DNA of 64,000 nt from a virus: IMG/VR virus record IMGVR_UViG_3300035670_000026, positions 85,818 through 149,817 of that record; one strand, written 5' to 3'. Below, piece after piece: positions 1-64,000 of the stretch (position 1 is the stretch's first letter; each line of letters opens with the position of its first letter). The notes under the pieces were generated by a model. The model was not told the origin of the DNA and ran no database searches. It worked only from the letters and a program-made list of their open reading frames with translations. A program made the translations under genes and the position numbers.

Positions 1-50
1 GTACAAAAATACAAGTTCCAACCTATGTTACAAAGGCATCTAAAAAATGA
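1..50 (+). CDS. 3' end of an upstream gene (possibly a tail assembly chaperone), truncated by the window edge
   Basis: Frame 3 is open as ...TKIQVPTYVTKASKK and ends at TGA 48-50, just upstream of the tape measure gene. Function inferred from position only. Confidence 0.35.
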   Translation, partial: TKIQVPTYVTKASKK

Positions 51-58
51 TGCCTTTT
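32..58 (+). terminator. Intrinsic terminator-like hairpin
   Basis: AAAGGCATC (32-40) pairs with GATGCCTTT (49-57), with a short T run. Confidence 0.55.
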
Positions 59-59
59 A

Positions 60-68
60 ATATTTATA
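60..68 (+). promoter_or_regulatory. Putative late-type promoter motif ATATTTATA
   Basis: The same or a similar motif lies shortly before starts at 2686, 10033, 17556, 31443 (ATATGTATA), 38442, 53602 (ATATGTATT), 55093, 56672, 59916, and on the minus strand at 19195-19203. Confidence 0.55.
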
Positions 69-79
69 ACAAAAACTAA

Positions 80-2680
80 ATGGCTAAACAAAATTCTACT
101 CAAAGACTTAATGAAGAATTAGGATTTCTGAGAGACCAAATTACATCAATTGGTGCTCAGATTGGTGAAGCTATTAATGAAAGATTAGAAGAAACAGGAA
201 ATATTGTTGATAGAGTATCATCAACTATTAATAAAACAACTGCAAAAGCAGCTGTAAAATCTGTTACTGATTTAACTAAAGGTTTAGATAGTGCCCTTCA
301 AAATCAATTAAAAATAAATCAAGGTGCTCTTAAGTTATCTGATATAACTAAAGCACAACAAGGTTTAGAATCTAGAAGATTAACTTTAAAACAAAATCTT
401 CAAAACCTAGAAAATTTAGGTTTAATTACAGCTAAGGAAAGAGCAAAACAAGAACAAGAATTATCAGAAGCTTTAAATAACGAAGCTAAAATTCTTAACA
501 ATCAAGCAAAAGAATATGACACTATTAACCAAAAATTAGGTGTTACTGGTAAATTAATAGGTGGTATTTCTAAAATTCCTGTCTTAGGAAATTTAATAGA
601 TGCTGAAGAAGCTTTAGGAGCGGCTCAATTAGAAGCAGCTAAAAAAGGTTCTACATCAGCAACTGTAATGAAAAAAGCATTCAGTTCATTAGGAAGTAGT
701 TTAAAAACTAGTTTAATGGACCCTTTAACTGGTATAACATTAGTATTAGCTGGTGTTAAACAGTTATATAACATATTTAAAAAAGTTGATACCGAAACTG
801 GTAACTTTGCTAAAGAAATGGGTATATCCTATAATGAAGCAAGAGCTACCAGAAAAGAATTTGAAGATATAGCAGCTAGCTCAGGTGATGTTAATATAAC
901 AGCATCTAAATTACTTCAATCTCAATTAGAAATTAATAAAGCATTAGGAGCTAATGCTAAGGTATCAGAAGAAGATTTAAAAACATATACTCAATTAAGA
1001 GATGTTGCTGGAGTTGAACCAGAACTTTTAAATGAATCTCTTAAATTAAGTAAACTCCGTAATGTATCTTTAAAACAAGCTACAACTTCTTTATTAGGTC
1101 AATTAAAAGTTACTAAAGCACAATTAGGTATTAACTTTAGTAATAAAGAAATAATGTCTGAAGTTGCTAAAACTTCAAATGTTACTAAAATAGCATTAGG
1201 AGGTAGCACAGAAGCATTAGTAAAAGGTGTAGCACAAGCAAAAGCATTAGGTACAAGTTTAGATAAATTAGATAATTTAGCCGGTTCTTTACTTAATTTT
1301 GAAGAATCAATCTCAGCAGAATTAGAAGCTGAATTATTAACTGGTAGAGATTTAAATTTAGAAGGAGCTAGAAGAGCTGCTTTAAATAATGATTTAGTAG
1401 GATTAGGTCGTGAATTAAAAGCTCAGGGAGTTGATGCTGTTAAATTCGGTAAAATGAATAGACTTCAACAAGAGTCTATTGCTAAAGCTATGGGTATGAG
1501 CCGTGAAGAAATGGCTGACATGCTTATGGAACAACAAGCCCTTCAAACACTTGGTAAACAAAATATGGACCAAGTAAAAGAAGAGTATGAATTAGCACGT
1601 AAACAAGGTAAAGAAGCAGAATTTTTAGCTAAATTAGGTAATGATGAATTAGCATCCCAACTAAAAAATCAGTCTGTACAAGAAAGGATGGCCGTTGCTC
1701 AAGAAAAAATGCTTGCTGCTTTTGAAAAGTTATCTCCAATTATCGAATCTATTGTAACTCCAATTGCAAATGTTGCTGGAGCATTAGCATCTTCAAAACC
1801 ATTAATGGATGCTATTGTAAAAGGTGCTCTTATATTAGCTGGTATTAAATTTGCGAACTTCCTTAGTTTAGGAAAATCATTAGGAGGTATGAGTAGTATG
1901 TTTGGTGGAGGTGGTGCCGCGGGAGGTGCTGCTAAATCTTTAAGTGAAAAACAAATTGCTGCTGGTTTTGGGGGTAAAGCTGCTAAAGAAGCTCTTAAAA
2001 CAGGAGGAATGGAAGCCGCACAAGCTGCTATGAAAGGTGGTGGTGGTGGATTATTTGGTAAGATTGGAGGATTTTTTAGCAATATGAATCCTTTAAAAGC
2101 CGTTAAAGGTAAAATAGGAAAAATAGCACCAAAATTATTAAAAATTCCTTTAATAAGTACTGTATTAGAAGGTATATTTGCTGGTCAAGATATTGCTAAC
2201 CTAATTTCTGGGGGTGGTTCACTTAACGAAATATACAAAGGTATAGGTGTAAGAGGTGGTGAAGCTATTGGTGGTATTGGTGGGGCAGCTTTAGGAGCCG
2301 TAGTAGGATCACTAATCCCAGGTCCTGGTACTCTTATAGGTGGTATTTTAGGAGATGCTTTAGGAAGATGGGTAGGTGGTAGCTTAACAGAAGCATTAGG
2401 TGCTGAAGGATTTGGTAAAACAATTGCTTCAACTTTTGGATATGATAAAGACATTGAATCTGGAATTAAAGGGGGTGCGATACAAGCTGAAGATTATGTA
2501 ATTAAAACTTTACCTAAAGATACAGTAGTAGGTGCCGGTGGTACTAAATTAGGTAGAACAGATGAAATGGTAGCGTTGCTACAAGAACTTATAACTGCTG
2601 TTAAAACAGGTGGTAATGTTTATCTTGATGGTAATAAGGTTGGTACCGCAATGGGTATTAGTGCTTATAAAACTCAATAA
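80..2680 (+). CDS. Tail tape measure protein
   Basis: 866 aa, Ala/Leu/Lys-rich helical N-terminal part and Gly-rich hydrophobic C-terminal part, upstream of baseplate-like genes. Confidence 0.85.
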   Translation: MAKQNSTQRLNEELGFLRDQITSIGAQIGEAINERLEETGNIVDRVSSTINKTTAKAAVKSVTDLTKGLDSALQNQLKINQGALKLSDITKAQQGLESRRLTLKQNLQNLENLGLITAKERAKQEQELSEALNNEAKILNNQAKEYDTINQKLGVTGKLIGGISKIPVLGNLIDAEEALGAAQLEAAKKGSTSATVMKKAFSSLGSSLKTSLMDPLTGITLVLAGVKQLYNIFKKVDTETGNFAKEMGISYNEARATRKEFEDIAASSGDVNITASKLLQSQLEINKALGANAKVSEEDLKTYTQLRDVAGVEPELLNESLKLSKLRNVSLKQATTSLLGQLKVTKAQLGINFSNKEIMSEVAKTSNVTKIALGGSTEALVKGVAQAKALGTSLDKLDNLAGSLLNFEESISAELEAELLTGRDLNLEGARRAALNNDLVGLGRELKAQGVDAVKFGKMNRLQQESIAKAMGMSREEMADMLMEQQALQTLGKQNMDQVKEEYELARKQGKEAEFLAKLGNDELASQLKNQSVQERMAVAQEKMLAAFEKLSPIIESIVTPIANVAGALASSKPLMDAIVKGALILAGIKFANFLSLGKSLGGMSSMFGGGGAAGGAAKSLSEKQIAAGFGGKAAKEALKTGGMEAAQAAMKGGGGGLFGKIGGFFSNMNPLKAVKGKIGKIAPKLLKIPLISTVLEGIFAGQDIANLISGGGSLNEIYKGIGVRGGEAIGGIGGAALGAVVGSLIPGPGTLIGGILGDALGRWVGGSLTEALGAEGFGKTIASTFGYDKDIESGIKGGAIQAEDYVIKTLPKDTVVGAGGTKLGRTDEMVALLQELITAVKTGGNVYLDGNKVGTAMGISAYKTQ

Positions 2681-2709
2681 TTTTAATATTTATAATAAAA
2701 AATACAACT

Positions 2710-2952
2710 ATGGGACTATTAGATTTACTTAAAAAAGGATCTGTATTAACTGATTTAGATGGTAAAACCCCAAAATCATATGATGGTGTAACTCAATATG
2801 AAAAAGGTTTAGCAACATCTCAATTAGATTTAGATGGTAAAACACCTCTTGCATACGACAGACTCACTCAATACCAGAAAAGTTTAGCTGCATCTCAATT
2901 AGATTTAGACGGTACAACTCCTGAAAAATATTTGGATAACTTACCTGGGTAA
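2710..2952 (+). CDS. Small virion-associated repeat protein
   Basis: 80 aa with three 25-aa repeats DLDG(K/T)TPxxY. Preceded by ATATTTATA; its stop overlaps the next start. Confidence 0.7.
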   Translation: MGLLDLLKKGSVLTDLDGKTPKSYDGVTQYEKGLATSQLDLDGKTPLAYDRLTQYQKSLAASQLDLDGTTPEKYLDNLPG

Positions 2953-4916
2953 TGCCTTTAATCGATTTAAAGACTGACTTAAAGTCCCTGCGATATGGGA
3001 AGGATACTCTTGGAGGAGGGTATAGTGGACAACCCTATATTCAAACTCCAATTCCTGATGGCTTTAATGATTTAGGACCACGTGAAGATTTTATTTTAAG
3101 GGGAGGTGTAAACGCAATAGAAGATTCTCTTACTGACGTTAAACGCTTAACTAAAATGTTTATAGACACTAAATCACCAAATGGTTTATTGTTTATAGCA
3201 AAGCAACAGCTATTATCTCGTACAGCAGTTCGTACTCAAACAAGTGGTATTTTAAATGAAGGTATTTATTCCCCATTAAATACATTAGCTCAAGCCGGTG
3301 TTATAGCGTTTGGTACACATTTAAATAAACAAGGTATAAATCCGTTTGCCCAAACGGGAGCATATGCTAACAACAATTCTTTATACGGTACTAGAGTTAA
3401 ATCTACTCAACCTAATATTGAAAACAGATTAGTTAAATTATATAATGCTGTATCTGGTTCTACAATAGGTAATGACAATGGTATAAAACTAAATGATGGT
3501 CAAAATGTTATAGTTTATACAGGAGGCCCTGGTTCTATTTTAGGAATAGGAAATACTGGTATAAGATATGTTGATAATATTAACAGAACAGGTTTAAATA
3601 ATTATCAAGCTAAATCCCCTACATTAAAACCTTATTTTGAAGGTAAAGCTCCAAAAATTGTAACTCCTGGAGATTATTTAAAAACTATAGGAGATGCTAT
3701 AAGTGATAAAGGTGTTTCTGGAAAATATTTAAGATTAACAGGAGATCGTTTAATTAATGCTTTTAATAGTGAAGGTAAACCTGTAGATGACTATTTTCAT
3801 AATGTATATGAACCTGCTACTGAAGGTAATACATGGCCTGTAAATACTCCTTTAATTTACGCTAATAATACCTTTACTTATAATCAAGAAGATATTATAT
3901 CTACTGAAAATAATGTAGGTAAATTAGACGGTAGTCCAAGAACTCAAGATTTTAGAGCTATTTTAAGAACTAAATTACAAGGTACTCAAAAGACTAAAGC
4001 AGAACAAACAGGCGCTACACCCGATGCTCCTAATTACAATACAAAAAACATAGAAAATAGAGTATTATTAGGAGACCCAGGTCAACGCTCAGGAAAAAGC
4101 TATGTTAATTATGAAAAAGGAGTTCAAACAATAAATGGATCTTCTATTTATTCTTCAATAGACATTGCTGGAATAGGATCATACCAACCAGGATTAGATA
4201 AAATTACATCTATTCCTGTATATAGAAGTGAAAATGTAGCTTCTGAAAAATATGTAAATGATTTAGTTAAATTTAGAATTGCTATTATAGATAATGATTC
4301 TCCTAATTTTAAAACATTCATACATTTTAGAGCATTTTTAGATTCAATGTCAGATTCTTACTCATCTACATGGAATGGATTTAATTATTTAGGAAGAGGT
4401 GAACAATTTTACACTTATGGTGGGTTTACTCGACAAATGTCATTATCTTGGACAGTTGTTGCTCAGTCAAAGCAAGAACTTATTCCAATGTATAAAAAAT
4501 TAAATTATCTTGCCTCATCACTTACCCCAGATTATAGTCCAAATGGGTATATGAGAGGTAATTTAGTACAATTAACAATAGGTGGTTATGTTTATGAACA
4601 ACCTGGTTTTATAACTGCTTTAACATATGATGTACCAAGTGAATCACCTTGGGAAATTGGTTTAGGTTCTAGTGAAGCTGGAAATGAGGATTCCTCAGTT
4701 AAGGAATTACCACACATGATTAAAGTAACAGGATTTAGCTTTACCCCAATCCAAAGATTTATCCCAAGACTTCAAAATAATACTTACGCATTTAATAATA
4801 ACACAACAGGAAGTGTTGAAGATGATTTTGGATTTGTAAGTACCTATGGTCCTGAAAGATATATTGCTCTAGCTAATGGTGCAAATACTGTAAATAATAA
4901 TTATGATAGTAATTAA
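2952..4916 (+). CDS. Putative baseplate / tail tube initiator protein
   Basis: 654 aa. C-terminal FRAFLDSMSDSYSSTW..YLGRGE..Y.GFTR pattern resembles tube-initiator proteins; follows the tape measure gene. Confidence 0.55.
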   Translation: MPLIDLKTDLKSLRYGKDTLGGGYSGQPYIQTPIPDGFNDLGPREDFILRGGVNAIEDSLTDVKRLTKMFIDTKSPNGLLFIAKQQLLSRTAVRTQTSGILNEGIYSPLNTLAQAGVIAFGTHLNKQGINPFAQTGAYANNNSLYGTRVKSTQPNIENRLVKLYNAVSGSTIGNDNGIKLNDGQNVIVYTGGPGSILGIGNTGIRYVDNINRTGLNNYQAKSPTLKPYFEGKAPKIVTPGDYLKTIGDAISDKGVSGKYLRLTGDRLINAFNSEGKPVDDYFHNVYEPATEGNTWPVNTPLIYANNTFTYNQEDIISTENNVGKLDGSPRTQDFRAILRTKLQGTQKTKAEQTGATPDAPNYNTKNIENRVLLGDPGQRSGKSYVNYEKGVQTINGSSIYSSIDIAGIGSYQPGLDKITSIPVYRSENVASEKYVNDLVKFRIAIIDNDSPNFKTFIHFRAFLDSMSDSYSSTWNGFNYLGRGEQFYTYGGFTRQMSLSWTVVAQSKQELIPMYKKLNYLASSLTPDYSPNGYMRGNLVQLTIGGYVYEQPGFITALTYDVPSESPWEIGLGSSEAGNEDSSVKELPHMIKVTGFSFTPIQRFIPRLQNNTYAFNNNTTGSVEDDFGFVSTYGPERYIALANGANTVNNNYDSN

Positions 4917-5215
4917 TGAACAGATATCAAAACATACCGAAAACAAAAATTGAAGGAAATTTAGTATATCAAACATCAAGATATCCTGAGGTACCTTTAT
5001 CATCAAATGATATCTATGTTTATACTACTATAGGTGATAGGTTTGATACTTTATCTCAACAATATTATGGTAATAGTTCTTTGTGGTGGGTTATTTCAAT
5101 TGCTAATACTGATAAAGTAAACCAAAGTACTTTAATAATTCCTGAAGGATTACAAATACGAATCCCAGCAAATTATTCTATCATTGTTCAAGATTTTAAT
5201 ATAATAAACGCTTAA
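4916..5215 (+). CDS. LysM-like baseplate wedge protein (P2 gpX / T4 gp53-like)
   Basis: GDRFDTLSQQYYGNSSLWWVISIAN...G.QIRIP signature. Confidence 0.8.
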   Translation: MNRYQNIPKTKIEGNLVYQTSRYPEVPLSSNDIYVYTTIGDRFDTLSQQYYGNSSLWWVISIANTDKVNQSTLIIPEGLQIRIPANYSIIVQDFNIINA

Positions 5216-5216
5216 T

Positions 5217-8066
5217 ATGGCTAACATAGTAGGGGAAGGTTTTAATCCAATAATTATAAGTCAAATAAAACAACGACAAAAAATCTATGGTGCTAGTGAT
5301 AGAGATAATCAAATATTATCTTTTTTACAAGCTCGAACAGGTTGGTGTAAGATGGTTTCATCTGTTGATGTAACATCTCCAGTTAGAGGAATACCTTATA
5401 GTGGAACTGAATTAGCTTCAAGATTTGTTTTATTTAATGGAACTACAAATGAATCACCTACTAGAGGAGCCCAAGAAACTTATCAAAGAGGTGGTATATG
5501 GCCTGGTGTAGGAGATTTTAATAATTATGCTTATGGTATGGGAGGTACAGCATTTGGTTTAAATCCAATGCCTGGTATTACTCAAGCTACTATCAAAACC
5601 GAAACTAGAGGTTCATTAAAAACAGCTACTATTAATATTAGAGCAAATAATAGAAATCAATTTGATATTATTGATGTTTTATATTTGCGTTTAGGATATT
5701 CAATGTTATTAGAATGGGGTAATAGTTCATATTATGATAATAATAATGTTTATATAACTGATAATCCTCATAGTTTAGCAGATGATTTTTTAACTGGTAA
5801 AGTAAAATACAATAATTATTATTCTAAAATATCTTCTAAAATAGAAGCATCTTGTGGAAACTACGATGCTATTATAGGAAAAGTAGTTAATTTTACTTGG
5901 ACATTTACAAAAGAAGGAACTTATGATATTACTGTAACTTTAAGAAGTTTAGGTGATGTTATAGAATCATTAAAAACAAATGCTCTTTTACCTGGTGGCA
6001 CCTCAGAAAATACATCAGGCACCTCAGGTACAGCAGGTACATCAGGTACTGCGGGGGTTGCCGGTCCTCCACCTGAACCAACCCCAGAAGATGTAATTAA
6101 ATCTTTTGCAAATGTACATCAAATAGGAAAAAAACTTTACAACTTACAACAAAAACTTCAACCTTTAGGAGCAACTGAAGCTGGTATTTCTAGATTAACA
6201 GGAACTAATTCTTCGGATACTATTGCTTTTAGACAACAATATGAAGGAAGCCCAGCTCAATATTATGTTAGATTAGGATATTTCTTAGAATATATTCAAA
6301 ATACTATCCTTCCATATATTGATACTCCTGATGTTCCTATTCAAAAAATAGATACTAATGTAGAGTCTAATATTATTTATTTAATGGCTCGCCAAATTAG
6401 TACTAATCCTGGAATTTGTATTTTTAATAAAGTTTTTGATACTCCTAATGGATTTATAGAGTTTGCAGCAGGAACAAATAATTTTATAGTTTCAGCACCC
6501 AACGGTAAAAATCAATATGGTAAGATAATGAATGCATATTTTAATATGCAATATATTCTTACTCAAATGGATTCATTAAAAAATGAAGATGGTAAAGTTC
6601 CATTGTATGATTTATTAAATTGTTTATGTCAAGGATGGAATAATGCAACTGGTAATTTTAATAAATTAGAACCTACTGTTGATGCAGACGAAAGTATTAT
6701 TAGATTTACAGATGAAGTTGTCCTCCCAGATAGAGATTCATGGTTAGGAAAACAAGGAAAATCAACAGAATTAGCTTCATTTGATGTTTATGGATATTAT
6801 TATGGGAAAGGTGATGATGGATATCTTAAAGGCCAATCCCATGCTGGTTTTATTAGAGATTTAAGTTTTAATACTACAATTCCACCTAATTTAGCAACTA
6901 TGATTACTATAGGTGCTACCTCAAATGGATATGTAGTAGGACAAGATTCAACAGCTTTATCTCGTATGAATGCTGGTTTAGATGATAGATTTAAAAAAAC
7001 TATTAAAACACACCAAGATACTAATACAACTGGAAGTGGTTCAATTAATGAAAATTATAAAGGTGCCCTAGAAGCATTTCAAGTATTTGCTCGTGATTTA
7101 GGTTCTTATAAAGGTACTGTAAAACCAAAATGGAACCAAGAAGCAATTACTAATTTTACTAATACTGCCGTTACATTTTACGAATATGATCAAGCTAAAC
7201 AATCATTAGAAGCTGCTGGATTAACTTCTGAAGAAGCTTCAGTATCAGCTCAGAAAAATGATTTTTCAATTTTGTCTACAAAACCTGCTTCTCCAAACAT
7301 TGGATTTTTACCATTTGATTTACAATTAACAATGGATGGACTTTCAGGAATGAAAGTTTACCAAAAATATGTAGCAGATTCTAGTTTTTTACCTTCAAAC
7401 TATCCCACATCATTAGAATTTTTAATTAAAGGTATAACTAATAATATTCAAAATAATGAATGGACTACTACTTTAGAATCAATTGCTGTACCTAAAAATC
7501 CATTTGGTTCTTCAATTGCTAAAGGTACTGTAGCAGCCGGTTCTGCAAGAGATACAAGTAGAGGTGCTGCTCCTACACCAACCGAATCTACACCAAACGC
7601 TGATAGATTAAGAACAATCTTAGCAAGTTTAGGGTACCGTGAAAAAGGTAGAGAATTATCTAACGGTGGAGATATTTCAAATGATCTAGTAAATTATGCT
7701 GCTTCAGTATTTAGAGAAATTAAAAAACAATTTCCAAGTTTAATAATTACAGTAACTGGAGGTAATGATGCTTATCACCAAAGATTATCTTATAAATCAT
7801 CTCATACCTTAGGCCAAGGATTAGATTTTGTAATTTCTCCCCTAACAACAGCTAATAAAAATGCTGTTGATAAAATATTAGGTGGATTTGCAGCCGGTAA
7901 CCAAAATAAAGTTGTTAGCTTTATTAATGAGTACGATTATCCATCATCAGCTGCAACTGCCGGTCATTTCCATATTAGAATAGGTGGTAAAATTGAAAGT
8001 AAAAGAATTGCTACATTTATAGCTCAAGCCGATAAAGGTCAATTAACAACATATCCAATAGTATAA
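5217..8066 (+). CDS. Baseplate hub protein with C-terminal LAS-type (M15-like) metallopeptidase domain
   Basis: 949 aa. N-terminal LLEWG and NFTW..DGTYDI hub-like motifs; C-terminal H-x6-D (HTLGQGLD) and HFH; internal SGT/AGT repeat. Confidence 0.65.
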   Translation: MANIVGEGFNPIIISQIKQRQKIYGASDRDNQILSFLQARTGWCKMVSSVDVTSPVRGIPYSGTELASRFVLFNGTTNESPTRGAQETYQRGGIWPGVGDFNNYAYGMGGTAFGLNPMPGITQATIKTETRGSLKTATINIRANNRNQFDIIDVLYLRLGYSMLLEWGNSSYYDNNNVYITDNPHSLADDFLTGKVKYNNYYSKISSKIEASCGNYDAIIGKVVNFTWTFTKEGTYDITVTLRSLGDVIESLKTNALLPGGTSENTSGTSGTAGTSGTAGVAGPPPEPTPEDVIKSFANVHQIGKKLYNLQQKLQPLGATEAGISRLTGTNSSDTIAFRQQYEGSPAQYYVRLGYFLEYIQNTILPYIDTPDVPIQKIDTNVESNIIYLMARQISTNPGICIFNKVFDTPNGFIEFAAGTNNFIVSAPNGKNQYGKIMNAYFNMQYILTQMDSLKNEDGKVPLYDLLNCLCQGWNNATGNFNKLEPTVDADESIIRFTDEVVLPDRDSWLGKQGKSTELASFDVYGYYYGKGDDGYLKGQSHAGFIRDLSFNTTIPPNLATMITIGATSNGYVVGQDSTALSRMNAGLDDRFKKTIKTHQDTNTTGSGSINENYKGALEAFQVFARDLGSYKGTVKPKWNQEAITNFTNTAVTFYEYDQAKQSLEAAGLTSEEASVSAQKNDFSILSTKPASPNIGFLPFDLQLTMDGLSGMKVYQKYVADSSFLPSNYPTSLEFLIKGITNNIQNNEWTTTLESIAVPKNPFGSSIAKGTVAAGSARDTSRGAAPTPTESTPNADRLRTILASLGYREKGRELSNGGDISNDLVNYAASVFREIKKQFPSLIITVTGGNDAYHQRLSYKSSHTLGQGLDFVISPLTTANKNAVDKILGGFAAGNQNKVVSFINEYDYPSSAATAGHFHIRIGGKIESKRIATFIAQADKGQLTTYPIV
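6012..6065 (+). repeat. 9-nt period coding repeat (TSG/TAG tripeptides)
   Basis: Encodes TSGTSGTAGTSGTAGVAG within the hub protein. Confidence 0.8.
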
Positions 8067-8067
8067 A

Positions 8068-8730
8068 ATGTATTATCCTAAATCTCAAATAAAGACTAAT
8101 TTATACACTAATGGGGATGAGTATGTTATTGAATTAACCCAAACCCCCTATACAGGATATTATTACTTAACAAGTACAGGAAGAGCATTTACTGGAAGAA
8201 CACCTGATGATAGACCAAATCAAGAATTAATTAAAGTTGAACCGGTAACAAAAGATGAAGGTGATTCTTCAACAGTAATAAGACCCTCAACAGCTACTAT
8301 TTTTTCATCTCATAATCCGGGAGCAATAGATGCAGTTACTTCTTTAGATTATAATTCGGCTTTAAATTATGCCCAATTAAAAAATATAAACGTATATAAT
8401 CCTCCAATTAAAATTTTACCTTATTATTCTCCAACCCAACCAACCCAACAAGATTATCAAAATGGAGAATTTCAAAGATATTTTTGTAAACAAACAAATC
8501 AAATTTCATATATTGAGATTAATCAAGAACAATTTGACAAATTAGTTGCTCAAGATCCTCAAATTGAATTTTCTCTTTATCAACCATTTACTATAACTTG
8601 GATATTAACTGGAGATAAAGAACAAGTTACTCGTAATAATAAAAATATAGTTGAGTTAGCTATTTTTAGACAAAAACTACCTAAATTTGGAGATTACCTA
8701 AAATTTGATTATATTAAATACTATCAATAA
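8068..8730 (+). CDS. Conserved hypothetical virion/baseplate-region protein
   Basis: 220 aa, closely follows the hub gene; YTNG.EY..Y.GYY and P..QDY.NG...RYF motifs. Confidence 0.6.
   Translation: MYYPKSQIKTNLYTNGDEYVIELTQTPYTGYYYLTSTGRAFTGRTPDDRPNQELIKVEPVTKDEGDSSTVIRPSTATIFSSHNPGAIDAVTSLDYNSALNYAQLKNINVYNPPIKILPYYSPTQPTQQDYQNGEFQRYFCKQTNQISYIEINQEQFDKLVAQDPQIEFSLYQPFTITWILTGDKEQVTRNNKNIVELAIFRQKLPKFGDYLKFDYIKYYQ
8686..8715 (+). promoter_or_regulatory. Host-type (Bacteroidota -33/-7) promoter
   Basis: TTTGG-N15-TGATTATATT upstream of the PolA-like gene. Confidence 0.6.
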
Positions 8731-8743
8731 ATGGTTATAATAA

Positions 8744-10024
8744 ATGTTTTGGTTAATCGAGACTCAATCTCAAATTGAGTATTTAATAAATAGGCAATAC
8801 AAAGAGGTATTTATAGAAATAGTACCTCATCATGATAAAGTACATCCTGCTTTAAATGATGTATCCTTAGTGTATTTTAGACCGTCTATAGAAACAAAAG
8901 GGTTTATGTTATGTATTGACCATAGCGAGACTTTAAGTATTAATAAGACACTAGTAAACACACTATTACAAGAAATAGAACAATTATGGGTGCGTGATAA
9001 GAAAAATGCATTATACTATTTTCAAATTAAGAGCTTGCTCGATATAAACATACTTACGAATCCGTATATACCAGAACAAACTCCAACTCATACATATTTT
9101 TATAACAAATACCCGGATAACAAAGAAATTAACAAAATTATTCCGGTAGTTAAACATTATGAGGTATGTGAGAATATTTATAATAAAGTAAAACCTCATT
9201 TTACAACGGATTTACCCTCGTATTTTGATTTTTACAACAACAAAACCACACTCGCATTCTTTGGAATCGAAAAAAATGGAGTAAATATAGATGAAACAAT
9301 TTTTGAACAACATTTTAAACCTACAAAAGATTTCTACTCTATTAGTAACGGACGGGTTTATACAAATTACAACCTTTCTACAACTACACGTAGACCAAGT
9401 AACTCTTTTAATGGCATTAATTTTGCCGCACTAAATAAGGATAATGGCGCAAGGGGGAGCTTCATATCGAGTCATGAGTTTGTGGAGCTTGATATTAGTG
9501 CATATCATCCTCATCTCGCTAGTCGCTTGGTTGCCTATGATTTTGGCGGTGTCGATGTCCACCAAGCGTTCGCAGATCTCTACGGTACGAGCTACAAAGA
9601 AGCCAAAGAACTCACGTTTAAGCAACTATACGGAGGCGTATTTAAAGAGTATGAGCACCTTGAATTTTTTCAACAAATAAAGAAATTTATTGATAATAAC
9701 TGGAAAGAGTTTAATAACTCGGGTCAAGTTATCGTGCCGAACTCAAGTTATTGCTTTAAAAAAAGCGAGCTGGATAATATGAATCCACAAAAGCTATTTA
9801 ATTATATTTTACAAAACTTGGAGACATCAACAAACGTTTGTATCTTAATGGAAATACATAAATTGTTAAGAGGTAAAAATACTAAGTTAGTATTATATAC
9901 GTATGATAGTTTTTTATTCGATTACGATGCAGAAGAAAATTTAATGAATGATATAGAAAATGTATTTAAAAATAAAGGTTTACAAATAAAGGTTAAAAAT
10001 GGAAACAGTTACGATTTTGAATAG
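8744..10024 (+). CDS. Small divergent family A DNA polymerase-like protein
   Basis: TTTRRPSN; motif A ELDISAYHP; motif B AKELTFKQLYGG; motif C YTYDSFLFD; only 426 aa. Confidence 0.75.
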   Translation: MFWLIETQSQIEYLINRQYKEVFIEIVPHHDKVHPALNDVSLVYFRPSIETKGFMLCIDHSETLSINKTLVNTLLQEIEQLWVRDKKNALYYFQIKSLLDINILTNPYIPEQTPTHTYFYNKYPDNKEINKIIPVVKHYEVCENIYNKVKPHFTTDLPSYFDFYNNKTTLAFFGIEKNGVNIDETIFEQHFKPTKDFYSISNGRVYTNYNLSTTTRRPSNSFNGINFAALNKDNGARGSFISSHEFVELDISAYHPHLASRLVAYDFGGVDVHQAFADLYGTSYKEAKELTFKQLYGGVFKEYEHLEFFQQIKKFIDNNWKEFNNSGQVIVPNSSYCFKKSELDNMNPQKLFNYILQNLETSTNVCILMEIHKLLRGKNTKLVLYTYDSFLFDYDAEENLMNDIENVFKNKGLQIKVKNGNSYDFE

Positions 10025-10457
10025 TTATTATGATATTTATTGGGAGAAAACCCAACTAAATATTAAAGATTTGAACAACAAGTTATTTTGTACGTTTGTA
10101 GACGAAGAGTCACTTGACAGTATGGTTTCGAGCATATCGAAAACATATTCTATTATGTACAATAAAATGTTTGTGTTATTTGTTAAAAGTACGGGTGAAT
10201 ATGTAATTACTTACAATGTTGAACAAGTTAATGTAAACAACATTCCTGTAAATACGATTTTAGTACATCGTAAAAAAGAAACAAATACACTATATACAAT
10301 TAATGCCCTAAATGATTTAATTAAAAAATTAAATGGTGGAGTAGTTGATACTTCATATCGTGTAAATTGGCAACACTATAAAAATTGTATCCTTCTCACC
10401 CAGAATGGAGACCTAAAGCAATTAAATACAAAAGTTTACCAAATTATTGAACTTTAG
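9999..10457 (+). CDS. Conserved hypothetical phage protein (true start may be TTG at 10071)
   Basis: KLFCTF...HRKKETNTLYTINALN; ATATTTAT motif at 10033 lies upstream of the TTG. Confidence 0.6.
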   Translation: METVTILNSYYDIYWEKTQLNIKDLNNKLFCTFVDEESLDSMVSSISKTYSIMYNKMFVLFVKSTGEYVITYNVEQVNVNNIPVNTILVHRKKETNTLYTINALNDLIKKLNGGVVDTSYRVNWQHYKNCILLTQNGDLKQLNTKVYQIIEL

Positions 10458-10487
10458 TTTGGTAATTGAATAAATAGTTATTATATT
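10458..10487 (+). promoter_or_regulatory. Host-type promoter
   Basis: TTTGG-N15-TTATTATATT. Confidence 0.65.
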
Positions 10488-10514
10488 AATGTTACAAACA
10501 AAATTTGATTAGTT

Positions 10515-11342
10515 ATGGATTTAAATGAAATGAGAAATCGACTGTCTTCAATGCAGTCAAAGCAATCTGGTAAAGGCAGCGGAGAAAAAAAATCTGTCTT
10601 TTGGAAACCCTCAGTAGGTAAGCAAGTAGTTCGAGTTGTACCCTCTAAGTACAACAAGAAAAACCCATTCACTGAAATGTATTTCCATTATGGTATTGGA
10701 AAAAATACTATGGTATCTCCAATTAACTGGGGTGAAAAAGACCCAATCGTAGAATTTGCAAAACAATTGCGTAGTACTAGTGACAAGGAAAATTGGCGTA
10801 TGGCTAAAAAGCTTGATCCTAAAATGCGTATTTTTGTTCCTGTTGTGGTTCGCGGTGAAGAAAGCGAAGGAGTAAAATTGTGGCAGTTTGGTAAAGAATT
10901 ATATATGGATTTCTTGAACCTTGCTGACAACGAAGATGTTGGTGATTTTACCGACGTAATGAATGGTCGTGATATTACATTGACCACTGTAGGTCCTGAG
11001 GTAACAGGCACAAACTACAACAAAACTACTATCATGCCTAAAGTTAAAGAAACTTTATTGGCCGATGATAAAGCAACTATTGAAGCATTGCTTTCAAATC
11101 AACCTAATCCTATGGAAGTATTTAAAAAATACCCATATGATGAAATGAAGACAGCTCTCCAAGAATGGTTGTCTCCTGAAGACGAATATTCCGAAGGTGA
11201 TATTATCGATGATGAAAAGGAAGAAGTTGTAGAAAAACCTGCTAAAGCTTATTCACTTAAGACCCCTGCGTCTGAAAAAGTAAGTAAGGCAGATAAGTTT
11301 GATGCTTTGTTTGACGAAGAAGATAACGACTTACCTTTTTAA
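10515..11342 (+). CDS. Single-stranded DNA-binding protein (T4 gp32-like)
   Basis: FWKP, vrvvP, GVKLWQFGK and D.TD...GRD motifs; acidic tail ending DNDLPF. Confidence 0.8.
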   Translation: MDLNEMRNRLSSMQSKQSGKGSGEKKSVFWKPSVGKQVVRVVPSKYNKKNPFTEMYFHYGIGKNTMVSPINWGEKDPIVEFAKQLRSTSDKENWRMAKKLDPKMRIFVPVVVRGEESEGVKLWQFGKELYMDFLNLADNEDVGDFTDVMNGRDITLTTVGPEVTGTNYNKTTIMPKVKETLLADDKATIEALLSNQPNPMEVFKKYPYDEMKTALQEWLSPEDEYSEGDIIDDEKEEVVEKPAKAYSLKTPASEKVSKADKFDALFDEEDNDLPF

Positions 11343-11353
11343 TTTAAACATAC

Positions 11354-12436
11354 ATGGCAAGAAGTAAAAAAAGCGAATCGCTAACGGCTGCTCTATCCTC
11401 TGAACTTAGATCTAAATTTGATTTGACTAAGTTTAAGGAGAAAAAAATGCTTAACTCAAATGTAAAGTTTAAAGAGCAAAAATGGATTCCACTAAGTACA
11501 GCATTTCAAGATGTAACATCAGTACCAGGGATTCCAATGGGTCACATTGTACTTCTTCGTGGACACAGTGATACAGGTAAAACAACCGCTATGATTGAAG
11601 CAGCAGTTTCAGCCCAAAAAATGGGCGTTTTACCTGTGTTTATTGTAACTGAGATGAAATGGAATTGGGAACATGCTGTCCAAATGGGTCTTCATGTAAA
11701 CGAAATTGTAGATGAAGAAACAGGTGAAATTTCAAATTACGAAGGCAATTTTATTTATGTTGACCGTGAAACTCTACACACTATTGAAGACGTAGCAGCA
11801 TTTGTTTTAGATTTATTAGACGAACAGAAAAAAGGTAATCTACCTTATGACTTATTATTCCTTTGGGATTCAATTGGTTCAATTCCTTGTGAAATGTCTG
11901 TTAAATCAAACAAAAACAACAACGAATGGAATGCGGGAGCAATGTCAACCCAATTTGGTAACAATGTTAACCAGAAAATTACACTATCACGTAAAGAATC
12001 ATCACCATACACTAATACACTAGTATGTGTTAATAAAGTATGGACTGCAAAAGCAGAAGTACCAATGGGTCAACCAAAGTTGATGAACAAAGGTGGATTT
12101 GCAATGTGGTTTGATGCTACATTCGTAGTAACATTTGGTAATATTTCAAATGCAGGTACATCTAAAATCAAAGCAATTAAAGATGGTAAGCAAGTTGAAT
12201 TTGCTAAACGTACAAACATCCAAATTGATAAAAACCACATTAATGGGGTTCAATCAAGAGGAAAAATTATCATGACTCCACACGGATTCATTAATGATAC
12301 TGACAAGGAACTTAAATCGTATAAAGATGCACACGCATCTGAGTGGATGAAAATACTTGGAGGTATGGACTTTGATATTTTTGAGGAACAAGATTTATTT
12401 GAACCCGAAACTATCTTTACACAAGAACCAGATTAA
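11354..12436 (+). CDS. uvsX: RecA/UvsX-like recombinase
   Basis: Walker A GHSDTGKT, Walker B FLWDSIG, and KGG motif. Confidence 0.85.
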   Translation: MARSKKSESLTAALSSELRSKFDLTKFKEKKMLNSNVKFKEQKWIPLSTAFQDVTSVPGIPMGHIVLLRGHSDTGKTTAMIEAAVSAQKMGVLPVFIVTEMKWNWEHAVQMGLHVNEIVDEETGEISNYEGNFIYVDRETLHTIEDVAAFVLDLLDEQKKGNLPYDLLFLWDSIGSIPCEMSVKSNKNNNEWNAGAMSTQFGNNVNQKITLSRKESSPYTNTLVCVNKVWTAKAEVPMGQPKLMNKGGFAMWFDATFVVTFGNISNAGTSKIKAIKDGKQVEFAKRTNIQIDKNHINGVQSRGKIIMTPHGFINDTDKELKSYKDAHASEWMKILGGMDFDIFEEQDLFEPETIFTQEPD

Positions 12437-12437
12437 T

Positions 12438-13475
12438 ATGAAAAGAAAAGAATTACTTAAACTCCTTGATAATCTTGAGGAGCAGGAAACAGTCTCCTCA
12501 AATCGTTACGATCGTGTGCTTTTAATTGATGGTTTAAATTTGTTTTTTAGAAATTTTGCCATGATGAATATAGTAAACTCTCAAGGAGTACACGTAGGTG
12601 GTTTAGGTGGTTTTATTCGCTCATTAGGATCTTTAATTAATCAAATTCAACCTACATCTGTGTTTGTAGTATTCGACGGGATTGGTTCTTCCACAAATAG
12701 GAAGAACCTACTCCCCGAGTACAAATCAGGTCGTAATCAACACAGAATTACAAACTGGGAAGTATTTGAAGATTTAGAAGATGAAGATGATGCTAAAATT
12801 AATCAAATAGTTCGTATTGCTCACTATTTAAAATGTTTGCCTGTTAAAACGGTTGCAATTGATAAAGCAGAAGCAGACGATATTATAGCGTATTATAGTG
12901 ATTATCTTCCTTCAACACACGGTTCCAAGGTTTTTATAGTATCATCAGATAAAGACTTTATACAACTGGTAAATGACGATGTTATTGTATATCGTCCAAT
13001 CGAAAAAGAATATTATACTAAAGATACAGTTAAAGAAAAATTTGGTGTATTAGCCGAAAATTTTATTTTGTATAAAATGTTACTTGGAGATAATTCGGAT
13101 AAAGTAGCAGGTGTAAAAGGATTAGGTGAAAAAGGTTTATTCAAGAAATTCCCTGAATTATCTACTGATATATTAACATTAGATGACATTTTTAACCTAT
13201 CAGAAGCTAAGTATAAAGAACATGTTATTTATTCTCGCATTGCTTTTGAACGCGATAGATTAGAACAGAATTATAAAATTATGAACTTAAAAAAACCTTT
13301 ATTAGATGATGGCGATAAAGAGTTTTTAAGGGAATTTGCTGAAGATGATACTTTAGTTTTGAATATTGAAGCTTTTTTACGATTTTACCACGATGATGGT
13401 TTAGGTCATTTAATTAAGAACGTTGAGTTTTGGGTTAATGACACATTTAAAGTATTAAACAGTTTTAGAAAATAA
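12438..13475 (+). CDS. 5'-3' exonuclease / flap endonuclease (T4 RNase H-like)
   Basis: LIDGLN, VFDG, EADDII, SSDKDF and GDNSDKVAGV motifs; start taken at ATG 12438. Confidence 0.9.
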   Translation: MKRKELLKLLDNLEEQETVSSNRYDRVLLIDGLNLFFRNFAMMNIVNSQGVHVGGLGGFIRSLGSLINQIQPTSVFVVFDGIGSSTNRKNLLPEYKSGRNQHRITNWEVFEDLEDEDDAKINQIVRIAHYLKCLPVKTVAIDKAEADDIIAYYSDYLPSTHGSKVFIVSSDKDFIQLVNDDVIVYRPIEKEYYTKDTVKEKFGVLAENFILYKMLLGDNSDKVAGVKGLGEKGLFKKFPELSTDILTLDDIFNLSEAKYKEHVIYSRIAFERDRLEQNYKIMNLKKPLLDDGDKEFLREFAEDDTLVLNIEAFLRFYHDDGLGHLIKNVEFWVNDTFKVLNSFRK

Positions 13476-13480
13476 GTTAT

Positions 13481-14851
13481 ATGACATTAAGTAATCTTTC
13501 GCAGTACGGTATTGGCTTTCAAATTAAAGTCTTATCTTCACTTTTAACACATAAAGAGTTTTTGCTTAACATCCATGATGTTATTAGTGAAGAATATTTT
13601 GACAACCAGGCACACCGTTGGGTTATTAAAGAAATTTTAAAGTATTATCAAAAATACCACACTACACCTTCAATGGATGTTTTGAAGGTAGAATTGAAAA
13701 AAATTGACAACGAAGTACTTCAAGTATCTATTAAAGAACAACTTCGCGAAGCTTATAAAGCATCAGATGAAGATCTTAAATATGTTGAAGAAGAATTTTC
13801 TAATTTTTGTAAAAACCAACAACTTAAGAAAGCGTTGTTAACAAGCGTAGATTTTTTGAATGCGGGAGACTATGATTCAATTCGTTCATTAATTGATAAC
13901 GCACTTAAATCAGGTCAAGACAAAAATGTAGGTCATGAATATAATAAAGATGTTGAATCTCGCTATAGAGAAGACCACAGAGTTGTAGTACCTTGTCCTT
14001 GGGAATCATTTAATATGCTACTTCAAGGTGGTTTAGGAAATGGTGATTTTGGTTTAATTTTTGGTAATCCTGGTGGTGGCAAATCTTGGACACTCATTGC
14101 ACTAGGTGGTTATGCTGTTAAGATGGGTTATAATGTTCTTCACTATACACTTGAATTAGGTGAAGATTATGTTGGACGTCGTTATGATGCTTTTTTTACT
14201 AATATTCCTGTAAATAAAATTACTGAACAAAAGAATAGAGGTAAAGTAGAAGAAACAGTAGAAACTTTGCAAGGTCAATTGATTATTAAAGAATATTCTC
14301 CTGGAAAGGCATCAATGTCAACTATTGAATCCCATATTAAAAAATGTATTGACCAAGATTTCAAACCAGATTTGGTTATTATCGACTATGTAGATCTTCT
14401 TCGCTCTAAAAAGACAAATCGTGAGCGTAAAGACGAAATAGATGATATTTATGTAAGCACAAAAGCTTTGGCTCGCGAGTTAAATATTCCTGTATGGTCT
14501 GTTTCACAAGTAAACCGAGCTGGTGCAAAAGATGATGTAATTGAAGGCGATAAAGCAGCAGGATCATATGATAAAATTATGATTACTGATGTAGCTATAT
14601 CCCTTTCACGTAAACGTCAAGATAAAATTAACGGCACAGGAAGATTTCACATTATGAAAAATAGATATGGTATGGATGGTATGACTTTTAATGTTAAGGC
14701 AGATACATCTACTGGCCATTTTGAAGTCTCAGAACGTATTGAAGATGATGAAGAAGAAACAACAACAACTTCTAAATCATCCGTTTTTTCTACTATAGAT
14801 GCTGTAGACAAAAAAGAGTTGCGAAATAAATTTTTTGAACTTAACTCCTAA
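13481..14851 (+). CDS. dnaB: Replicative DNA helicase (DnaB/gp41-like)
   Basis: GNPGGGKS, TLEL, IIDYVDLL, SQVNR and KNRYG motifs. Confidence 0.9.
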   Translation: MTLSNLSQYGIGFQIKVLSSLLTHKEFLLNIHDVISEEYFDNQAHRWVIKEILKYYQKYHTTPSMDVLKVELKKIDNEVLQVSIKEQLREAYKASDEDLKYVEEEFSNFCKNQQLKKALLTSVDFLNAGDYDSIRSLIDNALKSGQDKNVGHEYNKDVESRYREDHRVVVPCPWESFNMLLQGGLGNGDFGLIFGNPGGGKSWTLIALGGYAVKMGYNVLHYTLELGEDYVGRRYDAFFTNIPVNKITEQKNRGKVEETVETLQGQLIIKEYSPGKASMSTIESHIKKCIDQDFKPDLVIIDYVDLLRSKKTNRERKDEIDDIYVSTKALARELNIPVWSVSQVNRAGAKDDVIEGDKAAGSYDKIMITDVAISLSRKRQDKINGTGRFHIMKNRYGMDGMTFNVKADTSTGHFEVSERIEDDEEETTTTSKSSVFSTIDAVDKKELRNKFFELNS

Positions 14852-14860
14852 TTAAAAATT

Positions 14861-15838
14861 ATGACAAATATTATACAACCCAGATTAGTGTACAAACCAT
14901 TTGAATACCAAGAAGCAGCCGATTATTGGCTCAAGCAACAACAAGCCCATTGGCTTCATACAGAAGTACCTATGATGTCGGATTTAACAGATTGGAGTTC
15001 AAATTTAAACGCAACTGAAAAAAATATTATTGGTTCTATTTTAAAAGGTTTTGCTCAAACAGAAACAGTAGTAAATGATTATTGGTCAGGATTAGTAACA
15101 AAATGGTTTCGCAAACCAGAAATTATTATGATGGCTACAACTTTTGGTGCTTTTGAAACAATCCATGCTGAAGCTTATTCGTTGTTAAATGAAACTTTAG
15201 GTCTTGATAATTTTGATGAATTTTTAGAAGATGAAGCTACAATGGCTAAAATTGAAAATTTAATGAATGTGAGAGATAGTTTCCAAGGTGAAACAGATTG
15301 GCATGAAGTAGCAAAATCACTAGCAATATTTTCAGCATTTACTGAAGGCGTTAATTTATTTTCTTCGTTCGCAGTGTTGTTAAGTTTTAAAATGCGTAAT
15401 AAACTTAAAGGTGTAGGTCAAATCGTTGAATGGTCTATTAGAGACGAATCATTGCATTCAGAAGCTGGATGTTGGTTATTTAGAACATTAGTTCAAGAAA
15501 ATCCTAAACTTAAAACCCAAGAACTTGAAGCCGCTATTAATGAAGCAGCATTACTTTCTCTTAAACTTGAGCTTGATTTTATCAATAAGGTTTATGAACT
15601 TGGAGATTTAGAAGGTTGTTCACAATATGATTTAGAACATTTTATTAAAAATAGAGTAAATACTAAATTAGGTGATTTAGGATATAAACCAATCATTTCG
15701 AATGTAGATATGACCGCAGTAGAAAGAATGAAATGGTTTGACCACTTATCCGCAGGTAAACAACATACTGATTTCTTTGCAAATCGTGTAACTAATTATT
15801 CAAAAGGTCATTTAACTTGGGACGAATCAATTTTTTAA
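14861..15838 (+). CDS. nrdB: Ribonucleotide reductase class I beta subunit
   Basis: ETIHAEAY, TEGVNLFSSF, RDESLH and DFFA.RVTNY motifs. Confidence 0.95.
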   Translation: MTNIIQPRLVYKPFEYQEAADYWLKQQQAHWLHTEVPMMSDLTDWSSNLNATEKNIIGSILKGFAQTETVVNDYWSGLVTKWFRKPEIIMMATTFGAFETIHAEAYSLLNETLGLDNFDEFLEDEATMAKIENLMNVRDSFQGETDWHEVAKSLAIFSAFTEGVNLFSSFAVLLSFKMRNKLKGVGQIVEWSIRDESLHSEAGCWLFRTLVQENPKLKTQELEAAINEAALLSLKLELDFINKVYELGDLEGCSQYDLEHFIKNRVNTKLGDLGYKPIISNVDMTAVERMKWFDHLSAGKQHTDFFANRVTNYSKGHLTWDESIF

Positions 15839-15844
15839 TAAATA

Positions 15845-17554
15845 ATGGACAATAATTTATCAGTAGACTATACACAGTGGGAGCGTGGAAAAGACTATCC
15901 CGAATATTTTGATGAAGTAGCTCTTAGTACTATTTCTAAAGGTTATTTACTTCCAGGTGAAAATCCAAAAAAAGCATATAGAAGAGTAGCACACGCTGTA
16001 GCGATGCGTTTAAATCGCCCTGACTTAGAAAATAAATTTTTTAAATATATTTGGAATGGCTGGATTGGATTGGCTAGCCCTGTACTCTCAAACACAGGGA
16101 CAGACCGCGGATTGCCGATTAGCTGCTTTGGTATCGATACTCCAGATTCAATCAGAGGTATTGGCCTTACAAACGCTGAACTCATGCGACTTACCTCTTA
16201 CGGAGGTGGAGTTGGAATCTCCCTCTCAAGAATTAGAGGTAGAGGATCAAATATTACCGGAAACGGAAAATCTGAAGGAGTAGTTCCTTGGGCTAAAATT
16301 TATGATTCTACTATTATTGCAACTAATCAAGGTTCAGTACGTAGAGGAGCAGCTTCAGTAAATCTTGATATTAACCACGTTGATATTAAAGAATTTTTAC
16401 AAATTCGTAGACCTAAAGGCGATCCTAATAGACAGTGTCTTAATTTACACCAGTGTGTGGTTGTTGATGATGCGTTTATGAAGCGCTTAAATGATCGCGA
16501 CAGCGAAGCTATGTCATTATGGCTTGAAATACTTAAATCACGTGTAGAAACGGGTGAACCATATATTATGTTTAAGGATAACGTCAATAAAGATAATCCT
16601 TTAGCATATAGAATGAATAACTTAGATGTTTCTATGACTAATATTTGTACTGAAATTACTCTACACACAGACGAGGAACATTCATTTATTTGTTGTTTAA
16701 GTTCACTTAATTTAGCTAAATATGATGAATGGAAAAATACAGATGTAGTTGAAACTGCAATCTATTTTCTTGATGGTGTAATGGAAGAATTTATTGTTAA
16801 AACAAACGGTAAAGAATCTATGATTCGTTCACACCGTCACGCTAAAAAAGGTCGTGCACTTGGTTTAGGTGTAATGGGTTGGCATACATTTCTACAACAA
16901 AAGAATTTACCATTTAATTCTATTGCTTCAACAGCTTGGACACATACTATCTTTAGTCAAATTAAAACACAAGCTGAGGCCGCATCTCGTAAATTAGCAG
17001 TTGAATATGGTGAACCACTTTGGTGTAAAGGTACAGGTATGAGAAATACTCATTTATTAGCTATTGCTCCTACAGTATCAAATTCACGTATTAATGCTTG
17101 TTCAGCAGGTATTGAACCTCAACCAGCAAACGTTTATGTTTTTAATGGTGCTAAAGGAACATTTATTGTTAAAAACCCAGAATTAGAGGCATTACTTGAA
17201 TCTAAAGGTAAAAATAATAATAGAGTTTGGGATCAAATCCTAGCAGATAATGGTTCAGTACAAAATTTATCTCATGAAATTTTAACTGATAATGAAAAAG
17301 AAATTTTCTTAACATTCCCAGAAATTAACCAGTTGGCACTAGTTCAACAAGCAGCAGTTCGTCAACGTTATATTGACCAAACTCAATCACTAAACCTTTC
17401 ATTTGACCCAACTGATTCACCAAAATGGATTAATCAAGTACATATGGAAAGTTGGAAATTAGGAATTAAAACATTATATTACTTACGCACAGACTCAGTT
17501 ATCAAAGGTGATTTAGGTTCACGAACTGTAGACTGTGTTGCCTGTGATGGATAA
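15845..17554 (+). CDS. nrdA: Ribonucleotide reductase class I alpha subunit (short, no ATP cone)
   Basis: ISCF, GGGVG, TNICTEI, CCLSS, APTVS, KTLYYLR and C-terminal CVAC. Confidence 0.95.
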   Translation: MDNNLSVDYTQWERGKDYPEYFDEVALSTISKGYLLPGENPKKAYRRVAHAVAMRLNRPDLENKFFKYIWNGWIGLASPVLSNTGTDRGLPISCFGIDTPDSIRGIGLTNAELMRLTSYGGGVGISLSRIRGRGSNITGNGKSEGVVPWAKIYDSTIIATNQGSVRRGAASVNLDINHVDIKEFLQIRRPKGDPNRQCLNLHQCVVVDDAFMKRLNDRDSEAMSLWLEILKSRVETGEPYIMFKDNVNKDNPLAYRMNNLDVSMTNICTEITLHTDEEHSFICCLSSLNLAKYDEWKNTDVVETAIYFLDGVMEEFIVKTNGKESMIRSHRHAKKGRALGLGVMGWHTFLQQKNLPFNSIASTAWTHTIFSQIKTQAEAASRKLAVEYGEPLWCKGTGMRNTHLLAIAPTVSNSRINACSAGIEPQPANVYVFNGAKGTFIVKNPELEALLESKGKNNNRVWDQILADNGSVQNLSHEILTDNEKEIFLTFPEINQLALVQQAAVRQRYIDQTQSLNLSFDPTDSPKWINQVHMESWKLGIKTLYYLRTDSVIKGDLGSRTVDCVACDG

Positions 17555-17567
17555 AATATTTATAACT

Positions 17568-18929
17568 ATGAAAAAGTACTTATTACCCTTAGTAATAGCA
17601 CTCTCCGCCCTGTCAGTGTCAGCTTCAGCTGCATTTTATTCAGTGACTGGCCTCAGCATGTTGTTTGCTGGGGCTAGTTTTGCTGTATTAATAATGGCTT
17701 CTTCATTAGAAGTAGCTAAATTGGTGATTGCTTCTTTATTATACCAATATTGGGAAAATTTAAATAAAATTTTAAGAATATATCTTACCATAGCAGCTTG
17801 TGTATTAGTATTAATTACATCAGCTGGTATTTATGGTTTTTTATCTGCTGCTTACCAAGAAACAGCAACTAAATCAGAAATCGTTGATAAACAAATTGCT
17901 GCCTTAGAAACTAAAAAGAAATTATACGAAGATAATAGAGATAATATTTTACAAGAAAAACAATCACTTGCAGATTTAAGAGGAACCTTATCTAAAGGTT
18001 CAACTACTCAATATACTGATAAAAATGGTAATTTAGTAGTTAGAACAAATAATGCTGCTATTCGTAATATTGAATCTGCATCTAAATCAGATGAAAAATT
18101 ATCAAGTAAAATTGATATTGTAAATGATTCTATTTTTAGTTTAGAAAATCAAATATTAGAAATTAAAGTAAATAGTGAAGCAACAAGTGAGCTAGGACCT
18201 CTTAAATATATTTCTAAGTTAACAGGTCAACCAATGGATAAAATTATCAACTGGTTCTTACTTGTTATTATTTTTGTGTTTGATCCATTAGCTATTTCTT
18301 TAGTAATTGCTGCTAATTTTGCTTTTGCTCAAATCCGTCCTAAAAAAGAACCTTCATTAGAAGAAAATGTTGATGGAATGAGAAAAGTAGTAGAAGCATA
18401 TGATGATTTAGAAGATGAAATAAAAGAATGGGATGTAACTTTAGAAGATGGATTAGAAGATTTTGAATGGGATGAATATGGTAATCCTCTTCCCATTACA
18501 GATAAAGAACCAAATGATGTCTTAAAACAAGCTGCTGAAAAATATAAAACCCAAATTGGTATCCCAGTAATGGTTGACCCTAAAACAGGAAAACTCTTTT
18601 ATGAAGAACCAGATTCCGATCCTTTAGATTTAGATAGTGATAGAATAATTGAAGAAGAAGAAATTCAACAAGTATTTGAACAAGCTGATATTGATAATGA
18701 TGGTGTTATAGACGAAAAAGAAGCTAATTTATCTAATTTATCAGAAGAACAAACACAAGAACTTAATGATTTAAAACAATCTTTAGATGTTTTAGAAAAT
18801 ATTAATCAGAATACTAATTATGAATTTCAGTGGAAAAAAGATAAAATCACCGAAGAAATTAAAAAAATAAAAGAAAAATTATTAAAGAAATTTAATAAAG
18901 ATGATGATACTACAATAACGTATTTTTAA
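17568..18929 (+). CDS. Multi-pass membrane coiled-coil protein with acidic EF-hand-like C-terminal region
   Basis: Several N-terminal hydrophobic helices, coiled coil, IIFVFDPLA helix, DIDNDGVIDEKE loop; ATATTTATA at 17556. Confidence 0.65.
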   Translation: MKKYLLPLVIALSALSVSASAAFYSVTGLSMLFAGASFAVLIMASSLEVAKLVIASLLYQYWENLNKILRIYLTIAACVLVLITSAGIYGFLSAAYQETATKSEIVDKQIAALETKKKLYEDNRDNILQEKQSLADLRGTLSKGSTTQYTDKNGNLVVRTNNAAIRNIESASKSDEKLSSKIDIVNDSIFSLENQILEIKVNSEATSELGPLKYISKLTGQPMDKIINWFLLVIIFVFDPLAISLVIAANFAFAQIRPKKEPSLEENVDGMRKVVEAYDDLEDEIKEWDVTLEDGLEDFEWDEYGNPLPITDKEPNDVLKQAAEKYKTQIGIPVMVDPKTGKLFYEEPDSDPLDLDSDRIIEEEEIQQVFEQADIDNDGVIDEKEANLSNLSEEQTQELNDLKQSLDVLENINQNTNYEFQWKKDKITEEIKKIKEKLLKKFNKDDDTTITYF

Positions 18930-18930
18930 A

Positions 18931-18957
18931 AAAGGAGCGCTTAATTGCGCTCCTCTC
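18931..18957. terminator. Intrinsic terminator between convergent genes
   Basis: AGGAGCGC-TTAATT-GCGCTCCT; T tract on the minus strand. Confidence 0.75.
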
Positions 18958-19156
18958 TATTTGTTATTGATACGGCTATAATTTTATTATATTCATCTAA
19001 TGTTAATCTAGTTCGAGTAACTATAATAACGTGGTCCTCATAAATTAATGCTTGTCTGGTTATTTTAGGAGTTTCACTTACTTTATGAGCTACAAAATTA
19101 GTTGAAGAACAAGCAGTCATAACTAACACAACCCCAATTAATAATAGTTTTTTCAT
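18941..19156 (-). CDS. Putative lipoprotein (the only credible minus-strand gene)
   Basis: MKKLLLIGVVLVMTAC signal peptide II with lipobox; minus-strand ATATTTATA at 19195-19203. Confidence 0.7.
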   Translation of the reverse strand: MKKLLLIGVVLVMTACSSTNFVAHKVSETPKITRQALIYEDHVIIVTRTRLTLDEYNKIIAVSITNREERN

Positions 19157-19252
19157 TTTGTTTTTTGGTTTTAGGGTTAAACTAATATTACGTGTATAAA
19201 TATTAGTCATTTTAACGTCATTTCAAATTCATAAAAAACGTCATATTAAAAA

Positions 19253-19309
19253 TTTGGCTTTCCGAAATTTCGTTCGTATATTTACCCCATAATAGAAATA
19301 AAGGTTATG
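19253..19309 (+). promoter_or_regulatory. Early-type promoter/leader cassette
   Basis: TTTGG-N15-TTCGTATATT...ATAAAGGTTATG. Confidence 0.8.
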
Positions 19310-19537
19310 ATAAGTCAAGAAGAAATTTACCAAGCAGAACAAGAATTAGCTCGTTTTAATGAGTTGATGAGCAAAGAGATTCTTAATCAAGAAGAGTATG
19401 AATTTTGTAAAGCATGGGATGCTGAAGAAGCTAAAAATTTATTCTATAATGCTTGGAATAATACCTATCTCAACTTAAATGTTTATTCTGAGGTTGAACA
19501 TGAGTGTCGCCAATTTGAAATGGAAAGAGGTTTTTAA
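19307..19537 (+). CDS. Small acidic hypothetical early protein
   Basis: 76 aa behind a promoter cassette. Confidence 0.7.
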   Translation: MISQEEIYQAEQELARFNELMSKEILNQEEYEFCKAWDAEEAKNLFYNAWNNTYLNLNVYSEVEHECRQFEMERGF

Positions 19538-19540
19538 AAA

Positions 19541-19598
19541 TTTGGTTTCCTAAAAAATATTTCGTATATTCATCCCATAATAAAAAATAAAGGTTATG
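19541..19598 (+). promoter_or_regulatory. Early-type promoter/leader cassette
   Basis: TTTGG-N15-TTCGTATATT...ATAAAGGTTATG. Confidence 0.8.
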
Positions 19599-19802
19599 AC
19601 AAGAGTAAGTTTATTAATCCAAAGTCACTTAAGTGATGTGTTAATTGAAATGAATATTCCACAACTTCAAGAACAAGCTCAAGAACGTTTAGAGTTCGTA
19701 AAATGGTTAGTCCATATGTTTCCTGAAACCGATGTACGTGTTGATGCTGATGTGGTTTACAAACAATTTAGATTAAAACAACAAGTAAGTTTGGAAAATT
19801 AA
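19596..19802 (+). CDS. Small hypothetical early protein
   Basis: 68 aa behind a promoter cassette. Confidence 0.7.
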   Translation: MTRVSLLIQSHLSDVLIEMNIPQLQEQAQERLEFVKWLVHMFPETDVRVDADVVYKQFRLKQQVSLEN

Positions 19803-19819
19803 AAAATTATTATTATATT
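19790..19819 (+). promoter_or_regulatory. Host-type promoter
   Basis: TTTGG-N15-TTATTATATT. Confidence 0.7.
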
Positions 19820-19833
19820 TAAATAAAAAAGTT

Positions 19834-20040
19834 ATGACACAAGAAGAATTCGACTACAAACACACAGACATGATTAATTATTTGATTGATTTGAATCATG
19901 AAGCTGCAGAAGTATGGAAATTTCATCCTAAGAATCCCAATCGCATTGATCCTGTTCAGTACCATGAAATTTTGGTAGCAAAAATTGCTCAAGTAGAAGC
20001 AGAAGAAGCAGAATTCGTTGCACAATATGGGAACCTATAG
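19834..20040 (+). CDS. Small hypothetical protein
   Basis: 68 aa with W.FHP.NP motif and AAGTTATG start context. Confidence 0.65.
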   Translation: MTQEEFDYKHTDMINYLIDLNHEAAEVWKFHPKNPNRIDPVQYHEILVAKIAQVEAEEAEFVAQYGNL

Positions 20041-20623
20041 TTTTATTAAAGCTAGTTGCATAAAACATAGTCGAGAGGTAGTTACGGAGCGTATTAAAAA
20101 GCTCCAACCTCTCAACTATAATAAATTTATGTGGTGGCGTCAATTTACTGATAATGTTAAGCCATTAGGTAAACGTGCTACTCTTAAAGATCGAATCGCA
20201 AACCGTGAATTTGAACCATCAACTTATTTATGGCAGGCGCAATATGCTTTGTATCAAGCATTAGACAAAATCAATCTTCAAACTGATGATCATCAAAAGC
20301 AAATGGAAAATCTTGCTGTTGATTTGGCTCGTTATAAACGTTTGATGGAAGATTATGAAAAAGAAGAATCACAACGCATGGAAGCATTATATGATGCTTT
20401 TATATCTGCTTTCAAAATTACTAGAGAAGAATTAGAAGAAAAATTTCTTAATTGGCCCGGTGATATTGCTTCATTTTATAATCATGCTGAAAACTTTCTT
20501 TATACAACCCCAGCTGAAAATCGTAAAAATATGAGAGGTCGTCCTAAAAAAATACAACCTATACAAGTTCAAAACAAACTAAAACGTGGGAGAGGACGTC
20601 CTCGTAAAAATGAAATGTTTTAA
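20027..20623 (+). CDS. Hypothetical protein with two C-terminal AT-hook motifs
   Basis: RGRPKK and KRGRGRPRK; ATG at 20027 (ORF track starts at 20018). Confidence 0.65.
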   Translation: MGTYSFIKASCIKHSREVVTERIKKLQPLNYNKFMWWRQFTDNVKPLGKRATLKDRIANREFEPSTYLWQAQYALYQALDKINLQTDDHQKQMENLAVDLARYKRLMEDYEKEESQRMEALYDAFISAFKITREELEEKFLNWPGDIASFYNHAENFLYTTPAENRKNMRGRPKKIQPIQVQNKLKRGRGRPRKNEMF

Positions 20624-20625
20624 AA

Positions 20626-20775
20626 ATGATAGAAATTATTAGACATAGTTTAGGATTTTGTGGTGATCATTACCATCCAAATCTTTTTACAATTTTAGCT
20701 AGTGGGCTTGGAGTCCTCCCAGCTTTTAATTATATTTATTTCAAATATATTAAGCGTTATGACAAAAAGAATTAA
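20626..20775 (+). CDS. Small membrane peptide (49 aa) with His/Cys cluster; not in ORF track
   Basis: MIEIIRHSLGFCGDHYHPNLFTILASGLGVLPAFNYIYFKYIKRYDKKN. Confidence 0.5.
   Translation: MIEIIRHSLGFCGDHYHPNLFTILASGLGVLPAFNYIYFKYIKRYDKKN
20707..20736 (+). promoter_or_regulatory. Host-type promoter for the deazaguanine cluster
   Basis: CTTGG-N15-TAATTATATT, supporting a start at ATG 20759. Confidence 0.55.
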
Positions 20776-21556
20776 GGTTTCACATGAAGTTCCTTTTAGT
20801 TTATTGAATTATAGTCGTGAATTTAATGATTACGATTATTGTCTTCCTCATTTGTTAGACCAAAATGAAGAATATTTGGCTTATTTTAAACAAGCTAAGA
20901 CAGAAGGTCGTTATATTATAATGGATAATTCGCTTCACGAGTTGGGTGAAGCTTATGATTCAAATCGTTTATGGCACTGGATAAACGAATTACAACCAAA
21001 TGAATTTATTGTACCTGATGTTTGGGAAAATAAAACACAGAGTGTTGTAAACGCTCGTCAGTGGATTAAATATGAATATCCCGAAAATACTATCCCAGTA
21101 GCAGTAGTTCAAGCCCAAACACTTCATGAAGCATTTGAATGCACTCAAACTTATAAAGATTTGGGATACCAGAAAATTGCTTATTCATATGGTGCTTCTT
21201 ATTATAACGATGTTTGTGTTCATCCTAATAAACATTTAGGTAAAGCACTTGGTCGTGTATATGTAATTTCTACTTTGTATAAGCAAGGAGTTTTAACTCC
21301 AAATGACCGAGTACATCTATTAGGTTGCCAAGTACCTCAAGAATTTGGTTGGTATCAAGGTATTGAATGTATTGAATCAATTGATACATCAAACCCAATC
21401 ATGGCCGCACTAGATGGTAATACTATTAATTTCTTTGGTTTAACAGAAAAACCAGAAGCCAACATGAATAATTTTCAAGAATTACCTTCAGAAGATATTG
21501 ATTTGGATATTATTGATAATAATGTTGAAATGTTTCGTTTAATTAATAATTTATAA
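20759..21556 (+). CDS. TGT/DpdA-like transglycosylase (7-deazaguanine insertion)
   Basis: TIM-barrel-like motifs IMDNS, VPDV, AVVQ, VHLLG and SIDTS; lies ahead of queC/queD/queE/folE. Confidence 0.6.
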   Translation: MTKRIKVSHEVPFSLLNYSREFNDYDYCLPHLLDQNEEYLAYFKQAKTEGRYIIMDNSLHELGEAYDSNRLWHWINELQPNEFIVPDVWENKTQSVVNARQWIKYEYPENTIPVAVVQAQTLHEAFECTQTYKDLGYQKIAYSYGASYYNDVCVHPNKHLGKALGRVYVISTLYKQGVLTPNDRVHLLGCQVPQEFGWYQGIECIESIDTSNPIMAALDGNTINFFGLTEKPEANMNNFQELPSEDIDLDIIDNNVEMFRLINNL

Positions 21557-21559
21557 GTT

Positions 21560-21763
21560 ATGGACACACAAACCGAATATAAATCATTGTTTGATTATCT
21601 AGGTCACGCCGCTGGTAGTGATCTGGGAAAACAAGTAGCTGCAGCTGCATCAGCAGAAAAAGTAAGAATTTCTGCCAAGTACGTTCAAAATTCAAAATAT
21701 AAAGGAGAAATTTTGATGTATCCTATTGATTGGTTAGACTATTACTTTTCAAATAAAAAATAA
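21560..21763 (+). CDS. Hypothetical protein
   Basis: 67 aa, SLFDYLG.AAG..LGKQV; AAGTTATG start context. Confidence 0.65.
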   Translation: MDTQTEYKSLFDYLGHAAGSDLGKQVAAAASAEKVRISAKYVQNSKYKGEILMYPIDWLDYYFSNKK

Positions 21764-21764
21764 T

Positions 21765-21899
21765 ATGAACCAACAACAAATAAACCCAGCTTGGGAAGCT
21801 GAAATTAAGAAAGTTTTAGACGAACTTTGGAAAAATCGTTTTAATTTAAGTTTGCGTAATGTAGAAACTTTACGTAGATTCGCTAATAAAAAATCGTAA
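21765..21899 (+). CDS. Small hypothetical protein (44 aa); not in ORF track
   Basis: ATG 21765 to TAA 21899 fills the gap before queC. Confidence 0.5.
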   Translation: MNQQQINPAWEAEIKKVLDELWKNRFNLSLRNVETLRRFANKKS

Positions 21900-21900
21900 T

Positions 21901-22776
21901 ATGGCAAAACATGTAGTAGTTAGTCTTAGCGGAGGGATGGACTCCTCAACATTGTTACTTCGTTGCTTAAAAGAGTACGATACAGTAACAGCACTTTCAT
22001 TTGATTATGGACAAAAACATAGAGTTGAACTTGAACGTGCTCAATCGTTAGTAGATTATTTGAATTCTAATTGTGAAGAAAATAATTGTTATGGGGGTTG
22101 TAAAGTAAACTACCGAGTTATTAAGCTCGATGGTTTAGTTGATTTACTTAATTCAGCACTCGTAACAGGTGGAGATGAAGTACCTGAAGGACATTATGCT
22201 GAAGAAAATATGAAAGCAACAGTTGTTCCTAATCGTAACAAAATCTTTGCTTCAATTACTCAAGCAGTTGCACTTTCAATTGCTGATAAAACAGGTGAAC
22301 CATGTGACATTGCAATGGGTATTCACGCGGGTGATCATGCAATTTATCCTGATTGTCGCCAAGAATTCCGTGATGCAGATGATGCAGCATTTAGAATTGG
22401 TAACTGGGGTTCTGAGAAAGTAGGTTACTTTACACCATATCTTGAAGGTGATAAATTTACCATTTTACAAGATGGAGAAGTATTGTGTAGTGAATTAGGA
22501 CTTGATTTTGATGAAGTATATTCTCGTACAAACACTTCATATAAACCAATTTATATTCCTTATCCTGAAAGTAAATCAAGAGTAGAAGAAACACTTAGAA
22601 CTAAATTTGGTGAATGGTATTCTGATTACAAATCAGCATCGTCAGTTGAACGTGTAGAAGCGTTTATTAAATTAGGTCGCCCTGATCCAGTAGAATATGC
22701 TGACGAGACCGGTCCTGTAACTTGGGAACATGTAGTAACAGAAGTATTTAAAGTACTAGAAAGTTATGAAAAATAA
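21901..22776 (+). CDS. queC: 7-cyano-7-deazaguanine synthase
   Basis: SGGMDS, FDYGQKH, VPNRN and YPDCR motifs. Confidence 0.93.
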   Translation: MAKHVVVSLSGGMDSSTLLLRCLKEYDTVTALSFDYGQKHRVELERAQSLVDYLNSNCEENNCYGGCKVNYRVIKLDGLVDLLNSALVTGGDEVPEGHYAEENMKATVVPNRNKIFASITQAVALSIADKTGEPCDIAMGIHAGDHAIYPDCRQEFRDADDAAFRIGNWGSEKVGYFTPYLEGDKFTILQDGEVLCSELGLDFDEVYSRTNTSYKPIYIPYPESKSRVEETLRTKFGEWYSDYKSASSVERVEAFIKLGRPDPVEYADETGPVTWEHVVTEVFKVLESYEK

Positions 22777-23329
22777 TCCTTTTAAACGTCTTCAAGAATT
22801 AGCAGGAATTATTACCGAAGAAAAACAAACATACGATTATGGTTGTGCTATGTTGTATTTTAATCTTCCAGAAATGAATAAAATCCATGATGCTATTAAT
22901 CCTAATGATGTTTATATTCAAGAGGGTGATCGCTCATTTGGATTTGAGACTGAACCACATTGTACTTTGCTTTATGGTTTACACGAGGGAGTAACAACAG
23001 AAGATATTGAAAAAGTATTAGATAAGTATACTTATTATACTTGTAAAGCACATAACGCCTCTTTGTTTGAGAATCCTGAGTTTGATGTTTTAAAATTTGA
23101 TGTTAAGGGGGATAATTTAAATGAGACAAATGCTGATTTACAACAATATCCATTTACTTCTAATTTCCCTGATTATCACCCACACATGACTATTGCTTAT
23201 TTGAAATCAGGTAGTGGAAAAAGATATGTTCAAATGCTTAAAGGTGTGGAATTTGATTTGGCACCTCAGTATGCTGTGTATTCAAAACCAAATGGTGATA
23301 AAGATAAAATCAATATTAAAATAGATTAG
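22766..23329 (+). CDS. 2H phosphoesterase, Acb1 / T4 57B-like
   Basis: Two HxT motifs, PHCTLLYG and YHPHMTIAY; N-terminal extension KRLQELAGIITEE. Confidence 0.75.
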   Translation: MKNNPFKRLQELAGIITEEKQTYDYGCAMLYFNLPEMNKIHDAINPNDVYIQEGDRSFGFETEPHCTLLYGLHEGVTTEDIEKVLDKYTYYTCKAHNASLFENPEFDVLKFDVKGDNLNETNADLQQYPFTSNFPDYHPHMTIAYLKSGSGKRYVQMLKGVEFDLAPQYAVYSKPNGDKDKINIKID

Positions 23330-23332
23330 ACT

Positions 23333-23617
23333 ATGAGTGATGGAATTACAGAAGCTCGTAGAGGTACTTATTGGAAAAACGACAAATACGACAAAAGTAT
23401 AATTAATTGGGAATTACATCAACAATTAAATAGTAAAAAATCAAAAATAGATAAAGATTTTAAACATATGCCTAACCAAAAATGGCATAAAATTATAAGC
23501 TTTATCAAATCAGGAGTGCGTATCTTAGGATACGCTCTTCTCCCATTTAATTTGGTAGTTGCAACAATTGTACTTATATTTAGCGAAGTTATTGGAATTA
23601 TAGAAGAATTAGTATGA
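23333..23617 (+). CDS. Small membrane protein
   Basis: Hydrophobic C-terminus SFIKSGVRILGY...EVIGIIEELV. Confidence 0.6.
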   Translation: MSDGITEARRGTYWKNDKYDKSIINWELHQQLNSKKSKIDKDFKHMPNQKWHKIISFIKSGVRILGYALLPFNLVVATIVLIFSEVIGIIEELV

Positions 23618-23820
23618 TAAAAAGACACTACCGAAAATCACTTCCCCAACCTGAAATGTACATTATAGTAAATCAGGATGGAAAAGTATTTATTGGTTTA
23701 AAAGGTGGTTACCCTGAATATTCTTCAGATTGGTCTCAAGCCAAACCACTATTTATAGAGAACACAAAACATCTTTTAAGAGAAAAAGGAACAGAATTAA
23801 TTAAAGAATCAGAATTATGA
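23614..23820 (+). CDS. Hypothetical protein
   Basis: 68 aa with ATGA overlaps on both sides. Confidence 0.6.
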   Translation: MIKRHYRKSLPQPEMYIIVNQDGKVFIGLKGGYPEYSSDWSQAKPLFIENTKHLLREKGTELIKESEL

Positions 23821-24065
23821 AACAACTATGGTATTTTTCGGCTCCCTGGTGTGGACCGTGTAAACAATTTGGTCCTACTATGGACCGTGTATCCAACCAA
23901 GGTATCCCCGTTAATAAAGTAAATGTAGATTATGAACCAGATGCTACTACTAAATTTGGAATTAAAAGTGTCCCTACAGTTATTTTAGTAGAAAACGGAC
24001 AAGAAATAAAACGCTTTACAGGTGTAAAATCAGAACAAGACGTAATTAATTTTTATAATGGGTAG
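23817..24065 (+). CDS. trxA: Thioredoxin
   Basis: WCGPC active site and SVPT cis-Pro motif. Confidence 0.92.
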   Translation: MKQLWYFSAPWCGPCKQFGPTMDRVSNQGIPVNKVNVDYEPDATTKFGIKSVPTVILVENGQEIKRFTGVKSEQDVINFYNG

Positions 24066-24522
24066 TTTTAGATCAACAAAAATATTTGATGGTTATTCAA
24101 CAGTATTTCGTCAATGGAAAGCTACAGATACCCATTGTCGTTTTTTACATGGTTACGGAGTAAGTTTAAAAGTATGGTTTGAAGGCGATCTTGATCACCG
24201 CAATTGGGTTTGGGACTTTGGGGGTATGAAACGTACTAAAGGTACCATTGATGGTATGAATCCTAAAGAATGGATGGATTATATGCTTGATCATACTACA
24301 ATTATAGCAGAAGACGATCCATATCTTTCTTATTTTCGTAACATGGATTCCGAAGGTATAATTCAATTACGAGTAATACCCAATACAGGAGCAGAATGTT
24401 TTGCTCAATATTTTTATTACAAACTAAATACATTTATTCAAAAAGAAACAAATAAGCGTGTAAAAGTAGTTCAAGTTGAATTCCGTGAACACGAGAAAAA
24501 TACAGCATTTTATAAAGGTTAA
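24058..24522 (+). CDS. queD: 6-carboxytetrahydropterin synthase
   Basis: CRFLHGY, WDFG, LDH and E motifs of the T-fold. Confidence 0.85.
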   Translation: MGSFRSTKIFDGYSTVFRQWKATDTHCRFLHGYGVSLKVWFEGDLDHRNWVWDFGGMKRTKGTIDGMNPKEWMDYMLDHTTIIAEDDPYLSYFRNMDSEGIIQLRVIPNTGAECFAQYFYYKLNTFIQKETNKRVKVVQVEFREHEKNTAFYKG

Positions 24523-24523
24523 T

Positions 24524-25306
24524 ATGGCATTAAAAAGAATTGAAGATTATAGTAAAAAGCTTCCAATTGTAGAGCTTTATACTTGCGTACAATCAGAAGG
24601 CAGTAGAGCAGGTCGTCCTACTGTTGCTGTACGCACAACAGGATGTACTCACCGTTGTTATTTCGGTGAAGGAGGATGGTGTGACTCTTGGTACACTAGT
24701 ATCCACCCAGAAAAAGGTAAATATTCATTTCAGGATATTGTAGACATTTATGATGCTCATCCTGAAATTACTGAAATGATGCTTACTGGAGGTTCTCCTA
24801 CTATGCATCCAGCACTAGTAAATGAATTGACTCATTTTGCTCACGAAAGAGGAATTATTATTACTATTGAAACTGAAGGATCTCATTTCCTAGAAACTGA
24901 TCATCCTATTGGTCTTATTAGTTTTAGTCCTAAATTTAACAATTCAGTTCCTGTTTTAGGAGTACTTACACCTCAAGGTTCAGTTACTGATCAAAAGATG
25001 ATTGACAAACACAATAGTTTACGTTTAAATAAAGTAGCTATTAAACAATCAATGGAATATCATGCTGATTACCATATGAAAGTTGTAGTTAATCCTGTTG
25101 AAGACCCTGAAACTTGGAATGAAATCAAAACATTCTTGGATGAATTGGAAGTACCTAAAAATAAAATTTGGATTATGCCTCCTGGAGATAACCGACAAGA
25201 ATTGATTCGAGTTTATCCTATGGTAATTCAATGGTGTACAGACAACTATTATAATTTTACAGGTCGTGAACACATCATTGCCTTTGATACAAAGCGTGAA
25301 GTTTAA
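24524..25306 (+). CDS. queE: 7-carboxy-7-deazaguanine synthase (radical SAM)
   Basis: QSEG..GRP, CTHRC-x7-CDS, TGGSP, ETEG and SPK motifs; start at ATG 24524. Confidence 0.9.
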   Translation: MALKRIEDYSKKLPIVELYTCVQSEGSRAGRPTVAVRTTGCTHRCYFGEGGWCDSWYTSIHPEKGKYSFQDIVDIYDAHPEITEMMLTGGSPTMHPALVNELTHFAHERGIIITIETEGSHFLETDHPIGLISFSPKFNNSVPVLGVLTPQGSVTDQKMIDKHNSLRLNKVAIKQSMEYHADYHMKVVVNPVEDPETWNEIKTFLDELEVPKNKIWIMPPGDNRQELIRVYPMVIQWCTDNYYNFTGREHIIAFDTKREV

Positions 25307-25317
25307 TATTTATTTTT

Positions 25318-25830
25318 ATGGGTAGTAAACAAGTATTATTTACTGAATTAGAATTACAAAACAAAGTAGGCGAACTTGCTTATAACATTAAAAAACAAAA
25401 ACATGATTTTCCTCCCGTGTTTATATGCGTTTTAAACGGCGCATTTATGTTTTTTACGGATTTAGTGAAGCGAATGGATGAATGCGAAATAGACTTTATA
25501 CGCGCGAAATCATACGAGGGAATTACACAGAGTACAGTCAAAATTACTAAATCTATTGAAATTGATATTTCAAGAAAAGATGTTTATCTTGTAGATGATA
25601 TTTACGATACAGGAGAAACAATGAAAGAACTTACTAACCACCTTAAATTATATAATCCTCGATCAATCACTCCAGTTACTTTATTTAAACGTTGGAGTGC
25701 AAAACATCCCGATTTAATTTATGGATTTGAATTGTATGATGAGGCCTGGCTTGTAGGTTATGGTTTAGACAATGAAAAAGGTCTCCAACGAAATCTTAAA
25801 CATATCCTTGGAATCCCAAGAGAAGATTAG
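25318..25830 (+). CDS. hpt: Hypoxanthine/guanine phosphoribosyltransferase-like protein
   Basis: VLNGAFMFFTDL, PRPP loop VDDIYDTGET and VGYGLD. Confidence 0.85.
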   Translation: MGSKQVLFTELELQNKVGELAYNIKKQKHDFPPVFICVLNGAFMFFTDLVKRMDECEIDFIRAKSYEGITQSTVKITKSIEIDISRKDVYLVDDIYDTGETMKELTNHLKLYNPRSITPVTLFKRWSAKHPDLIYGFELYDEAWLVGYGLDNEKGLQRNLKHILGIPRED

Positions 25831-25836
25831 TATATT
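25807..25836 (+). promoter_or_regulatory. Host-type promoter for the DIP1984-like cassette
   Basis: CTTGG-N15-TTAGTATATT. Confidence 0.65.
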
Positions 25837-25853
25837 ATATAAAAATAAAAGTC

Positions 25854-26282
25854 ATGAATGTATCTCAAGCATTAAAGCAAAAAAACAAATTAACTGTTGA
25901 ATTAAAAAAACAGTACCAAATTGCACAAAAATTTAATTCCCAAGAAGAAGGGAATATTAGACGTTATTCAGTGCAGGACGCATTGGATAAAGCTGCCGAG
26001 TTAACTATGGAGTTAACTGACCTAAAAACCAAGATCCACTTGGCAAACGCTCCTGTATACGATAAGATCTTTCGTATGGCTGAGTTAAAAGGCCGTATCA
26101 AGGAATTAAGAAAAATTCCAACGGAAGAAGGAAAAGCTGAATCACGATACAGTTCAGTAGTATCTGTAAAAGAAGTGGAAATTAATATTACCCAACTTGA
26201 TGAAATGGTCCAAACACTAGAAGCAAGAATTGAAGAAATTCAAGCTGAGTTGGACGTTCATAACGCAACAACCCAAATTTAA
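25854..26282 (+). CDS. DIP1984/DUF6847-like helical coiled-coil protein
   Basis: 142 aa; M.vsqAL start, N..EEG, L..LK..I..AN, RYS and terminal N.TT.I match my recollection of the family pattern. Confidence 0.65.
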   Translation: MNVSQALKQKNKLTVELKKQYQIAQKFNSQEEGNIRRYSVQDALDKAAELTMELTDLKTKIHLANAPVYDKIFRMAELKGRIKELRKIPTEEGKAESRYSSVVSVKEVEINITQLDEMVQTLEARIEEIQAELDVHNATTQI

Positions 26283-26284
26283 TT

Positions 26285-26479
26285 TGAGTAGGGAGTGATG
26301 ATGAATTAATTTTTGATGTCTTACAATTCTACTATGAGCCACATAGCGGATAAGTGATGATGATAAGGTTTATCCAACATCAAAATTTAAAAACTCAAAA
26401 CATCAATCCTCGCGCACTTCAATAAATTTAAACCTCTTTGAACAGGACTAAAATTATTGATTCTGACTCGCTCCCCTCA
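26285..26479 (+). ncRNA. Putative structured non-coding RNA downstream of the DIP1984-like gene
   Basis: 5' and 3' ends pair (26285-26310 with 26456-26479) with tandem GA/GA, several nested stems, and no ORF in the longest ORF-free gap of the region. Confidence 0.65.
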
Positions 26480-26485
26480 TTTTAA

Positions 26486-26515
26486 TTTGGATATTTTAAA
26501 TATCCTTTATATATT
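26486..26515 (+). promoter_or_regulatory. Host-type promoter for folE with palindromic spacer
   Basis: TTTGG-N15-TTTATATATT; inverted repeat GGATATTT-T-AAATATCC at 26489-26505. Confidence 0.65.
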
Positions 26516-26537
26516 AAAAACATAAAATAAATAAGTT

Positions 26538-27242
26538 ATGGAAAATATCGAAAATAAACGTCGTAAAAAACACGAAGACATTGAGTGTGTTCCTGTAGGT
26601 TATGCTAATGGAGTAGCAGCAGGTTTTCCTTTTACTGATAAAGAAAAGGAATCAATGATTGAAGAAGCAGCCGAAGCATTTGGCCAGTTTCTTGATGCAC
26701 TAAAATGTGATTGGCGAAAGGATCCTAATTCAATGGAAACTCCTCGTCGCGTAGCCAAAGCATATGTAAATGATTTGTGGAAAGGTCGTTATAATAATTT
26801 TACTGAAATTACTTCATTTCCTTCAGATGGTTATGATGGAATTATTATTGAACGTAATATTCAACTTACGTCAATGTGTTCTCACCATCACCAAACAATT
26901 CGTGGTGTAGTACATATTGGTTATGTAGCTGGAAACGAAGGTCAAGTAATTGGTTTGTCTAAATTAAATCGTATTGTAGAACATTTTGGTCGTAGAGGTG
27001 CTATTCAAGAACAACTTACATCCGCTATTCACCAAGCAGTAGATAAAGTGTGTGAAGCTAATCGTGGTGTAATTGTAACTGTAGTTGCTACTCATAATTG
27101 TGTAAGTTGCAGAGGTATTAATCACCAAGGTGCTGCAATGGTAACTACTAAAGCATCAGGTGTGTTTATGGATAATAATAATCAAGCACGTAAAGAATTT
27201 TTTGATTCACTTAAAATTAATAATGGTCATGTCTCAATCTAA
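26538..27242 (+). CDS. folE: GTP cyclohydrolase I
   Basis: TPRRVAK, SMCSHH, GLSKLNR, IQEQLT and HNCVSCRG motifs. Confidence 0.95.
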   Translation: MENIENKRRKKHEDIECVPVGYANGVAAGFPFTDKEKESMIEEAAEAFGQFLDALKCDWRKDPNSMETPRRVAKAYVNDLWKGRYNNFTEITSFPSDGYDGIIIERNIQLTSMCSHHHQTIRGVVHIGYVAGNEGQVIGLSKLNRIVEHFGRRGAIQEQLTSAIHQAVDKVCEANRGVIVTVVATHNCVSCRGINHQGAAMVTTKASGVFMDNNNQARKEFFDSLKINNGHVSI

Positions 27243-27717
27243 GGAAAATTATGTCCCGTTTGTAAGCGAAGTTGAAGAATTTAACGCTTTAATGAATAAA
27301 CCCAATAACTATGAACCAACAATTCCAGAAAATAGAGCTGAATGGGAATTTGTTTATAACTTCATTCTCGAAGAACTTGAAGAATATAAACAAGCTTGCG
27401 AACGTGGGGACATCGTGGAAGTTTTGGATGCGTTGTGTGATATTACTTATGTATCCCTTGGGAACGGTGCTATGCTTCATGGTCTTAAGGATAAAGTTTG
27501 GCCCGCTTATATGGAAGTACAGGCATCAAATTTATCAAAAGCTTGTTCTACACAAGAAGAGGCACAAGCGACTGTTGACTTACGTTCCCGAGAGCAAGGC
27601 GAAGGATGTCACTATGAACAGGTTGCTGACAAGTATGTTGTATATCGTACTAGAGACCGTAAAGTAATGAAGTCTATCAATTACTTTAAACCTAATCTTA
27701 AGCAGTTTTTTAAATAA
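27229..27717 (+). CDS. MazG/PRA-PH-like all-alpha NTP pyrophosphohydrolase
   Basis: EELEEY, DALCDITYV and EVQASNLSK motifs; start at ATG 27229. Confidence 0.8.
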   Translation: MSQSKENYVPFVSEVEEFNALMNKPNNYEPTIPENRAEWEFVYNFILEELEEYKQACERGDIVEVLDALCDITYVSLGNGAMLHGLKDKVWPAYMEVQASNLSKACSTQEEAQATVDLRSREQGEGCHYEQVADKYVVYRTRDRKVMKSINYFKPNLKQFFK

Positions 27718-30320
27718 TGTATCAATCCATCTATTACGATAGAGAGGAATACCAGTACTACTTAAGAGATGATAAGCGAGGTTGGAAGGTATTTAATTAC
27801 CAGCCAACCTGCTATGTTGCTGATCCAGATGGTGAATTGGAAACTCTTGATGGTATTCGTGTATCACCAATCAAAAAGATTGATTGGAAAGATTCTAGAT
27901 TTTATGAAAAAGATGTAGATAAGAACACTCGTGTGTTAGTAGATTTATATCACGAGTCTGATGAAACACCTTCATACCATAATTTAGTTTATCTCGATAT
28001 TGAGTGTGAGATTGCTGGAGCACTTACACCTGAAAATATTAAAGACCCTAAAGGTAAAATTACATCTGTTGCTTTGTACGATAATAATAGTAAAAAATAT
28101 TACTGTTTATTATTAGATGAAGTAGGTAAAATGTCTGAAGCCAAATCTGAAGGTAAAGAGGTGATTCCTTACCCTACAGAAAAAGATTTGCTCAATGGAT
28201 TTCTTGATTTATGGATTAAATTAGATCCTACTATCATTTCAGGATGGAATAGTGAATTCTTTGATATTCCTTATTTGTATTATCGTATTTCTAAAGTATT
28301 AAGTGAAGATATTGCTCAGTATTTATCTCCTATTCGTAAGGTAAAATCTACAGCAATGTTTGATGCGGGGGTAATGACTGATTTTGTAGTTGTAGGTGGT
28401 ATTAATCACTTAGATTACATGAATTTGTTTAAAAAGTTTATTACTAAACAAGAATCAAGTTATGCTTTAGGTAATATCGGAGAAAAATATGTTAAATTAG
28501 GTAAAATTGATTACAAAGGTTCACTCGATAGACTATTCCAGGAAGATATAGAAAAATTTATTGAATATAACCTTCGAGACGTTGAAATTATTGTTGAATT
28601 AGAAAAATCACTTAAATTCATTGAATTAACAGTTACAATTGCTCATTTGTGTCATACAACTTATGAATCAATCTATTATTCAACTGTGTTAAATGATGGA
28701 GCTATTTTAACTTATCTAAAACGTAAAGGTATTGTATCTCCTAATAAACCAACCACATATAATCCTGCACTTAAAGAAATTAAGGAAGAATATGCTGGGG
28801 GTTATTTAAAAGATCCAGTACCTGGTTTGTATGAATGGGTTATTGACCTCGATTTTACTTCGTTGTATCCCTCAATCATTCGCTCACTTAATATGGGTAT
28901 TGAAACACTAGTAGGACGCGTTGTAAACCGAGATAAATTTGATAATCAATGGTCTTTACGTGAACTTAAGGCAATGGATCCTAATAAAATTATCGAAATT
29001 GAAAAAGTTAAAAAAGATAGATCATTGGTTCGTTCTGAAGTAAAAGTAAAAGACATTATAGAACTTATTAAAGAAGGAAATTTACTAATTTCAGCTCCTG
29101 GAGTAATATTCCGTAAAGATAAATCAAGTGTTGTGTGTGAAATTCTAGCAGACTGGTTTGCTAAACGTCAAGAATATAAGGCGTTGATGAAAAAAGCATA
29201 TAAAATCGACAACGACCCTGTTATGGGAGAGTTTTATAATAAACGTCAACACGCGTATAAGATTAAATTAAATGATGTTTACGGGGTATTTGCTATCAAT
29301 GGTTGGAGATACACTGATGGACATAAATTTATTAGTAAAGCTATTACTCTTACTGGTCAAAGATTAACTCAAGAGTCTATTAAGTTTGTTAATAAATGGA
29401 TGAATGAAGAATTAGGTACTAAAGATAAAGATTACATTGTTACATCAGATACCGATTCACTGTTTATTCAAACTAAAGAACTAATATTACAACGTAATCC
29501 TGAATTAGCAGATGGTACACAAGATGAAATTGTAAAAGCAGTACTTAAAGTTGCTACCGAAATTCAAAAATTAGCAAATGATCATTTACATGTTTTAGTA
29601 CAAGAGTTATTTAATGTTAAATATCCTGATGAACCACATTATTTTGAGTTAAAACAGGAGGTTGTACTTGATAGAGGTTATTTTGCGGGTAAACGTAGAT
29701 ATGCAATGCATATTGTAAATAAAGAAGGTGTACCAACAGATGAACTAGATATGAAGGGTTTAGATTTGATGAAATCAAATTTTCCTCCACTATTTAGAAA
29801 GTTTGGTGAACATATTTTAAATGAAATTATGTTCGGTACTTCTAAAGCTAGTATTGATAAGCAAGTCCTTGAATTTAGAGAATCACTTAGAACAGTAGGT
29901 TGGGAACAAATTTTAAAACCTACAGGATTAAAGAAAATGAGTGAATATATCGCTTCAGGTCCTACAGCTGGTGAAATATTTAGTAAATTAGGTTTAAAAT
30001 GTCCTATTAATACTAAAGCAGCAATTTATTACAATGATTTATTGCGTTTTAAAGGATTAGATAAAAAACATCCAACTTTTCAAATAGGAGATAAAATGTA
30101 TATTGGATACCTGAAAGAAAATCCGTATCGTATCGATGTGATTGGTTTTAACGGATATAATGATCCTCCAGAAATTATGGAATTCATAGAAAAATATATT
30201 GACAGAGATGGATTATTTGATTCAGTTATGAAAAATAAATTAGAAGGCATTTATAAAGATCTTAAATGGGGTATGCCTGTACTTAATAAAAAAGTTAATA
30301 AATTCTTTACATTCGAATAA
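27717..30320 (+). CDS. Family B DNA polymerase (T4 gp43-like)
   Basis: Exo DIE, WNSEFFD and YNLRD; DFTSLYPS; KIKLNDVYG; SDTDS; KRRY. Confidence 0.95.
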   Translation: MYQSIYYDREEYQYYLRDDKRGWKVFNYQPTCYVADPDGELETLDGIRVSPIKKIDWKDSRFYEKDVDKNTRVLVDLYHESDETPSYHNLVYLDIECEIAGALTPENIKDPKGKITSVALYDNNSKKYYCLLLDEVGKMSEAKSEGKEVIPYPTEKDLLNGFLDLWIKLDPTIISGWNSEFFDIPYLYYRISKVLSEDIAQYLSPIRKVKSTAMFDAGVMTDFVVVGGINHLDYMNLFKKFITKQESSYALGNIGEKYVKLGKIDYKGSLDRLFQEDIEKFIEYNLRDVEIIVELEKSLKFIELTVTIAHLCHTTYESIYYSTVLNDGAILTYLKRKGIVSPNKPTTYNPALKEIKEEYAGGYLKDPVPGLYEWVIDLDFTSLYPSIIRSLNMGIETLVGRVVNRDKFDNQWSLRELKAMDPNKIIEIEKVKKDRSLVRSEVKVKDIIELIKEGNLLISAPGVIFRKDKSSVVCEILADWFAKRQEYKALMKKAYKIDNDPVMGEFYNKRQHAYKIKLNDVYGVFAINGWRYTDGHKFISKAITLTGQRLTQESIKFVNKWMNEELGTKDKDYIVTSDTDSLFIQTKELILQRNPELADGTQDEIVKAVLKVATEIQKLANDHLHVLVQELFNVKYPDEPHYFELKQEVVLDRGYFAGKRRYAMHIVNKEGVPTDELDMKGLDLMKSNFPPLFRKFGEHILNEIMFGTSKASIDKQVLEFRESLRTVGWEQILKPTGLKKMSEYIASGPTAGEIFSKLGLKCPINTKAAIYYNDLLRFKGLDKKHPTFQIGDKMYIGYLKENPYRIDVIGFNGYNDPPEIMEFIEKYIDRDGLFDSVMKNKLEGIYKDLKWGMPVLNKKVNKFFTFE

Positions 30321-30323
30321 GTT

Positions 30324-31064
30324 ATGATTAATAAATTAGACCTTACATCAGTTATTTCAAAATATTACCTAAATGGTATGGTTGAAGCTGTTAAATGGGA
30401 TATTCAAGATGAAAATATGGTTATTAAATTTAATGCACCAACTAAAGAAATGATTGGTCGTGTTGAATTTAAAGGTATGCCTCTTGAAGATTCAACTATT
30501 GCAATCAGCAATACTACTCAATTGAATAAATTAATTGGTATTACAAATGGTTATTTAGACTTAAAATATGAAAAAATTAATAAGTATATTACCAAATTAA
30601 TCATTGCTGATAATCAGTTTACACTTAATTATGCTCTAGCAGATGCTATGATTATTCCTAAAGCTGGAGAAATAACAGGTGAAATGTCCTGGAATATTGA
30701 AGCTCCACTTGATAATGAAAGTATTAATGCTATTGTAAAAGCTAAAGGAGCATTAGCTGAAAGCGAAACCGTAGTTATTAAACCATTTGAAAATGCAGAT
30801 GGTGAATTTCAAATTGAAATGCAGTTTGGTGGTAACGTAGAACATGCTAATAAAGTTTCATTTTACATTCCAGGTGCTGAAACAACTGATTTACCAGATG
30901 ACTTTAAAGAACATTATAATTCAAATATGATTAAAGAAATCATGTATTGTAATAAAGATATGGCTGGAGGTAATATTAGTATTAACTTAGAAGGCATTAT
31001 GAAGTTAGAATTTGAAAACGAGAATTTAAAAAGTACTTATTACCTTGTGTCAAAAGAAATCTAA
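30324..31064 (+). CDS. Sliding clamp (gp45/PCNA-like)
   Basis: 246 aa beta-rich protein after PolB, ending G.MKLEF..STYYLV; clamp loader nearby. Confidence 0.7.
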   Translation: MINKLDLTSVISKYYLNGMVEAVKWDIQDENMVIKFNAPTKEMIGRVEFKGMPLEDSTIAISNTTQLNKLIGITNGYLDLKYEKINKYITKLIIADNQFTLNYALADAMIIPKAGEITGEMSWNIEAPLDNESINAIVKAKGALAESETVVIKPFENADGEFQIEMQFGGNVEHANKVSFYIPGAETTDLPDDFKEHYNSNMIKEIMYCNKDMAGGNISINLEGIMKLEFENENLKSTYYLVSKEI

Positions 31065-31441
31065 TGAAAAAACCAGACAATGTATCAGATAACCCAGGAC
31101 TTTTACCTTATGCTAGTAATATAGGAGCACCTGCTATTCGCCCAGATAATATTGATGATTGGAAGCTTAGAGGAGTAAATAAGGTAAACAAACAACTCGA
31201 AACTAAATTTTTAGAATTAAAAGAAGAATACTTAAAATTAGTAGAAGAATATAAATGGAATGAATTAGTTTATCAAGCTAAATTTGCATATGAACCTATA
31301 ATTGGTGGAGTATATCACTTGTATGTTGGTAGAGATGGAAATCCTTTTTTATCTTTAATAGCACCAAATGAATGGAATATGGAATATATTGGTTCTTTTA
31401 AACTAAATAGTGAACAAAAATGGATCAAAATTGAATTTTGA
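31064..31441 (+). CDS. DUF2452-like protein
   Basis: LLPYASNIGAPAI...YEPIIG..YHLY...LSLIAP.EW pattern, a family I recall from Bacteroidota. Confidence 0.65.
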   Translation: MKKPDNVSDNPGLLPYASNIGAPAIRPDNIDDWKLRGVNKVNKQLETKFLELKEEYLKLVEEYKWNELVYQAKFAYEPIIGGVYHLYVGRDGNPFLSLIAPNEWNMEYIGSFKLNSEQKWIKIEF

Positions 31442-31456
31442 TATATGTATAATAGA

Positions 31457-31517
31457 CAAAACCACAACTTTAGGGAGCAAGTTTTGTTAATGTTTAACCC
31501 GCTGATCTTCGGACAGC
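31457..31517 (+). promoter_or_regulatory. Structured hsp20 5' leader
   Basis: GCTG-A-TC-TTCG-GA-CAGC UUCG hairpin at 31501-31517; 31468-31478 is complementary to the 3' flank at 31960-31970. Confidence 0.6.
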
Positions 31518-31533
31518 ATAAATTTAAAATGAT

Positions 31534-31953
31534 ATGAGTACATTATTTAGAGAAAATTACATTTCACCTTTTGATCTCTTGTTTAGAGATTTTTTCAAGT
31601 CTGAATTAGACTTCCAACCAGCTGCACAAGCTAAAATTACCCACCCCGTAGATATTTTTGAAACCCAACATGGACTTCATTTTGAAGTTGCTTGTACTGG
31701 TCTTTCTAAAGACGATGTTGAAATCAATATCGAAGGGGACATCCTTAGAATTTCTTATAATAAAGAAACTGGGGAATATGTTGAACGTAATTACATCCAT
31801 AAAGGTGTAGCTAAGCGTTCATTTAATTTAGGTTATAAAATCGCTTCTAAATTTGATTTATTAAAATCAGAGGCAATGATGGAAAATGGATTACTCGCAA
31901 TTCGAATCCCATTTGCTGAAGAAGCAAAACCAAAATCCCTTAAAATAAAATAA
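31534..31953 (+). CDS. Small heat shock protein Hsp20/IbpA-like
   Basis: PVDI.E, G.SKDDV.I, HKGVAKRSF and A.MENGLL.I.IP motifs. Confidence 0.92.
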   Translation: MSTLFRENYISPFDLLFRDFFKSELDFQPAAQAKITHPVDIFETQHGLHFEVACTGLSKDDVEINIEGDILRISYNKETGEYVERNYIHKGVAKRSFNLGYKIASKFDLLKSEAMMENGLLAIRIPFAEEAKPKSLKIK

Positions 31954-31970
31954 TAAAAAGCTCCCTAAAG

Positions 31971-32000
31971 CTTGGTTTTGTTAAAAAAAGTTCGTATATT
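31971..32000 (+). promoter_or_regulatory. Host-type promoter
   Basis: CTTGG-N15-TTCGTATATT. Confidence 0.75.
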
Positions 32001-32019
32001 AACGGAAATAAAAAAAGTT

Positions 32020-32337
32020 ATGGACAAAAAAGAAGAATTTTCATCTCTCACAGTTATTCGAGATCCCAAAATTGAACCTTATTTTATAGGCAAGGATTCC
32101 TACTGCTACACTGTTTACCAAACAATCACCCCAGACACCAAATATACTGAGGGTAATAAACCTGGTAAGGATTATACTAAAGCATTAGGTCATTACAGTA
32201 GTTTTGGAAGTTGTCTTAAATCAATTGCTAAGAATAAAGTAGATGATAAGAAAAATTATAATTCTATTCAAGAATATATTGAAATGTTTAATCAAGTAAC
32301 AAAAGAAATTGAAAAATTAACTAACGTTGGAATTTAA
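32020..32337 (+). CDS. Hypothetical protein
   Basis: Start at ATG 32020 (AAGTTATG) after the promoter. Confidence 0.65.
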   Translation: MDKKEEFSSLTVIRDPKIEPYFIGKDSYCYTVYQTITPDTKYTEGNKPGKDYTKALGHYSSFGSCLKSIAKNKVDDKKNYNSIQEYIEMFNQVTKEIEKLTNVGI

Positions 32338-32340
32338 ATT

Positions 32341-32631
32341 ATGGCACTAGAAGCAATTTATAATGCGGTTATTGTAAAACCCATTGAAGCAGAAGAAACC
32401 TCACATGGAGGTATTATCGTTCCCGATTTGGGAAATGAAAAAAACAAACTTGGAGAAGTAGTAGCAGTAGGTGCTGGTTACTGGTCAGTAACTGGAGCTT
32501 ATATTGAAACTGTTCTTAAAGTTGGTGATGTAGTAGTATTACCTACTATGGGATTTAGTAAACTGGAATATGAAGGTGATGAATACTGGATTGGTCCTGA
32601 AAATCAAGTTTTAGCAAAAGTAAATAAATAA
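32341..32631 (+). CDS. groES: Co-chaperonin GroES
   Basis: TSHGGIIVPD mobile loop, GEVVAVGAG and LKVGD.V. Confidence 0.92.
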   Translation: MALEAIYNAVIVKPIEAEETSHGGIIVPDLGNEKNKLGEVVAVGAGYWSVTGAYIETVLKVGDVVVLPTMGFSKLEYEGDEYWIGPENQVLAKVNK

Positions 32632-34245
<1,614 letters not shown>

Positions 34246-34256
34246 ATTTAAGTAAA

Positions 34257-34457
34257 ATGCAAGATGCAGTATCTCTCATAGGAAAATTTATTAAAATTGG
34301 AGATGAAGTATTAGAAATAACAAATGTATATTTTGTTCCTCTAGCAATTTCTCCAAAACACTCCATATATTTTGGTCTTAAACACCCAGGTAAAGGTACT
34401 ATAAATTATTCTTATGAGTCGATACTGCCTTACTTAAATCAACAAATTAAGTTATGA
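34257..34457 (+). CDS. Hypothetical protein
   Basis: 66 aa in operon context. Confidence 0.55.
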   Translation: MQDAVSLIGKFIKIGDEVLEITNVYFVPLAISPKHSIYFGLKHPGKGTINYSYESILPYLNQQIKL

Positions 34458-34714
34458 AAACAGAAATCCAAGAAAAATTAATTGAATTTGCTCAACGTGT
34501 TCCTCCTGGTGATCGTTGGCAAGTAATGCATGTTAAGGCTGTTCAAGATGGTTTAACAGAAGCATTAGAAGCTTATTATCAAGCCGTAGTTATAAAACCT
34601 AAAGCATTTCGTTTAGATTTGGTTGATGGAAAACTTTATGGTATCTTCAACAATGAAGTAGAAATTAAAGAACCAGAACCAAAGAAATATAACATTTATG
34701 GTGAACTCGAGTAA
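34454..34714 (+). CDS. Hypothetical protein
   Basis: 86 aa with R.PPGDRW motif. Confidence 0.6.
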   Translation: MKTEIQEKLIEFAQRVPPGDRWQVMHVKAVQDGLTEALEAYYQAVVIKPKAFRLDLVDGKLYGIFNNEVEIKEPEPKKYNIYGELE

Positions 34715-35636
34715 AAAACAACATACATTATGGGTTGAGAAACATCGTTCAGCAACACTGAATGATTATGTGGGGAATGAAAATATTAAAAAAACTATTC
34801 AACAATACCTAGATCAAAATGACATTCAGCATTTTATTTTCTTTGGCCCAGCTGGCACTGGTAAAACTACTCTTGCTAAGCTCATTGTTAATAATCTTGA
34901 TTGCGATTATCTCTATATTAACGCTTCCGACGAGCGTGGTATTGAAACTATTAGAGATAAAGTACAAGGTTTCGCATCAGTGGCTTCCTTCAAATCACTC
35001 AAAGTTATTATCTTGGATGAAGCAGATTTTCTCACAATCCAAGCGCAAGCATCGCTCCGAAACATAATTGAAACGTTTTCACGCACAACACGTTTTATTT
35101 TAACTTGTAATTTTGTTGAACGTATTATTGATCCTCTTCAATCACGTTGTCAAGTACTTAAAATTGTACCTCCTTCAAAATCTGATATTGCAAAACACGT
35201 TGCTAGTATTTTAGAACAAGAAGAAGTTGAATACGAAATTGATAATTTAAAAATTGTTGTAAATCAGTTTTACCCTGATCTTCGTAAAATGCTTAACACA
35301 CTTCAAATGAGTGTTAAGGATAACAAGATTGTAATTGATAAATCAATACTTGTTTCAAATAGTTATATAAATCAGGTATTGAAAGAATTACAACAAAAAT
35401 CACCTAACTGGAGAAATATTCGACAAATTATTGCTGATTCAAATTCTAGCGATTTTGACGAGTTATATAAGTTTTTATACGATTCAGCAAGTGAATTCGC
35501 CCCAGGTAATGAAGGTATGGTAGCTATTTATATAAACGAATATTCTTATCAATCACAATTTCGTATTGATAAAGAAATCAATTGTATGGCTTTGATTTCA
35601 CGTTTGATTGAATTAGCTAAACCTAAATTACTATGA
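34698..35636 (+). CDS. Clamp loader AAA+ subunit (gp44/RFC-like)
   Basis: WVEKHR, GPAGTGKTT, NASDERG, LDEAD and SRC motifs. Confidence 0.93.
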   Translation: MVNSSKKQHTLWVEKHRSATLNDYVGNENIKKTIQQYLDQNDIQHFIFFGPAGTGKTTLAKLIVNNLDCDYLYINASDERGIETIRDKVQGFASVASFKSLKVIILDEADFLTIQAQASLRNIIETFSRTTRFILTCNFVERIIDPLQSRCQVLKIVPPSKSDIAKHVASILEQEEVEYEIDNLKIVVNQFYPDLRKMLNTLQMSVKDNKIVIDKSILVSNSYINQVLKELQQKSPNWRNIRQIIADSNSSDFDELYKFLYDSASEFAPGNEGMVAIYINEYSYQSQFRIDKEINCMALISRLIELAKPKLL

Positions 35637-36037
35637 TGACTCTTCTAGCAACACATCCCGTTAAAAAATCTGACTTAGGTTTTCACGGAAATTTATTTGG
35701 AGGAAAATTAATGGCTTGGATTGATGCTGCAGCTGCTGCTTATGCAATGGAAGTTTGTCATAATCGTAGAATGGTTACAATTTCAATTGAGCAATGCATC
35801 TTTAAAAAACCAGCTAAAGAAGGATCGTTAGTTAAAATTTATGGTGAAGTAACAAAAATAGGAAACACTTCAATTGCTTTAAATCTTGAAGCTAGATCAT
35901 ATAATGTATACACATCTGAAGAATTAGTAGTTTTACATACAGGAATTACATTTGTTAGAATAGATGAAGATGGATCCCCAATTCCTATTTCAGAACAAGT
36001 AAAAAATAAATATAAAATTCCAACATCAAAGTTATGA
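35633..36037 (+). CDS. Acyl-CoA thioesterase (HotDog fold, YciA-like)
   Basis: HGNLFGGKLMAWID, F.KP..EG, GNTSI and TFVRID. Confidence 0.85.
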   Translation: MMTLLATHPVKKSDLGFHGNLFGGKLMAWIDAAAAAYAMEVCHNRRMVTISIEQCIFKKPAKEGSLVKIYGEVTKIGNTSIALNLEARSYNVYTSEELVVLHTGITFVRIDEDGSPIPISEQVKNKYKIPTSKL

Positions 36038-36246
36038 AACATTTTATAGTATATCTTTTAACTTGGATATCCAGTAACTTGTCCGTACCTTTTTGGATGA
36101 TAGGACATGTTCATTTAACTATGAATGTATACCAAGACATACATGAAATCCTTATGTCATTTGGTATGAATATTATTGTAGCAATAGGATTTTACTTAGA
36201 TTATAAAAAATATAAAAATGAGCAAACAACAACAAATGAATCTTAA
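36034..36246 (+). CDS. Small membrane protein
   Basis: 70 aa with two hydrophobic segments. Confidence 0.55.
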   Translation: MKHFIVYLLTWISSNLSVPFWMIGHVHLTMNVYQDIHEILMSFGMNIIVAIGFYLDYKKYKNEQTTTNES

Positions 36247-36463
36247 TATTGATATTAAGAACACTCGCCCTGTATTGTCACCTGAAGGCAATGCTGTATT
36301 TCAAGAAGGTGTAATCCTTCGTAAAGTATCTCGTTTTGTAACTGGTACTTCTGAAGATGGAATTATCCCAGTACCATGTTTCTTTGATGTAGTTACAGGT
36401 AAAGTATTAGTAGAATTGCTTCCTAAGGAATTAAGAGAAGAATTTGAAAATGACAATATTTGA
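36218..36463 (+). CDS. Hypothetical protein
   Basis: 81 aa; F.EGVILRKVS...IPVP.F...G...LP.ELR. Confidence 0.65.
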   Translation: MSKQQQMNLNIDIKNTRPVLSPEGNAVFQEGVILRKVSRFVTGTSEDGIIPVPCFFDVVTGKVLVELLPKELREEFENDNI

Positions 36464-36872
36464 TTGGTTAAATCAAATCACCTACGATAAAAAATCTTGG
36501 GAAGATTTCACAGAAGATCAACAAGAATCGTTCAATTCTTACATGGTTCATAGATTTTTAAGTATGTATGAGGGATATATTGATATAACAAATGTCGTCC
36601 AAAAATTCCCTCTTACTGAAAAAAAATTAATTTATAACACTTATCGCTCCATGATTCCCAAGAAAAAAATCTTCCTTAAGTATGTAAAAAATCAAAAGAA
36701 AAACACTTACGATAACCTATTAAAATATGTAGCTGACTATTATCAATGTAGTCTAGGAGAAGCAGAAGAATATATTGATATTATTCGTGAAGCTGGTGTA
36801 AGAGGTATACTTTGGGAAATGGGAATAAACGAAAAAGAAACTGAAAAATTAATTAAACAAGCAAAGTTATGA
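36444..36872 (+). CDS. Clamp loader small subunit (gp62-like)
   Basis: FDWLN.I...K, FNSYMVHRFLS and YY.CS..EA.EY pattern; near the gp44-like gene. Confidence 0.7.
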   Translation: MKMTIFDWLNQITYDKKSWEDFTEDQQESFNSYMVHRFLSMYEGYIDITNVVQKFPLTEKKLIYNTYRSMIPKKKIFLKYVKNQKKNTYDNLLKYVADYYQCSLGEAEEYIDIIREAGVRGILWEMGINEKETEKLIKQAKL

Positions 36873-37093
36873 ATATGAGAAATACAATCCTATCAGCAGT
36901 ATACAAACATGCTGAAGGACACATCGCAAAACACAAAGCGAATATTGAAGTTTATCTCCACCAACCAGTTGGAATCGGAGAACATTCAGATATTATTGAA
37001 GCAATAGAAATTGAACTTAAAGCTATTGCTGAATATCAAGATCAGATTGAAATTTTAAATTTATATTTTCCATTAGACAAAAAAATTATTTAA
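36869..37093 (+). CDS. Hypothetical protein
   Basis: H.ANIEVYL..PVGIGEH.D motif, common in T4-like phages. Confidence 0.65.
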   Translation: MNMRNTILSAVYKHAEGHIAKHKANIEVYLHQPVGIGEHSDIIEAIEIELKAIAEYQDQIEILNLYFPLDKKII

Positions 37094-37096
37094 GTT

Positions 37097-37471
37097 ATGA
37101 CTACTAAAAAAGATCACGATCACACAGGAGGCAGTAAAGCTGTTGCTGATTTTGAAAAAACATACCCAACACTAGCACAAGCTTGGAAAGAAACCCAAGA
37201 TGAACAATATATTTTGTTTGCTAGAAAAATGATGGATTATGGACTTTCAAATATTGCTTTAGGTACAAATCTAGAAGAACCAGAAGATATTGAGTTATCT
37301 CTAACAGGGATTTGGCTTCGTGTTAATGATAAAATCAATCGTTTAAAAAATTTACTAAAACGTAAAGGAAAAAATTACGTTGAAGATGAACCAATGATTG
37401 ATAGCTTTCTTGATATTGCTAATTATGGTATTATTGCTATGTTAGTAATGAAAGGTAAGTGGAAAAAATAA
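37097..37471 (+). CDS. Nucleotide-modification-associated domain protein (DUF1599/Nmad1-like)
   Basis: K..DYG, R..DK..RL and E...D...DIANY.I motifs. Confidence 0.7.
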   Translation: MTTKKDHDHTGGSKAVADFEKTYPTLAQAWKETQDEQYILFARKMMDYGLSNIALGTNLEEPEDIELSLTGIWLRVNDKINRLKNLLKRKGKNYVEDEPMIDSFLDIANYGIIAMLVMKGKWKK

Positions 37472-37475
37472 AGTT

Positions 37476-38429
37476 TTGGCTAAAAAGAAAAAAGTCCCTC
37501 AAATTGTAAAGCAGATTAAGAATCAACCTTTACGAGAAATGAATTATGCCTTTGAAAAGGCGATTTCATATAGCCAATTTTCTGTATTTCAATCGTGTCC
37601 ACGTAAATGGGCTTTACAATATAGAGATGGTTTTTACACGTCTGAATCATCAATTCACATGACTTTCGGTACGGCATTACACGAAACTTTACAACATTAT
37701 ATAACAACTATATACGAAGTTAGTGGTGCTGCTGCTGATAGAATTGATTTAAAAGAATATTTTGAAGAACGATTTAGAGAAACTTATCTAAAAGATTACA
37801 AATCTAATAAAAATACCCACTTTAGCAATTCAGTCGAAATGAATGAATTTTTTGAAGATGGATTAGCTATTTTAGATTTTGTAAAGAAAAAACGAAGCGG
37901 TTATTTTGGTAAAAGAGGTTGGCACTTAGTAGGATGTGAATTACCACTTGTAGTTACTCCAAATCCTAAATATTCAAATATTTTATATAAAGGTTATTTA
38001 GATGTTGTTTTATACAATGAAACTCTAAATAAAATAAAAATTCTAGATATTAAAACCTCAACTAGAGGATGGACTGATAAAGAAAAAAAAGATGAAATAA
38101 AACAATTTCAACTTGTTCTTTATAAAAAATTCTTTAGCCAACAATTTAACATTCCCATTGAAGATATTGATGTAGAGTTCTTTATTGTACGAAGAAAAAT
38201 TTGGGAAAACTCAGAATTTAATATTGGTAGGATACAAGAATTTAAACCAGCTTCAGGTAAAGTAAAATTAAACAAAGCATATAATGCTATTAATGAGTTT
38301 ATAGGAGAAGCATTTAATACAGACGGTTCTCACAATTCTAGAAACCATCAACCACAACCCTCAGCTTATAATTGTAGATTTTGTCCTTTTAAAGATAATA
38401 AAGAACTTTGTGATAAAGAAGTGTTTTAG
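37476..38429 (+). CDS. PD-(D/E)XK (Cas4/RecB-like) exonuclease
   Basis: SYSQ..CP, FGTALH, GYLD, DIKTS, QL.LY and CRFCPF..C; TTG start. Confidence 0.85.
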   Translation: MAKKKKVPQIVKQIKNQPLREMNYAFEKAISYSQFSVFQSCPRKWALQYRDGFYTSESSIHMTFGTALHETLQHYITTIYEVSGAAADRIDLKEYFEERFRETYLKDYKSNKNTHFSNSVEMNEFFEDGLAILDFVKKKRSGYFGKRGWHLVGCELPLVVTPNPKYSNILYKGYLDVVLYNETLNKIKILDIKTSTRGWTDKEKKDEIKQFQLVLYKKFFSQQFNIPIEDIDVEFFIVRRKIWENSEFNIGRIQEFKPASGKVKLNKAYNAINEFIGEAFNTDGSHNSRNHQPQPSAYNCRFCPFKDNKELCDKEVF

Positions 38430-38474
38430 AAGAATCCTAATATATTTATATACGATAATTAATTAATAAAAGCT

Positions 38475-38660
38475 ATGGAAAAAAAAGATATGACGTTAAC
38501 AAGCGTAAAAGTTAAAAGCGACTTGTTTGACAACTTTAAAATTGCTTGTGTTAAGTATAAATTTTCTCTACAAAAACTTGCTGATCGCACTATTCATTTG
38601 TATCTTACTGATGAAGATTTTAGAAAAAAAGTACACAACCACAACAATTTAGACATTTAA
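38475..38660 (+). CDS. Small ribbon-helix-helix-like DNA-binding protein
   Basis: LTSVKV strand followed by two helices; ATATTTATA at 38442. Confidence 0.5.
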   Translation: MEKKDMTLTSVKVKSDLFDNFKIACVKYKFSLQKLADRTIHLYLTDEDFRKKVHNHNNLDI

Positions 38661-38680
38661 TAAAAATTTAAAAAAGTTAT

Positions 38681-40126
38681 ATGAACAATAGTTTTGCTTA
38701 TCTGCCACCAGAGCAGCGTAAAAAAATTTTACTTATTACAGACGATATCAGAGCACACTCAGGCGTAGCTACTGTTTCTAGGGAAATTGTAATTCACACC
38801 GCCCATCACTTTAATTGGGTAAATGTTGGAGGTTCTATTAAACATCCAGATGCTGGTAAACGATTTGATTTATCTCAATCAACCAATGAACAACTTGGAA
38901 TTACTGATTCTTCAGTAATTGTATATCCTGTTCACGAATATGGAGGACCAGATTTAATCCGTCAACTTATTGATATTGAAAAACCAGATGCTATAATGTT
39001 GGTTACAGACCCACGTTATTTTGTTTGGTTATTCATGATGGAAAATGAAATCCGTAAAAATATTCCTATTACTTATCTTAACATTTGGGATGATTATCCA
39101 GCACCTTTGTATAATAAAGCATTTTATGAAGCGTGTGATTTGTTGATGGGTATCTCTAAACAAACTGTAAATATTAATCAAATTGTTTTAGGGAATAAAT
39201 CGAAAAATAAAATTTTACGTTATGTTCCTCATGGTTTGAATAGTGATATTATGTCTCCCATTACTTCTGAAAATACAGAAAAATGGAATCATTTACAGGA
39301 ATTTAAGAAAAATTTGTTTGGTGGTAAAGAATATGATTTTGTTTTATTTTTTAATTCTAGAAATATTCGCCGTAAACAAATTCCTGATACAATGTTAGCT
39401 TACAAGTACTTTATTGATAAATTACCTGTTGAAAAAGCTAAAAAATGTGCTTTAGTTCTTCATACCGAATTAGTAACAGAACATGGAACGGATTTGTTAG
39501 CCATTCAAGAATTATTCTTAAATGGAGATCAGTATAATGTAATTTTTACTAATAAAGTATTTAACACATACGAAATGAGTTTACTTTATAATAGTACTGA
39601 TTGTCAAATTCTTTTAACATCTAATGAGGGTTGGGGATTAAGCATTACAGAAGCTATTTTATGTGGTAATCCAATAATTGCTAATGTAACAGGAGGTATG
39701 CAAGACCAAATGCGTTTTGAAGATGAAGAAGGTAATTGGTTTACTCCATCACCTGAAATTCCTTCAAACCATACTGGACGATATAAAAAACATGGTAAAT
39801 GGGCTTTCCCAGTATTCCCTACTAATCGTTCAATTCAGGGTTCTCCTCAAACACCTTATATTTGGGATGATAGATGCCGATCCGAAGATGCAGCTGAACA
39901 AATTATGAATGTTTATAATTTAGGAAGCAAAGACAGAAAAGAAGCTGGTTTGGCTGGTCGTGAATGGGCTTTAAACGAAGCCGGATTTACCATGACTAAA
40001 CAAGCTGAAAGAGTTATTGAAGCATTTGATACTTTATTTGAAAATTGGACTCCAAGAGAAAAATTTGAGTTCATTAATGTAAATGAAGTAGAAGATAGAA
40101 TTGTTAAACACGAATTGTTATATTAA
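38681..40126 (+). CDS. GT-B (GT4-like) glycosyltransferase
   Basis: SGVA, PHG, RNIRRK, EGWGL..TEA and TGG motifs. Confidence 0.85.
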   Translation: MNNSFAYLPPEQRKKILLITDDIRAHSGVATVSREIVIHTAHHFNWVNVGGSIKHPDAGKRFDLSQSTNEQLGITDSSVIVYPVHEYGGPDLIRQLIDIEKPDAIMLVTDPRYFVWLFMMENEIRKNIPITYLNIWDDYPAPLYNKAFYEACDLLMGISKQTVNINQIVLGNKSKNKILRYVPHGLNSDIMSPITSENTEKWNHLQEFKKNLFGGKEYDFVLFFNSRNIRRKQIPDTMLAYKYFIDKLPVEKAKKCALVLHTELVTEHGTDLLAIQELFLNGDQYNVIFTNKVFNTYEMSLLYNSTDCQILLTSNEGWGLSITEAILCGNPIIANVTGGMQDQMRFEDEEGNWFTPSPEIPSNHTGRYKKHGKWAFPVFPTNRSIQGSPQTPYIWDDRCRSEDAAEQIMNVYNLGSKDRKEAGLAGREWALNEAGFTMTKQAERVIEAFDTLFENWTPREKFEFINVNEVEDRIVKHELLY

Positions 40127-40127
40127 T

Positions 40128-41420
40128 ATGAAACCGTTATTTGTAATAAGTTCTCCTTTCGACACATACAGTGGTTATGGTGCTCGTTCTAGAGATTTGA
40201 TTAAAGCTATTGTCGAAACTGACAAATATAATGTAAGACTACTATCTCAGAGATGGGGTATTACACCATTTGGATTTTGTAAAGATAATCCTGAATGGAA
40301 GTTCCTTTATGATTTAACATTACCAAACAATCAACTTCCCAAACAACCAGAAATTTGGGCTCAAGTAACCATCCCAAATGAATTCCAACCTGTTGGAAAA
40401 TACAATATTGGATTTACTGCTGGTATTGAAACTACGTTGTGTGCTGGAGATTGGATTGAAGGAATGAATAGAATGGATATCAACTTTGTATCCTCAGAAC
40501 ATTCGAAAAAAGTATTCCAAGAAACAACTTTTGAAAAAAGAAATAAACATACTAATGCTTTAGAAGGTAATGTTAAATTAGAAAAACCTATTGAAGTATT
40601 ATTTGAAGGAGCAAATATTAATATCTACAAACCAGATGATAGACCTTGTTTAATTGATTTTAATATTCCTGAAAAATTTGCTTATTTATTTGTTGGTCAT
40701 TGGATTAATGGAGATTTAGGTGAAGATCGAAAAAATGTAGGTTTGTTAATTAAAGCGTTTTATGAAACATTTAAAAACAAAACTAACAAACCAGCACTTA
40801 TTTTAAAAACATCTCAAGCTGGTTCTTCATATGTTGACAGAGAAGAAATTCTTAAAAAAATTAGACAAATCCGTAAAACAGTAAATTCTAAAAATCTTCC
40901 TAATGTTTATTTACTTCATGGTGAATTTACAGATGAAGAAATGAATTCACTTTATAACCATTCTAAGGTAAAAGCGATGATTAGTTTAACTAAAGGTGAA
41001 GGTTTTGGACGCCCATTACTTGAATTTACTTTAAATAAAAAACCATTAATTACTACAGGTTGGTCGGGACAAATGGATTTTCTTAATCCTGAATTTACTA
41101 CTTTGATTGGAGGTCAATTAACTAATGTTCATCCAAGTTCTGTTAATCAATGGTTGTTAGCTGAAAGCCAATGGTTATCTCCCGACCACGGACAAATTGG
41201 ACATTTCTTAAAAGATGTTTTTGAAAACTATAAAAACTATACTGATGGAGCTAAACGTCAAGCATTTTATAGCAAAACAAACTTTAGTTGGGATAAAATG
41301 AAGGAAAAATTAGCTGATTTTTTAACAAAAAATGTTCCTGAATTTCCTGCTGAAGTAAAATTAAAAATGCCTTCAATGAAAAAAATTGAATTACCTAAAT
41401 TAGAAAAAATAAATGGATAA
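40128..41420 (+). CDS. GT-B (GT4-like) glycosyltransferase
   Basis: SGYG, RKN, GEGFGRPLLE and WSGQ.DF motifs; start at ATG 40128. Confidence 0.85.
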   Translation: MKPLFVISSPFDTYSGYGARSRDLIKAIVETDKYNVRLLSQRWGITPFGFCKDNPEWKFLYDLTLPNNQLPKQPEIWAQVTIPNEFQPVGKYNIGFTAGIETTLCAGDWIEGMNRMDINFVSSEHSKKVFQETTFEKRNKHTNALEGNVKLEKPIEVLFEGANINIYKPDDRPCLIDFNIPEKFAYLFVGHWINGDLGEDRKNVGLLIKAFYETFKNKTNKPALILKTSQAGSSYVDREEILKKIRQIRKTVNSKNLPNVYLLHGEFTDEEMNSLYNHSKVKAMISLTKGEGFGRPLLEFTLNKKPLITTGWSGQMDFLNPEFTTLIGGQLTNVHPSSVNQWLLAESQWLSPDHGQIGHFLKDVFENYKNYTDGAKRQAFYSKTNFSWDKMKEKLADFLTKNVPEFPAEVKLKMPSMKKIELPKLEKING

Positions 41421-41868
41421 CCTAATTAATTGCACTCGTTGTGGTTCTGATGCTTGTTATATAGATGAAGTAAATCAGGATATTAAAACTTATTTTTGTT
41501 ATGGATGCGGTTTTCAAACTAATTCATTAATGAAAGTAGGAGAATCATTTTATGAAGAACAAATAAATATTTTACCTGAACTCTATAAAGACTTAATGGT
41601 TGAAGACCAAGATGGTAAAATTTGGATGCCCTCAACTATAAATTTACCTCAACAAGGTATGATTTTTGCTAATGGGTCTGATTCAAGAAATTGGGGATGG
41701 TCAGCAGTAAAAGCTGTTCCTGTTAGTGAAGAAGAAAAAGAAAAATATCCTATTCCTGGTAAAAAAGGAGAATTTTATGAATGGAGAATGGATATGACTA
41801 CTATAAAAAACTTTGTTGAACGTGATTTTATAGATGCTCTTTCGTACATTGGAGTTTTACCGGAATAA
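41413..41868 (+). CDS. Zinc-ribbon hypothetical protein
   Basis: CTRC...CYGC. Confidence 0.6.
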   Translation: MDNLINCTRCGSDACYIDEVNQDIKTYFCYGCGFQTNSLMKVGESFYEEQINILPELYKDLMVEDQDGKIWMPSTINLPQQGMIFANGSDSRNWGWSAVKAVPVSEEEKEKYPIPGKKGEFYEWRMDMTTIKNFVERDFIDALSYIGVLPE

Positions 41869-41879
41869 AATATAATAAT

Positions 41880-43019
41880 ATGAAAAAAATATGGTACGCC
41901 CCTTATAAATTTGAATCTTATGGGGAAGAAGAAATCAAAGCTGTAGAAGAATCACTCCGTTCAGGATGGTTAGGTGGACAAGGTCCTAAATCAGTTGAAT
42001 TTGAAGAAAAAATTGCTAAGCGATTTGGTAAAAAATATGGTATATTTGTCAACTCAGGTTCATCTGCATGTTTATTAGCTATTGCTGCTTTAAATTTACC
42101 TAAAGGGTGTAAAATTATTACTCCATCCTGTACATTTTCAACAACATTAGCTCCTATCCTTCAACTTGGTTACAAACCAGTATTTGTAGATGTAGGATTA
42201 GATGACTATGTAGCTAATATTGACCAAGTAGTAGCAGCTATAACTCCAGACGTAAAAGCAATTATGTTACCTAACTTAATTGGTAATAAACCAGATTGGA
42301 AACGTTTGAAACAAGAAATTAAATTATTAGGTAGAACTGATATTATCTTGATTGAAGATTCAGCTGATACAATTACAGAGACTCAAGAATCAGATGTTGC
42401 TACAACTAGCTTTTATGCCTCACATGTAATTACAGCTGGTGGGGTAGGAGGAATGGTAATGTTTAATGATAAAAAGCATGTTGCTTTAGCATTACAATAT
42501 CGTGATTGGGGTCGTTTAGGTGATGATTCAGAAATCATGGATGATCGTTTTAATCATATAGTAGATGGTATTCCTTACGATCATAAATTCTTATACTCAG
42601 TTCTAGGATATCATATGAAAGCGAGTGAAATGAATGCTGCTTTTGGTTTGGTTCAACTTCATCGCTTTGAAAAATTTGAACAAATTCGTAGAGCAAATAT
42701 TGAACGTTACATTGAAAATCTTCAAGGTGTAGGCGATTTGATTCTACCAGATGATTCAATTAAACCAAATTGGTTAGCTATTCCTCTTCAAACAGAACGT
42801 CGTTTTGAATTGCTTACTTTCCTAGAAAATAACAACATTCAAACCCGTGTTACATTTGCGGGTAACGTAACTCGCCACCCAGCTTATAGAGAATTCTTAC
42901 AAGATTTTAAAAATGCTGATACTATTATGAAAAATGGCTTCTTATTAGGTGCACACCATGGAATGACTATTGAAGATGTAGATTACGTTTGTGATAAAAT
43001 CAAGGAATTCTTTGCTTAA
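41880..43019 (+). CDS. DegT-family PLP/PMP enzyme, ColD/RfbH-like sugar 3-dehydratase
   Basis: NSGSSA and IEDSAD; SFYASH has His at the usual Lys position; DWGR without the Fe-S cysteines. Confidence 0.75.
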   Translation: MKKIWYAPYKFESYGEEEIKAVEESLRSGWLGGQGPKSVEFEEKIAKRFGKKYGIFVNSGSSACLLAIAALNLPKGCKIITPSCTFSTTLAPILQLGYKPVFVDVGLDDYVANIDQVVAAITPDVKAIMLPNLIGNKPDWKRLKQEIKLLGRTDIILIEDSADTITETQESDVATTSFYASHVITAGGVGGMVMFNDKKHVALALQYRDWGRLGDDSEIMDDRFNHIVDGIPYDHKFLYSVLGYHMKASEMNAAFGLVQLHRFEKFEQIRRANIERYIENLQGVGDLILPDDSIKPNWLAIPLQTERRFELLTFLENNNIQTRVTFAGNVTRHPAYREFLQDFKNADTIMKNGFLLGAHHGMTIEDVDYVCDKIKEFFA

Positions 43020-43711
43020 TGAAAGCAGTAATTTTAGGAAATGGAATACTAGGTAATGAATTAGCCAAACAAACAGGGTGGGATATTTTATCCCGCTCTG
43101 TTAATGGCATTGATTTAACTGATATTACTACTTGGGCCCATAAATTACTTCCTTATGATACTATTATTAATTGTATAGCTTACACTAATACTTACGATAA
43201 TAATAAAACTAAACATTGGGATACTAATTATAAAGCAGTTGTTGAATTAATGGATTATTGTAATAATCATTATAAAAAACTAGTTCATGTTTCAACTGAT
43301 TATGTCTATGCTAATTCAATTGGAACTCCAGATGAAGAAGGAGTACCGGTACATCAATCAACTTACTATGCTTATACAAAATTACTAGCTGATGGTTATA
43401 TTGAGTTAAAAGGTAAAAATTATTTAATTTTACGAGGAACTCATAAACCTACTCCATTCCCTTATGAGGGTGCTTGGACAAATCACTTAGGTAATTTTGA
43501 TTATATTAATGTAATTGTTGATTTTTATATCAAATTGATAAAAAAAGATGCTAAAGGTATCTTTAATGTTGGTACTAAGTTTAAAAGTATGTATCGTTTA
43601 GCAAGAGAGACAAATCCAAATGTTAAACCTATACTTAACAATGATATTAGAGTCCCGCTAGATGTAAATATGAATGTTTCAAAATTAAATAAATTTTTAT
43701 ATGAAGATTAG
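43019..43711 (+). CDS. RmlD-like NDP-sugar reductase
   Basis: GNGILG, NCIAYT, STDYVY and YAYTK. Confidence 0.8.
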   Translation: MKAVILGNGILGNELAKQTGWDILSRSVNGIDLTDITTWAHKLLPYDTIINCIAYTNTYDNNKTKHWDTNYKAVVELMDYCNNHYKKLVHVSTDYVYANSIGTPDEEGVPVHQSTYYAYTKLLADGYIELKGKNYLILRGTHKPTPFPYEGAWTNHLGNFDYINVIVDFYIKLIKKDAKGIFNVGTKFKSMYRLARETNPNVKPILNNDIRVPLDVNMNVSKLNKFLYED

Positions 43712-44342
43712 TTATGCTATTTTAACTCACAATGAAGGTGAGTACATTGCCGAATTACTTACGTTATTAACCACATATAAGCGTGATATAGACGAAATTG
43801 TTGTAGTTGACGATTACTCTACTGATGAAAAAACCAAGTTTATATTAAACGATCTTAAAGATTTAATTAAACTTGAATATAGAACTTTTGATGGCGACCA
43901 TACTCAAAAGAATTATTTAAATAGTTTATGTAGTGGAGATTATATTCTTCAACTTGATGCTGATGAATTAGTTAAACCTGAGTTTTTAGAAATGCTTCCT
44001 GAATTATTGGAGGAAAATCAAGAAACAGATTTGTTTATTATGCCTCGTATCAATACAGTAGAAGGATTAACTCCTGAATATATTCAAAAATGGAGATGGA
44101 ATGTAAATGAAAAAGGATGGGTTAACTTTCCTGATTGGCAAATGCGTCTTTATAGAAATTGTGATTGGGTAAAATGGGATGGTTTGCTTCATAGTAAAAT
44201 TGAAGGACATAAAACATATGTTTTCTTACCTGCTGAAGAGTTATTTTGTATAATTCATCCTAAACAATTAGATAGGCAAGTTGAACAAAACGACTTATAT
44301 GATAAAATTGAACAAAATGGAAGAAGTAAATATAAAGTATGA
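43701..44342 (+). CDS. GT2 glycosyltransferase
   Basis: THNE, VDDYSTD, LDADE and PD.Q.RL. Confidence 0.85.
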   Translation: MKISYAILTHNEGEYIAELLTLLTTYKRDIDEIVVVDDYSTDEKTKFILNDLKDLIKLEYRTFDGDHTQKNYLNSLCSGDYILQLDADELVKPEFLEMLPELLEENQETDLFIMPRINTVEGLTPEYIQKWRWNVNEKGWVNFPDWQMRLYRNCDWVKWDGLLHSKIEGHKTYVFLPAEELFCIIHPKQLDRQVEQNDLYDKIEQNGRSKYKV

Positions 44343-45031
44343 ATTTAGTTATTGCACCTGCTGGTGATAAATCTCTTTATCTTGAATGGTTAAATGGAGA
44401 ATCAAACTTTGAGTTGGTTTTGCTTTACTATGGAGATGATATTGAAGTAGCTAAATCTTTTACAAAACATACTCCTCACGTTTATGCCTCTAAAGGTTTT
44501 AAATGGTGGTTAATTAAATCCTTTATTGAAGATAATTTAGAATGGGTATCTCAATTTGAATATATCTGGCTCCCGGATGATGATTTAAGTATAGATACTA
44601 AAAGTATTAACGAATTATTTGAAATAGCTAAAAAATATTCTCTTTGGTTGTGTCAACCTGCTCTTTTAGGTTATGCTTCTCATAATATAACTTTGCCTCG
44701 AGAAAATTCTTTATTACGTTATACCAACTTTGTTGAAGTAATGGCTCCATTAATGAATTTAGATACATTATTAAAATTAAAAGAAACATTTGATGTTAAT
44801 TATTCATCTTGGGGTTTGGATGGAGTATGGCCTTACTTGTTAGGTAATCCTAAAGATAAAGTAGCTATTATAGATGCCATAAAAATGATTCATACAAAAC
44901 CACCTAAAAGTCCTGAATTATATTCTAAAATTCCACATTCATTAGAATATGATACTAACTTAGCTTTTGAAAAATATACCTCGGGAGAAAGTTTCCCACA
45001 TACTGAATACACACAAATACCTTTAATTTAA
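44339..45031 (+). CDS. DUF707-like (GT-A-related) protein
   Basis: YIWLPDDDL, QPAL, TNFVEVMAP and WGLD. Confidence 0.7.
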   Translation: MNLVIAPAGDKSLYLEWLNGESNFELVLLYYGDDIEVAKSFTKHTPHVYASKGFKWWLIKSFIEDNLEWVSQFEYIWLPDDDLSIDTKSINELFEIAKKYSLWLCQPALLGYASHNITLPRENSLLRYTNFVEVMAPLMNLDTLLKLKETFDVNYSSWGLDGVWPYLLGNPKDKVAIIDAIKMIHTKPPKSPELYSKIPHSLEYDTNLAFEKYTSGESFPHTEYTQIPLI

Positions 45032-45032
45032 A

Positions 45033-45434
45033 ATGAAAAGAAAATACCTACCAACCCTTAGCGAATTAGTAGATAGATTGTCTATTGTTCAACTCAAAGA
45101 AGTATTCATTTCAGAACATAAAGAAGAATACTCTCAGGAAATAGCGGATATTGTTCACGATATTCAATTGCTATTGGATGAACAAGAGGGTATCATCACA
45201 GCCGAAACTATCCGTGCTATAGTTGTATTAGCGCAAATGAATTTACATATATGGCATAATGAATCTAATTATCGTAAGGGTATTAAAGACGGTAATAACC
45301 TGGAATTAACGCATGGTTTAAATGGTATCCGCAACGTAGCAAAAAACCGTATTCAAGAAGTAGTAGGAGGACGTAAAGATTATAAGATTGATTGTTTAGC
45401 TGCTGATTTTAAAGATTGGGAAATTAGTTGGTAA
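45033..45434 (+). CDS. Small helical protein of the type found in glycosylation loci (DUF4254/DUF6165-like)
   Basis: SELVDRLSI..LK, N..IWH.E and N..RN..K..I. Confidence 0.5.
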   Translation: MKRKYLPTLSELVDRLSIVQLKEVFISEHKEEYSQEIADIVHDIQLLLDEQEGIITAETIRAIVVLAQMNLHIWHNESNYRKGIKDGNNLELTHGLNGIRNVAKNRIQEVVGGRKDYKIDCLAADFKDWEISW

Positions 45435-45435
45435 T

Positions 45436-46323
45436 ATGGATAAAAAATTAGTTTTTAATATTACTTTTCACAACCAGTTAGAACATTTAAAATTTCATCT
45501 GGACACAATCACTCAGTGGGATTGTAATAAAAATACTGAATTTGTTATTACAAGTGCCCATAAAGAAAATATCAATGAAATTAAACGTTATTGTGATTTA
45601 AATTTTCCAAAACATATTTTTGATTTCTTTTTTGTTGAAGAAGATAGGGGTTACCATAAAGGAACCTTGTATAATGTTAATGAAGGTATAAAATATATTA
45701 ATACTTTTAAACAATATGATTATTTAATAAATGTAGAAGGTGATAATATGTTTTACGATGAATCCAAATTCTTAAATTTAATTAAGGAAATGGAAACAAA
45801 AGATAAACATTTATTAATTGTAGATTGGATTACAAAAGGTCATTTTCTTTATACTAACTATGTAAATTTACCTAAATATCATTCACTTACTACATTAAAC
45901 ATTTATAGTAAGTATTTTATTGATAATCATTATCCTTTAGATTATTATGAACAAATTATAGATTTAGGATGGCAAGGAAATCCAGGAACACCTTTTGAGG
46001 ATTACTTGAGTATGGCTTTTAATATAAAACATTCTTTAGATACTGAAGGTAAAATTTTAGGATATTTTAATAAATGGGCATATTACTTAAATTATGATAT
46101 GTCTTGGAAGATAACTCCAAACCATGGAATCTGTACCAAAAATTCATATTATGATTTTGATAAAAAATGTTTTGTTTGTTGTGGTGAAGATATTCCTATT
46201 TACGTTTATATCCCAAATGCTCATATTCCCGATAGATTTATAAAATACGGACTTGTATTGTTTACAAAAGAAGTAGAACCTACTTTAAAATTTATAGAAT
46301 TATATAAACCTTATTTAAATTAA
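45436..46323 (+). CDS. Hypothetical GT-A-like protein
   Basis: GYH.G and EGD motifs; lies within the sugar island. Confidence 0.45.
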   Translation: MDKKLVFNITFHNQLEHLKFHLDTITQWDCNKNTEFVITSAHKENINEIKRYCDLNFPKHIFDFFFVEEDRGYHKGTLYNVNEGIKYINTFKQYDYLINVEGDNMFYDESKFLNLIKEMETKDKHLLIVDWITKGHFLYTNYVNLPKYHSLTTLNIYSKYFIDNHYPLDYYEQIIDLGWQGNPGTPFEDYLSMAFNIKHSLDTEGKILGYFNKWAYYLNYDMSWKITPNHGICTKNSYYDFDKKCFVCCGEDIPIYVYIPNAHIPDRFIKYGLVLFTKEVEPTLKFIELYKPYLN

Positions 46324-46324
46324 T

Positions 46325-47077
46325 ATGAAATTTTTAGTTATAGGAGATAGTTGTTTTGATGTTTACGTTTATTGTAAATCAACTCGTTTTTGTCCTGATG
46401 CTCCGGTTCCTGTTTTAAATCCTATTCGCACAGTTAGTTCTTTAGGAATGGCAGGAAATGTAGTAGATAATTTGAAAGGATTAGAAGCAAATGTTGATTT
46501 TATTACTAACGAAGAATTAATTAAAAAGATTCGTTATGTTGATGATAGAACAAATCACATGTTTATTAGAATTGACGAAGGAGAATCAACTAACATCCAA
46601 CGAATCTCAAAATCAGTTTTAGAAAATATAAAATGGGATGATTATGAGGCAGTAATTGTAAGTGATTATTGTAAAGGATTTTTATTGGAAGAAGATATTA
46701 AATATATTTCTAGAAATCACCCACTTACCTTTTTAGATACTAAAAAACAATTAAATGGATTTGCTGATGATTTTACATTTATTAAAATTAATGATGTGGA
46801 ATACAATAAAACAAAACATACAATCCAACCACATTTAAATGAAAAATTAATTGTAACTTTAGGTTCTAAAGGAGCAAGATATAAAAACAAAACATACCCC
46901 GTAAAACAAGTTGATGTAAGAGATACAAGTGGAGCTGGAGATACATTTATAGCAGGTTTAACATACAAATATGCTTTAAGTTTAGATATAACTAAAGCTA
47001 TTAAATTCGCAAACCAATGCTCAAGTCAAGTAGTACAGAAAAAAGGAACAGCAAAAGTAAATATTAATGAATTATGA
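46325..47077 (+). CDS. PfkB-family kinase, HldE/RfaE heptose-7-phosphate kinase-like
   Basis: IGD..DVY, PDAPVPV, G.AGNV, SDY.KG and DTSGAGDTF. Confidence 0.85.
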   Translation: MKFLVIGDSCFDVYVYCKSTRFCPDAPVPVLNPIRTVSSLGMAGNVVDNLKGLEANVDFITNEELIKKIRYVDDRTNHMFIRIDEGESTNIQRISKSVLENIKWDDYEAVIVSDYCKGFLLEEDIKYISRNHPLTFLDTKKQLNGFADDFTFIKINDVEYNKTKHTIQPHLNEKLIVTLGSKGARYKNKTYPVKQVDVRDTSGAGDTFIAGLTYKYALSLDITKAIKFANQCSSQVVQKKGTAKVNINEL

Positions 47078-47589
47078 AATACACTTATAGTAAAACCCTC
47101 CCAGAGGTAGCAATTATCCAACCCGATATCCACTATGATTATAGAGGAGAATATATTGAAACTTGGAACAAAGAATATTATAAATCCCTAGGAGATATCG
47201 ATTTTAAACAAGACGATATTAGCACCTCAGTAAGACATACATTAAGAGGATTACACGGAGACAATGTAACCTGGAAACTAGTACAATGTCTTTATGGTTC
47301 ATTACTCCAGGTAGTTGTTGATATGAGAACTGATAGTAAAAATTATCTTAAGTACGATATGTTTCCTATTAATGATAAAAATAGAAAACAAATTTTAATT
47401 CCTCCTGGATTTGCAAATGGACATTTAGTTATGAGTGAATTTGGTATTTTCTCATATAAACAATCTACTCTATATACCGGAGCAGATGCTCAATTTACTG
47501 TTAGATGGGATGACCCTAAGTTAAATATAGCTTGGCCTATTATAAACCCAATATTATCATCACGAGATAAAAACGCAAACCTACTATGA
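47074..47589 (+). CDS. rmlC: NDP-4-keto-sugar 3,5-epimerase (RmlC-like cupin)
   Basis: D.RG...E, LRGLH, KLV.C, IPPGFANG and W.DP. Confidence 0.85.
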   Translation: MKYTYSKTLPEVAIIQPDIHYDYRGEYIETWNKEYYKSLGDIDFKQDDISTSVRHTLRGLHGDNVTWKLVQCLYGSLLQVVVDMRTDSKNYLKYDMFPINDKNRKQILIPPGFANGHLVMSEFGIFSYKQSTLYTGADAQFTVRWDDPKLNIAWPIINPILSSRDKNANLL

Positions 47590-48536
47590 AAATACTAATT
47601 ACCGGAGCTGCAGGTTATATAGGTTCAGTATTAATTGATTACCTATTTTCTAACCATGATGAAATGTTTGATAAAATTATTGCTGTCGATAGTTTAATGT
47701 ATAATCAAACAACATTAACCCAATATTGTCATAGAGACGAATTCGAGTTTCATAAACTTGATGTTCGTGATTATGATAAAATGCTTCCATTAGTACAAGA
47801 AGCAGATGTAATTATTCCTTTAGCTTGCATCGTTGGAATGCCAGCTTGTAAAAAATATCCTGAACTTACAGTAGCAACTAACCAAGAAGCAATTCAGTGG
47901 TTAACTAAAGTAACTCGTCCTGATCAAAAAATTATTTTCCCAACTACAAATAGTGGTTATGGAATCGGTCAAGATGGAATTCACTGTACTGAAGAAACAC
48001 CTTTAAATCCAATTTCACTTTATGGTGTAACTAAAACCGAAGCTGAAAAATCATTATTAGAAAATGGAAACGCGGTTACACTAAGATTAGCTACAGTGTT
48101 TGGTATGTCTTCTCGTATGCGTTTAGATTTATTAGTAAATGATTTTACGTACAAAGCATATAAAGATCAATATATTGTATTATTTGAATCTCACTTTAAA
48201 CGTAATTTTATTCACATTAGAGATATAGCTTACACATTTGTATTTACCATTCAGAATTTTAATAAAATGAAAGGCCAAGCATTTAATGTAGGTTTAAGTT
48301 CAGCTAATATTAGTAAAAAAGAATTATGCGAAACTATTAAAACATTTATTCCTGAATTTTATATTGCTGAAAGTGAAATTAATGAAGATCCAGATAAACG
48401 AAATTATATTGTAAGTAATGATAAATTAGAATCATTAGGTTGGTATCCTAAATTTACACTAGAAGAAGGTATTGCTGAATTACTTAAAGCATATCCTATT
48501 ATTGAAAACTCAAATAATAATTTTACAAATTTATAA
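47586..48536 (+). CDS. NAD-dependent sugar epimerase/dehydratase (SDR)
   Basis: TGAAGYIGS, YGVTK and RLDLLVN. Confidence 0.88.
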   Translation: MKILITGAAGYIGSVLIDYLFSNHDEMFDKIIAVDSLMYNQTTLTQYCHRDEFEFHKLDVRDYDKMLPLVQEADVIIPLACIVGMPACKKYPELTVATNQEAIQWLTKVTRPDQKIIFPTTNSGYGIGQDGIHCTEETPLNPISLYGVTKTEAEKSLLENGNAVTLRLATVFGMSSRMRLDLLVNDFTYKAYKDQYIVLFESHFKRNFIHIRDIAYTFVFTIQNFNKMKGQAFNVGLSSANISKKELCETIKTFIPEFYIAESEINEDPDKRNYIVSNDKLESLGWYPKFTLEEGIAELLKAYPIIENSNNNFTNL

Positions 48537-49174
48537 TGAATACTCAATTTCAACAATTTAATAGATTATACGACCAAATTTTCCAAACTACATTGTTTGG
48601 AGGACCTGGTACTGGTCATACAAAATGTGGTGATAGTGACCAACATTTGATGACTTTATTTGCTTTAGTATTGCAAACACGAGCAAAAAACATTCTAGAA
48701 TTAGGAGTAAGATATGGTGATACTTCACTCCCCTTAGCAATGGGTGCTTCTATTACTGGTGGAGTTGTTGAAGCAGTTGATATTGAACCAACAGAATGGG
48801 ATTGTCCTGAAATTCTAAAACCCCACTATAAATTCCATTTATCAGATGCTATTGATTACTTATATAATGCTAATAAAATTTATGATATAATTTACATAGA
48901 TGATTGGCATACTTATCCTCACGTAAAAACAGAATTAGAACTTATTGATAGACTTTCAGATGAAAATACTCTTATTTTATTACATGATTTGATGGGTAAC
49001 AATTGTACTCCAAAATATTTCCAACCTCTTTCTTTACAAGGAACAGAATGGGACGAAGGTGGCCCTTTTAGAGCAGTAAATGAATTAAATCCGGATAAAT
49101 GGGAATGGATGACTATTCCTGTAAATAATGGATTAACTTTATTAAGAAAACGTTCTGAAATAATAAATTTTTAA
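48536..49174 (+). CDS. Class I SAM-dependent methyltransferase (Methyltransf_24-like)
   Basis: LELGVRYG, IYIDDWH.Y and LLHD. Confidence 0.8.
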   Translation: MNTQFQQFNRLYDQIFQTTLFGGPGTGHTKCGDSDQHLMTLFALVLQTRAKNILELGVRYGDTSLPLAMGASITGGVVEAVDIEPTEWDCPEILKPHYKFHLSDAIDYLYNANKIYDIIYIDDWHTYPHVKTELELIDRLSDENTLILLHDLMGNNCTPKYFQPLSLQGTEWDEGGPFRAVNELNPDKWEWMTIPVNNGLTLLRKRSEIINF

Positions 49175-50049
49175 TGAATATTATAGTTACAGGAGCTAGT
49201 GGATTTGTAGGTAGACATTTAGTACCTACTTTAGAAGAACAAGGACATACAGTTTATGCCCTTAATTCTTCTGATTTTACAGATATTTGGTTAATTGAAA
49301 ATATAGATTATATTATCCATTTAGCTGTTAAAACAGCAGCTGGAGGTTATTGTCAAACTCACCAAGGTGAACAATATTTAATCAATAGTGCTATTAACAC
49401 AGAAATGTTACATGCTTGGAAAAATAAATATTCAAATGCAAAAATGGTAACATTTGGTTCTTCTTGTGGTTATGATAAAAACGTAATTAAAACAGAAGAC
49501 AATTACCTTAAAGGTGAACCTGAACCGGGTTATGAGGTTTATGGAACTATTAAACGTAGTTTACTTGTTGGACTTAAAGCATTAAAACAAGAATATGGTA
49601 TGGATTATAGTTACTTAATTCCATCTGTATTTTATGGTCCCGAATATGATTTACATGATAAGCATTTTATATTTGATTTGATTAGAAAAATAGTAAGTGC
49701 TAAAAATGGAGGTGATAAAGTAGTATTGTGGGGAACTGGAGACCAAACCCGTGAACTTATCTTTATTAAAGACGCAGTTGATATCATTATTCAAGCAATG
49801 ACTTGGGATAAAGAAATAGTTAACCTATCTTCAGGTAAAGAACATTCAATTAAAGAATATGCTCAAACAATTTGTAATTTAGTAGGATATGATTTTAACT
49901 TAATTGAGTGGGATACAACAGCATTTGTAGGTTCACCTAATAAAAAATTAGTTAACACACATTTACAAGATTATAATTTTACTTCTTTAGAGGAAGGTTT
50001 AAAACAAACTATAGAATATTATGAAAATAGGAGTCGTAGTAGTAAATAG
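49174..50049 (+). CDS. GDP-L-fucose synthase/ColC-like SDR
   Basis: TGASGFVG, GSSC.Y, YG..KR and LWGTG.QTRE. Confidence 0.8.
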   Translation: MNIIVTGASGFVGRHLVPTLEEQGHTVYALNSSDFTDIWLIENIDYIIHLAVKTAAGGYCQTHQGEQYLINSAINTEMLHAWKNKYSNAKMVTFGSSCGYDKNVIKTEDNYLKGEPEPGYEVYGTIKRSLLVGLKALKQEYGMDYSYLIPSVFYGPEYDLHDKHFIFDLIRKIVSAKNGGDKVVLWGTGDQTRELIFIKDAVDIIIQAMTWDKEIVNLSSGKEHSIKEYAQTICNLVGYDFNLIEWDTTAFVGSPNKKLVNTHLQDYNFTSLEEGLKQTIEYYENRSRSSK

Positions 50050-50905
50050 AAATGACGGATACAAAGATTTTGAACGTGGTTTAATTCACTTTAAGTCAAT
50101 GTTAGATACTTTTGATGAGGTAACTTACATTGATTGGAATTCACCCGAGGGTTCATTTTTATGGGAAATTCAAGATGAATTACCTAAAACTGGTAAAATA
50201 AAACATTTTGTTATTCCACCTGAGATTGTATCTCAAATCATTGTAGACCCTAAAGCTCAACAATGTAATGAAACATTAAGTAGAAACATTGGTATTCGTA
50301 GAAGTGAGTGTGATTGGATTGTTTCAACAAATATTGATATTATTCCTCCTAAACGTGAGGATTTACTTAAACTAATTGAAACACTAGACCCAAACACATT
50401 TTATACCATCTCCAGACGTGAAGCACCTAAAGAGGTAGTTTATAAACATGGACATAAAAATTGGGAAGCACTCAGAGAAGAACTTTATAACACAATCCCA
50501 GAAAGACGTTTTCCAGCAATGGTTACTCCTGGTGATAAATTTAGTTTAATTAATTGCTGTGGTGATTTTCAAATGGCTCCTAAACACGTTTGGGATAAAA
50601 TTCAAGGATTTGAAGAAGAAATGTTGTATGCTTGTTTTGCAGATACAAATATTCAGAAAAAAGCAGTATTAAATGGGTTTGGTTTAAAAGATTTATATAA
50701 TCCTCCTTTATTTCACATGGAACATGGTGCTTATTATACCAAAGAAGATGGTACTCGTGTTTTAGACCCAGAAAACAAAGGATCTTATACTGGAGATACA
50801 AAAGCATATAATGATGCTTGGACATTTGTCGAATGGTTTCAACATAGTTATAACACAGATAAGTGGGGATTAGGAGGAATAGAAATTGAATTTGAAACTA
50901 TTTAA
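50021..50905 (+). CDS. GT-A-like glycosyltransferase
   Basis: RNDGY, IDWNS, RNIGIRR, TNIDI and GDFQ. Confidence 0.7.
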   Translation: MKIGVVVVNRNDGYKDFERGLIHFKSMLDTFDEVTYIDWNSPEGSFLWEIQDELPKTGKIKHFVIPPEIVSQIIVDPKAQQCNETLSRNIGIRRSECDWIVSTNIDIIPPKREDLLKLIETLDPNTFYTISRREAPKEVVYKHGHKNWEALREELYNTIPERRFPAMVTPGDKFSLINCCGDFQMAPKHVWDKIQGFEEEMLYACFADTNIQKKAVLNGFGLKDLYNPPLFHMEHGAYYTKEDGTRVLDPENKGSYTGDTKAYNDAWTFVEWFQHSYNTDKWGLGGIEIEFETI

Positions 50906-50952
50906 CTAAATTTGGAAATTTAAATTTTATTTATTATTTTAACAACAAAATT

Positions 50953-51111
50953 ATGGTATTTGGATATTATAGTAAAAACGATAGAACGAAAGAAATAATC
51001 ACTCGTAAAGTTGGTTTGTCTCGTTTAGAAGCAGCTAAATATTTTGCTGCTCGTAAACAATTAGATTTGAAAACGTTTTTAAAACTATACGCTGTTAAAA
51101 CACTTATATGA
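50953..51111 (+). CDS. Small basic hypothetical protein (52 aa); not in ORF track
   Basis: Follows TTTGG-N15-TTATTATTTT (50911-50940); ATGA overlap with the next gene. Confidence 0.55.
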   Translation: MVFGYYSKNDRTKEIITRKVGLSRLEAAKYFAARKQLDLKTFLKLYAVKTLI

Positions 51112-51485
51112 AACCATTTGGTAAAAATATTAATATTAAAAAACGTAACGACGAACCAACTGAAAAAGAAGTATTTTTAGATATACTTCAAATAGTTGGT
51201 GATTGTTGGAAACGTTCTAATTTAATGGAAGAAGAGATGAATTTAGGTATTTCATCATATGAAGAACCTTTTTACATCACTATTGAAAATTTAATATTTT
51301 TACATTATGGGGAATGGAAAGGACATATGATTCTTTGGTGGATATTTGATAGATTTAATGATGAAGGTGAATTACTTCCTATTGAAGTTACCTTTCATAA
51401 TAAAGAAGATCAAGAACCAGAAGAATATCTAATAGAAAATCCAGAACAACTCTGGGACTTACTTAAAAAAATTGAGTTAAATTAA
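51108..51485 (+). CDS. Hypothetical protein
   Basis: 125 aa, acidic. Confidence 0.6.
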   Translation: MKPFGKNINIKKRNDEPTEKEVFLDILQIVGDCWKRSNLMEEEMNLGISSYEEPFYITIENLIFLHYGEWKGHMILWWIFDRFNDEGELLPIEVTFHNKEDQEPEEYLIENPEQLWDLLKKIELN

Positions 51486-51499
51486 AAAGTTATATAATT

Positions 51500-51811
51500 A
51501 TGGTTATGGCAAAGTATTGTAAAGGATGTGGTGAACAAATCCATCCAAAACGTGTTGAAATTTTACCCAACACAACAACATGTGTGAGTTGTTCCAATAC
51601 AGGGATGAAACGTGGAGTAACAGTCTTAAATGGAGACGTTGAAAAAGATGATACTTGGGTAGATATTGTATTCATGGAACCCGAGGACTACGAACACTAC
51701 ATGGAACAAGAAGGAAAATTAAAACGTATAGTAGCTAGTTCTCCTAAAGCAGAAGTGCAAGATTTTGATAAAGAACCAAATGAACCAATACAACCTAATT
51801 TTGAGGAATAA
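51500..51811 (+). CDS. DksA/TraR-type C4 zinc finger protein
   Basis: CKGCGEQIHPKRVEILPNTTTCVSC. Confidence 0.8.
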   Translation: MVMAKYCKGCGEQIHPKRVEILPNTTTCVSCSNTGMKRGVTVLNGDVEKDDTWVDIVFMEPEDYEHYMEQEGKLKRIVASSPKAEVQDFDKEPNEPIQPNFEE

Positions 51812-52455
51812 TGCCTAAAGCAAAACCACTTGGTAAAGAACTAATTTTAGCTGCTATGGCTAAAACTAAATCAAATAAGGCCGCTGCGCGTTATTTGAAT
51901 TGTTCTTATATACATTATAAAATGTGGGCCAGGAGGTATGAAGCAACAGAATCAGGTTATGTTAATTTATTTGAACAACATAAAAATCAATCAGGTAAAG
52001 GTATTCCTAAATTTTTAAGTAATGGTAATCCAAGAAAGGATTTTGCATTACTTGATTTAATTGAAGGCCGAATAGACCCATCTTCGTTTAATCCTAATAA
52101 AATCAAATATAGGTTATTACAAGAGGGTTATATGAAGGAGGAATGTTATTCATGCGGGTTCCACGAGCATCGTTTACTAGACTATAAAATGCCACTTTTA
52201 ATGCATTTTAAAGATGGAAATAAGCAACACTATCGACTTGAAAATCTAGAAATGCTCTGTTATAATTGTTACTTTATCCAGATTGGAGATATATTTAGTG
52301 ATAAACAATTAGAAGGTTTAGAAGAACATTTAATTAAAAATGAATCTAAAGTTGATTGGGAAGTAGATGATTATACTCAACAACGACTTAAAGAATTAGG
52401 ATTATATGAATCCAAACCAGTTGATGATGGTAGTGAATTTATCTCTAGAATATGA
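51811..52455 (+). CDS. HNH-like / zinc-binding DNA-binding protein
   Basis: CYSC...L.HFKDGN...LENL..LCYNC; N-terminal HTH-like AARYL. Confidence 0.65.
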   Translation: MPKAKPLGKELILAAMAKTKSNKAAARYLNCSYIHYKMWARRYEATESGYVNLFEQHKNQSGKGIPKFLSNGNPRKDFALLDLIEGRIDPSSFNPNKIKYRLLQEGYMKEECYSCGFHEHRLLDYKMPLLMHFKDGNKQHYRLENLEMLCYNCYFIQIGDIFSDKQLEGLEEHLIKNESKVDWEVDDYTQQRLKELGLYESKPVDDGSEFISRI

Positions 52456-52640
52456 AAAAGAAACAAATACCATTATTAAAAAAAGGTAAAAATAAAAAAC
52501 ACGACAAAATTGTAAATGATTTTGAAGCTCAAAAAAATAAACACCTTGAAAAATTAGCTACTAAAACTCTTGAAGAACAAGAAAAACTTAGTAAACTAAA
52601 AGAAAAAAATATTAACACAGACTTTTTTAAATTATTTTAA
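52452..52640 (+). CDS. Small basic hypothetical protein
   Basis: 62 aa, Lys-rich. Confidence 0.55.
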   Translation: MKKKQIPLLKKGKNKKHDKIVNDFEAQKNKHLEKLATKTLEEQEKLSKLKEKNINTDFFKLF

Positions 52641-52643
52641 ATT

Positions 52644-52985
52644 ATGGCCGTTGAAATCACAGTACAAAATACAGACGAATTCCAGGAAATGGTAGAAAAT
52701 AAAGACTTTCGTCTTTCAGAAGCTATTGTAAGTGGAATTTTAAATAATATTGATGGTAAAAAGAAACACATTCACGTATTATCTATAACTTGCTTAGAAG
52801 AAGAAGAAATTTATGATATTACTGTTGAACGTAAATATTTTGCGGAAACACTAGAAGAAAATTTACCATATTATGTTCGTGAAGAACGATATGAGGATTG
52901 TCAAAAAATAGTAAATATTATTAGTGAGTTAAAAAATCAAGATATTTCAAATATTTTAGATGAAATTACAAAATCTAAAAAATAA
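52644..52985 (+). CDS. Hypothetical protein with UvrB/C-like helical motif
   Basis: EERYEDC..I. Confidence 0.55.
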   Translation: MAVEITVQNTDEFQEMVENKDFRLSEAIVSGILNNIDGKKKHIHVLSITCLEEEEIYDITVERKYFAETLEENLPYYVREERYEDCQKIVNIISELKNQDISNILDEITKSKK

Positions 52986-53015
52986 TTTGGTTAAGTAAAT
53001 TTTTATTCATACATT
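52986..53015 (+). promoter_or_regulatory. Host-type promoter
   Basis: TTTGG-N15-TTCATACATT. Confidence 0.65.
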
Positions 53016-53038
53016 TACGCTAAATAAAAATAAAAGTT

Positions 53039-53602
53039 ATGTTTTACAAGTATGACAAAGAATCTCTAATCTGGAAACGTGATTGGAAAAAAATGAAAAT
53101 TTCACTTGGTATAGTAAGTGTTTTATTTATTAGTTCATTCGTTTTGGGACGTTATGTTAAATTTGAATCATTAGATAAGTACGAACAAGAGTTGTTGATT
53201 TTAGATTTACAAAATGAACGAAATAAATTTTCTCAAGAAAAATTAGTTGATGAACTAAAACGGTTAAATGTAAAATACCCCCACATTGTAATGGCTCAAT
53301 CTATTATTGAGACTGGACATTGGAAAAGTAAAGTATTTAAAGAGAACCATAACTTGTTTGGAATGAAACAAGCAAATATTCGAATTAATACTGCTAAAGG
53401 AACTCAAAATAATCATGCTTATTATGATAGCTGGCAGGAAAGTCTTTATGATTATGCTTTCTACCAGTGCCGTTATATGAGTAATATTAATAGTGAAGAA
53501 AATTATTTTATAGCATTAGGAGCTTCATACGCTGAGTCCCCAGATTATATTAATGCTTTAAAAAATGTAATTAAAAGAGAAAACCTTAAAGATTTGTTTT
53601 AA
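53039..53602 (+). CDS. Membrane-anchored GH73 glucosaminidase/muramidase
   Basis: N-terminal hydrophobic helix; AQSIIETG, NLFGMK and YAE.P.Y. Confidence 0.8.
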   Translation: MFYKYDKESLIWKRDWKKMKISLGIVSVLFISSFVLGRYVKFESLDKYEQELLILDLQNERNKFSQEKLVDELKRLNVKYPHIVMAQSIIETGHWKSKVFKENHNLFGMKQANIRINTAKGTQNNHAYYDSWQESLYDYAFYQCRYMSNINSEENYFIALGASYAESPDYINALKNVIKRENLKDLF

Positions 53603-53636
53603 TATGTATTAGGGTACGTTTTAACCCTAATAAGTA

Positions 53637-53780
53637 ATGGCAAAATTAAAGTCCCAAACAGTCTCAATTAGACAAGAAAAAGCAAAAGTTAATAACAAAG
53701 GTGTCCATGCAACTACTAAAACCAGCAAAAGTAAATCTTCTGATAATTACAAAAAACCATATAGAGGACAAGGTAGATAA
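53637..53780 (+). CDS. Small basic protein ending YRGQGR (47 aa); not in ORF track
   Basis: MAKLKSQ...NYKKPYRGQGR. The C-terminal YRGQG motif recurs in T4-like phages. Upstream ATATGTATT and a 9-bp hairpin at 53607-53632. Confidence 0.7.
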   Translation: MAKLKSQTVSIRQEKAKVNNKGVHATTKTSKSKSSDNYKKPYRGQGR

Positions 53781-53839
53781 AATGACACAATTAATTAAAA
53801 AAGAATCAATATCCTAATTAAATTAGATTAAATTAAGTT

Positions 53840-53965
53840 ATGAGCAAAACTAGTAACCACCAAAAATTAGAGTGTTTAAAAGCTTGGCAATCAGCCCTTA
53901 AAACACAACCTAAAAAGAAAAAAAGACCAGATTGGCTAAAGGAGTTATACGAGAATGAAGATTGA
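53840..53965 (+). CDS. Small hypothetical protein (41 aa); not in ORF track
   Basis: AAGTTATG start context. Confidence 0.45.
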   Translation: MSKTSNHQKLECLKAWQSALKTQPKKKKRPDWLKELYENED

Positions 53966-54134
53966 TGGAAACGCAATTGATTTTTTTAATTCTATCCCAG
54001 ATGATGTTTTAGCTAAAATAGCTTTTTACGATTGGGAATCATTAGAAAGATTATGTATTGCACTTACCTTAGATATCCAGTTACTGAAAGAATCTACACA
54101 AAGTGAAGATAAAGTTTATAAATACGAAGCATGA
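53955..54134 (+). CDS. Small hypothetical protein (59 aa); not in ORF track
   Basis: MKIDGNAIDFFNSIPDD...; ATGA overlap with the FkbM gene. Confidence 0.5.
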   Translation: MKIDGNAIDFFNSIPDDVLAKIAFYDWESLERLCIALTLDIQLLKESTQSEDKVYKYEA

Positions 54135-55087
54135 AACCATTTGAAATAGCAAGTTATAATTTTGACGAACAACGTTTTGATGTTCGTGTTAACCATCCCA
54201 TAAAGAAAGGATATTTTGTTTTAAAAGATATCGACTTAGAAACTACTTTATATAAAATGGATTTGTGGGATATGGGAGGTCCTATGGATATTTTCTTTAT
54301 TCCGGTTCCTAAATTTACTTTCGATTTTATGAGAGAAGATTTTGGAGGATTTATTTTAGAATTAGTAGATGAAGATATTATTATCGATAGAGAAATAATG
54401 CGTTTGCGTTATACCGATATGTACAAATACAAACAAAATTTTCTAAACGATTTTCACCACCCCGTATTTATAAACTACAGAGAATTCTTCCAATGGGATA
54501 GATATAGTTGTTTTGATCTCTCAGGATGCGAAAAAATAATCGATGCCGGGGCAAGTATTGGTTTGTTTACTAAATATATGCTTAATAAAGGTGCTAAAAA
54601 AGTATTTGCTGTAGAGTGTGATGATAGAAGTATTAAAGCACTTAAAAGTAATTTTGCTTTTAACGATGATGTAAAAGTTATTCCAAAAGCACTTTATAGT
54701 AGTGAGGGTGAAATGAATTTATTTTTCAAAGATGATAATCCATTAGTAGGTAGTTTAGAATACAATCATAGTGAATTTAAAAATTGGGACCACATGGCTG
54801 ATTCTAAAACAGTTTCTACTATTACTTTAGAAAAATTGTTCTTAGAAACAGGTTGGGACAATATTGATTTGTTAAAATTAGATATTGAAGCTAGTGAGTG
54901 GGAAGTAATGGATAGTACCCCTAACTATATTTTTGAAATTACTAATAAATTTCTTTTAGAATACCACTACCCAGAAGGTAGATTGTATAGTGTAATAGAT
55001 AGAATGCGTTCATTAGGTTTTAAACATTGGTTTGAACCTGGATTTAATGAAGAATCAATAAACGGAACTGTACTATTTTTTAGATAA
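54131..55087 (+). CDS. FkbM-family methyltransferase
   Basis: IDAGASIG.F, AVE, LLKLDIEASE and EYH. Confidence 0.85.
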   Translation: MKPFEIASYNFDEQRFDVRVNHPIKKGYFVLKDIDLETTLYKMDLWDMGGPMDIFFIPVPKFTFDFMREDFGGFILELVDEDIIIDREIMRLRYTDMYKYKQNFLNDFHHPVFINYREFFQWDRYSCFDLSGCEKIIDAGASIGLFTKYMLNKGAKKVFAVECDDRSIKALKSNFAFNDDVKVIPKALYSSEGEMNLFFKDDNPLVGSLEYNHSEFKNWDHMADSKTVSTITLEKLFLETGWDNIDLLKLDIEASEWEVMDSTPNYIFEITNKFLLEYHYPEGRLYSVIDRMRSLGFKHWFEPGFNEESINGTVLFFR

Positions 55088-55114
55088 AAGTAATATTTAT
55101 TATAAATGTAAATT

Positions 55115-55282
55115 ATGGCTAAAACACTTAAATATATTCTACAAGATATATCTACAAATGAATATCTAACTGAAACAGGTTGGAGTTCAAATATAGATGA
55201 TGCTAAACACTATATTCAAAGCGATGTAGATGCTCTCCCAATAGGTAAATATCTTGTTATTTGGGTTTGGGTAGTAAGCTAA
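55115..55282 (+). CDS. Small hypothetical protein (55 aa); not in ORF track
   Basis: Follows ATATTTATT at 55093. Confidence 0.45.
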   Translation: MAKTLKYILQDISTNEYLTETGWSSNIDDAKHYIQSDVDALPIGKYLVIWVWVVS

Positions 55283-55306
55283 TTTTATAAAATTTCTTTA
55301 AAAAAA

Positions 55307-55360
55307 TTTGGAAGGGCGAAAGCCCTTTCATACATTCACACCATAGAAATAAAGGTTATG
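55307..55360 (+). promoter_or_regulatory. Early-type promoter/leader cassette with GAAA hairpin in the spacer
   Basis: TTTGG-AAGGGCGAAAGCCCT-TTCATACATT...ATAAAGGTTATG. Confidence 0.75.
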
Positions 55361-55816
55361 GCGCTTTGGAAATTTACAAATACAAATAAGTACGGAACAT
55401 TAAGAAGCCGTGTTATATTTGTTCCTGATGGTAAACCACTTTCAATTGGTAAAGGATTTGGTCCATTTGTTGGTGTTCGTAGATTTAGATATACTCATGA
55501 GCATATGCACCCACCAGCATTATTTACTTCATCTATTGATAATCAAAAGTATATTGTTCCTGGTTGGCAAAAAGTAATACCTGAAACTACTTTGAATGAT
55601 ATTGAGTGGATTAAACCTGAACCTAAAGTTGTTCAACAACAAAATGTTTCTCCAACAAACAAAGAATATAAATTTGAATCTAAAAGCGAACCAGGTAGTT
55701 TTTATGTTGTTCGAGTAACAGGTAATAAAGTAAAATGTAATTGTGCTGGTCAATATCGAGCAAAAGATAGACAGTGCAAACATATGAAGGAAGTTAAACA
55801 GAAATTAGGTCTATGA
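55358..55816 (+). CDS. SWIM zinc finger protein
   Basis: Y.V...CNC...CKH. Confidence 0.75.
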   Translation: MALWKFTNTNKYGTLRSRVIFVPDGKPLSIGKGFGPFVGVRRFRYTHEHMHPPALFTSSIDNQKYIVPGWQKVIPETTLNDIEWIKPEPKVVQQQNVSPTNKEYKFESKSEPGSFYVVRVTGNKVKCNCAGQYRAKDRQCKHMKEVKQKLGL

Positions 55817-56205
55817 AGTGTAGAGTAGAATGGTGTAACCATGAAACCGAATTTTATAACAAAAAACAATGTTATAAATACTGTCCTACTCATATCCAGT
55901 ATAAACAATATGCTTCTAATGCTCCTGTACGTCCTTGGTTAATGTATAAAGTAGAAAAAATAGTAAATAATGATTTAGTGTGTGAGCACTGTGGTTTAGA
56001 TATGGTTAAGCATTACAAAAATGCTAATCTAAAAGCAATACTTACAGCAATGGACGTTGACCATATCGATTCAGCTATTAAAGGTACACCTGAGGGTGAA
56101 CAACCAAATAATTATCAATTACTTTGTAAAATGTGTCACATCATTAAGTCATATGATGAAGGCGATTATATTAATAAAAAATATAGAAAAGATTTGGAAT
56201 CCTAA
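55813..56205 (+). CDS. HNH endonuclease-like protein
   Basis: CEHC, DVDHI and N.QLLCKMCH..KS. Confidence 0.8.
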   Translation: MKCRVEWCNHETEFYNKKQCYKYCPTHIQYKQYASNAPVRPWLMYKVEKIVNNDLVCEHCGLDMVKHYKNANLKAILTAMDVDHIDSAIKGTPEGEQPNNYQLLCKMCHIIKSYDEGDYINKKYRKDLES

Positions 56206-56246
56206 AATAGGGTTCGTATATTCCCCATATAAAGATAAAGGTTATG
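56193..56246 (+). promoter_or_regulatory. Early-type promoter/leader cassette
   Basis: TTTGG-N15-TTCGTATATT...ATAAAGGTTATG; spacer hairpin GAATCCTA/TAGGGTTC. Confidence 0.8.
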
Positions 56247-56672
56247 ACAGAAAAAACAGAACGTAGAGGCAGACCAGCAGAACAACCATTTGAAAAACCA
56301 GAAAAATGGACTCGTGAATTTTATGAAGTACCATCAAAACCTGAATTAGGTACTAAAACAACATTCTATTATGATAATAGTAAAACTGTAAATGGTCCTT
56401 ATAAAACAGAGATTACTTATCCTAAGAATTACAAATATGATAAGTTTAAAATTGAAAAAGGTAAAGCATATAATAAGCAACCTGTAGTTTTAGTATTTAA
56501 AACATCAAATCGTTTAAATGCTCAGACTAAAATGAAAATATTTGCTAATGAAAATATTGATTATATTATGACTGCTTCTAAATTAGTAGGTGTACCTGAA
56601 AATGCAATTATTCTAGAATGCGGAGTAGGTGAAAGCTTTATTAAATCCTATAAACTTAAGTATTCTCTTTAA
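56244..56672 (+). CDS. Hypothetical protein with N-terminal AT-hook
   Basis: RRGRP. Confidence 0.6.
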   Translation: MTEKTERRGRPAEQPFEKPEKWTREFYEVPSKPELGTKTTFYYDNSKTVNGPYKTEITYPKNYKYDKFKIEKGKAYNKQPVVLVFKTSNRLNAQTKMKIFANENIDYIMTASKLVGVPENAIILECGVGESFIKSYKLKYSL

Positions 56673-56702
56673 TATTTATCACATATAATTAAACTATAAA
56701 AA

Positions 56703-57386
56703 ATGGCAACACGTGCTTTAATTGGATACATGGAAAATGGAGTTTTAACTTCAACCTACAATCATTATGATGGCTATCCTGAAAATTTAGGTAAAGCTTT
56801 AAATAAATTCTATAATACACCTGAAAAAGCAAAAGAAATTGCTAATAAAGGTTATGTTAGTTATATTGATCCTGAAACTGGTGAGATTGAAGCTAACAAT
56901 AAACAAGCCCCAGACAAATTAAATTTAAATAAACTAGATCCACAAAACGCAATTGAAGAAGTAGCATCTTTAGTAGATTCATACGGTGCTGATTATGCTT
57001 ATTTCTATGATGCCGACGCAAATATGTGGGATAATCTTAAAAATAATGGTATTCGTTCTATGATGGATGCTTTAGAAGGTATTTTATTTCAAGGAAGTGA
57101 AGAAATGGATGAATCTATTGATGAAGCTAAAGATGTTAAAGGTCATGTAATGATGTTACTTGATAAAGTAGAATCAAAACTTAGACCTGAAGAAAAAGAT
57201 ATGTTTACTGTATATCAAGAATCAGTAATGCGCGATATTAAAGCAGGTGGTTCACGTTTAAATCAATACGAAGATTTTACAGCTGAAGATATGGTTGAAG
57301 ATTATAAAAACTATATTTCTGATAAAATGGATATTGATGAGACATTTGTACGTCAAATGAAATATAGAGCAGGTATTATTAAATAA
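56703..57386 (+). CDS. Hypothetical protein (YxHxDGYP motif), possibly virion-internal
   Basis: MATRALIG..YNHYDGYPE.LG..L; C-terminal RQMKYRAGIIK; ATATTTATC at 56672. Confidence 0.6.
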   Translation: MATRALIGYMENGVLTSTYNHYDGYPENLGKALNKFYNTPEKAKEIANKGYVSYIDPETGEIEANNKQAPDKLNLNKLDPQNAIEEVASLVDSYGADYAYFYDADANMWDNLKNNGIRSMMDALEGILFQGSEEMDESIDEAKDVKGHVMMLLDKVESKLRPEEKDMFTVYQESVMRDIKAGGSRLNQYEDFTAEDMVEDYKNYISDKMDIDETFVRQMKYRAGIIK

Positions 57387-57395
57387 AATAAAATA

Positions 57396-57926
57396 ATGAG
57401 AAAAGCAGATAATTTTGACTCAAGTAAGTGGTTAGTAGAAAACAAAATCACTACACAATCTCGTTTAAATGAAGATGAAGAGGAAAAAAAATATTACCTT
57501 GCAGCAAAGTCAAAGGATGGAAAAAAACATGAAGTATTTAAAAAAAATCCAAACTATATAAAAACAACTTATAATAGTGCTTTAGAGCTTATAAACTCTT
57601 TAAAAAAACCAAAACATTATATATACTACGTATCAGATATAGATGGTAATCCTGTTGATGAAGAGGGTAACATTATTAATGAAGGTTTCCAAAAAAATTA
57701 TAAACATCTTGAACTCTCCCCAGAAGACTTTAAACCCGGAGATTTCTTTTTAATGACACCAGATGAAGAGGGTGAGTTTTTTGAGCATAAAGAAAAAGTA
57801 AAAATTTTATCTATTGATCTTCCTAAAGATGGCAGAAGTAGTATAGCTAAAGTTAAAACTGAAGACGGTAAAGAAATGAACTTATCTAATACTTCATTAT
57901 ACGATATAGCAAGATCTAAAAAATAA
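57396..57926 (+). CDS. Hypothetical protein, possibly virion-internal
   Basis: N-terminal DNFDSSKWLVENKIT..SRLNE leader and internal IINE. Confidence 0.55.
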   Translation: MRKADNFDSSKWLVENKITTQSRLNEDEEEKKYYLAAKSKDGKKHEVFKKNPNYIKTTYNSALELINSLKKPKHYIYYVSDIDGNPVDEEGNIINEGFQKNYKHLELSPEDFKPGDFFLMTPDEEGEFFEHKEKVKILSIDLPKDGRSSIAKVKTEDGKEMNLSNTSLYDIARSKK

Positions 57927-57948
57927 TTTAGAATAATTACAAATGAAA

Positions 57949-57984
57949 GAAAGGGGTGGCTTTACCACCCCTTTTTTGTATATT
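57949..57984 (+). terminator. Intrinsic terminator overlapping a promoter
   Basis: AAAGGGGTGG-CTTTA-CCACCCCTTTTTT; also GGTGG-N15-TTTGTATATT. Confidence 0.75.
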
Positions 57985-57990
57985 TCCAAC

Positions 57991-58131
57991 ATGATGAAAG
58001 AAGAACATAAAATAAATGGTTTAGATGTTCGCCACGTAGCTCAAATCGTGCGACGTAAAATGATTACTCGTACTAAACCAAGTAAAAAAGTTTATTCTCG
58101 AAAAAATCTTAAAAAAGATTTGGAATCCTGA
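57991..58131 (+). CDS. Small basic hypothetical protein
   Basis: ATG 57991 after the promoter; ends KKDLES. Confidence 0.55.
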   Translation: MMKEEHKINGLDVRHVAQIVRRKMITRTKPSKKVYSRKNLKKDLES

Positions 58132-58172
58132 GGGATTGTTCGTATATTCACGACATAGAAATAAAGGTTATG
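58119..58172 (+). promoter_or_regulatory. Early-type promoter/leader cassette
   Basis: TTTGG-N15-TTCGTATATT...ATAGAAATAAAGGTTATG. Confidence 0.8.
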
Positions 58173-58529
58173 AAAAGATTTGAAATAGAAAAACAAGAGT
58201 TATTTATTGCGTTAGCAAGTATTTTGAATACTAAAGGTGCTGACATTGAGATGGAAAGCAGTTGGGATAGTATCAACAAAACAATTGAATATATTAATGT
58301 TCCTGTAATTCGTGGGTACATGGGTCCTGAAGGTGAGGGATTTTATTTTAGAGCTCGCCGTGATTATTTTGGTTTAAGTGCTGATAAGTTATTTAATAGT
58401 TTTCCAATCAATATTGATGGTTATAAGTTTAAAGCAGTAAGTTTTAGTGATTATGAAGTTGATGATGATCGTACTTGGTCTGAAAGTATTAGTTTTATTG
58501 TTACTAAAGATGGCAAAAACGTCATCTAA
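58170..58529 (+). CDS. Hypothetical early protein
   Basis: 119 aa behind a promoter cassette. Confidence 0.65.
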   Translation: MKRFEIEKQELFIALASILNTKGADIEMESSWDSINKTIEYINVPVIRGYMGPEGEGFYFRARRDYFGLSADKLFNSFPINIDGYKFKAVSFSDYEVDDDRTWSESISFIVTKDGKNVI

Positions 58530-58533
58530 AAAA

Positions 58534-58591
58534 TTTGGTTTCCTGAAAGATTGTTCGTATATTTACCCCATAAGATAAAATAAGAGTTATG
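58534..58591 (+). promoter_or_regulatory. Early-type promoter/leader cassette
   Basis: TTTGG-N15-TTCGTATATTTACCCCATAA; 21 nt identical to 19272-19292. Confidence 0.8.
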
Positions 58592-58963
58592 AAAGAAAAT
58601 AAATTTTTAACAAACAAGTGGCTTGAAATTAAGAAGATGTTCGAAGCCAACACTAATGGTTCTAAAGAGTATGGTTCGAATTTCGAAATTGATGGTGAGT
58701 TAGATGAGTTAACTCAACACTTCTTAGGTTATATTACTAAGTTGACTTTATCTAAAGGTTTTGATGCTGAAGTAGAAGGCGTTAAATTAGATCTTTGGAA
58801 AGAGCGTATTTGGAGTTTAATTGAAAATGCTGGTTTGCTTCCAAACATTGCTTGGAAAGATGAACTTGAAGAAGAAAAAGAAATCGAAGATACCTGGAAT
58901 GGGTATGATGATGAGTTTGATGTTGATATTGATGCTCTAGAAAAACAAGTTTATGGATTCTGA
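58589..58963 (+). CDS. Acidic hypothetical early protein
   Basis: 124 aa with a very acidic C-terminus. Confidence 0.65.
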   Translation: MKENKFLTNKWLEIKKMFEANTNGSKEYGSNFEIDGELDELTQHFLGYITKLTLSKGFDAEVEGVKLDLWKERIWSLIENAGLLPNIAWKDELEEEKEIEDTWNGYDDEFDVDIDALEKQVYGF

Positions 58964-59087
58964 AATTAAAGAACGTTTGTATAAAGAATTGATGCAAGTG
59001 TTAATATCATTAGAAGATGGTGATTTTAATGGAGCAACAATGGAACTTGAAGATTTAATTAATCGTCTTAAATTTGACCAACTATGA
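58953..59087 (+). CDS. Small hypothetical protein (44 aa); not in ORF track
   Basis: Fills the gap; ATGA overlap with the next gene. Confidence 0.5.
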   Translation: MDSEIKERLYKELMQVLISLEDGDFNGATMELEDLINRLKFDQL

Positions 59088-59365
59088 AATTTCTTGAATT
59101 AAACGGATACGGAAATAACTTTAAACACCTAATTTCCATTAAATCAATTTCAGATATTGCATTTGAACCTAATTATACACATATTGTTCTTAGTAATAGT
59201 ACTTCAGTCAATGTAGTTGAAACCGAAGAAGAAATTATTAAAATGATTTATCATCTCGAAGGTTTTATTACTAATAAAGATATAGCTTCAATTTACGAAT
59301 TTACTCAACGCAGTGGTGATGATGCTTGGGATGTATCAACATATGATGATGAATTACCTTTTTAA
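59084..59365 (+). CDS. FlbD-like small protein with SSB-like C-terminal tail
   Basis: I...I..I......T.I.L.N...V.V.ET.EEI; ends YDDELPF. Confidence 0.55.
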   Translation: MKFLELNGYGNNFKHLISIKSISDIAFEPNYTHIVLSNSTSVNVVETEEEIIKMIYHLEGFITNKDIASIYEFTQRSGDDAWDVSTYDDELPF

Positions 59366-59593
59366 ATGAAACCAAAATTTGAACTTGATTTACATGGTGT
59401 AAAACACCAAGATGTAGAAGCAACTTTAGATAATTTTTTCCTATGGGAAAATAATATCATATCACAATCAATACAAGTAGTAATCGGAAACTCAACCGAA
59501 ATGCAAAAAATAGTTTGTAAATGGCTTGATTCCAATGAATTTTCTTATTATATTCCATCACATAATTTAGGAGTTATTTACGTTAATGGCTGA
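59366..59593 (+). CDS. Smr-like domain protein
   Basis: ELDLHG, V.IGNS and N.G.I.V. Confidence 0.65.
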   Translation: MKPKFELDLHGVKHQDVEATLDNFFLWENNIISQSIQVVIGNSTEMQKIVCKWLDSNEFSYYIPSHNLGVIYVNG

Positions 59594-59915
59594 GAAAAAA
59601 GGCAACACAGAAAAATTACGCTACGACTTTAATGAAGCTCGTTGCTGTGAAATTTATCTTTCAGGATTAAATCGTTATGGTAGAGTTACTGGTCGTGAGT
59701 TCCGCTCATTTGGCGGTTCACGTCGTATTCTAAACGTTGATAATCGTGAAAATGTATTTTATGAGGATTATAATGGTCCAGTCTATTGGTTTGGTACTAA
59801 CAAACGAGTACCGGATGATATGATTGAACCTAAAGTAATGTTTTTAAATGGGCAAGATCCTCGCAAATTTGGTACACTTCGCCCACATGAAAGGCATCTA
59901 TTAGATAAAATATAG
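59586..59915 (+). CDS. Hypothetical protein
   Basis: RVT.REFRSF.G.RRI...Y.GPVY. Confidence 0.6.
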   Translation: MAEKKGNTEKLRYDFNEARCCEIYLSGLNRYGRVTGREFRSFGGSRRILNVDNRENVFYEDYNGPVYWFGTNKRVPDDMIEPKVMFLNGQDPRKFGTLRPHERHLLDKI

Positions 59916-59943
59916 ATATTTATTGTTATAATAGTTGTTAAAA

Positions 59944-61056
59944 ATGAAGTTTAGTATAAGTACATCGTTTTATAAAAGAAGTGATAAGGTATATCACTTA
60001 TATAATCAAATTCTAAGTCAAACATATACTAACTGGGAATGGATTGTTACAGATGATTTTTCTGAAGAAAATAATGCTGAACAAATATTGGAAGAAATAT
60101 GTGCTAAAGATTCTAGAGTAAAATATTATCAACAATCACGTAAAAAAGAATGTTTTTACAATCCACAACGAGGTACTAGTGGAGATATAGTTGTGATGTT
60201 AGATAGTGATGATTATGCTTTTCCTAAACTTTTAGAAATATATTATCATTTTTTCTTAAAACATCCTGAGGTTGTTGGTATGAGTTGTTTATCTCATACT
60301 ATTGATGGACAAGGAATATTTGCTGAAATTCAAGGTGGTGGAACTTATAAGTGTGAGGATTTTCCTACGTTTAATTTTACACCAATGAGCAGAGCGTTTA
60401 AAAATATTTTTAAAGAATTTGATAATGGAATACTCCAATATTATCAAAACGATACTAATATTGTTCGTCATATGGAAACAATAGGAAAATGGTTACATCT
60501 TCCTAGAGTATTATGTGAATACTACTACTCACCAGATACAATTTCTAGAGCTACCCGTACCCCAGAAGAATGGGGTCTTGTAGAACAAGAAAGATATTTT
60601 ATTGAAAGTAAATTTCCACATTTACAAGACCCGGATAGATGTTCTAGTTTTTTACATTATTTACCTATAAGAGATTTGGCTCGTGCTTTTTCATTATGTA
60701 ACTTTAATAAAGATTTAGGTCATAGTAATATTTTATTTATAAAAAAACAAATGAATCCTGCTCAAAGAATGCTTTTAAAAGAATTATTTTTTGAACAAAA
60801 TTTATCTTTTGACTATACTAAAGAATTTAAATTTGACGAGGTAGTTATTTATTTAGATGAAGAAACTTATAATTTATTAGATGAAATAGTTGAAACTTTA
60901 AGGAAATATAATAGTCAAGTACCACTACGATTGTATTTAGATGAAAGACTTAACTCAAATAGTTTTGATTCTATAGATAGTAAAATAGCAACAGTATTTG
61001 GAGGTCGTGGGTGGGCACATGGTGGATATGAAACTTATTTTAGTACAGCAGTATGA
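59944..61056 (+). CDS. GT2 glycosyltransferase
   Basis: QTYTNWEWIVTDDFS and LDSDD; start at ATG 59944. Confidence 0.85.
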   Translation: MKFSISTSFYKRSDKVYHLYNQILSQTYTNWEWIVTDDFSEENNAEQILEEICAKDSRVKYYQQSRKKECFYNPQRGTSGDIVVMLDSDDYAFPKLLEIYYHFFLKHPEVVGMSCLSHTIDGQGIFAEIQGGGTYKCEDFPTFNFTPMSRAFKNIFKEFDNGILQYYQNDTNIVRHMETIGKWLHLPRVLCEYYYSPDTISRATRTPEEWGLVEQERYFIESKFPHLQDPDRCSSFLHYLPIRDLARAFSLCNFNKDLGHSNILFIKKQMNPAQRMLLKELFFEQNLSFDYTKEFKFDEVVIYLDEETYNLLDEIVETLRKYNSQVPLRLYLDERLNSNSFDSIDSKIATVFGGRGWAHGGYETYFSTAV

Positions 61057-61241
61057 CAAACGAGGAAAGATTAGAGGAAAGACTATATCATGCTTTTGAA
61101 AGAGGGTATTATCATAAAGTTCTTCAACGAGTAGAAGAATTGAAAACACAATTTCCTAAAATGAGTCATCATGATCGATTTGATACAGCATGTACTGAAT
61201 CAAAACAAGAGTGGTTACAAATTAATAAAGATAATGATTAA
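61053..61241 (+). CDS. Hypothetical protein
   Basis: 62 aa, overlapping its neighbours. Confidence 0.55.
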   Translation: MTNEERLEERLYHAFERGYYHKVLQRVEELKTQFPKMSHHDRFDTACTESKQEWLQINKDND

Positions 61242-62280
61242 TAAAAATAATATTTGCATTATTGTAGGTAGTTATCCTCAAAATCATATGGATACTGCTC
61301 TTGCAAGTTTAACAATTGAGAGTTTTAAAAGACAAGGTTATGATATTTGCTTTGTTTCTCATTCCCCATTAAACAATGATATACAAAAAACATGTAAATA
61401 TTACATTTACTCAGATGAAAACTATACTTTAAAATTCCCTAAACCTACATCAGTAGGAATTTACCACGCTAATACTGACATATACTACCAAACAAATTGG
61501 GGTAATAAAATTGGCTCCCATTCATACTCAGTATTAACCAATTTAAAAAATGCTTTTTATTTGCTACAACATAAATCCTATAAAAAATTCATTTATGTAG
61601 ATAGCGATACTTTCTTACACCAAGAAGATCATGAATTACTAGAAACAAAATTAGCAGAAACTGATTTTGAAAACAAAGACTTTTGGTTTATGCTTGAAAG
61701 TGGAGAAAATAATATGCCTTTACCGACAACAGCTTTTTTTGCTGGTGATATTGCTCATTTTAATGATGTTTTAAGTCAAATAGATTCACCTGAAAAATAT
61801 TTAGAATTTGGTTCGTTAGTAGGAGGATATGCCTTAGAAGCAATATTTGGTGCTTTGTTTATATGTGAGGGACATAATGGTCATTTAGAACATACGGCAC
61901 CAAGATATCTATTTAAAAGTCCTTGGTTAGGTATTTCATCAACTTTAGGAAAAACAATCATACCGGGATTAAACCCACCATTTCAAGTTAATGCTGATAT
62001 AGTAAAATACAAGCAGATTGAAGCCCTAAATTGTGTAGCATTTGTAATTGAATTTAATTCAAGAAATGAACTTATAACAGCTAAATTATATAAAGATAAT
62101 AATATGATTGTTTCAACAGAATTAACTACGGGTCCTATTATTTGGTGGGCATATGAGTGTGAAGATACAAAAGTTTGGAAAATAGAATTATATCATAAAG
62201 ACGAGTTAGTTACTAAAGTAGAAAGAACAACAGAAGAAATCTTTTGGAACAATTGGTCATTTCTTGAAATAAAAAACTAG
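61234..62280 (+). CDS. Hypothetical glycosyltransferase-like protein
   Basis: VSHSP, YSDEN and YVDSD (DxD); start at ATG 61234. Confidence 0.5.
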   Translation: MINKNNICIIVGSYPQNHMDTALASLTIESFKRQGYDICFVSHSPLNNDIQKTCKYYIYSDENYTLKFPKPTSVGIYHANTDIYYQTNWGNKIGSHSYSVLTNLKNAFYLLQHKSYKKFIYVDSDTFLHQEDHELLETKLAETDFENKDFWFMLESGENNMPLPTTAFFAGDIAHFNDVLSQIDSPEKYLEFGSLVGGYALEAIFGALFICEGHNGHLEHTAPRYLFKSPWLGISSTLGKTIIPGLNPPFQVNADIVKYKQIEALNCVAFVIEFNSRNELITAKLYKDNNMIVSTELTTGPIIWWAYECEDTKVWKIELYHKDELVTKVERTTEEIFWNNWSFLEIKN

Positions 62281-62372
62281 GAAAATTAAAAATTAGTCAT
62301 TATATTATCGAAAAATAATTAAGCAAGCTTGCACAGATAAACCACACTCCTTAATCCGTATATACGATAAAA

Positions 62373-62663
62373 ATGAGAACAACTATAGAACAAAAAAGAC
62401 AACAAGCCGTTGTTGATTTGATTAATAAAATGTTTGAAATTGCCGGTCACCAAGTAACTTACGATGATATTAAAGATCGTAAAGATGATTGGTATACCCA
62501 ATGGACTATGAGTCCCCAACAAAATACCGAGTGGCAAGATTGGGGAGCAGAATATTTAAGAAAAAATCTTAAACTAAATAAAAAATTTGCCGAAACAGAA
62601 ATGGCTTGGGTAAGTTTAATGTGGGGCCTAAAATTTAATAAAGATCCATATGAACAAATATAA
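62373..62663 (+). CDS. Hypothetical protein
   Basis: 96 aa, Trp-rich. Confidence 0.6.
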   Translation: MRTTIEQKRQQAVVDLINKMFEIAGHQVTYDDIKDRKDDWYTQWTMSPQQNTEWQDWGAEYLRKNLKLNKKFAETEMAWVSLMWGLKFNKDPYEQI

Positions 62664-62847
62664 ACCAATACCCGATTCGGATTTTTATCATGAGATGGCC
62701 GACAGGCTACACGTGATAACTTGTACAATAGATGTTCATCTGTTGCAACACCCGGTAGCAAAACTGGATAAAAAAATAAGTAAAAATATAGAGAAAGCAC
62801 TTGAATTGCTGGAGGAGGCATATCTAGAGGCAGGTTCTAAAATGTAA
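62650..62847 (+). CDS. Hypothetical protein
   Basis: HE..DR.H...HL..HP. Confidence 0.6.
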   Translation: MNKYKPIPDSDFYHEMADRLHVITCTIDVHLLQHPVAKLDKKISKNIEKALELLEEAYLEAGSKM

Positions 62848-62858
62848 TATATACGGAT

Positions 62859-64000
62859 ATGAATAGTATAGATAAACAATACCAAGCGCTGCTTGGAGAC
62901 ATCCTGGAAAATGGGGTGGAAAAGGGTGATAGAACCGGAACAGGTACAATCTCGGTTTTTGGTCGTCAAATCAGACATAAAATGTCAGATGGATTTCCAT
63001 TACTTACAACTAAAAAAATGGCATTTAAAACTATGGTAACTGAATTACTATGGTTTCTAAGAGGTGATACTAATATTAAGTATTTGGTTGACAACAACTG
63101 TAATATCTGGAATGGCGATGCTTATAAAGGATATGAAAAAGAATGTGTTGCACATGGCGTAGATCCAATGTCGATGGAACAATTTATCCAGGCGATTAAG
63201 CTTTACAAAGACGATCGAGATTGGATCGAGAAGATTAAAAGTCCTGCTACTCATTTTATTCCAGATTTGACAGGTTACCAACTTGGAGACTTAGGTCCAG
63301 TTTATGGCAAACAATGGAGAAGTTGGTCTAAATTCCATCCAACAATGCACGAGAATGGATATACCCTCCCCGCAGGTCAGACAAATATAGACCAAATCGC
63401 AAACCTAATCAACGACCTTAAAACAAATCCCGACTCAAGACGATTAATGGTTAATGCTTGGAATGTGGGTGAATTAGACCAAATGGTTCTTCCACCTTGT
63501 CATTATGGATTTCAAGTTTATACAAGAGAGTTGAGTTTTGATGAAAGATGTAAAATACAAATCGATAGGTTAGACGGAATGTACTCTCCAGAAAAGGATA
63601 TTTTTATTAAGTCATCAATAGATGAAGTTAAGTTGATGACAATGGATAAAAACAATATTCCAACCAGAGCAATCTCATTAATGTGGAATCAACGTTCAGT
63701 AGATACATTCTTAGGTTTACCATTCAACATCGCATCTTATGGTTTGTTACTTGAGATCATCGCCAAAGCTGTTAACATGGTTCCAGATGAATTGATTGGT
63801 AATTTGGGTGATGTTCATTTATACTCAAACCATATTGAACAGGCAAAAGAACAAATTGGTAGAGAACCATTTGAATTACCAACATTAAACATAGCAAAAA
63901 CAGATACGTTTTGGAATGAATTTGATGTAAGTTTATTTGGTCATTTAGATCCAACAGATTTCATGATTGAAAACTATCAGTCACACTCAACAATAAAAGC
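62859..64000 (+). CDS. thyA: Thymidylate synthase (runs off the window end); not in ORF track
   Basis: DRTGTGT, GFPLLTTKK, ELLWFL.G, LGPVYGKQWR, SRR, LPPCH, QRSVD.FLGLPFNIASY and DVHLY.NH. Confidence 0.95.
   Translation, partial: MNSIDKQYQALLGDILENGVEKGDRTGTGTISVFGRQIRHKMSDGFPLLTTKKMAFKTMVTELLWFLRGDTNIKYLVDNNCNIWNGDAYKGYEKECVAHGVDPMSMEQFIQAIKLYKDDRDWIEKIKSPATHFIPDLTGYQLGDLGPVYGKQWRSWSKFHPTMHENGYTLPAGQTNIDQIANLINDLKTNPDSRRLMVNAWNVGELDQMVLPPCHYGFQVYTRELSFDERCKIQIDRLDGMYSPEKDIFIKSSIDEVKLMTMDKNNIPTRAISLMWNQRSVDTFLGLPFNIASYGLLLEIIAKAVNMVPDELIGNLGDVHLYSNHIEQAKEQIGREPFELPTLNIAKTDTFWNEFDVSLFGHLDPTDFMIENYQSHSTIK

What the first reader, a model, noticed from the sequence alone, without database searches (positions are those of the whole stretch)
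25807..26480. Self-contained cassette of a DIP1984-like protein and a roughly 195-nt structured RNA: candidate undescribed ribonucleoprotein system
Seen: a dedicated promoter (25807-25836), a 142-aa helical ORF, then an ORF-free stretch whose ends pair. TGAG 26285-88 pairs with CTCA 26476-79, GGGAGTGA 26291-98 with TCGCTCCC 26468-75, and GAATTAAT 26303-10 with ATTGATTC 26456-63. The last two helices are separated by UGAU/UGAC (tandem sheared G.A pairs in an AUGAUGA...CUGA, box C/D- or k-turn-like context). Nested stems: TTTTGATGT 26311-19/ACATCAAAA 26377-85, CTATG/CATAG 26332-46, GGATAAG/TTTATCC 26348-75, TCCT 26407-10/AGGA 26444-47, TTCAA 26418-22/TTGAA 26438-42. A new promoter for folE starts right after (26486), so the unit interrupts the que cluster as a module, and the ORF looks richer in C/G-ending codons than its neighbours. 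Knowledge: DIP1984/DUF6847 proteins have no established function that I know of. Inference: protein and cognate RNA act together, for example as a type III toxin-antitoxin-like pair, an RNA scaffold for an oligomer, or an anti-defence RNP.
Basis: partly seen in the sequence, partly recalled or inferred. Interest (0 to 1): 0.88.

Follow-up and report, generated by a model that had tools for sequence, protein, structure and literature searches.

The report
Phage protein gene with partner RNA
Right behind a small helical-protein gene of unknown function, this uncultivated phage encodes a real, conserved, roughly 200-base folded RNA with a row of evenly spaced UCAA units. Gene and RNA travel together in every related phage locus I examined from the viral-contig collection, match no catalogued RNA family, and probably form an undescribed protein-RNA particle.

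Summary
ORF 25854-26282 encodes a 142-aa protein with the DIP1984/DUF6847 fold (AF2 pLDDT 97; best PDB match 3KDQ, Z 12.9). The next ~200 nt (26283-26487) are a genuine structured RNA on the same strand. The gene is followed by an ORF-free gap of ~160-480 nt (mostly ~160-260) in 71 viral loci with 45-82% protein identity. Covariance models found a full-length RNA directly after the gene in all 53 IMG/VR loci tested, and in relatives down to ~32% identity. The models hit once per genome in six near-complete phage genomes and never elsewhere. Terminal stems, a hairpin and a long-range helix covary. G.U pairs outnumber A.C, which fits the + strand. The core is a GAU motif followed by 3-7 UCAA units spaced 7-8 nt apart. 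No Rfam family matches, including RAGATH-27. No neighbouring gene is conserved, but tRNA arrays and RNA-repair genes are recurrent neighbours. A conserved promoter lies upstream, and many relatives have a terminator after the RNA. A homodimer of the protein is predicted. The most likely reading is an undescribed ribonucleoprotein; its function is unknown. The type III toxin-antitoxin and box C/D readings fail. Earlier notes from this scan describe the same gene-plus-periodic-RNA pairing on other DNA. Their claim that it occurs in phage T5 was not recovered with my models.

The parts
25807..25836 (+). Promoter-like site ahead of the gene (TTGG ... TATATT)
   Evidence: Relatives carry TTTG(G)-N17-19-(G)TAtaTTTG at the same place, which fits the Bacteroidota -33/-7 type. 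Other lineages carry TTGACT-N17-TATAAT instead. The simple sigma-70 scan alone is at chance level.
25854..26282 (+). 142-aa DIP1984/DUF6847-fold protein (three long helices plus a beta hairpin)
   Evidence: NF038048 gives E 1.4e-4, colinear but below the cut-off. Of 53 relatives, 41 hit NF038048 and 17 hit PF20935. AF2 pLDDT is 97. The best PDB match is 3KDQ: TM 0.82/0.77 and Z 12.9 over 140 residues. The family has 1130 clusters at 50% identity.
26283..26487 (+). Conserved structured RNA, core 26285-26479
   Evidence: Models R1 and R2 match it full length at 211 and 184 bits. It is the only significant hit in the 150-kb genome. No Rfam family matches.
26285..26298 (+). 5' arms of the terminal stems P0 (26285-88) and P1 (26291-98); partners at 26476-79 and 26468-75
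   Evidence: P1 has 8 pairs, all showing changes on both sides across 46 sequences, with about 90% of cells paired. It is 100% paired on the MAFFT-only alignment.
26299..26302 (+). UGAU half of a symmetric 4x4 internal loop (partner UGAC 26464-67) with tandem G.A
   Evidence: GA is kept on both strands in at least 70% of 46 sequences. There is no 3-nt bulge in the window.
26303..26310 (+). P2 5' arm; partner 26456-63
   Evidence: All 8 pairs show changes on both sides, with 83% of cells paired.
26320..26346 (+). Conserved CUUACAA (26320-26) and hairpin P3 (26332-36/26342-46) with a GCC-containing loop
   Evidence: P3 covaries: CUAU/AUAG, CUG/CAG, CUAA/UUAG, CUUG/CAAG.
26349..26364 (+). GAU-repeat motif; also the 5' strand of long-range helix P4 (26354-57 and 26361-63)
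   Evidence: GAU..GAU...GA-U is nearly invariant in 46 sequences. P4 pairs with 26410-13 and 26403-05 (82% and 93% paired, with UA/AU swaps, on the MAFFT alignment).
26380..26431 (+). Rail of U[C/U]AA units at 7-9-nt spacing, with one double-length gap (starts at 26380, 26388, 26396, 26403, 26419, 26428)
   Evidence: TRF reports period 8 x 4 copies. Across 46 RNAs, UCAA is 3.4-fold over composition, and CAA-to-CAA distances peak at 7-8, 14-16 and 22-23 nt.
26428..26441 (+). Hairpin P5 (UUAA/UUGA) with a CCUC-containing loop and the conserved AAA(A/C)CUC motif
   Evidence: 82-85% paired. CG/UG/UA variation at one pair.
26489..26505 (+). Weak terminator-like hairpin (GGAUAU/AUAUCC) followed by a U-rich tail
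   Evidence: Read from the sequence. Several distant lineages carry a strong G+C-rich hairpin plus U tract at this place. The scan tool does not pick the window's hairpin.

Best explanation
The unit is one transcription unit: a promoter, a 142-aa DIP1984-fold protein gene, a ~200-nt RNA that forms the 3' part of the same transcript (perhaps cut free afterwards), and a terminator.

The RNA closes on itself through terminal stems P0-P1-P2, which flank a conserved tandem-G.A loop. Inside are a hairpin (P3), a GAU motif that pairs at long range (P4), a largely unpaired rail of 3-7 UCAA units spaced 7-8 nt apart, and a final hairpin (P5).

Inferred: the protein forms antiparallel dimers, and several copies dock on the evenly spaced units. 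The structured frame holds the rail in shape, giving a defined protein-RNA particle.

The particle's function is unknown. Its recurrent placement in phage tRNA arrays and beside RNA-repair genes points to tRNA or RNA metabolism during infection.

Shown here: the RNA is real, its fold is conserved, its strand is +, and it is coupled to the gene.

Inferred: binding, stoichiometry and role.
For: Coupling of gene and RNA:
- An ORF-free gap of ~160-480 nt (mostly ~160-260) follows the gene in 71 loci, whatever the next gene or its strand.
- R2 finds full-length matches in 46 of 53 loci, all directly after the gene on the + strand and none elsewhere in 329 kb.
- R3 recovers the 7 loci that R2 missed and also finds the RNA after relatives of 32-36% identity.
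- There is one significant hit per genome in six phage genomes of 150-321 kb, always at the gene.
- No other gene is conserved next to it.

Structure:
- Covariation counts.

Strand:
- G.U versus A.C pairs are 50 vs 8 on the MAFFT alignment and 121 vs 50 on the model-fitted one.
- Terminators follow the RNA in many lineages.

Periodic units:
-.
- Units are somewhat more often unpaired than the rest of the RNA (0.58 vs 0.45).

Homodimer:
- ipSAE is 0.51 against a best control of 0.00. That mark was reached by 20 of 30 proteins solved as pairs of one chain and by 1 of 23 solved as single chains.
- The three runs agree in at least 100% of contacts, and partner pLDDT is at least 88.
- My own alignment was used, and the related 3KDQ crystal (4 chains) may be remembered by the model.

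Module:
- A conserved promoter motif lies upstream.

tRNA and RNA-repair context:
- tRNA genes lie within 2.5 kb on the same strand in 27 of 74 loci, from at least 6 RNA groups.
- A phosphoesterase-kinase-RNA ligase set lies upstream in three loci.
Against:
- The protein is not basic overall: mean net charge -0.25, with only helix 1 positive (+4.7).
- Part of the covariation comes from alignments fitted to the model.
- One distant homolog, in the 595-kb phage LR756511, shows no RNA.
- In the window's own genome the tRNA array is more than 40 kb away and there is no RNA ligase, so the tRNA link is not obligatory.
- Many tRNA-adjacent loci are related phages and are not independent events.
Confidence: 0.55

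Rival explanations
1. The RNA is a cis-acting 3' UTR element of the protein's own mRNA. It could be a stabiliser against 3' exonucleases, or an operator through which the protein limits its own synthesis. No free-standing particle would exist.
For: The RNA starts 3-10 nt after the stop codon and no internal promoter is evident. A terminator follows the RNA in many lineages. It is always on the same strand and adjacent to the gene.
Against: A ~200-nt multi-helix fold with a periodic rail, conserved down to ~32% protein identity, is far more elaborate than known 3' stabilisers. In L151 a small extra ORF lies between gene and RNA, yet the RNA is kept. Autoregulation would still require protein-RNA binding, so it overlaps with the best explanation.
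Confidence: 0.2
2. The RNA is a decoy or sponge for a host factor. Candidates are an RNA-binding protein, a ribonuclease or toxin that recognises UCAA-like sites, Rho (via spaced YC dinucleotides), or tRNA anticodon loops. The protein would be only a helper, or merely co-transcribed.
For: Periodic short units in a G-poor, partly unpaired tract. The neighbourhood often contains tRNA, RNA-repair and counter-defence genes, including an Acb1-like gene 2.5 kb upstream in the window. From my own knowledge, phage pseudo-ToxI is a precedent for an RNA decoy.
Against: The strict pairing with one protein family across phages whose promoters differ in type argues for a direct partnership. No candidate host factor was identified. 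Rho sites need neither a UCAA consensus nor closing stems.
Confidence: 0.15
3. The RNA is a box C/D-like guide RNA, or the RNA antitoxin of a type III toxin-antitoxin pair.
For: UGAUGA and CUGA words lie near the ends, and there are sub-threshold Rfam snoRNA hits. A small gene sits next to a repeat-bearing RNA.
Against: The snoRNA scores are 10-20 bits against cut-offs of 35-135. The loop is symmetric and has no bulge. The box words are not conserved outside near relatives. There are no 34-36-nt tandem units. The RNA is downstream of the gene, not upstream. The protein is a helical bundle with no ToxN/AbiQ match.
Confidence: 0.02

Closest known systems
DIP1984 family / Pfam DUF6847 (PF20935; NCBIfam NF038048; crystal structure 3KDQ of Corynebacterium diphtheriae; often annotated 'septicolysin')
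   Same: Same fold: three long helices plus a beta hairpin (Z 12.9, 140 residues aligned, rmsd 2.4; TM 0.82). The weak HMM match is colinear, and most relatives match the family models.
   Different: The window protein scores 22 bits against a cut-off of 70, so it belongs to a distant phage branch. No function and no RNA partner are published for the family.
HutP with the hut terminator RNA, and TRAP with the trp leader (Bacillus)
   Same: A small protein of similar size is encoded directly upstream of its RNA target (as for HutP). The RNA carries short units at regular spacing, as expected for a symmetric oligomer (recalled from knowledge; periodicity shown).
   Different: The fold is unrelated (only 3KDQ matches). 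The units are UCAA at 7-8 nt, not NAG. The units sit inside a closed, covarying scaffold rather than overlapping a terminator. In several loci the next gene is convergent, so there is nothing downstream to antiterminate.
Ro60 (Rsr) with bacterial Y RNAs (YrlA), as in rsr-yrlBA-rtcBA operons
   Same: The RNA's 5' and 3' ends pair into a long stem with a conserved internal loop and enclose an effector module. It is encoded beside its protein gene. The neighbourhood holds RNA ligase or tRNA genes, and the system occurs in phages (context; Y RNA features recalled from knowledge).
   Different: No Rfam Y RNA or YrlA match. The partner is a 142-aa helical bundle, not a Ro/TROVE ring. No tRNA-like domain was found.
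Type III toxin-antitoxin systems (ToxIN, CptIN, AbiQ/antiQ)
   Same: A small protein gene lies next to a repeat-bearing non-coding RNA in a compact mobile cassette.
   Different: The RNA lies downstream, not upstream. The units are 7-8 nt rather than 34-36-nt pseudoknot units. The protein is not a ToxN/AbiQ-type RNase.
RAGATH-27 RNA motif (Rfam RF03100), named in earlier notes of this scan as the catalogued fragment of related RNAs
   Same: An orphan candidate RNA of unknown function. Earlier notes say it overlaps RNAs that follow DIP1984-like genes in other phages.
   Different: It has no hit at the cassette in the window's genome or in four related phage genomes. The best scores anywhere are 24 bits or less against a cut-off of 76.

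Membership tests
DIP1984 / DUF6847 protein family | Match to NF038048 or PF20935 above the curated cut-off | tested here: inconclusive
   The window protein gives NF038048 22.1 bits (cut-off 70), E 1.4e-4, colinear over 4-140 of the protein and 3-147 of 149 model positions. It has no Pfam hit. Of 53 relatives, 41 hit NF038048 (best E 5.6e-14) and 17 hit PF20935.
DIP1984 / DUF6847 protein family | Fold of the solved member 3KDQ | tested here: met
   The AF2 model has pLDDT 97. Foldseek gives TM 0.82/0.77. VIA-align gives Z 12.9, 140 residues aligned, rmsd 2.4; the next row has Z 8.8 over 65 residues.
Any Rfam 15 family | Covariance-model match at the gathering score | tested here: not met
   No hit in the whole window. 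None on the RNA in 20 diverse related loci. Only sub-threshold snoRNA noise with permissive filters.
RAGATH-27 (RF03100) | Model match at or near the cassette | tested here: not met
   No hit at the cassette in G000, G001, G002, G003 or G005. Best score anywhere is 24.3 bits against 76.1.
Box C/D sRNA | Terminal C (RUGAUGA) and D (CUGA) boxes forming a k-turn with a 3-nt bulge | tested here: not met
   In the window the loop is a symmetric 4x4, UGAU/UGAC. The box words are not conserved across groups; only GA/GA is. snoRNA models score 10-20 bits against 35-135.
Box C/D sRNA | Partner proteins L7Ae, Nop5 and fibrillarin | not tested
   The genome was not searched for them. The neighbours are 7-deazaguanine genes and PolB.
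Type III toxin-antitoxin | Tandem ~34-36-nt RNA repeats upstream of the toxin gene | tested here: not met
   TRF finds only a period-8 array of 4 copies, and it lies downstream of the gene.
Type III toxin-antitoxin | ToxN/AbiQ/CptN-type endoribonuclease | tested here: not met
   PADLOC gives only weak coiled-coil matches (LmuB, VakA). The fold is a helical bundle.
Y RNA / Ro60 module | Y RNA or YrlA model match, and a Ro60 (TROVE) gene nearby | tested here: not met
   No Rfam match. No gene other than the DIP1984-like one is conserved next to the RNA. Neighbours were not each scanned for TROVE.
HutP/TRAP-type repeat-binding antiterminator | Periodic short RNA units matched to a symmetric oligomer | tested here: inconclusive
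   Periodicity is shown and a homodimer is predicted. Higher oligomers and binding were not tested. No fold likeness to HutP or TRAP appeared in the lists.

The most novel reading that the evidence does not exclude
The particle engages tRNAs. The rail units UCA-A and UUA-A equal Ser and Leu codons followed by a purine, like a T-box specifier. In independent phage lineages the tRNA genes nearest to the cassette are the long-arm tRNAs Ser(UGA), Ser(GCU) and Leu(UAA). The RNP would line up or sequester several tRNA anticodon loops at once. That could protect phage or host tRNAs from anticodon nucleases, or feed them to the adjacent RNA-repair enzymes.
Probability: 0.07. Interest if true: 0.92.

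Novelty: categorically new. Interest (0 to 1): 0.8.

Why it matters
If the pairing reflects a particle, this is a widespread class of viral ribonucleoprotein that appears neither in RNA catalogues nor in the papers I could search. The protein family has 1130 clusters at 50% identity, and 340 viral contigs matched in one scan. It would give a first functional handle on the DIP1984/DUF6847 family, which has had a crystal structure since 2009 but no known role. It would also add a new kind of periodic RNA 'rail' recognised by a helical protein. Its recurrent place in phage tRNA arrays and beside RNA-repair genes suggests an unexplored layer of phage control over host or phage RNA. The cassette is small (about 700 bp) and self-contained, so it can be synthesised and tested directly.

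Tried and rejected
- Rfam gave nothing: at gathering score on the window, with permissive filters on the region, and on 20 related loci.
- The PDB sequence search gave only a weak 3KDQ match. The BFVD fold search gave only uncharacterised phage proteins.
- PHROGs and PADLOC gave no meaningful family.
- In cellular genomes, a scan of genome contigs with the protein found no relative, and the alignment was too variable for that scan. In plasmids there was one chance-level match. Whether bacterial DIP1984 genes carry this RNA was therefore not tested.
- Among GenBank phages, only two uncultured huge phages hold relatives, so no cultured host-phage pair is at hand.
- For phage T5, which earlier notes of this scan name, I found no hit with NF038048, with my protein profile, with RF03100, or with my RNA model. 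T5.081 plus the 719-nt 'RNAX' looked like a candidate pair but is unrelated to this protein family (hhalign probability 0.8%).
- A consensus fold of a mixed MAFFT alignment of 19 divergent RNAs gave no structure, because the stems were misaligned. The model-based alignment was needed.
- Rho-site and anti-Shine-Dalgarno-mimic ideas were considered and not pursued, because only CUC is conserved in the P5 loop.
Full report
**Setting**

The window is bases 85818-149817 of a 149.8-kb IMG/VR virus record that is 92% complete. Its folE gene is 71% identical in DNA to that of Cellulophaga and Flavobacterium phages.

The genes around the finding are queC, an Acb1-like phosphoesterase, queD, queE, a phosphoribosyltransferase, then the ORF in question, folE, a MazG-like gene and PolB.

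**The protein**

ORF 25854-26282 encodes 142 residues.

- It has no Pfam hit at the curated cut-off.
- It has a weak but colinear match to NCBIfam NF038048, the DIP1984 family: E 1.4e-4, 22 bits against a cut-off of 70.
- An exhaustive search found 1130 clusters (50% identity) at E <= 0.001, nearly all 140-150 residues long.
- Of 53 diverse members, 41 match NF038048 (best E 5.6e-14) and 17 match Pfam DUF6847.
- AlphaFold2 with that alignment gives pLDDT 97: helices at 3-27, 40-86 and 112-139, and a beta hairpin at 93-106.
- The only full-length structural match is 3KDQ, the DIP1984 protein itself: TM 0.82/0.77, and Z 12.9 with 140 residues aligned at rmsd 2.4, against Z 8.8 over 65 residues for the next row.

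I found no paper that gives the family a function.

**The RNA is real**

Three lines of comparative evidence support this.

1. Spacing. In 71 viral loci whose protein is 45-82% identical, the gene is followed by an ORF-free gap of about 160-480 nt, mostly about 160-260. This holds whatever the next gene is and whichever strand it is on.
2. Sequence and architecture. The gaps share:
   - a 5' end that pairs with the 3' end;
   - a hairpin;
   - a GAU-rich motif;
   - a run of UCAA units;
   - an AAAACUC motif;
   - in several lineages, a strong G+C-rich terminator immediately after.
3. Covariance models.
   - A model built from 11 near relatives found full-length matches in 35 loci.
   - Its successor found 46 of 53 loci, all directly after the gene on the + strand, with nothing else in 329 kb.
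   - A third model recovered the seven missed loci. It also found the RNA behind proteins only 32-36% identical to the window's, in contigs fetched independently.
   - In six near-complete phage genomes of 150-321 kb the model gives exactly one significant hit each, always at the gene.
   - Clustering of neighbouring ORFs shows no other conserved partner.

**Structure**

On a MAFFT-only alignment of 11 relatives, my 33-pair structure is 96.7% paired, against 37-49% when partners are slid. Seven pairs change on both sides.

On the 46-sequence model-fitted alignment it is 85.5% paired, against 64% in shuffles and 36-46% slid. There, 27 of 33 pairs change on both sides and the covariation score is 0.447 against 0.166. 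That alignment leans towards the model, so the MAFFT result is the safer one.

| Element | Coordinates | Result |
|---|---|---|
| Terminal stems | 26291-98/26468-75 and 26303-10/26456-63 | supported |
| Hairpin | 26332-46 | supported |
| UUUUGAUGU/ACAUCAAAA | 26311-19/26377-85 | not conserved |
| GGAUAAG/UUUAUCC | 26348-54/26369-75 | not conserved |
| UCCU/AGGA | 26407-10/26444-47 | weak |

It joins GUGA 26354-57 to UCGC 26410-13, and UGA 26361-63 to UCA 26403-05. It shows UA-to-AU swaps on an alignment not fitted to any structure.

G.U pairs far outnumber A.C (50 vs 8 and 121 vs 50). Together with the terminators, this places the RNA on the gene's strand.

The single-sequence folding energy is unremarkable (z about -2.8 on both strands).

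**The periodic rail**

Across 46 RNAs, UCAA is 3.4-fold over-represented. Distances between CAA words peak at 7-8, 14-16 and 22-23 nt.

In the window, units start at 26380, 26388, 26396, 26403, 26419 and 26428. TRF sees period 8 with four copies. The units persist in a relative with 45% G+C. They are somewhat more often unpaired than the rest of the RNA (0.58 vs 0.45).

**Box C/D and k-turn**

The loop between P1 and P2 is a symmetric 4x4 loop (UGAU/UGAC) with tandem G.A. The GA on each strand is kept in at least 70% of sequences. There is no 3-nt bulge in the window, and the Rfam snoRNA matches are far below threshold.

**A self-contained module**

Upstream of the gene, most lineages carry TTTG(G)-N17-19-(G)TAtaTTTG, which is the Bacteroidota promoter type. 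Other lineages instead carry TTGACT-N17-TATAAT and have strong intrinsic terminators after the RNA. The cassette therefore occurs in phages whose hosts probably use different promoter types. The plain sigma-70 scan of the window is at chance.

GC3 of the ORF is 0.287, against 0.14-0.22 for most neighbours.

**Context**

- tRNA genes lie within 2.5 kb on the same strand in 27 of 74 loci, from at least six RNA groups.
- In one phage the cassette sits inside a 24-tRNA array.
- In three of six complete genomes it is in or at the edge of the array. In the window's genome the array is far away.
- In three loci a phosphoesterase, a kinase and an RNA ligase lie directly upstream. The window's genome has no such ligase.
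- The link to tRNA and RNA repair is thus recurrent but not obligatory, and many of these loci are related phages.

**Mechanism**

A homodimer is predicted, antiparallel along helix 2.

- ipSAE is 0.51 against a best control of 0.00.
- That mark was reached by 20 of 30 known homodimers and by 1 of 23 proteins solved as single chains.
- The runs agree in at least 100% of contacts, and partner pLDDT is at least 88.
- My own alignment was used, and the 3KDQ crystal may be remembered by the model.

Evenly spaced short units are what symmetric oligomers such as HutP and TRAP read. I therefore take the most likely mechanism to be several protein dimers docking on the rail of a scaffolded RNA.

Two points count against this. 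The protein is not basic overall, and nothing here shows binding or expression.

**Relation to earlier notes of this scan**

Notes on at least 17 other genomes describe DIP1984-like genes followed by structured RNAs with units at 7-nt spacing, often among tRNA genes. They name RAGATH-27 and phage T5.

I reached the pairing, the periodicity, the tRNA context and the HutP/TRAP and Y RNA comparisons before reading those notes. Where I tested their claims for this subfamily, RAGATH-27 does not match. T5 gives nothing with the family HMM, my profile, RF03100 or my RNA model.

**Verdict**

This is a real, conserved pair of protein gene and RNA that is not in the catalogues or papers I could search. 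It is most probably a ribonucleoprotein, and its function is unknown.

Noticed in passing
L110:1-280 (IMGVR_UViG_3300042448_001702): A GOLLD RNA (RF02032, 208.8 bits, cut by the locus end) lies just upstream of the 24-tRNA array that also holds the cassette. L135:62-123 carries a freshwater-1 RNA beside tRNAs.
   Followed up: no
L099:237-2443 (also L100 and L113): A metallophosphoesterase (217 aa), an AAA_33 kinase (137 aa) and an RNA ligase with a PHA02142 OB domain (378 aa) sit directly upstream of the cassette. This looks like a split Pnkp/Rnl-type RNA-repair set.
   Followed up: partly
L151:2939-3127: A ~62-aa ORF with CxxC...CxxC (zinc-ribbon-like) is inserted between the DIP1984-like gene and its RNA. 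The RNA is still present at 3128-3322.
   Followed up: no
L172:2409-2700 (LR756511, 595-kb uncultured phage): A homolog of 33-36% identity has no detectable RNA downstream. A terminator-like hairpin and a short lysine-rich ORF follow instead.
   Followed up: partly
L191:20849-22052 (phage T5, NC_005859 40848-42051): T5.081 (144 aa, annotated tRNA amidotransferase) is followed by the 719-nt 'RNAX'. This is one of eight annotated stable RNAs of unknown function in the T5 tRNA region. The protein is unrelated to the family studied here (hhalign probability 0.8%).
   Followed up: partly
window 22766-23329: A 187-aa ORF with sub-threshold Acb1 (anti-CBASS) and 2H-phosphoesterase matches lies between queC and queD, 2.5 kb upstream of the cassette.
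   Followed up: no
G000:C1:3895-9439 (outside the window): The phage carries 26 tRNA genes in one array near the left end of the record, including Ser(UGA) and Leu(UAA).
   Followed up: partly
window 26489-26505: The hairpin GGAUAU/AUAUCC with a U-rich tail lies right after the RNA, ahead of folE. It is A+U-rich and the terminator scan does not call it.
   Followed up: no
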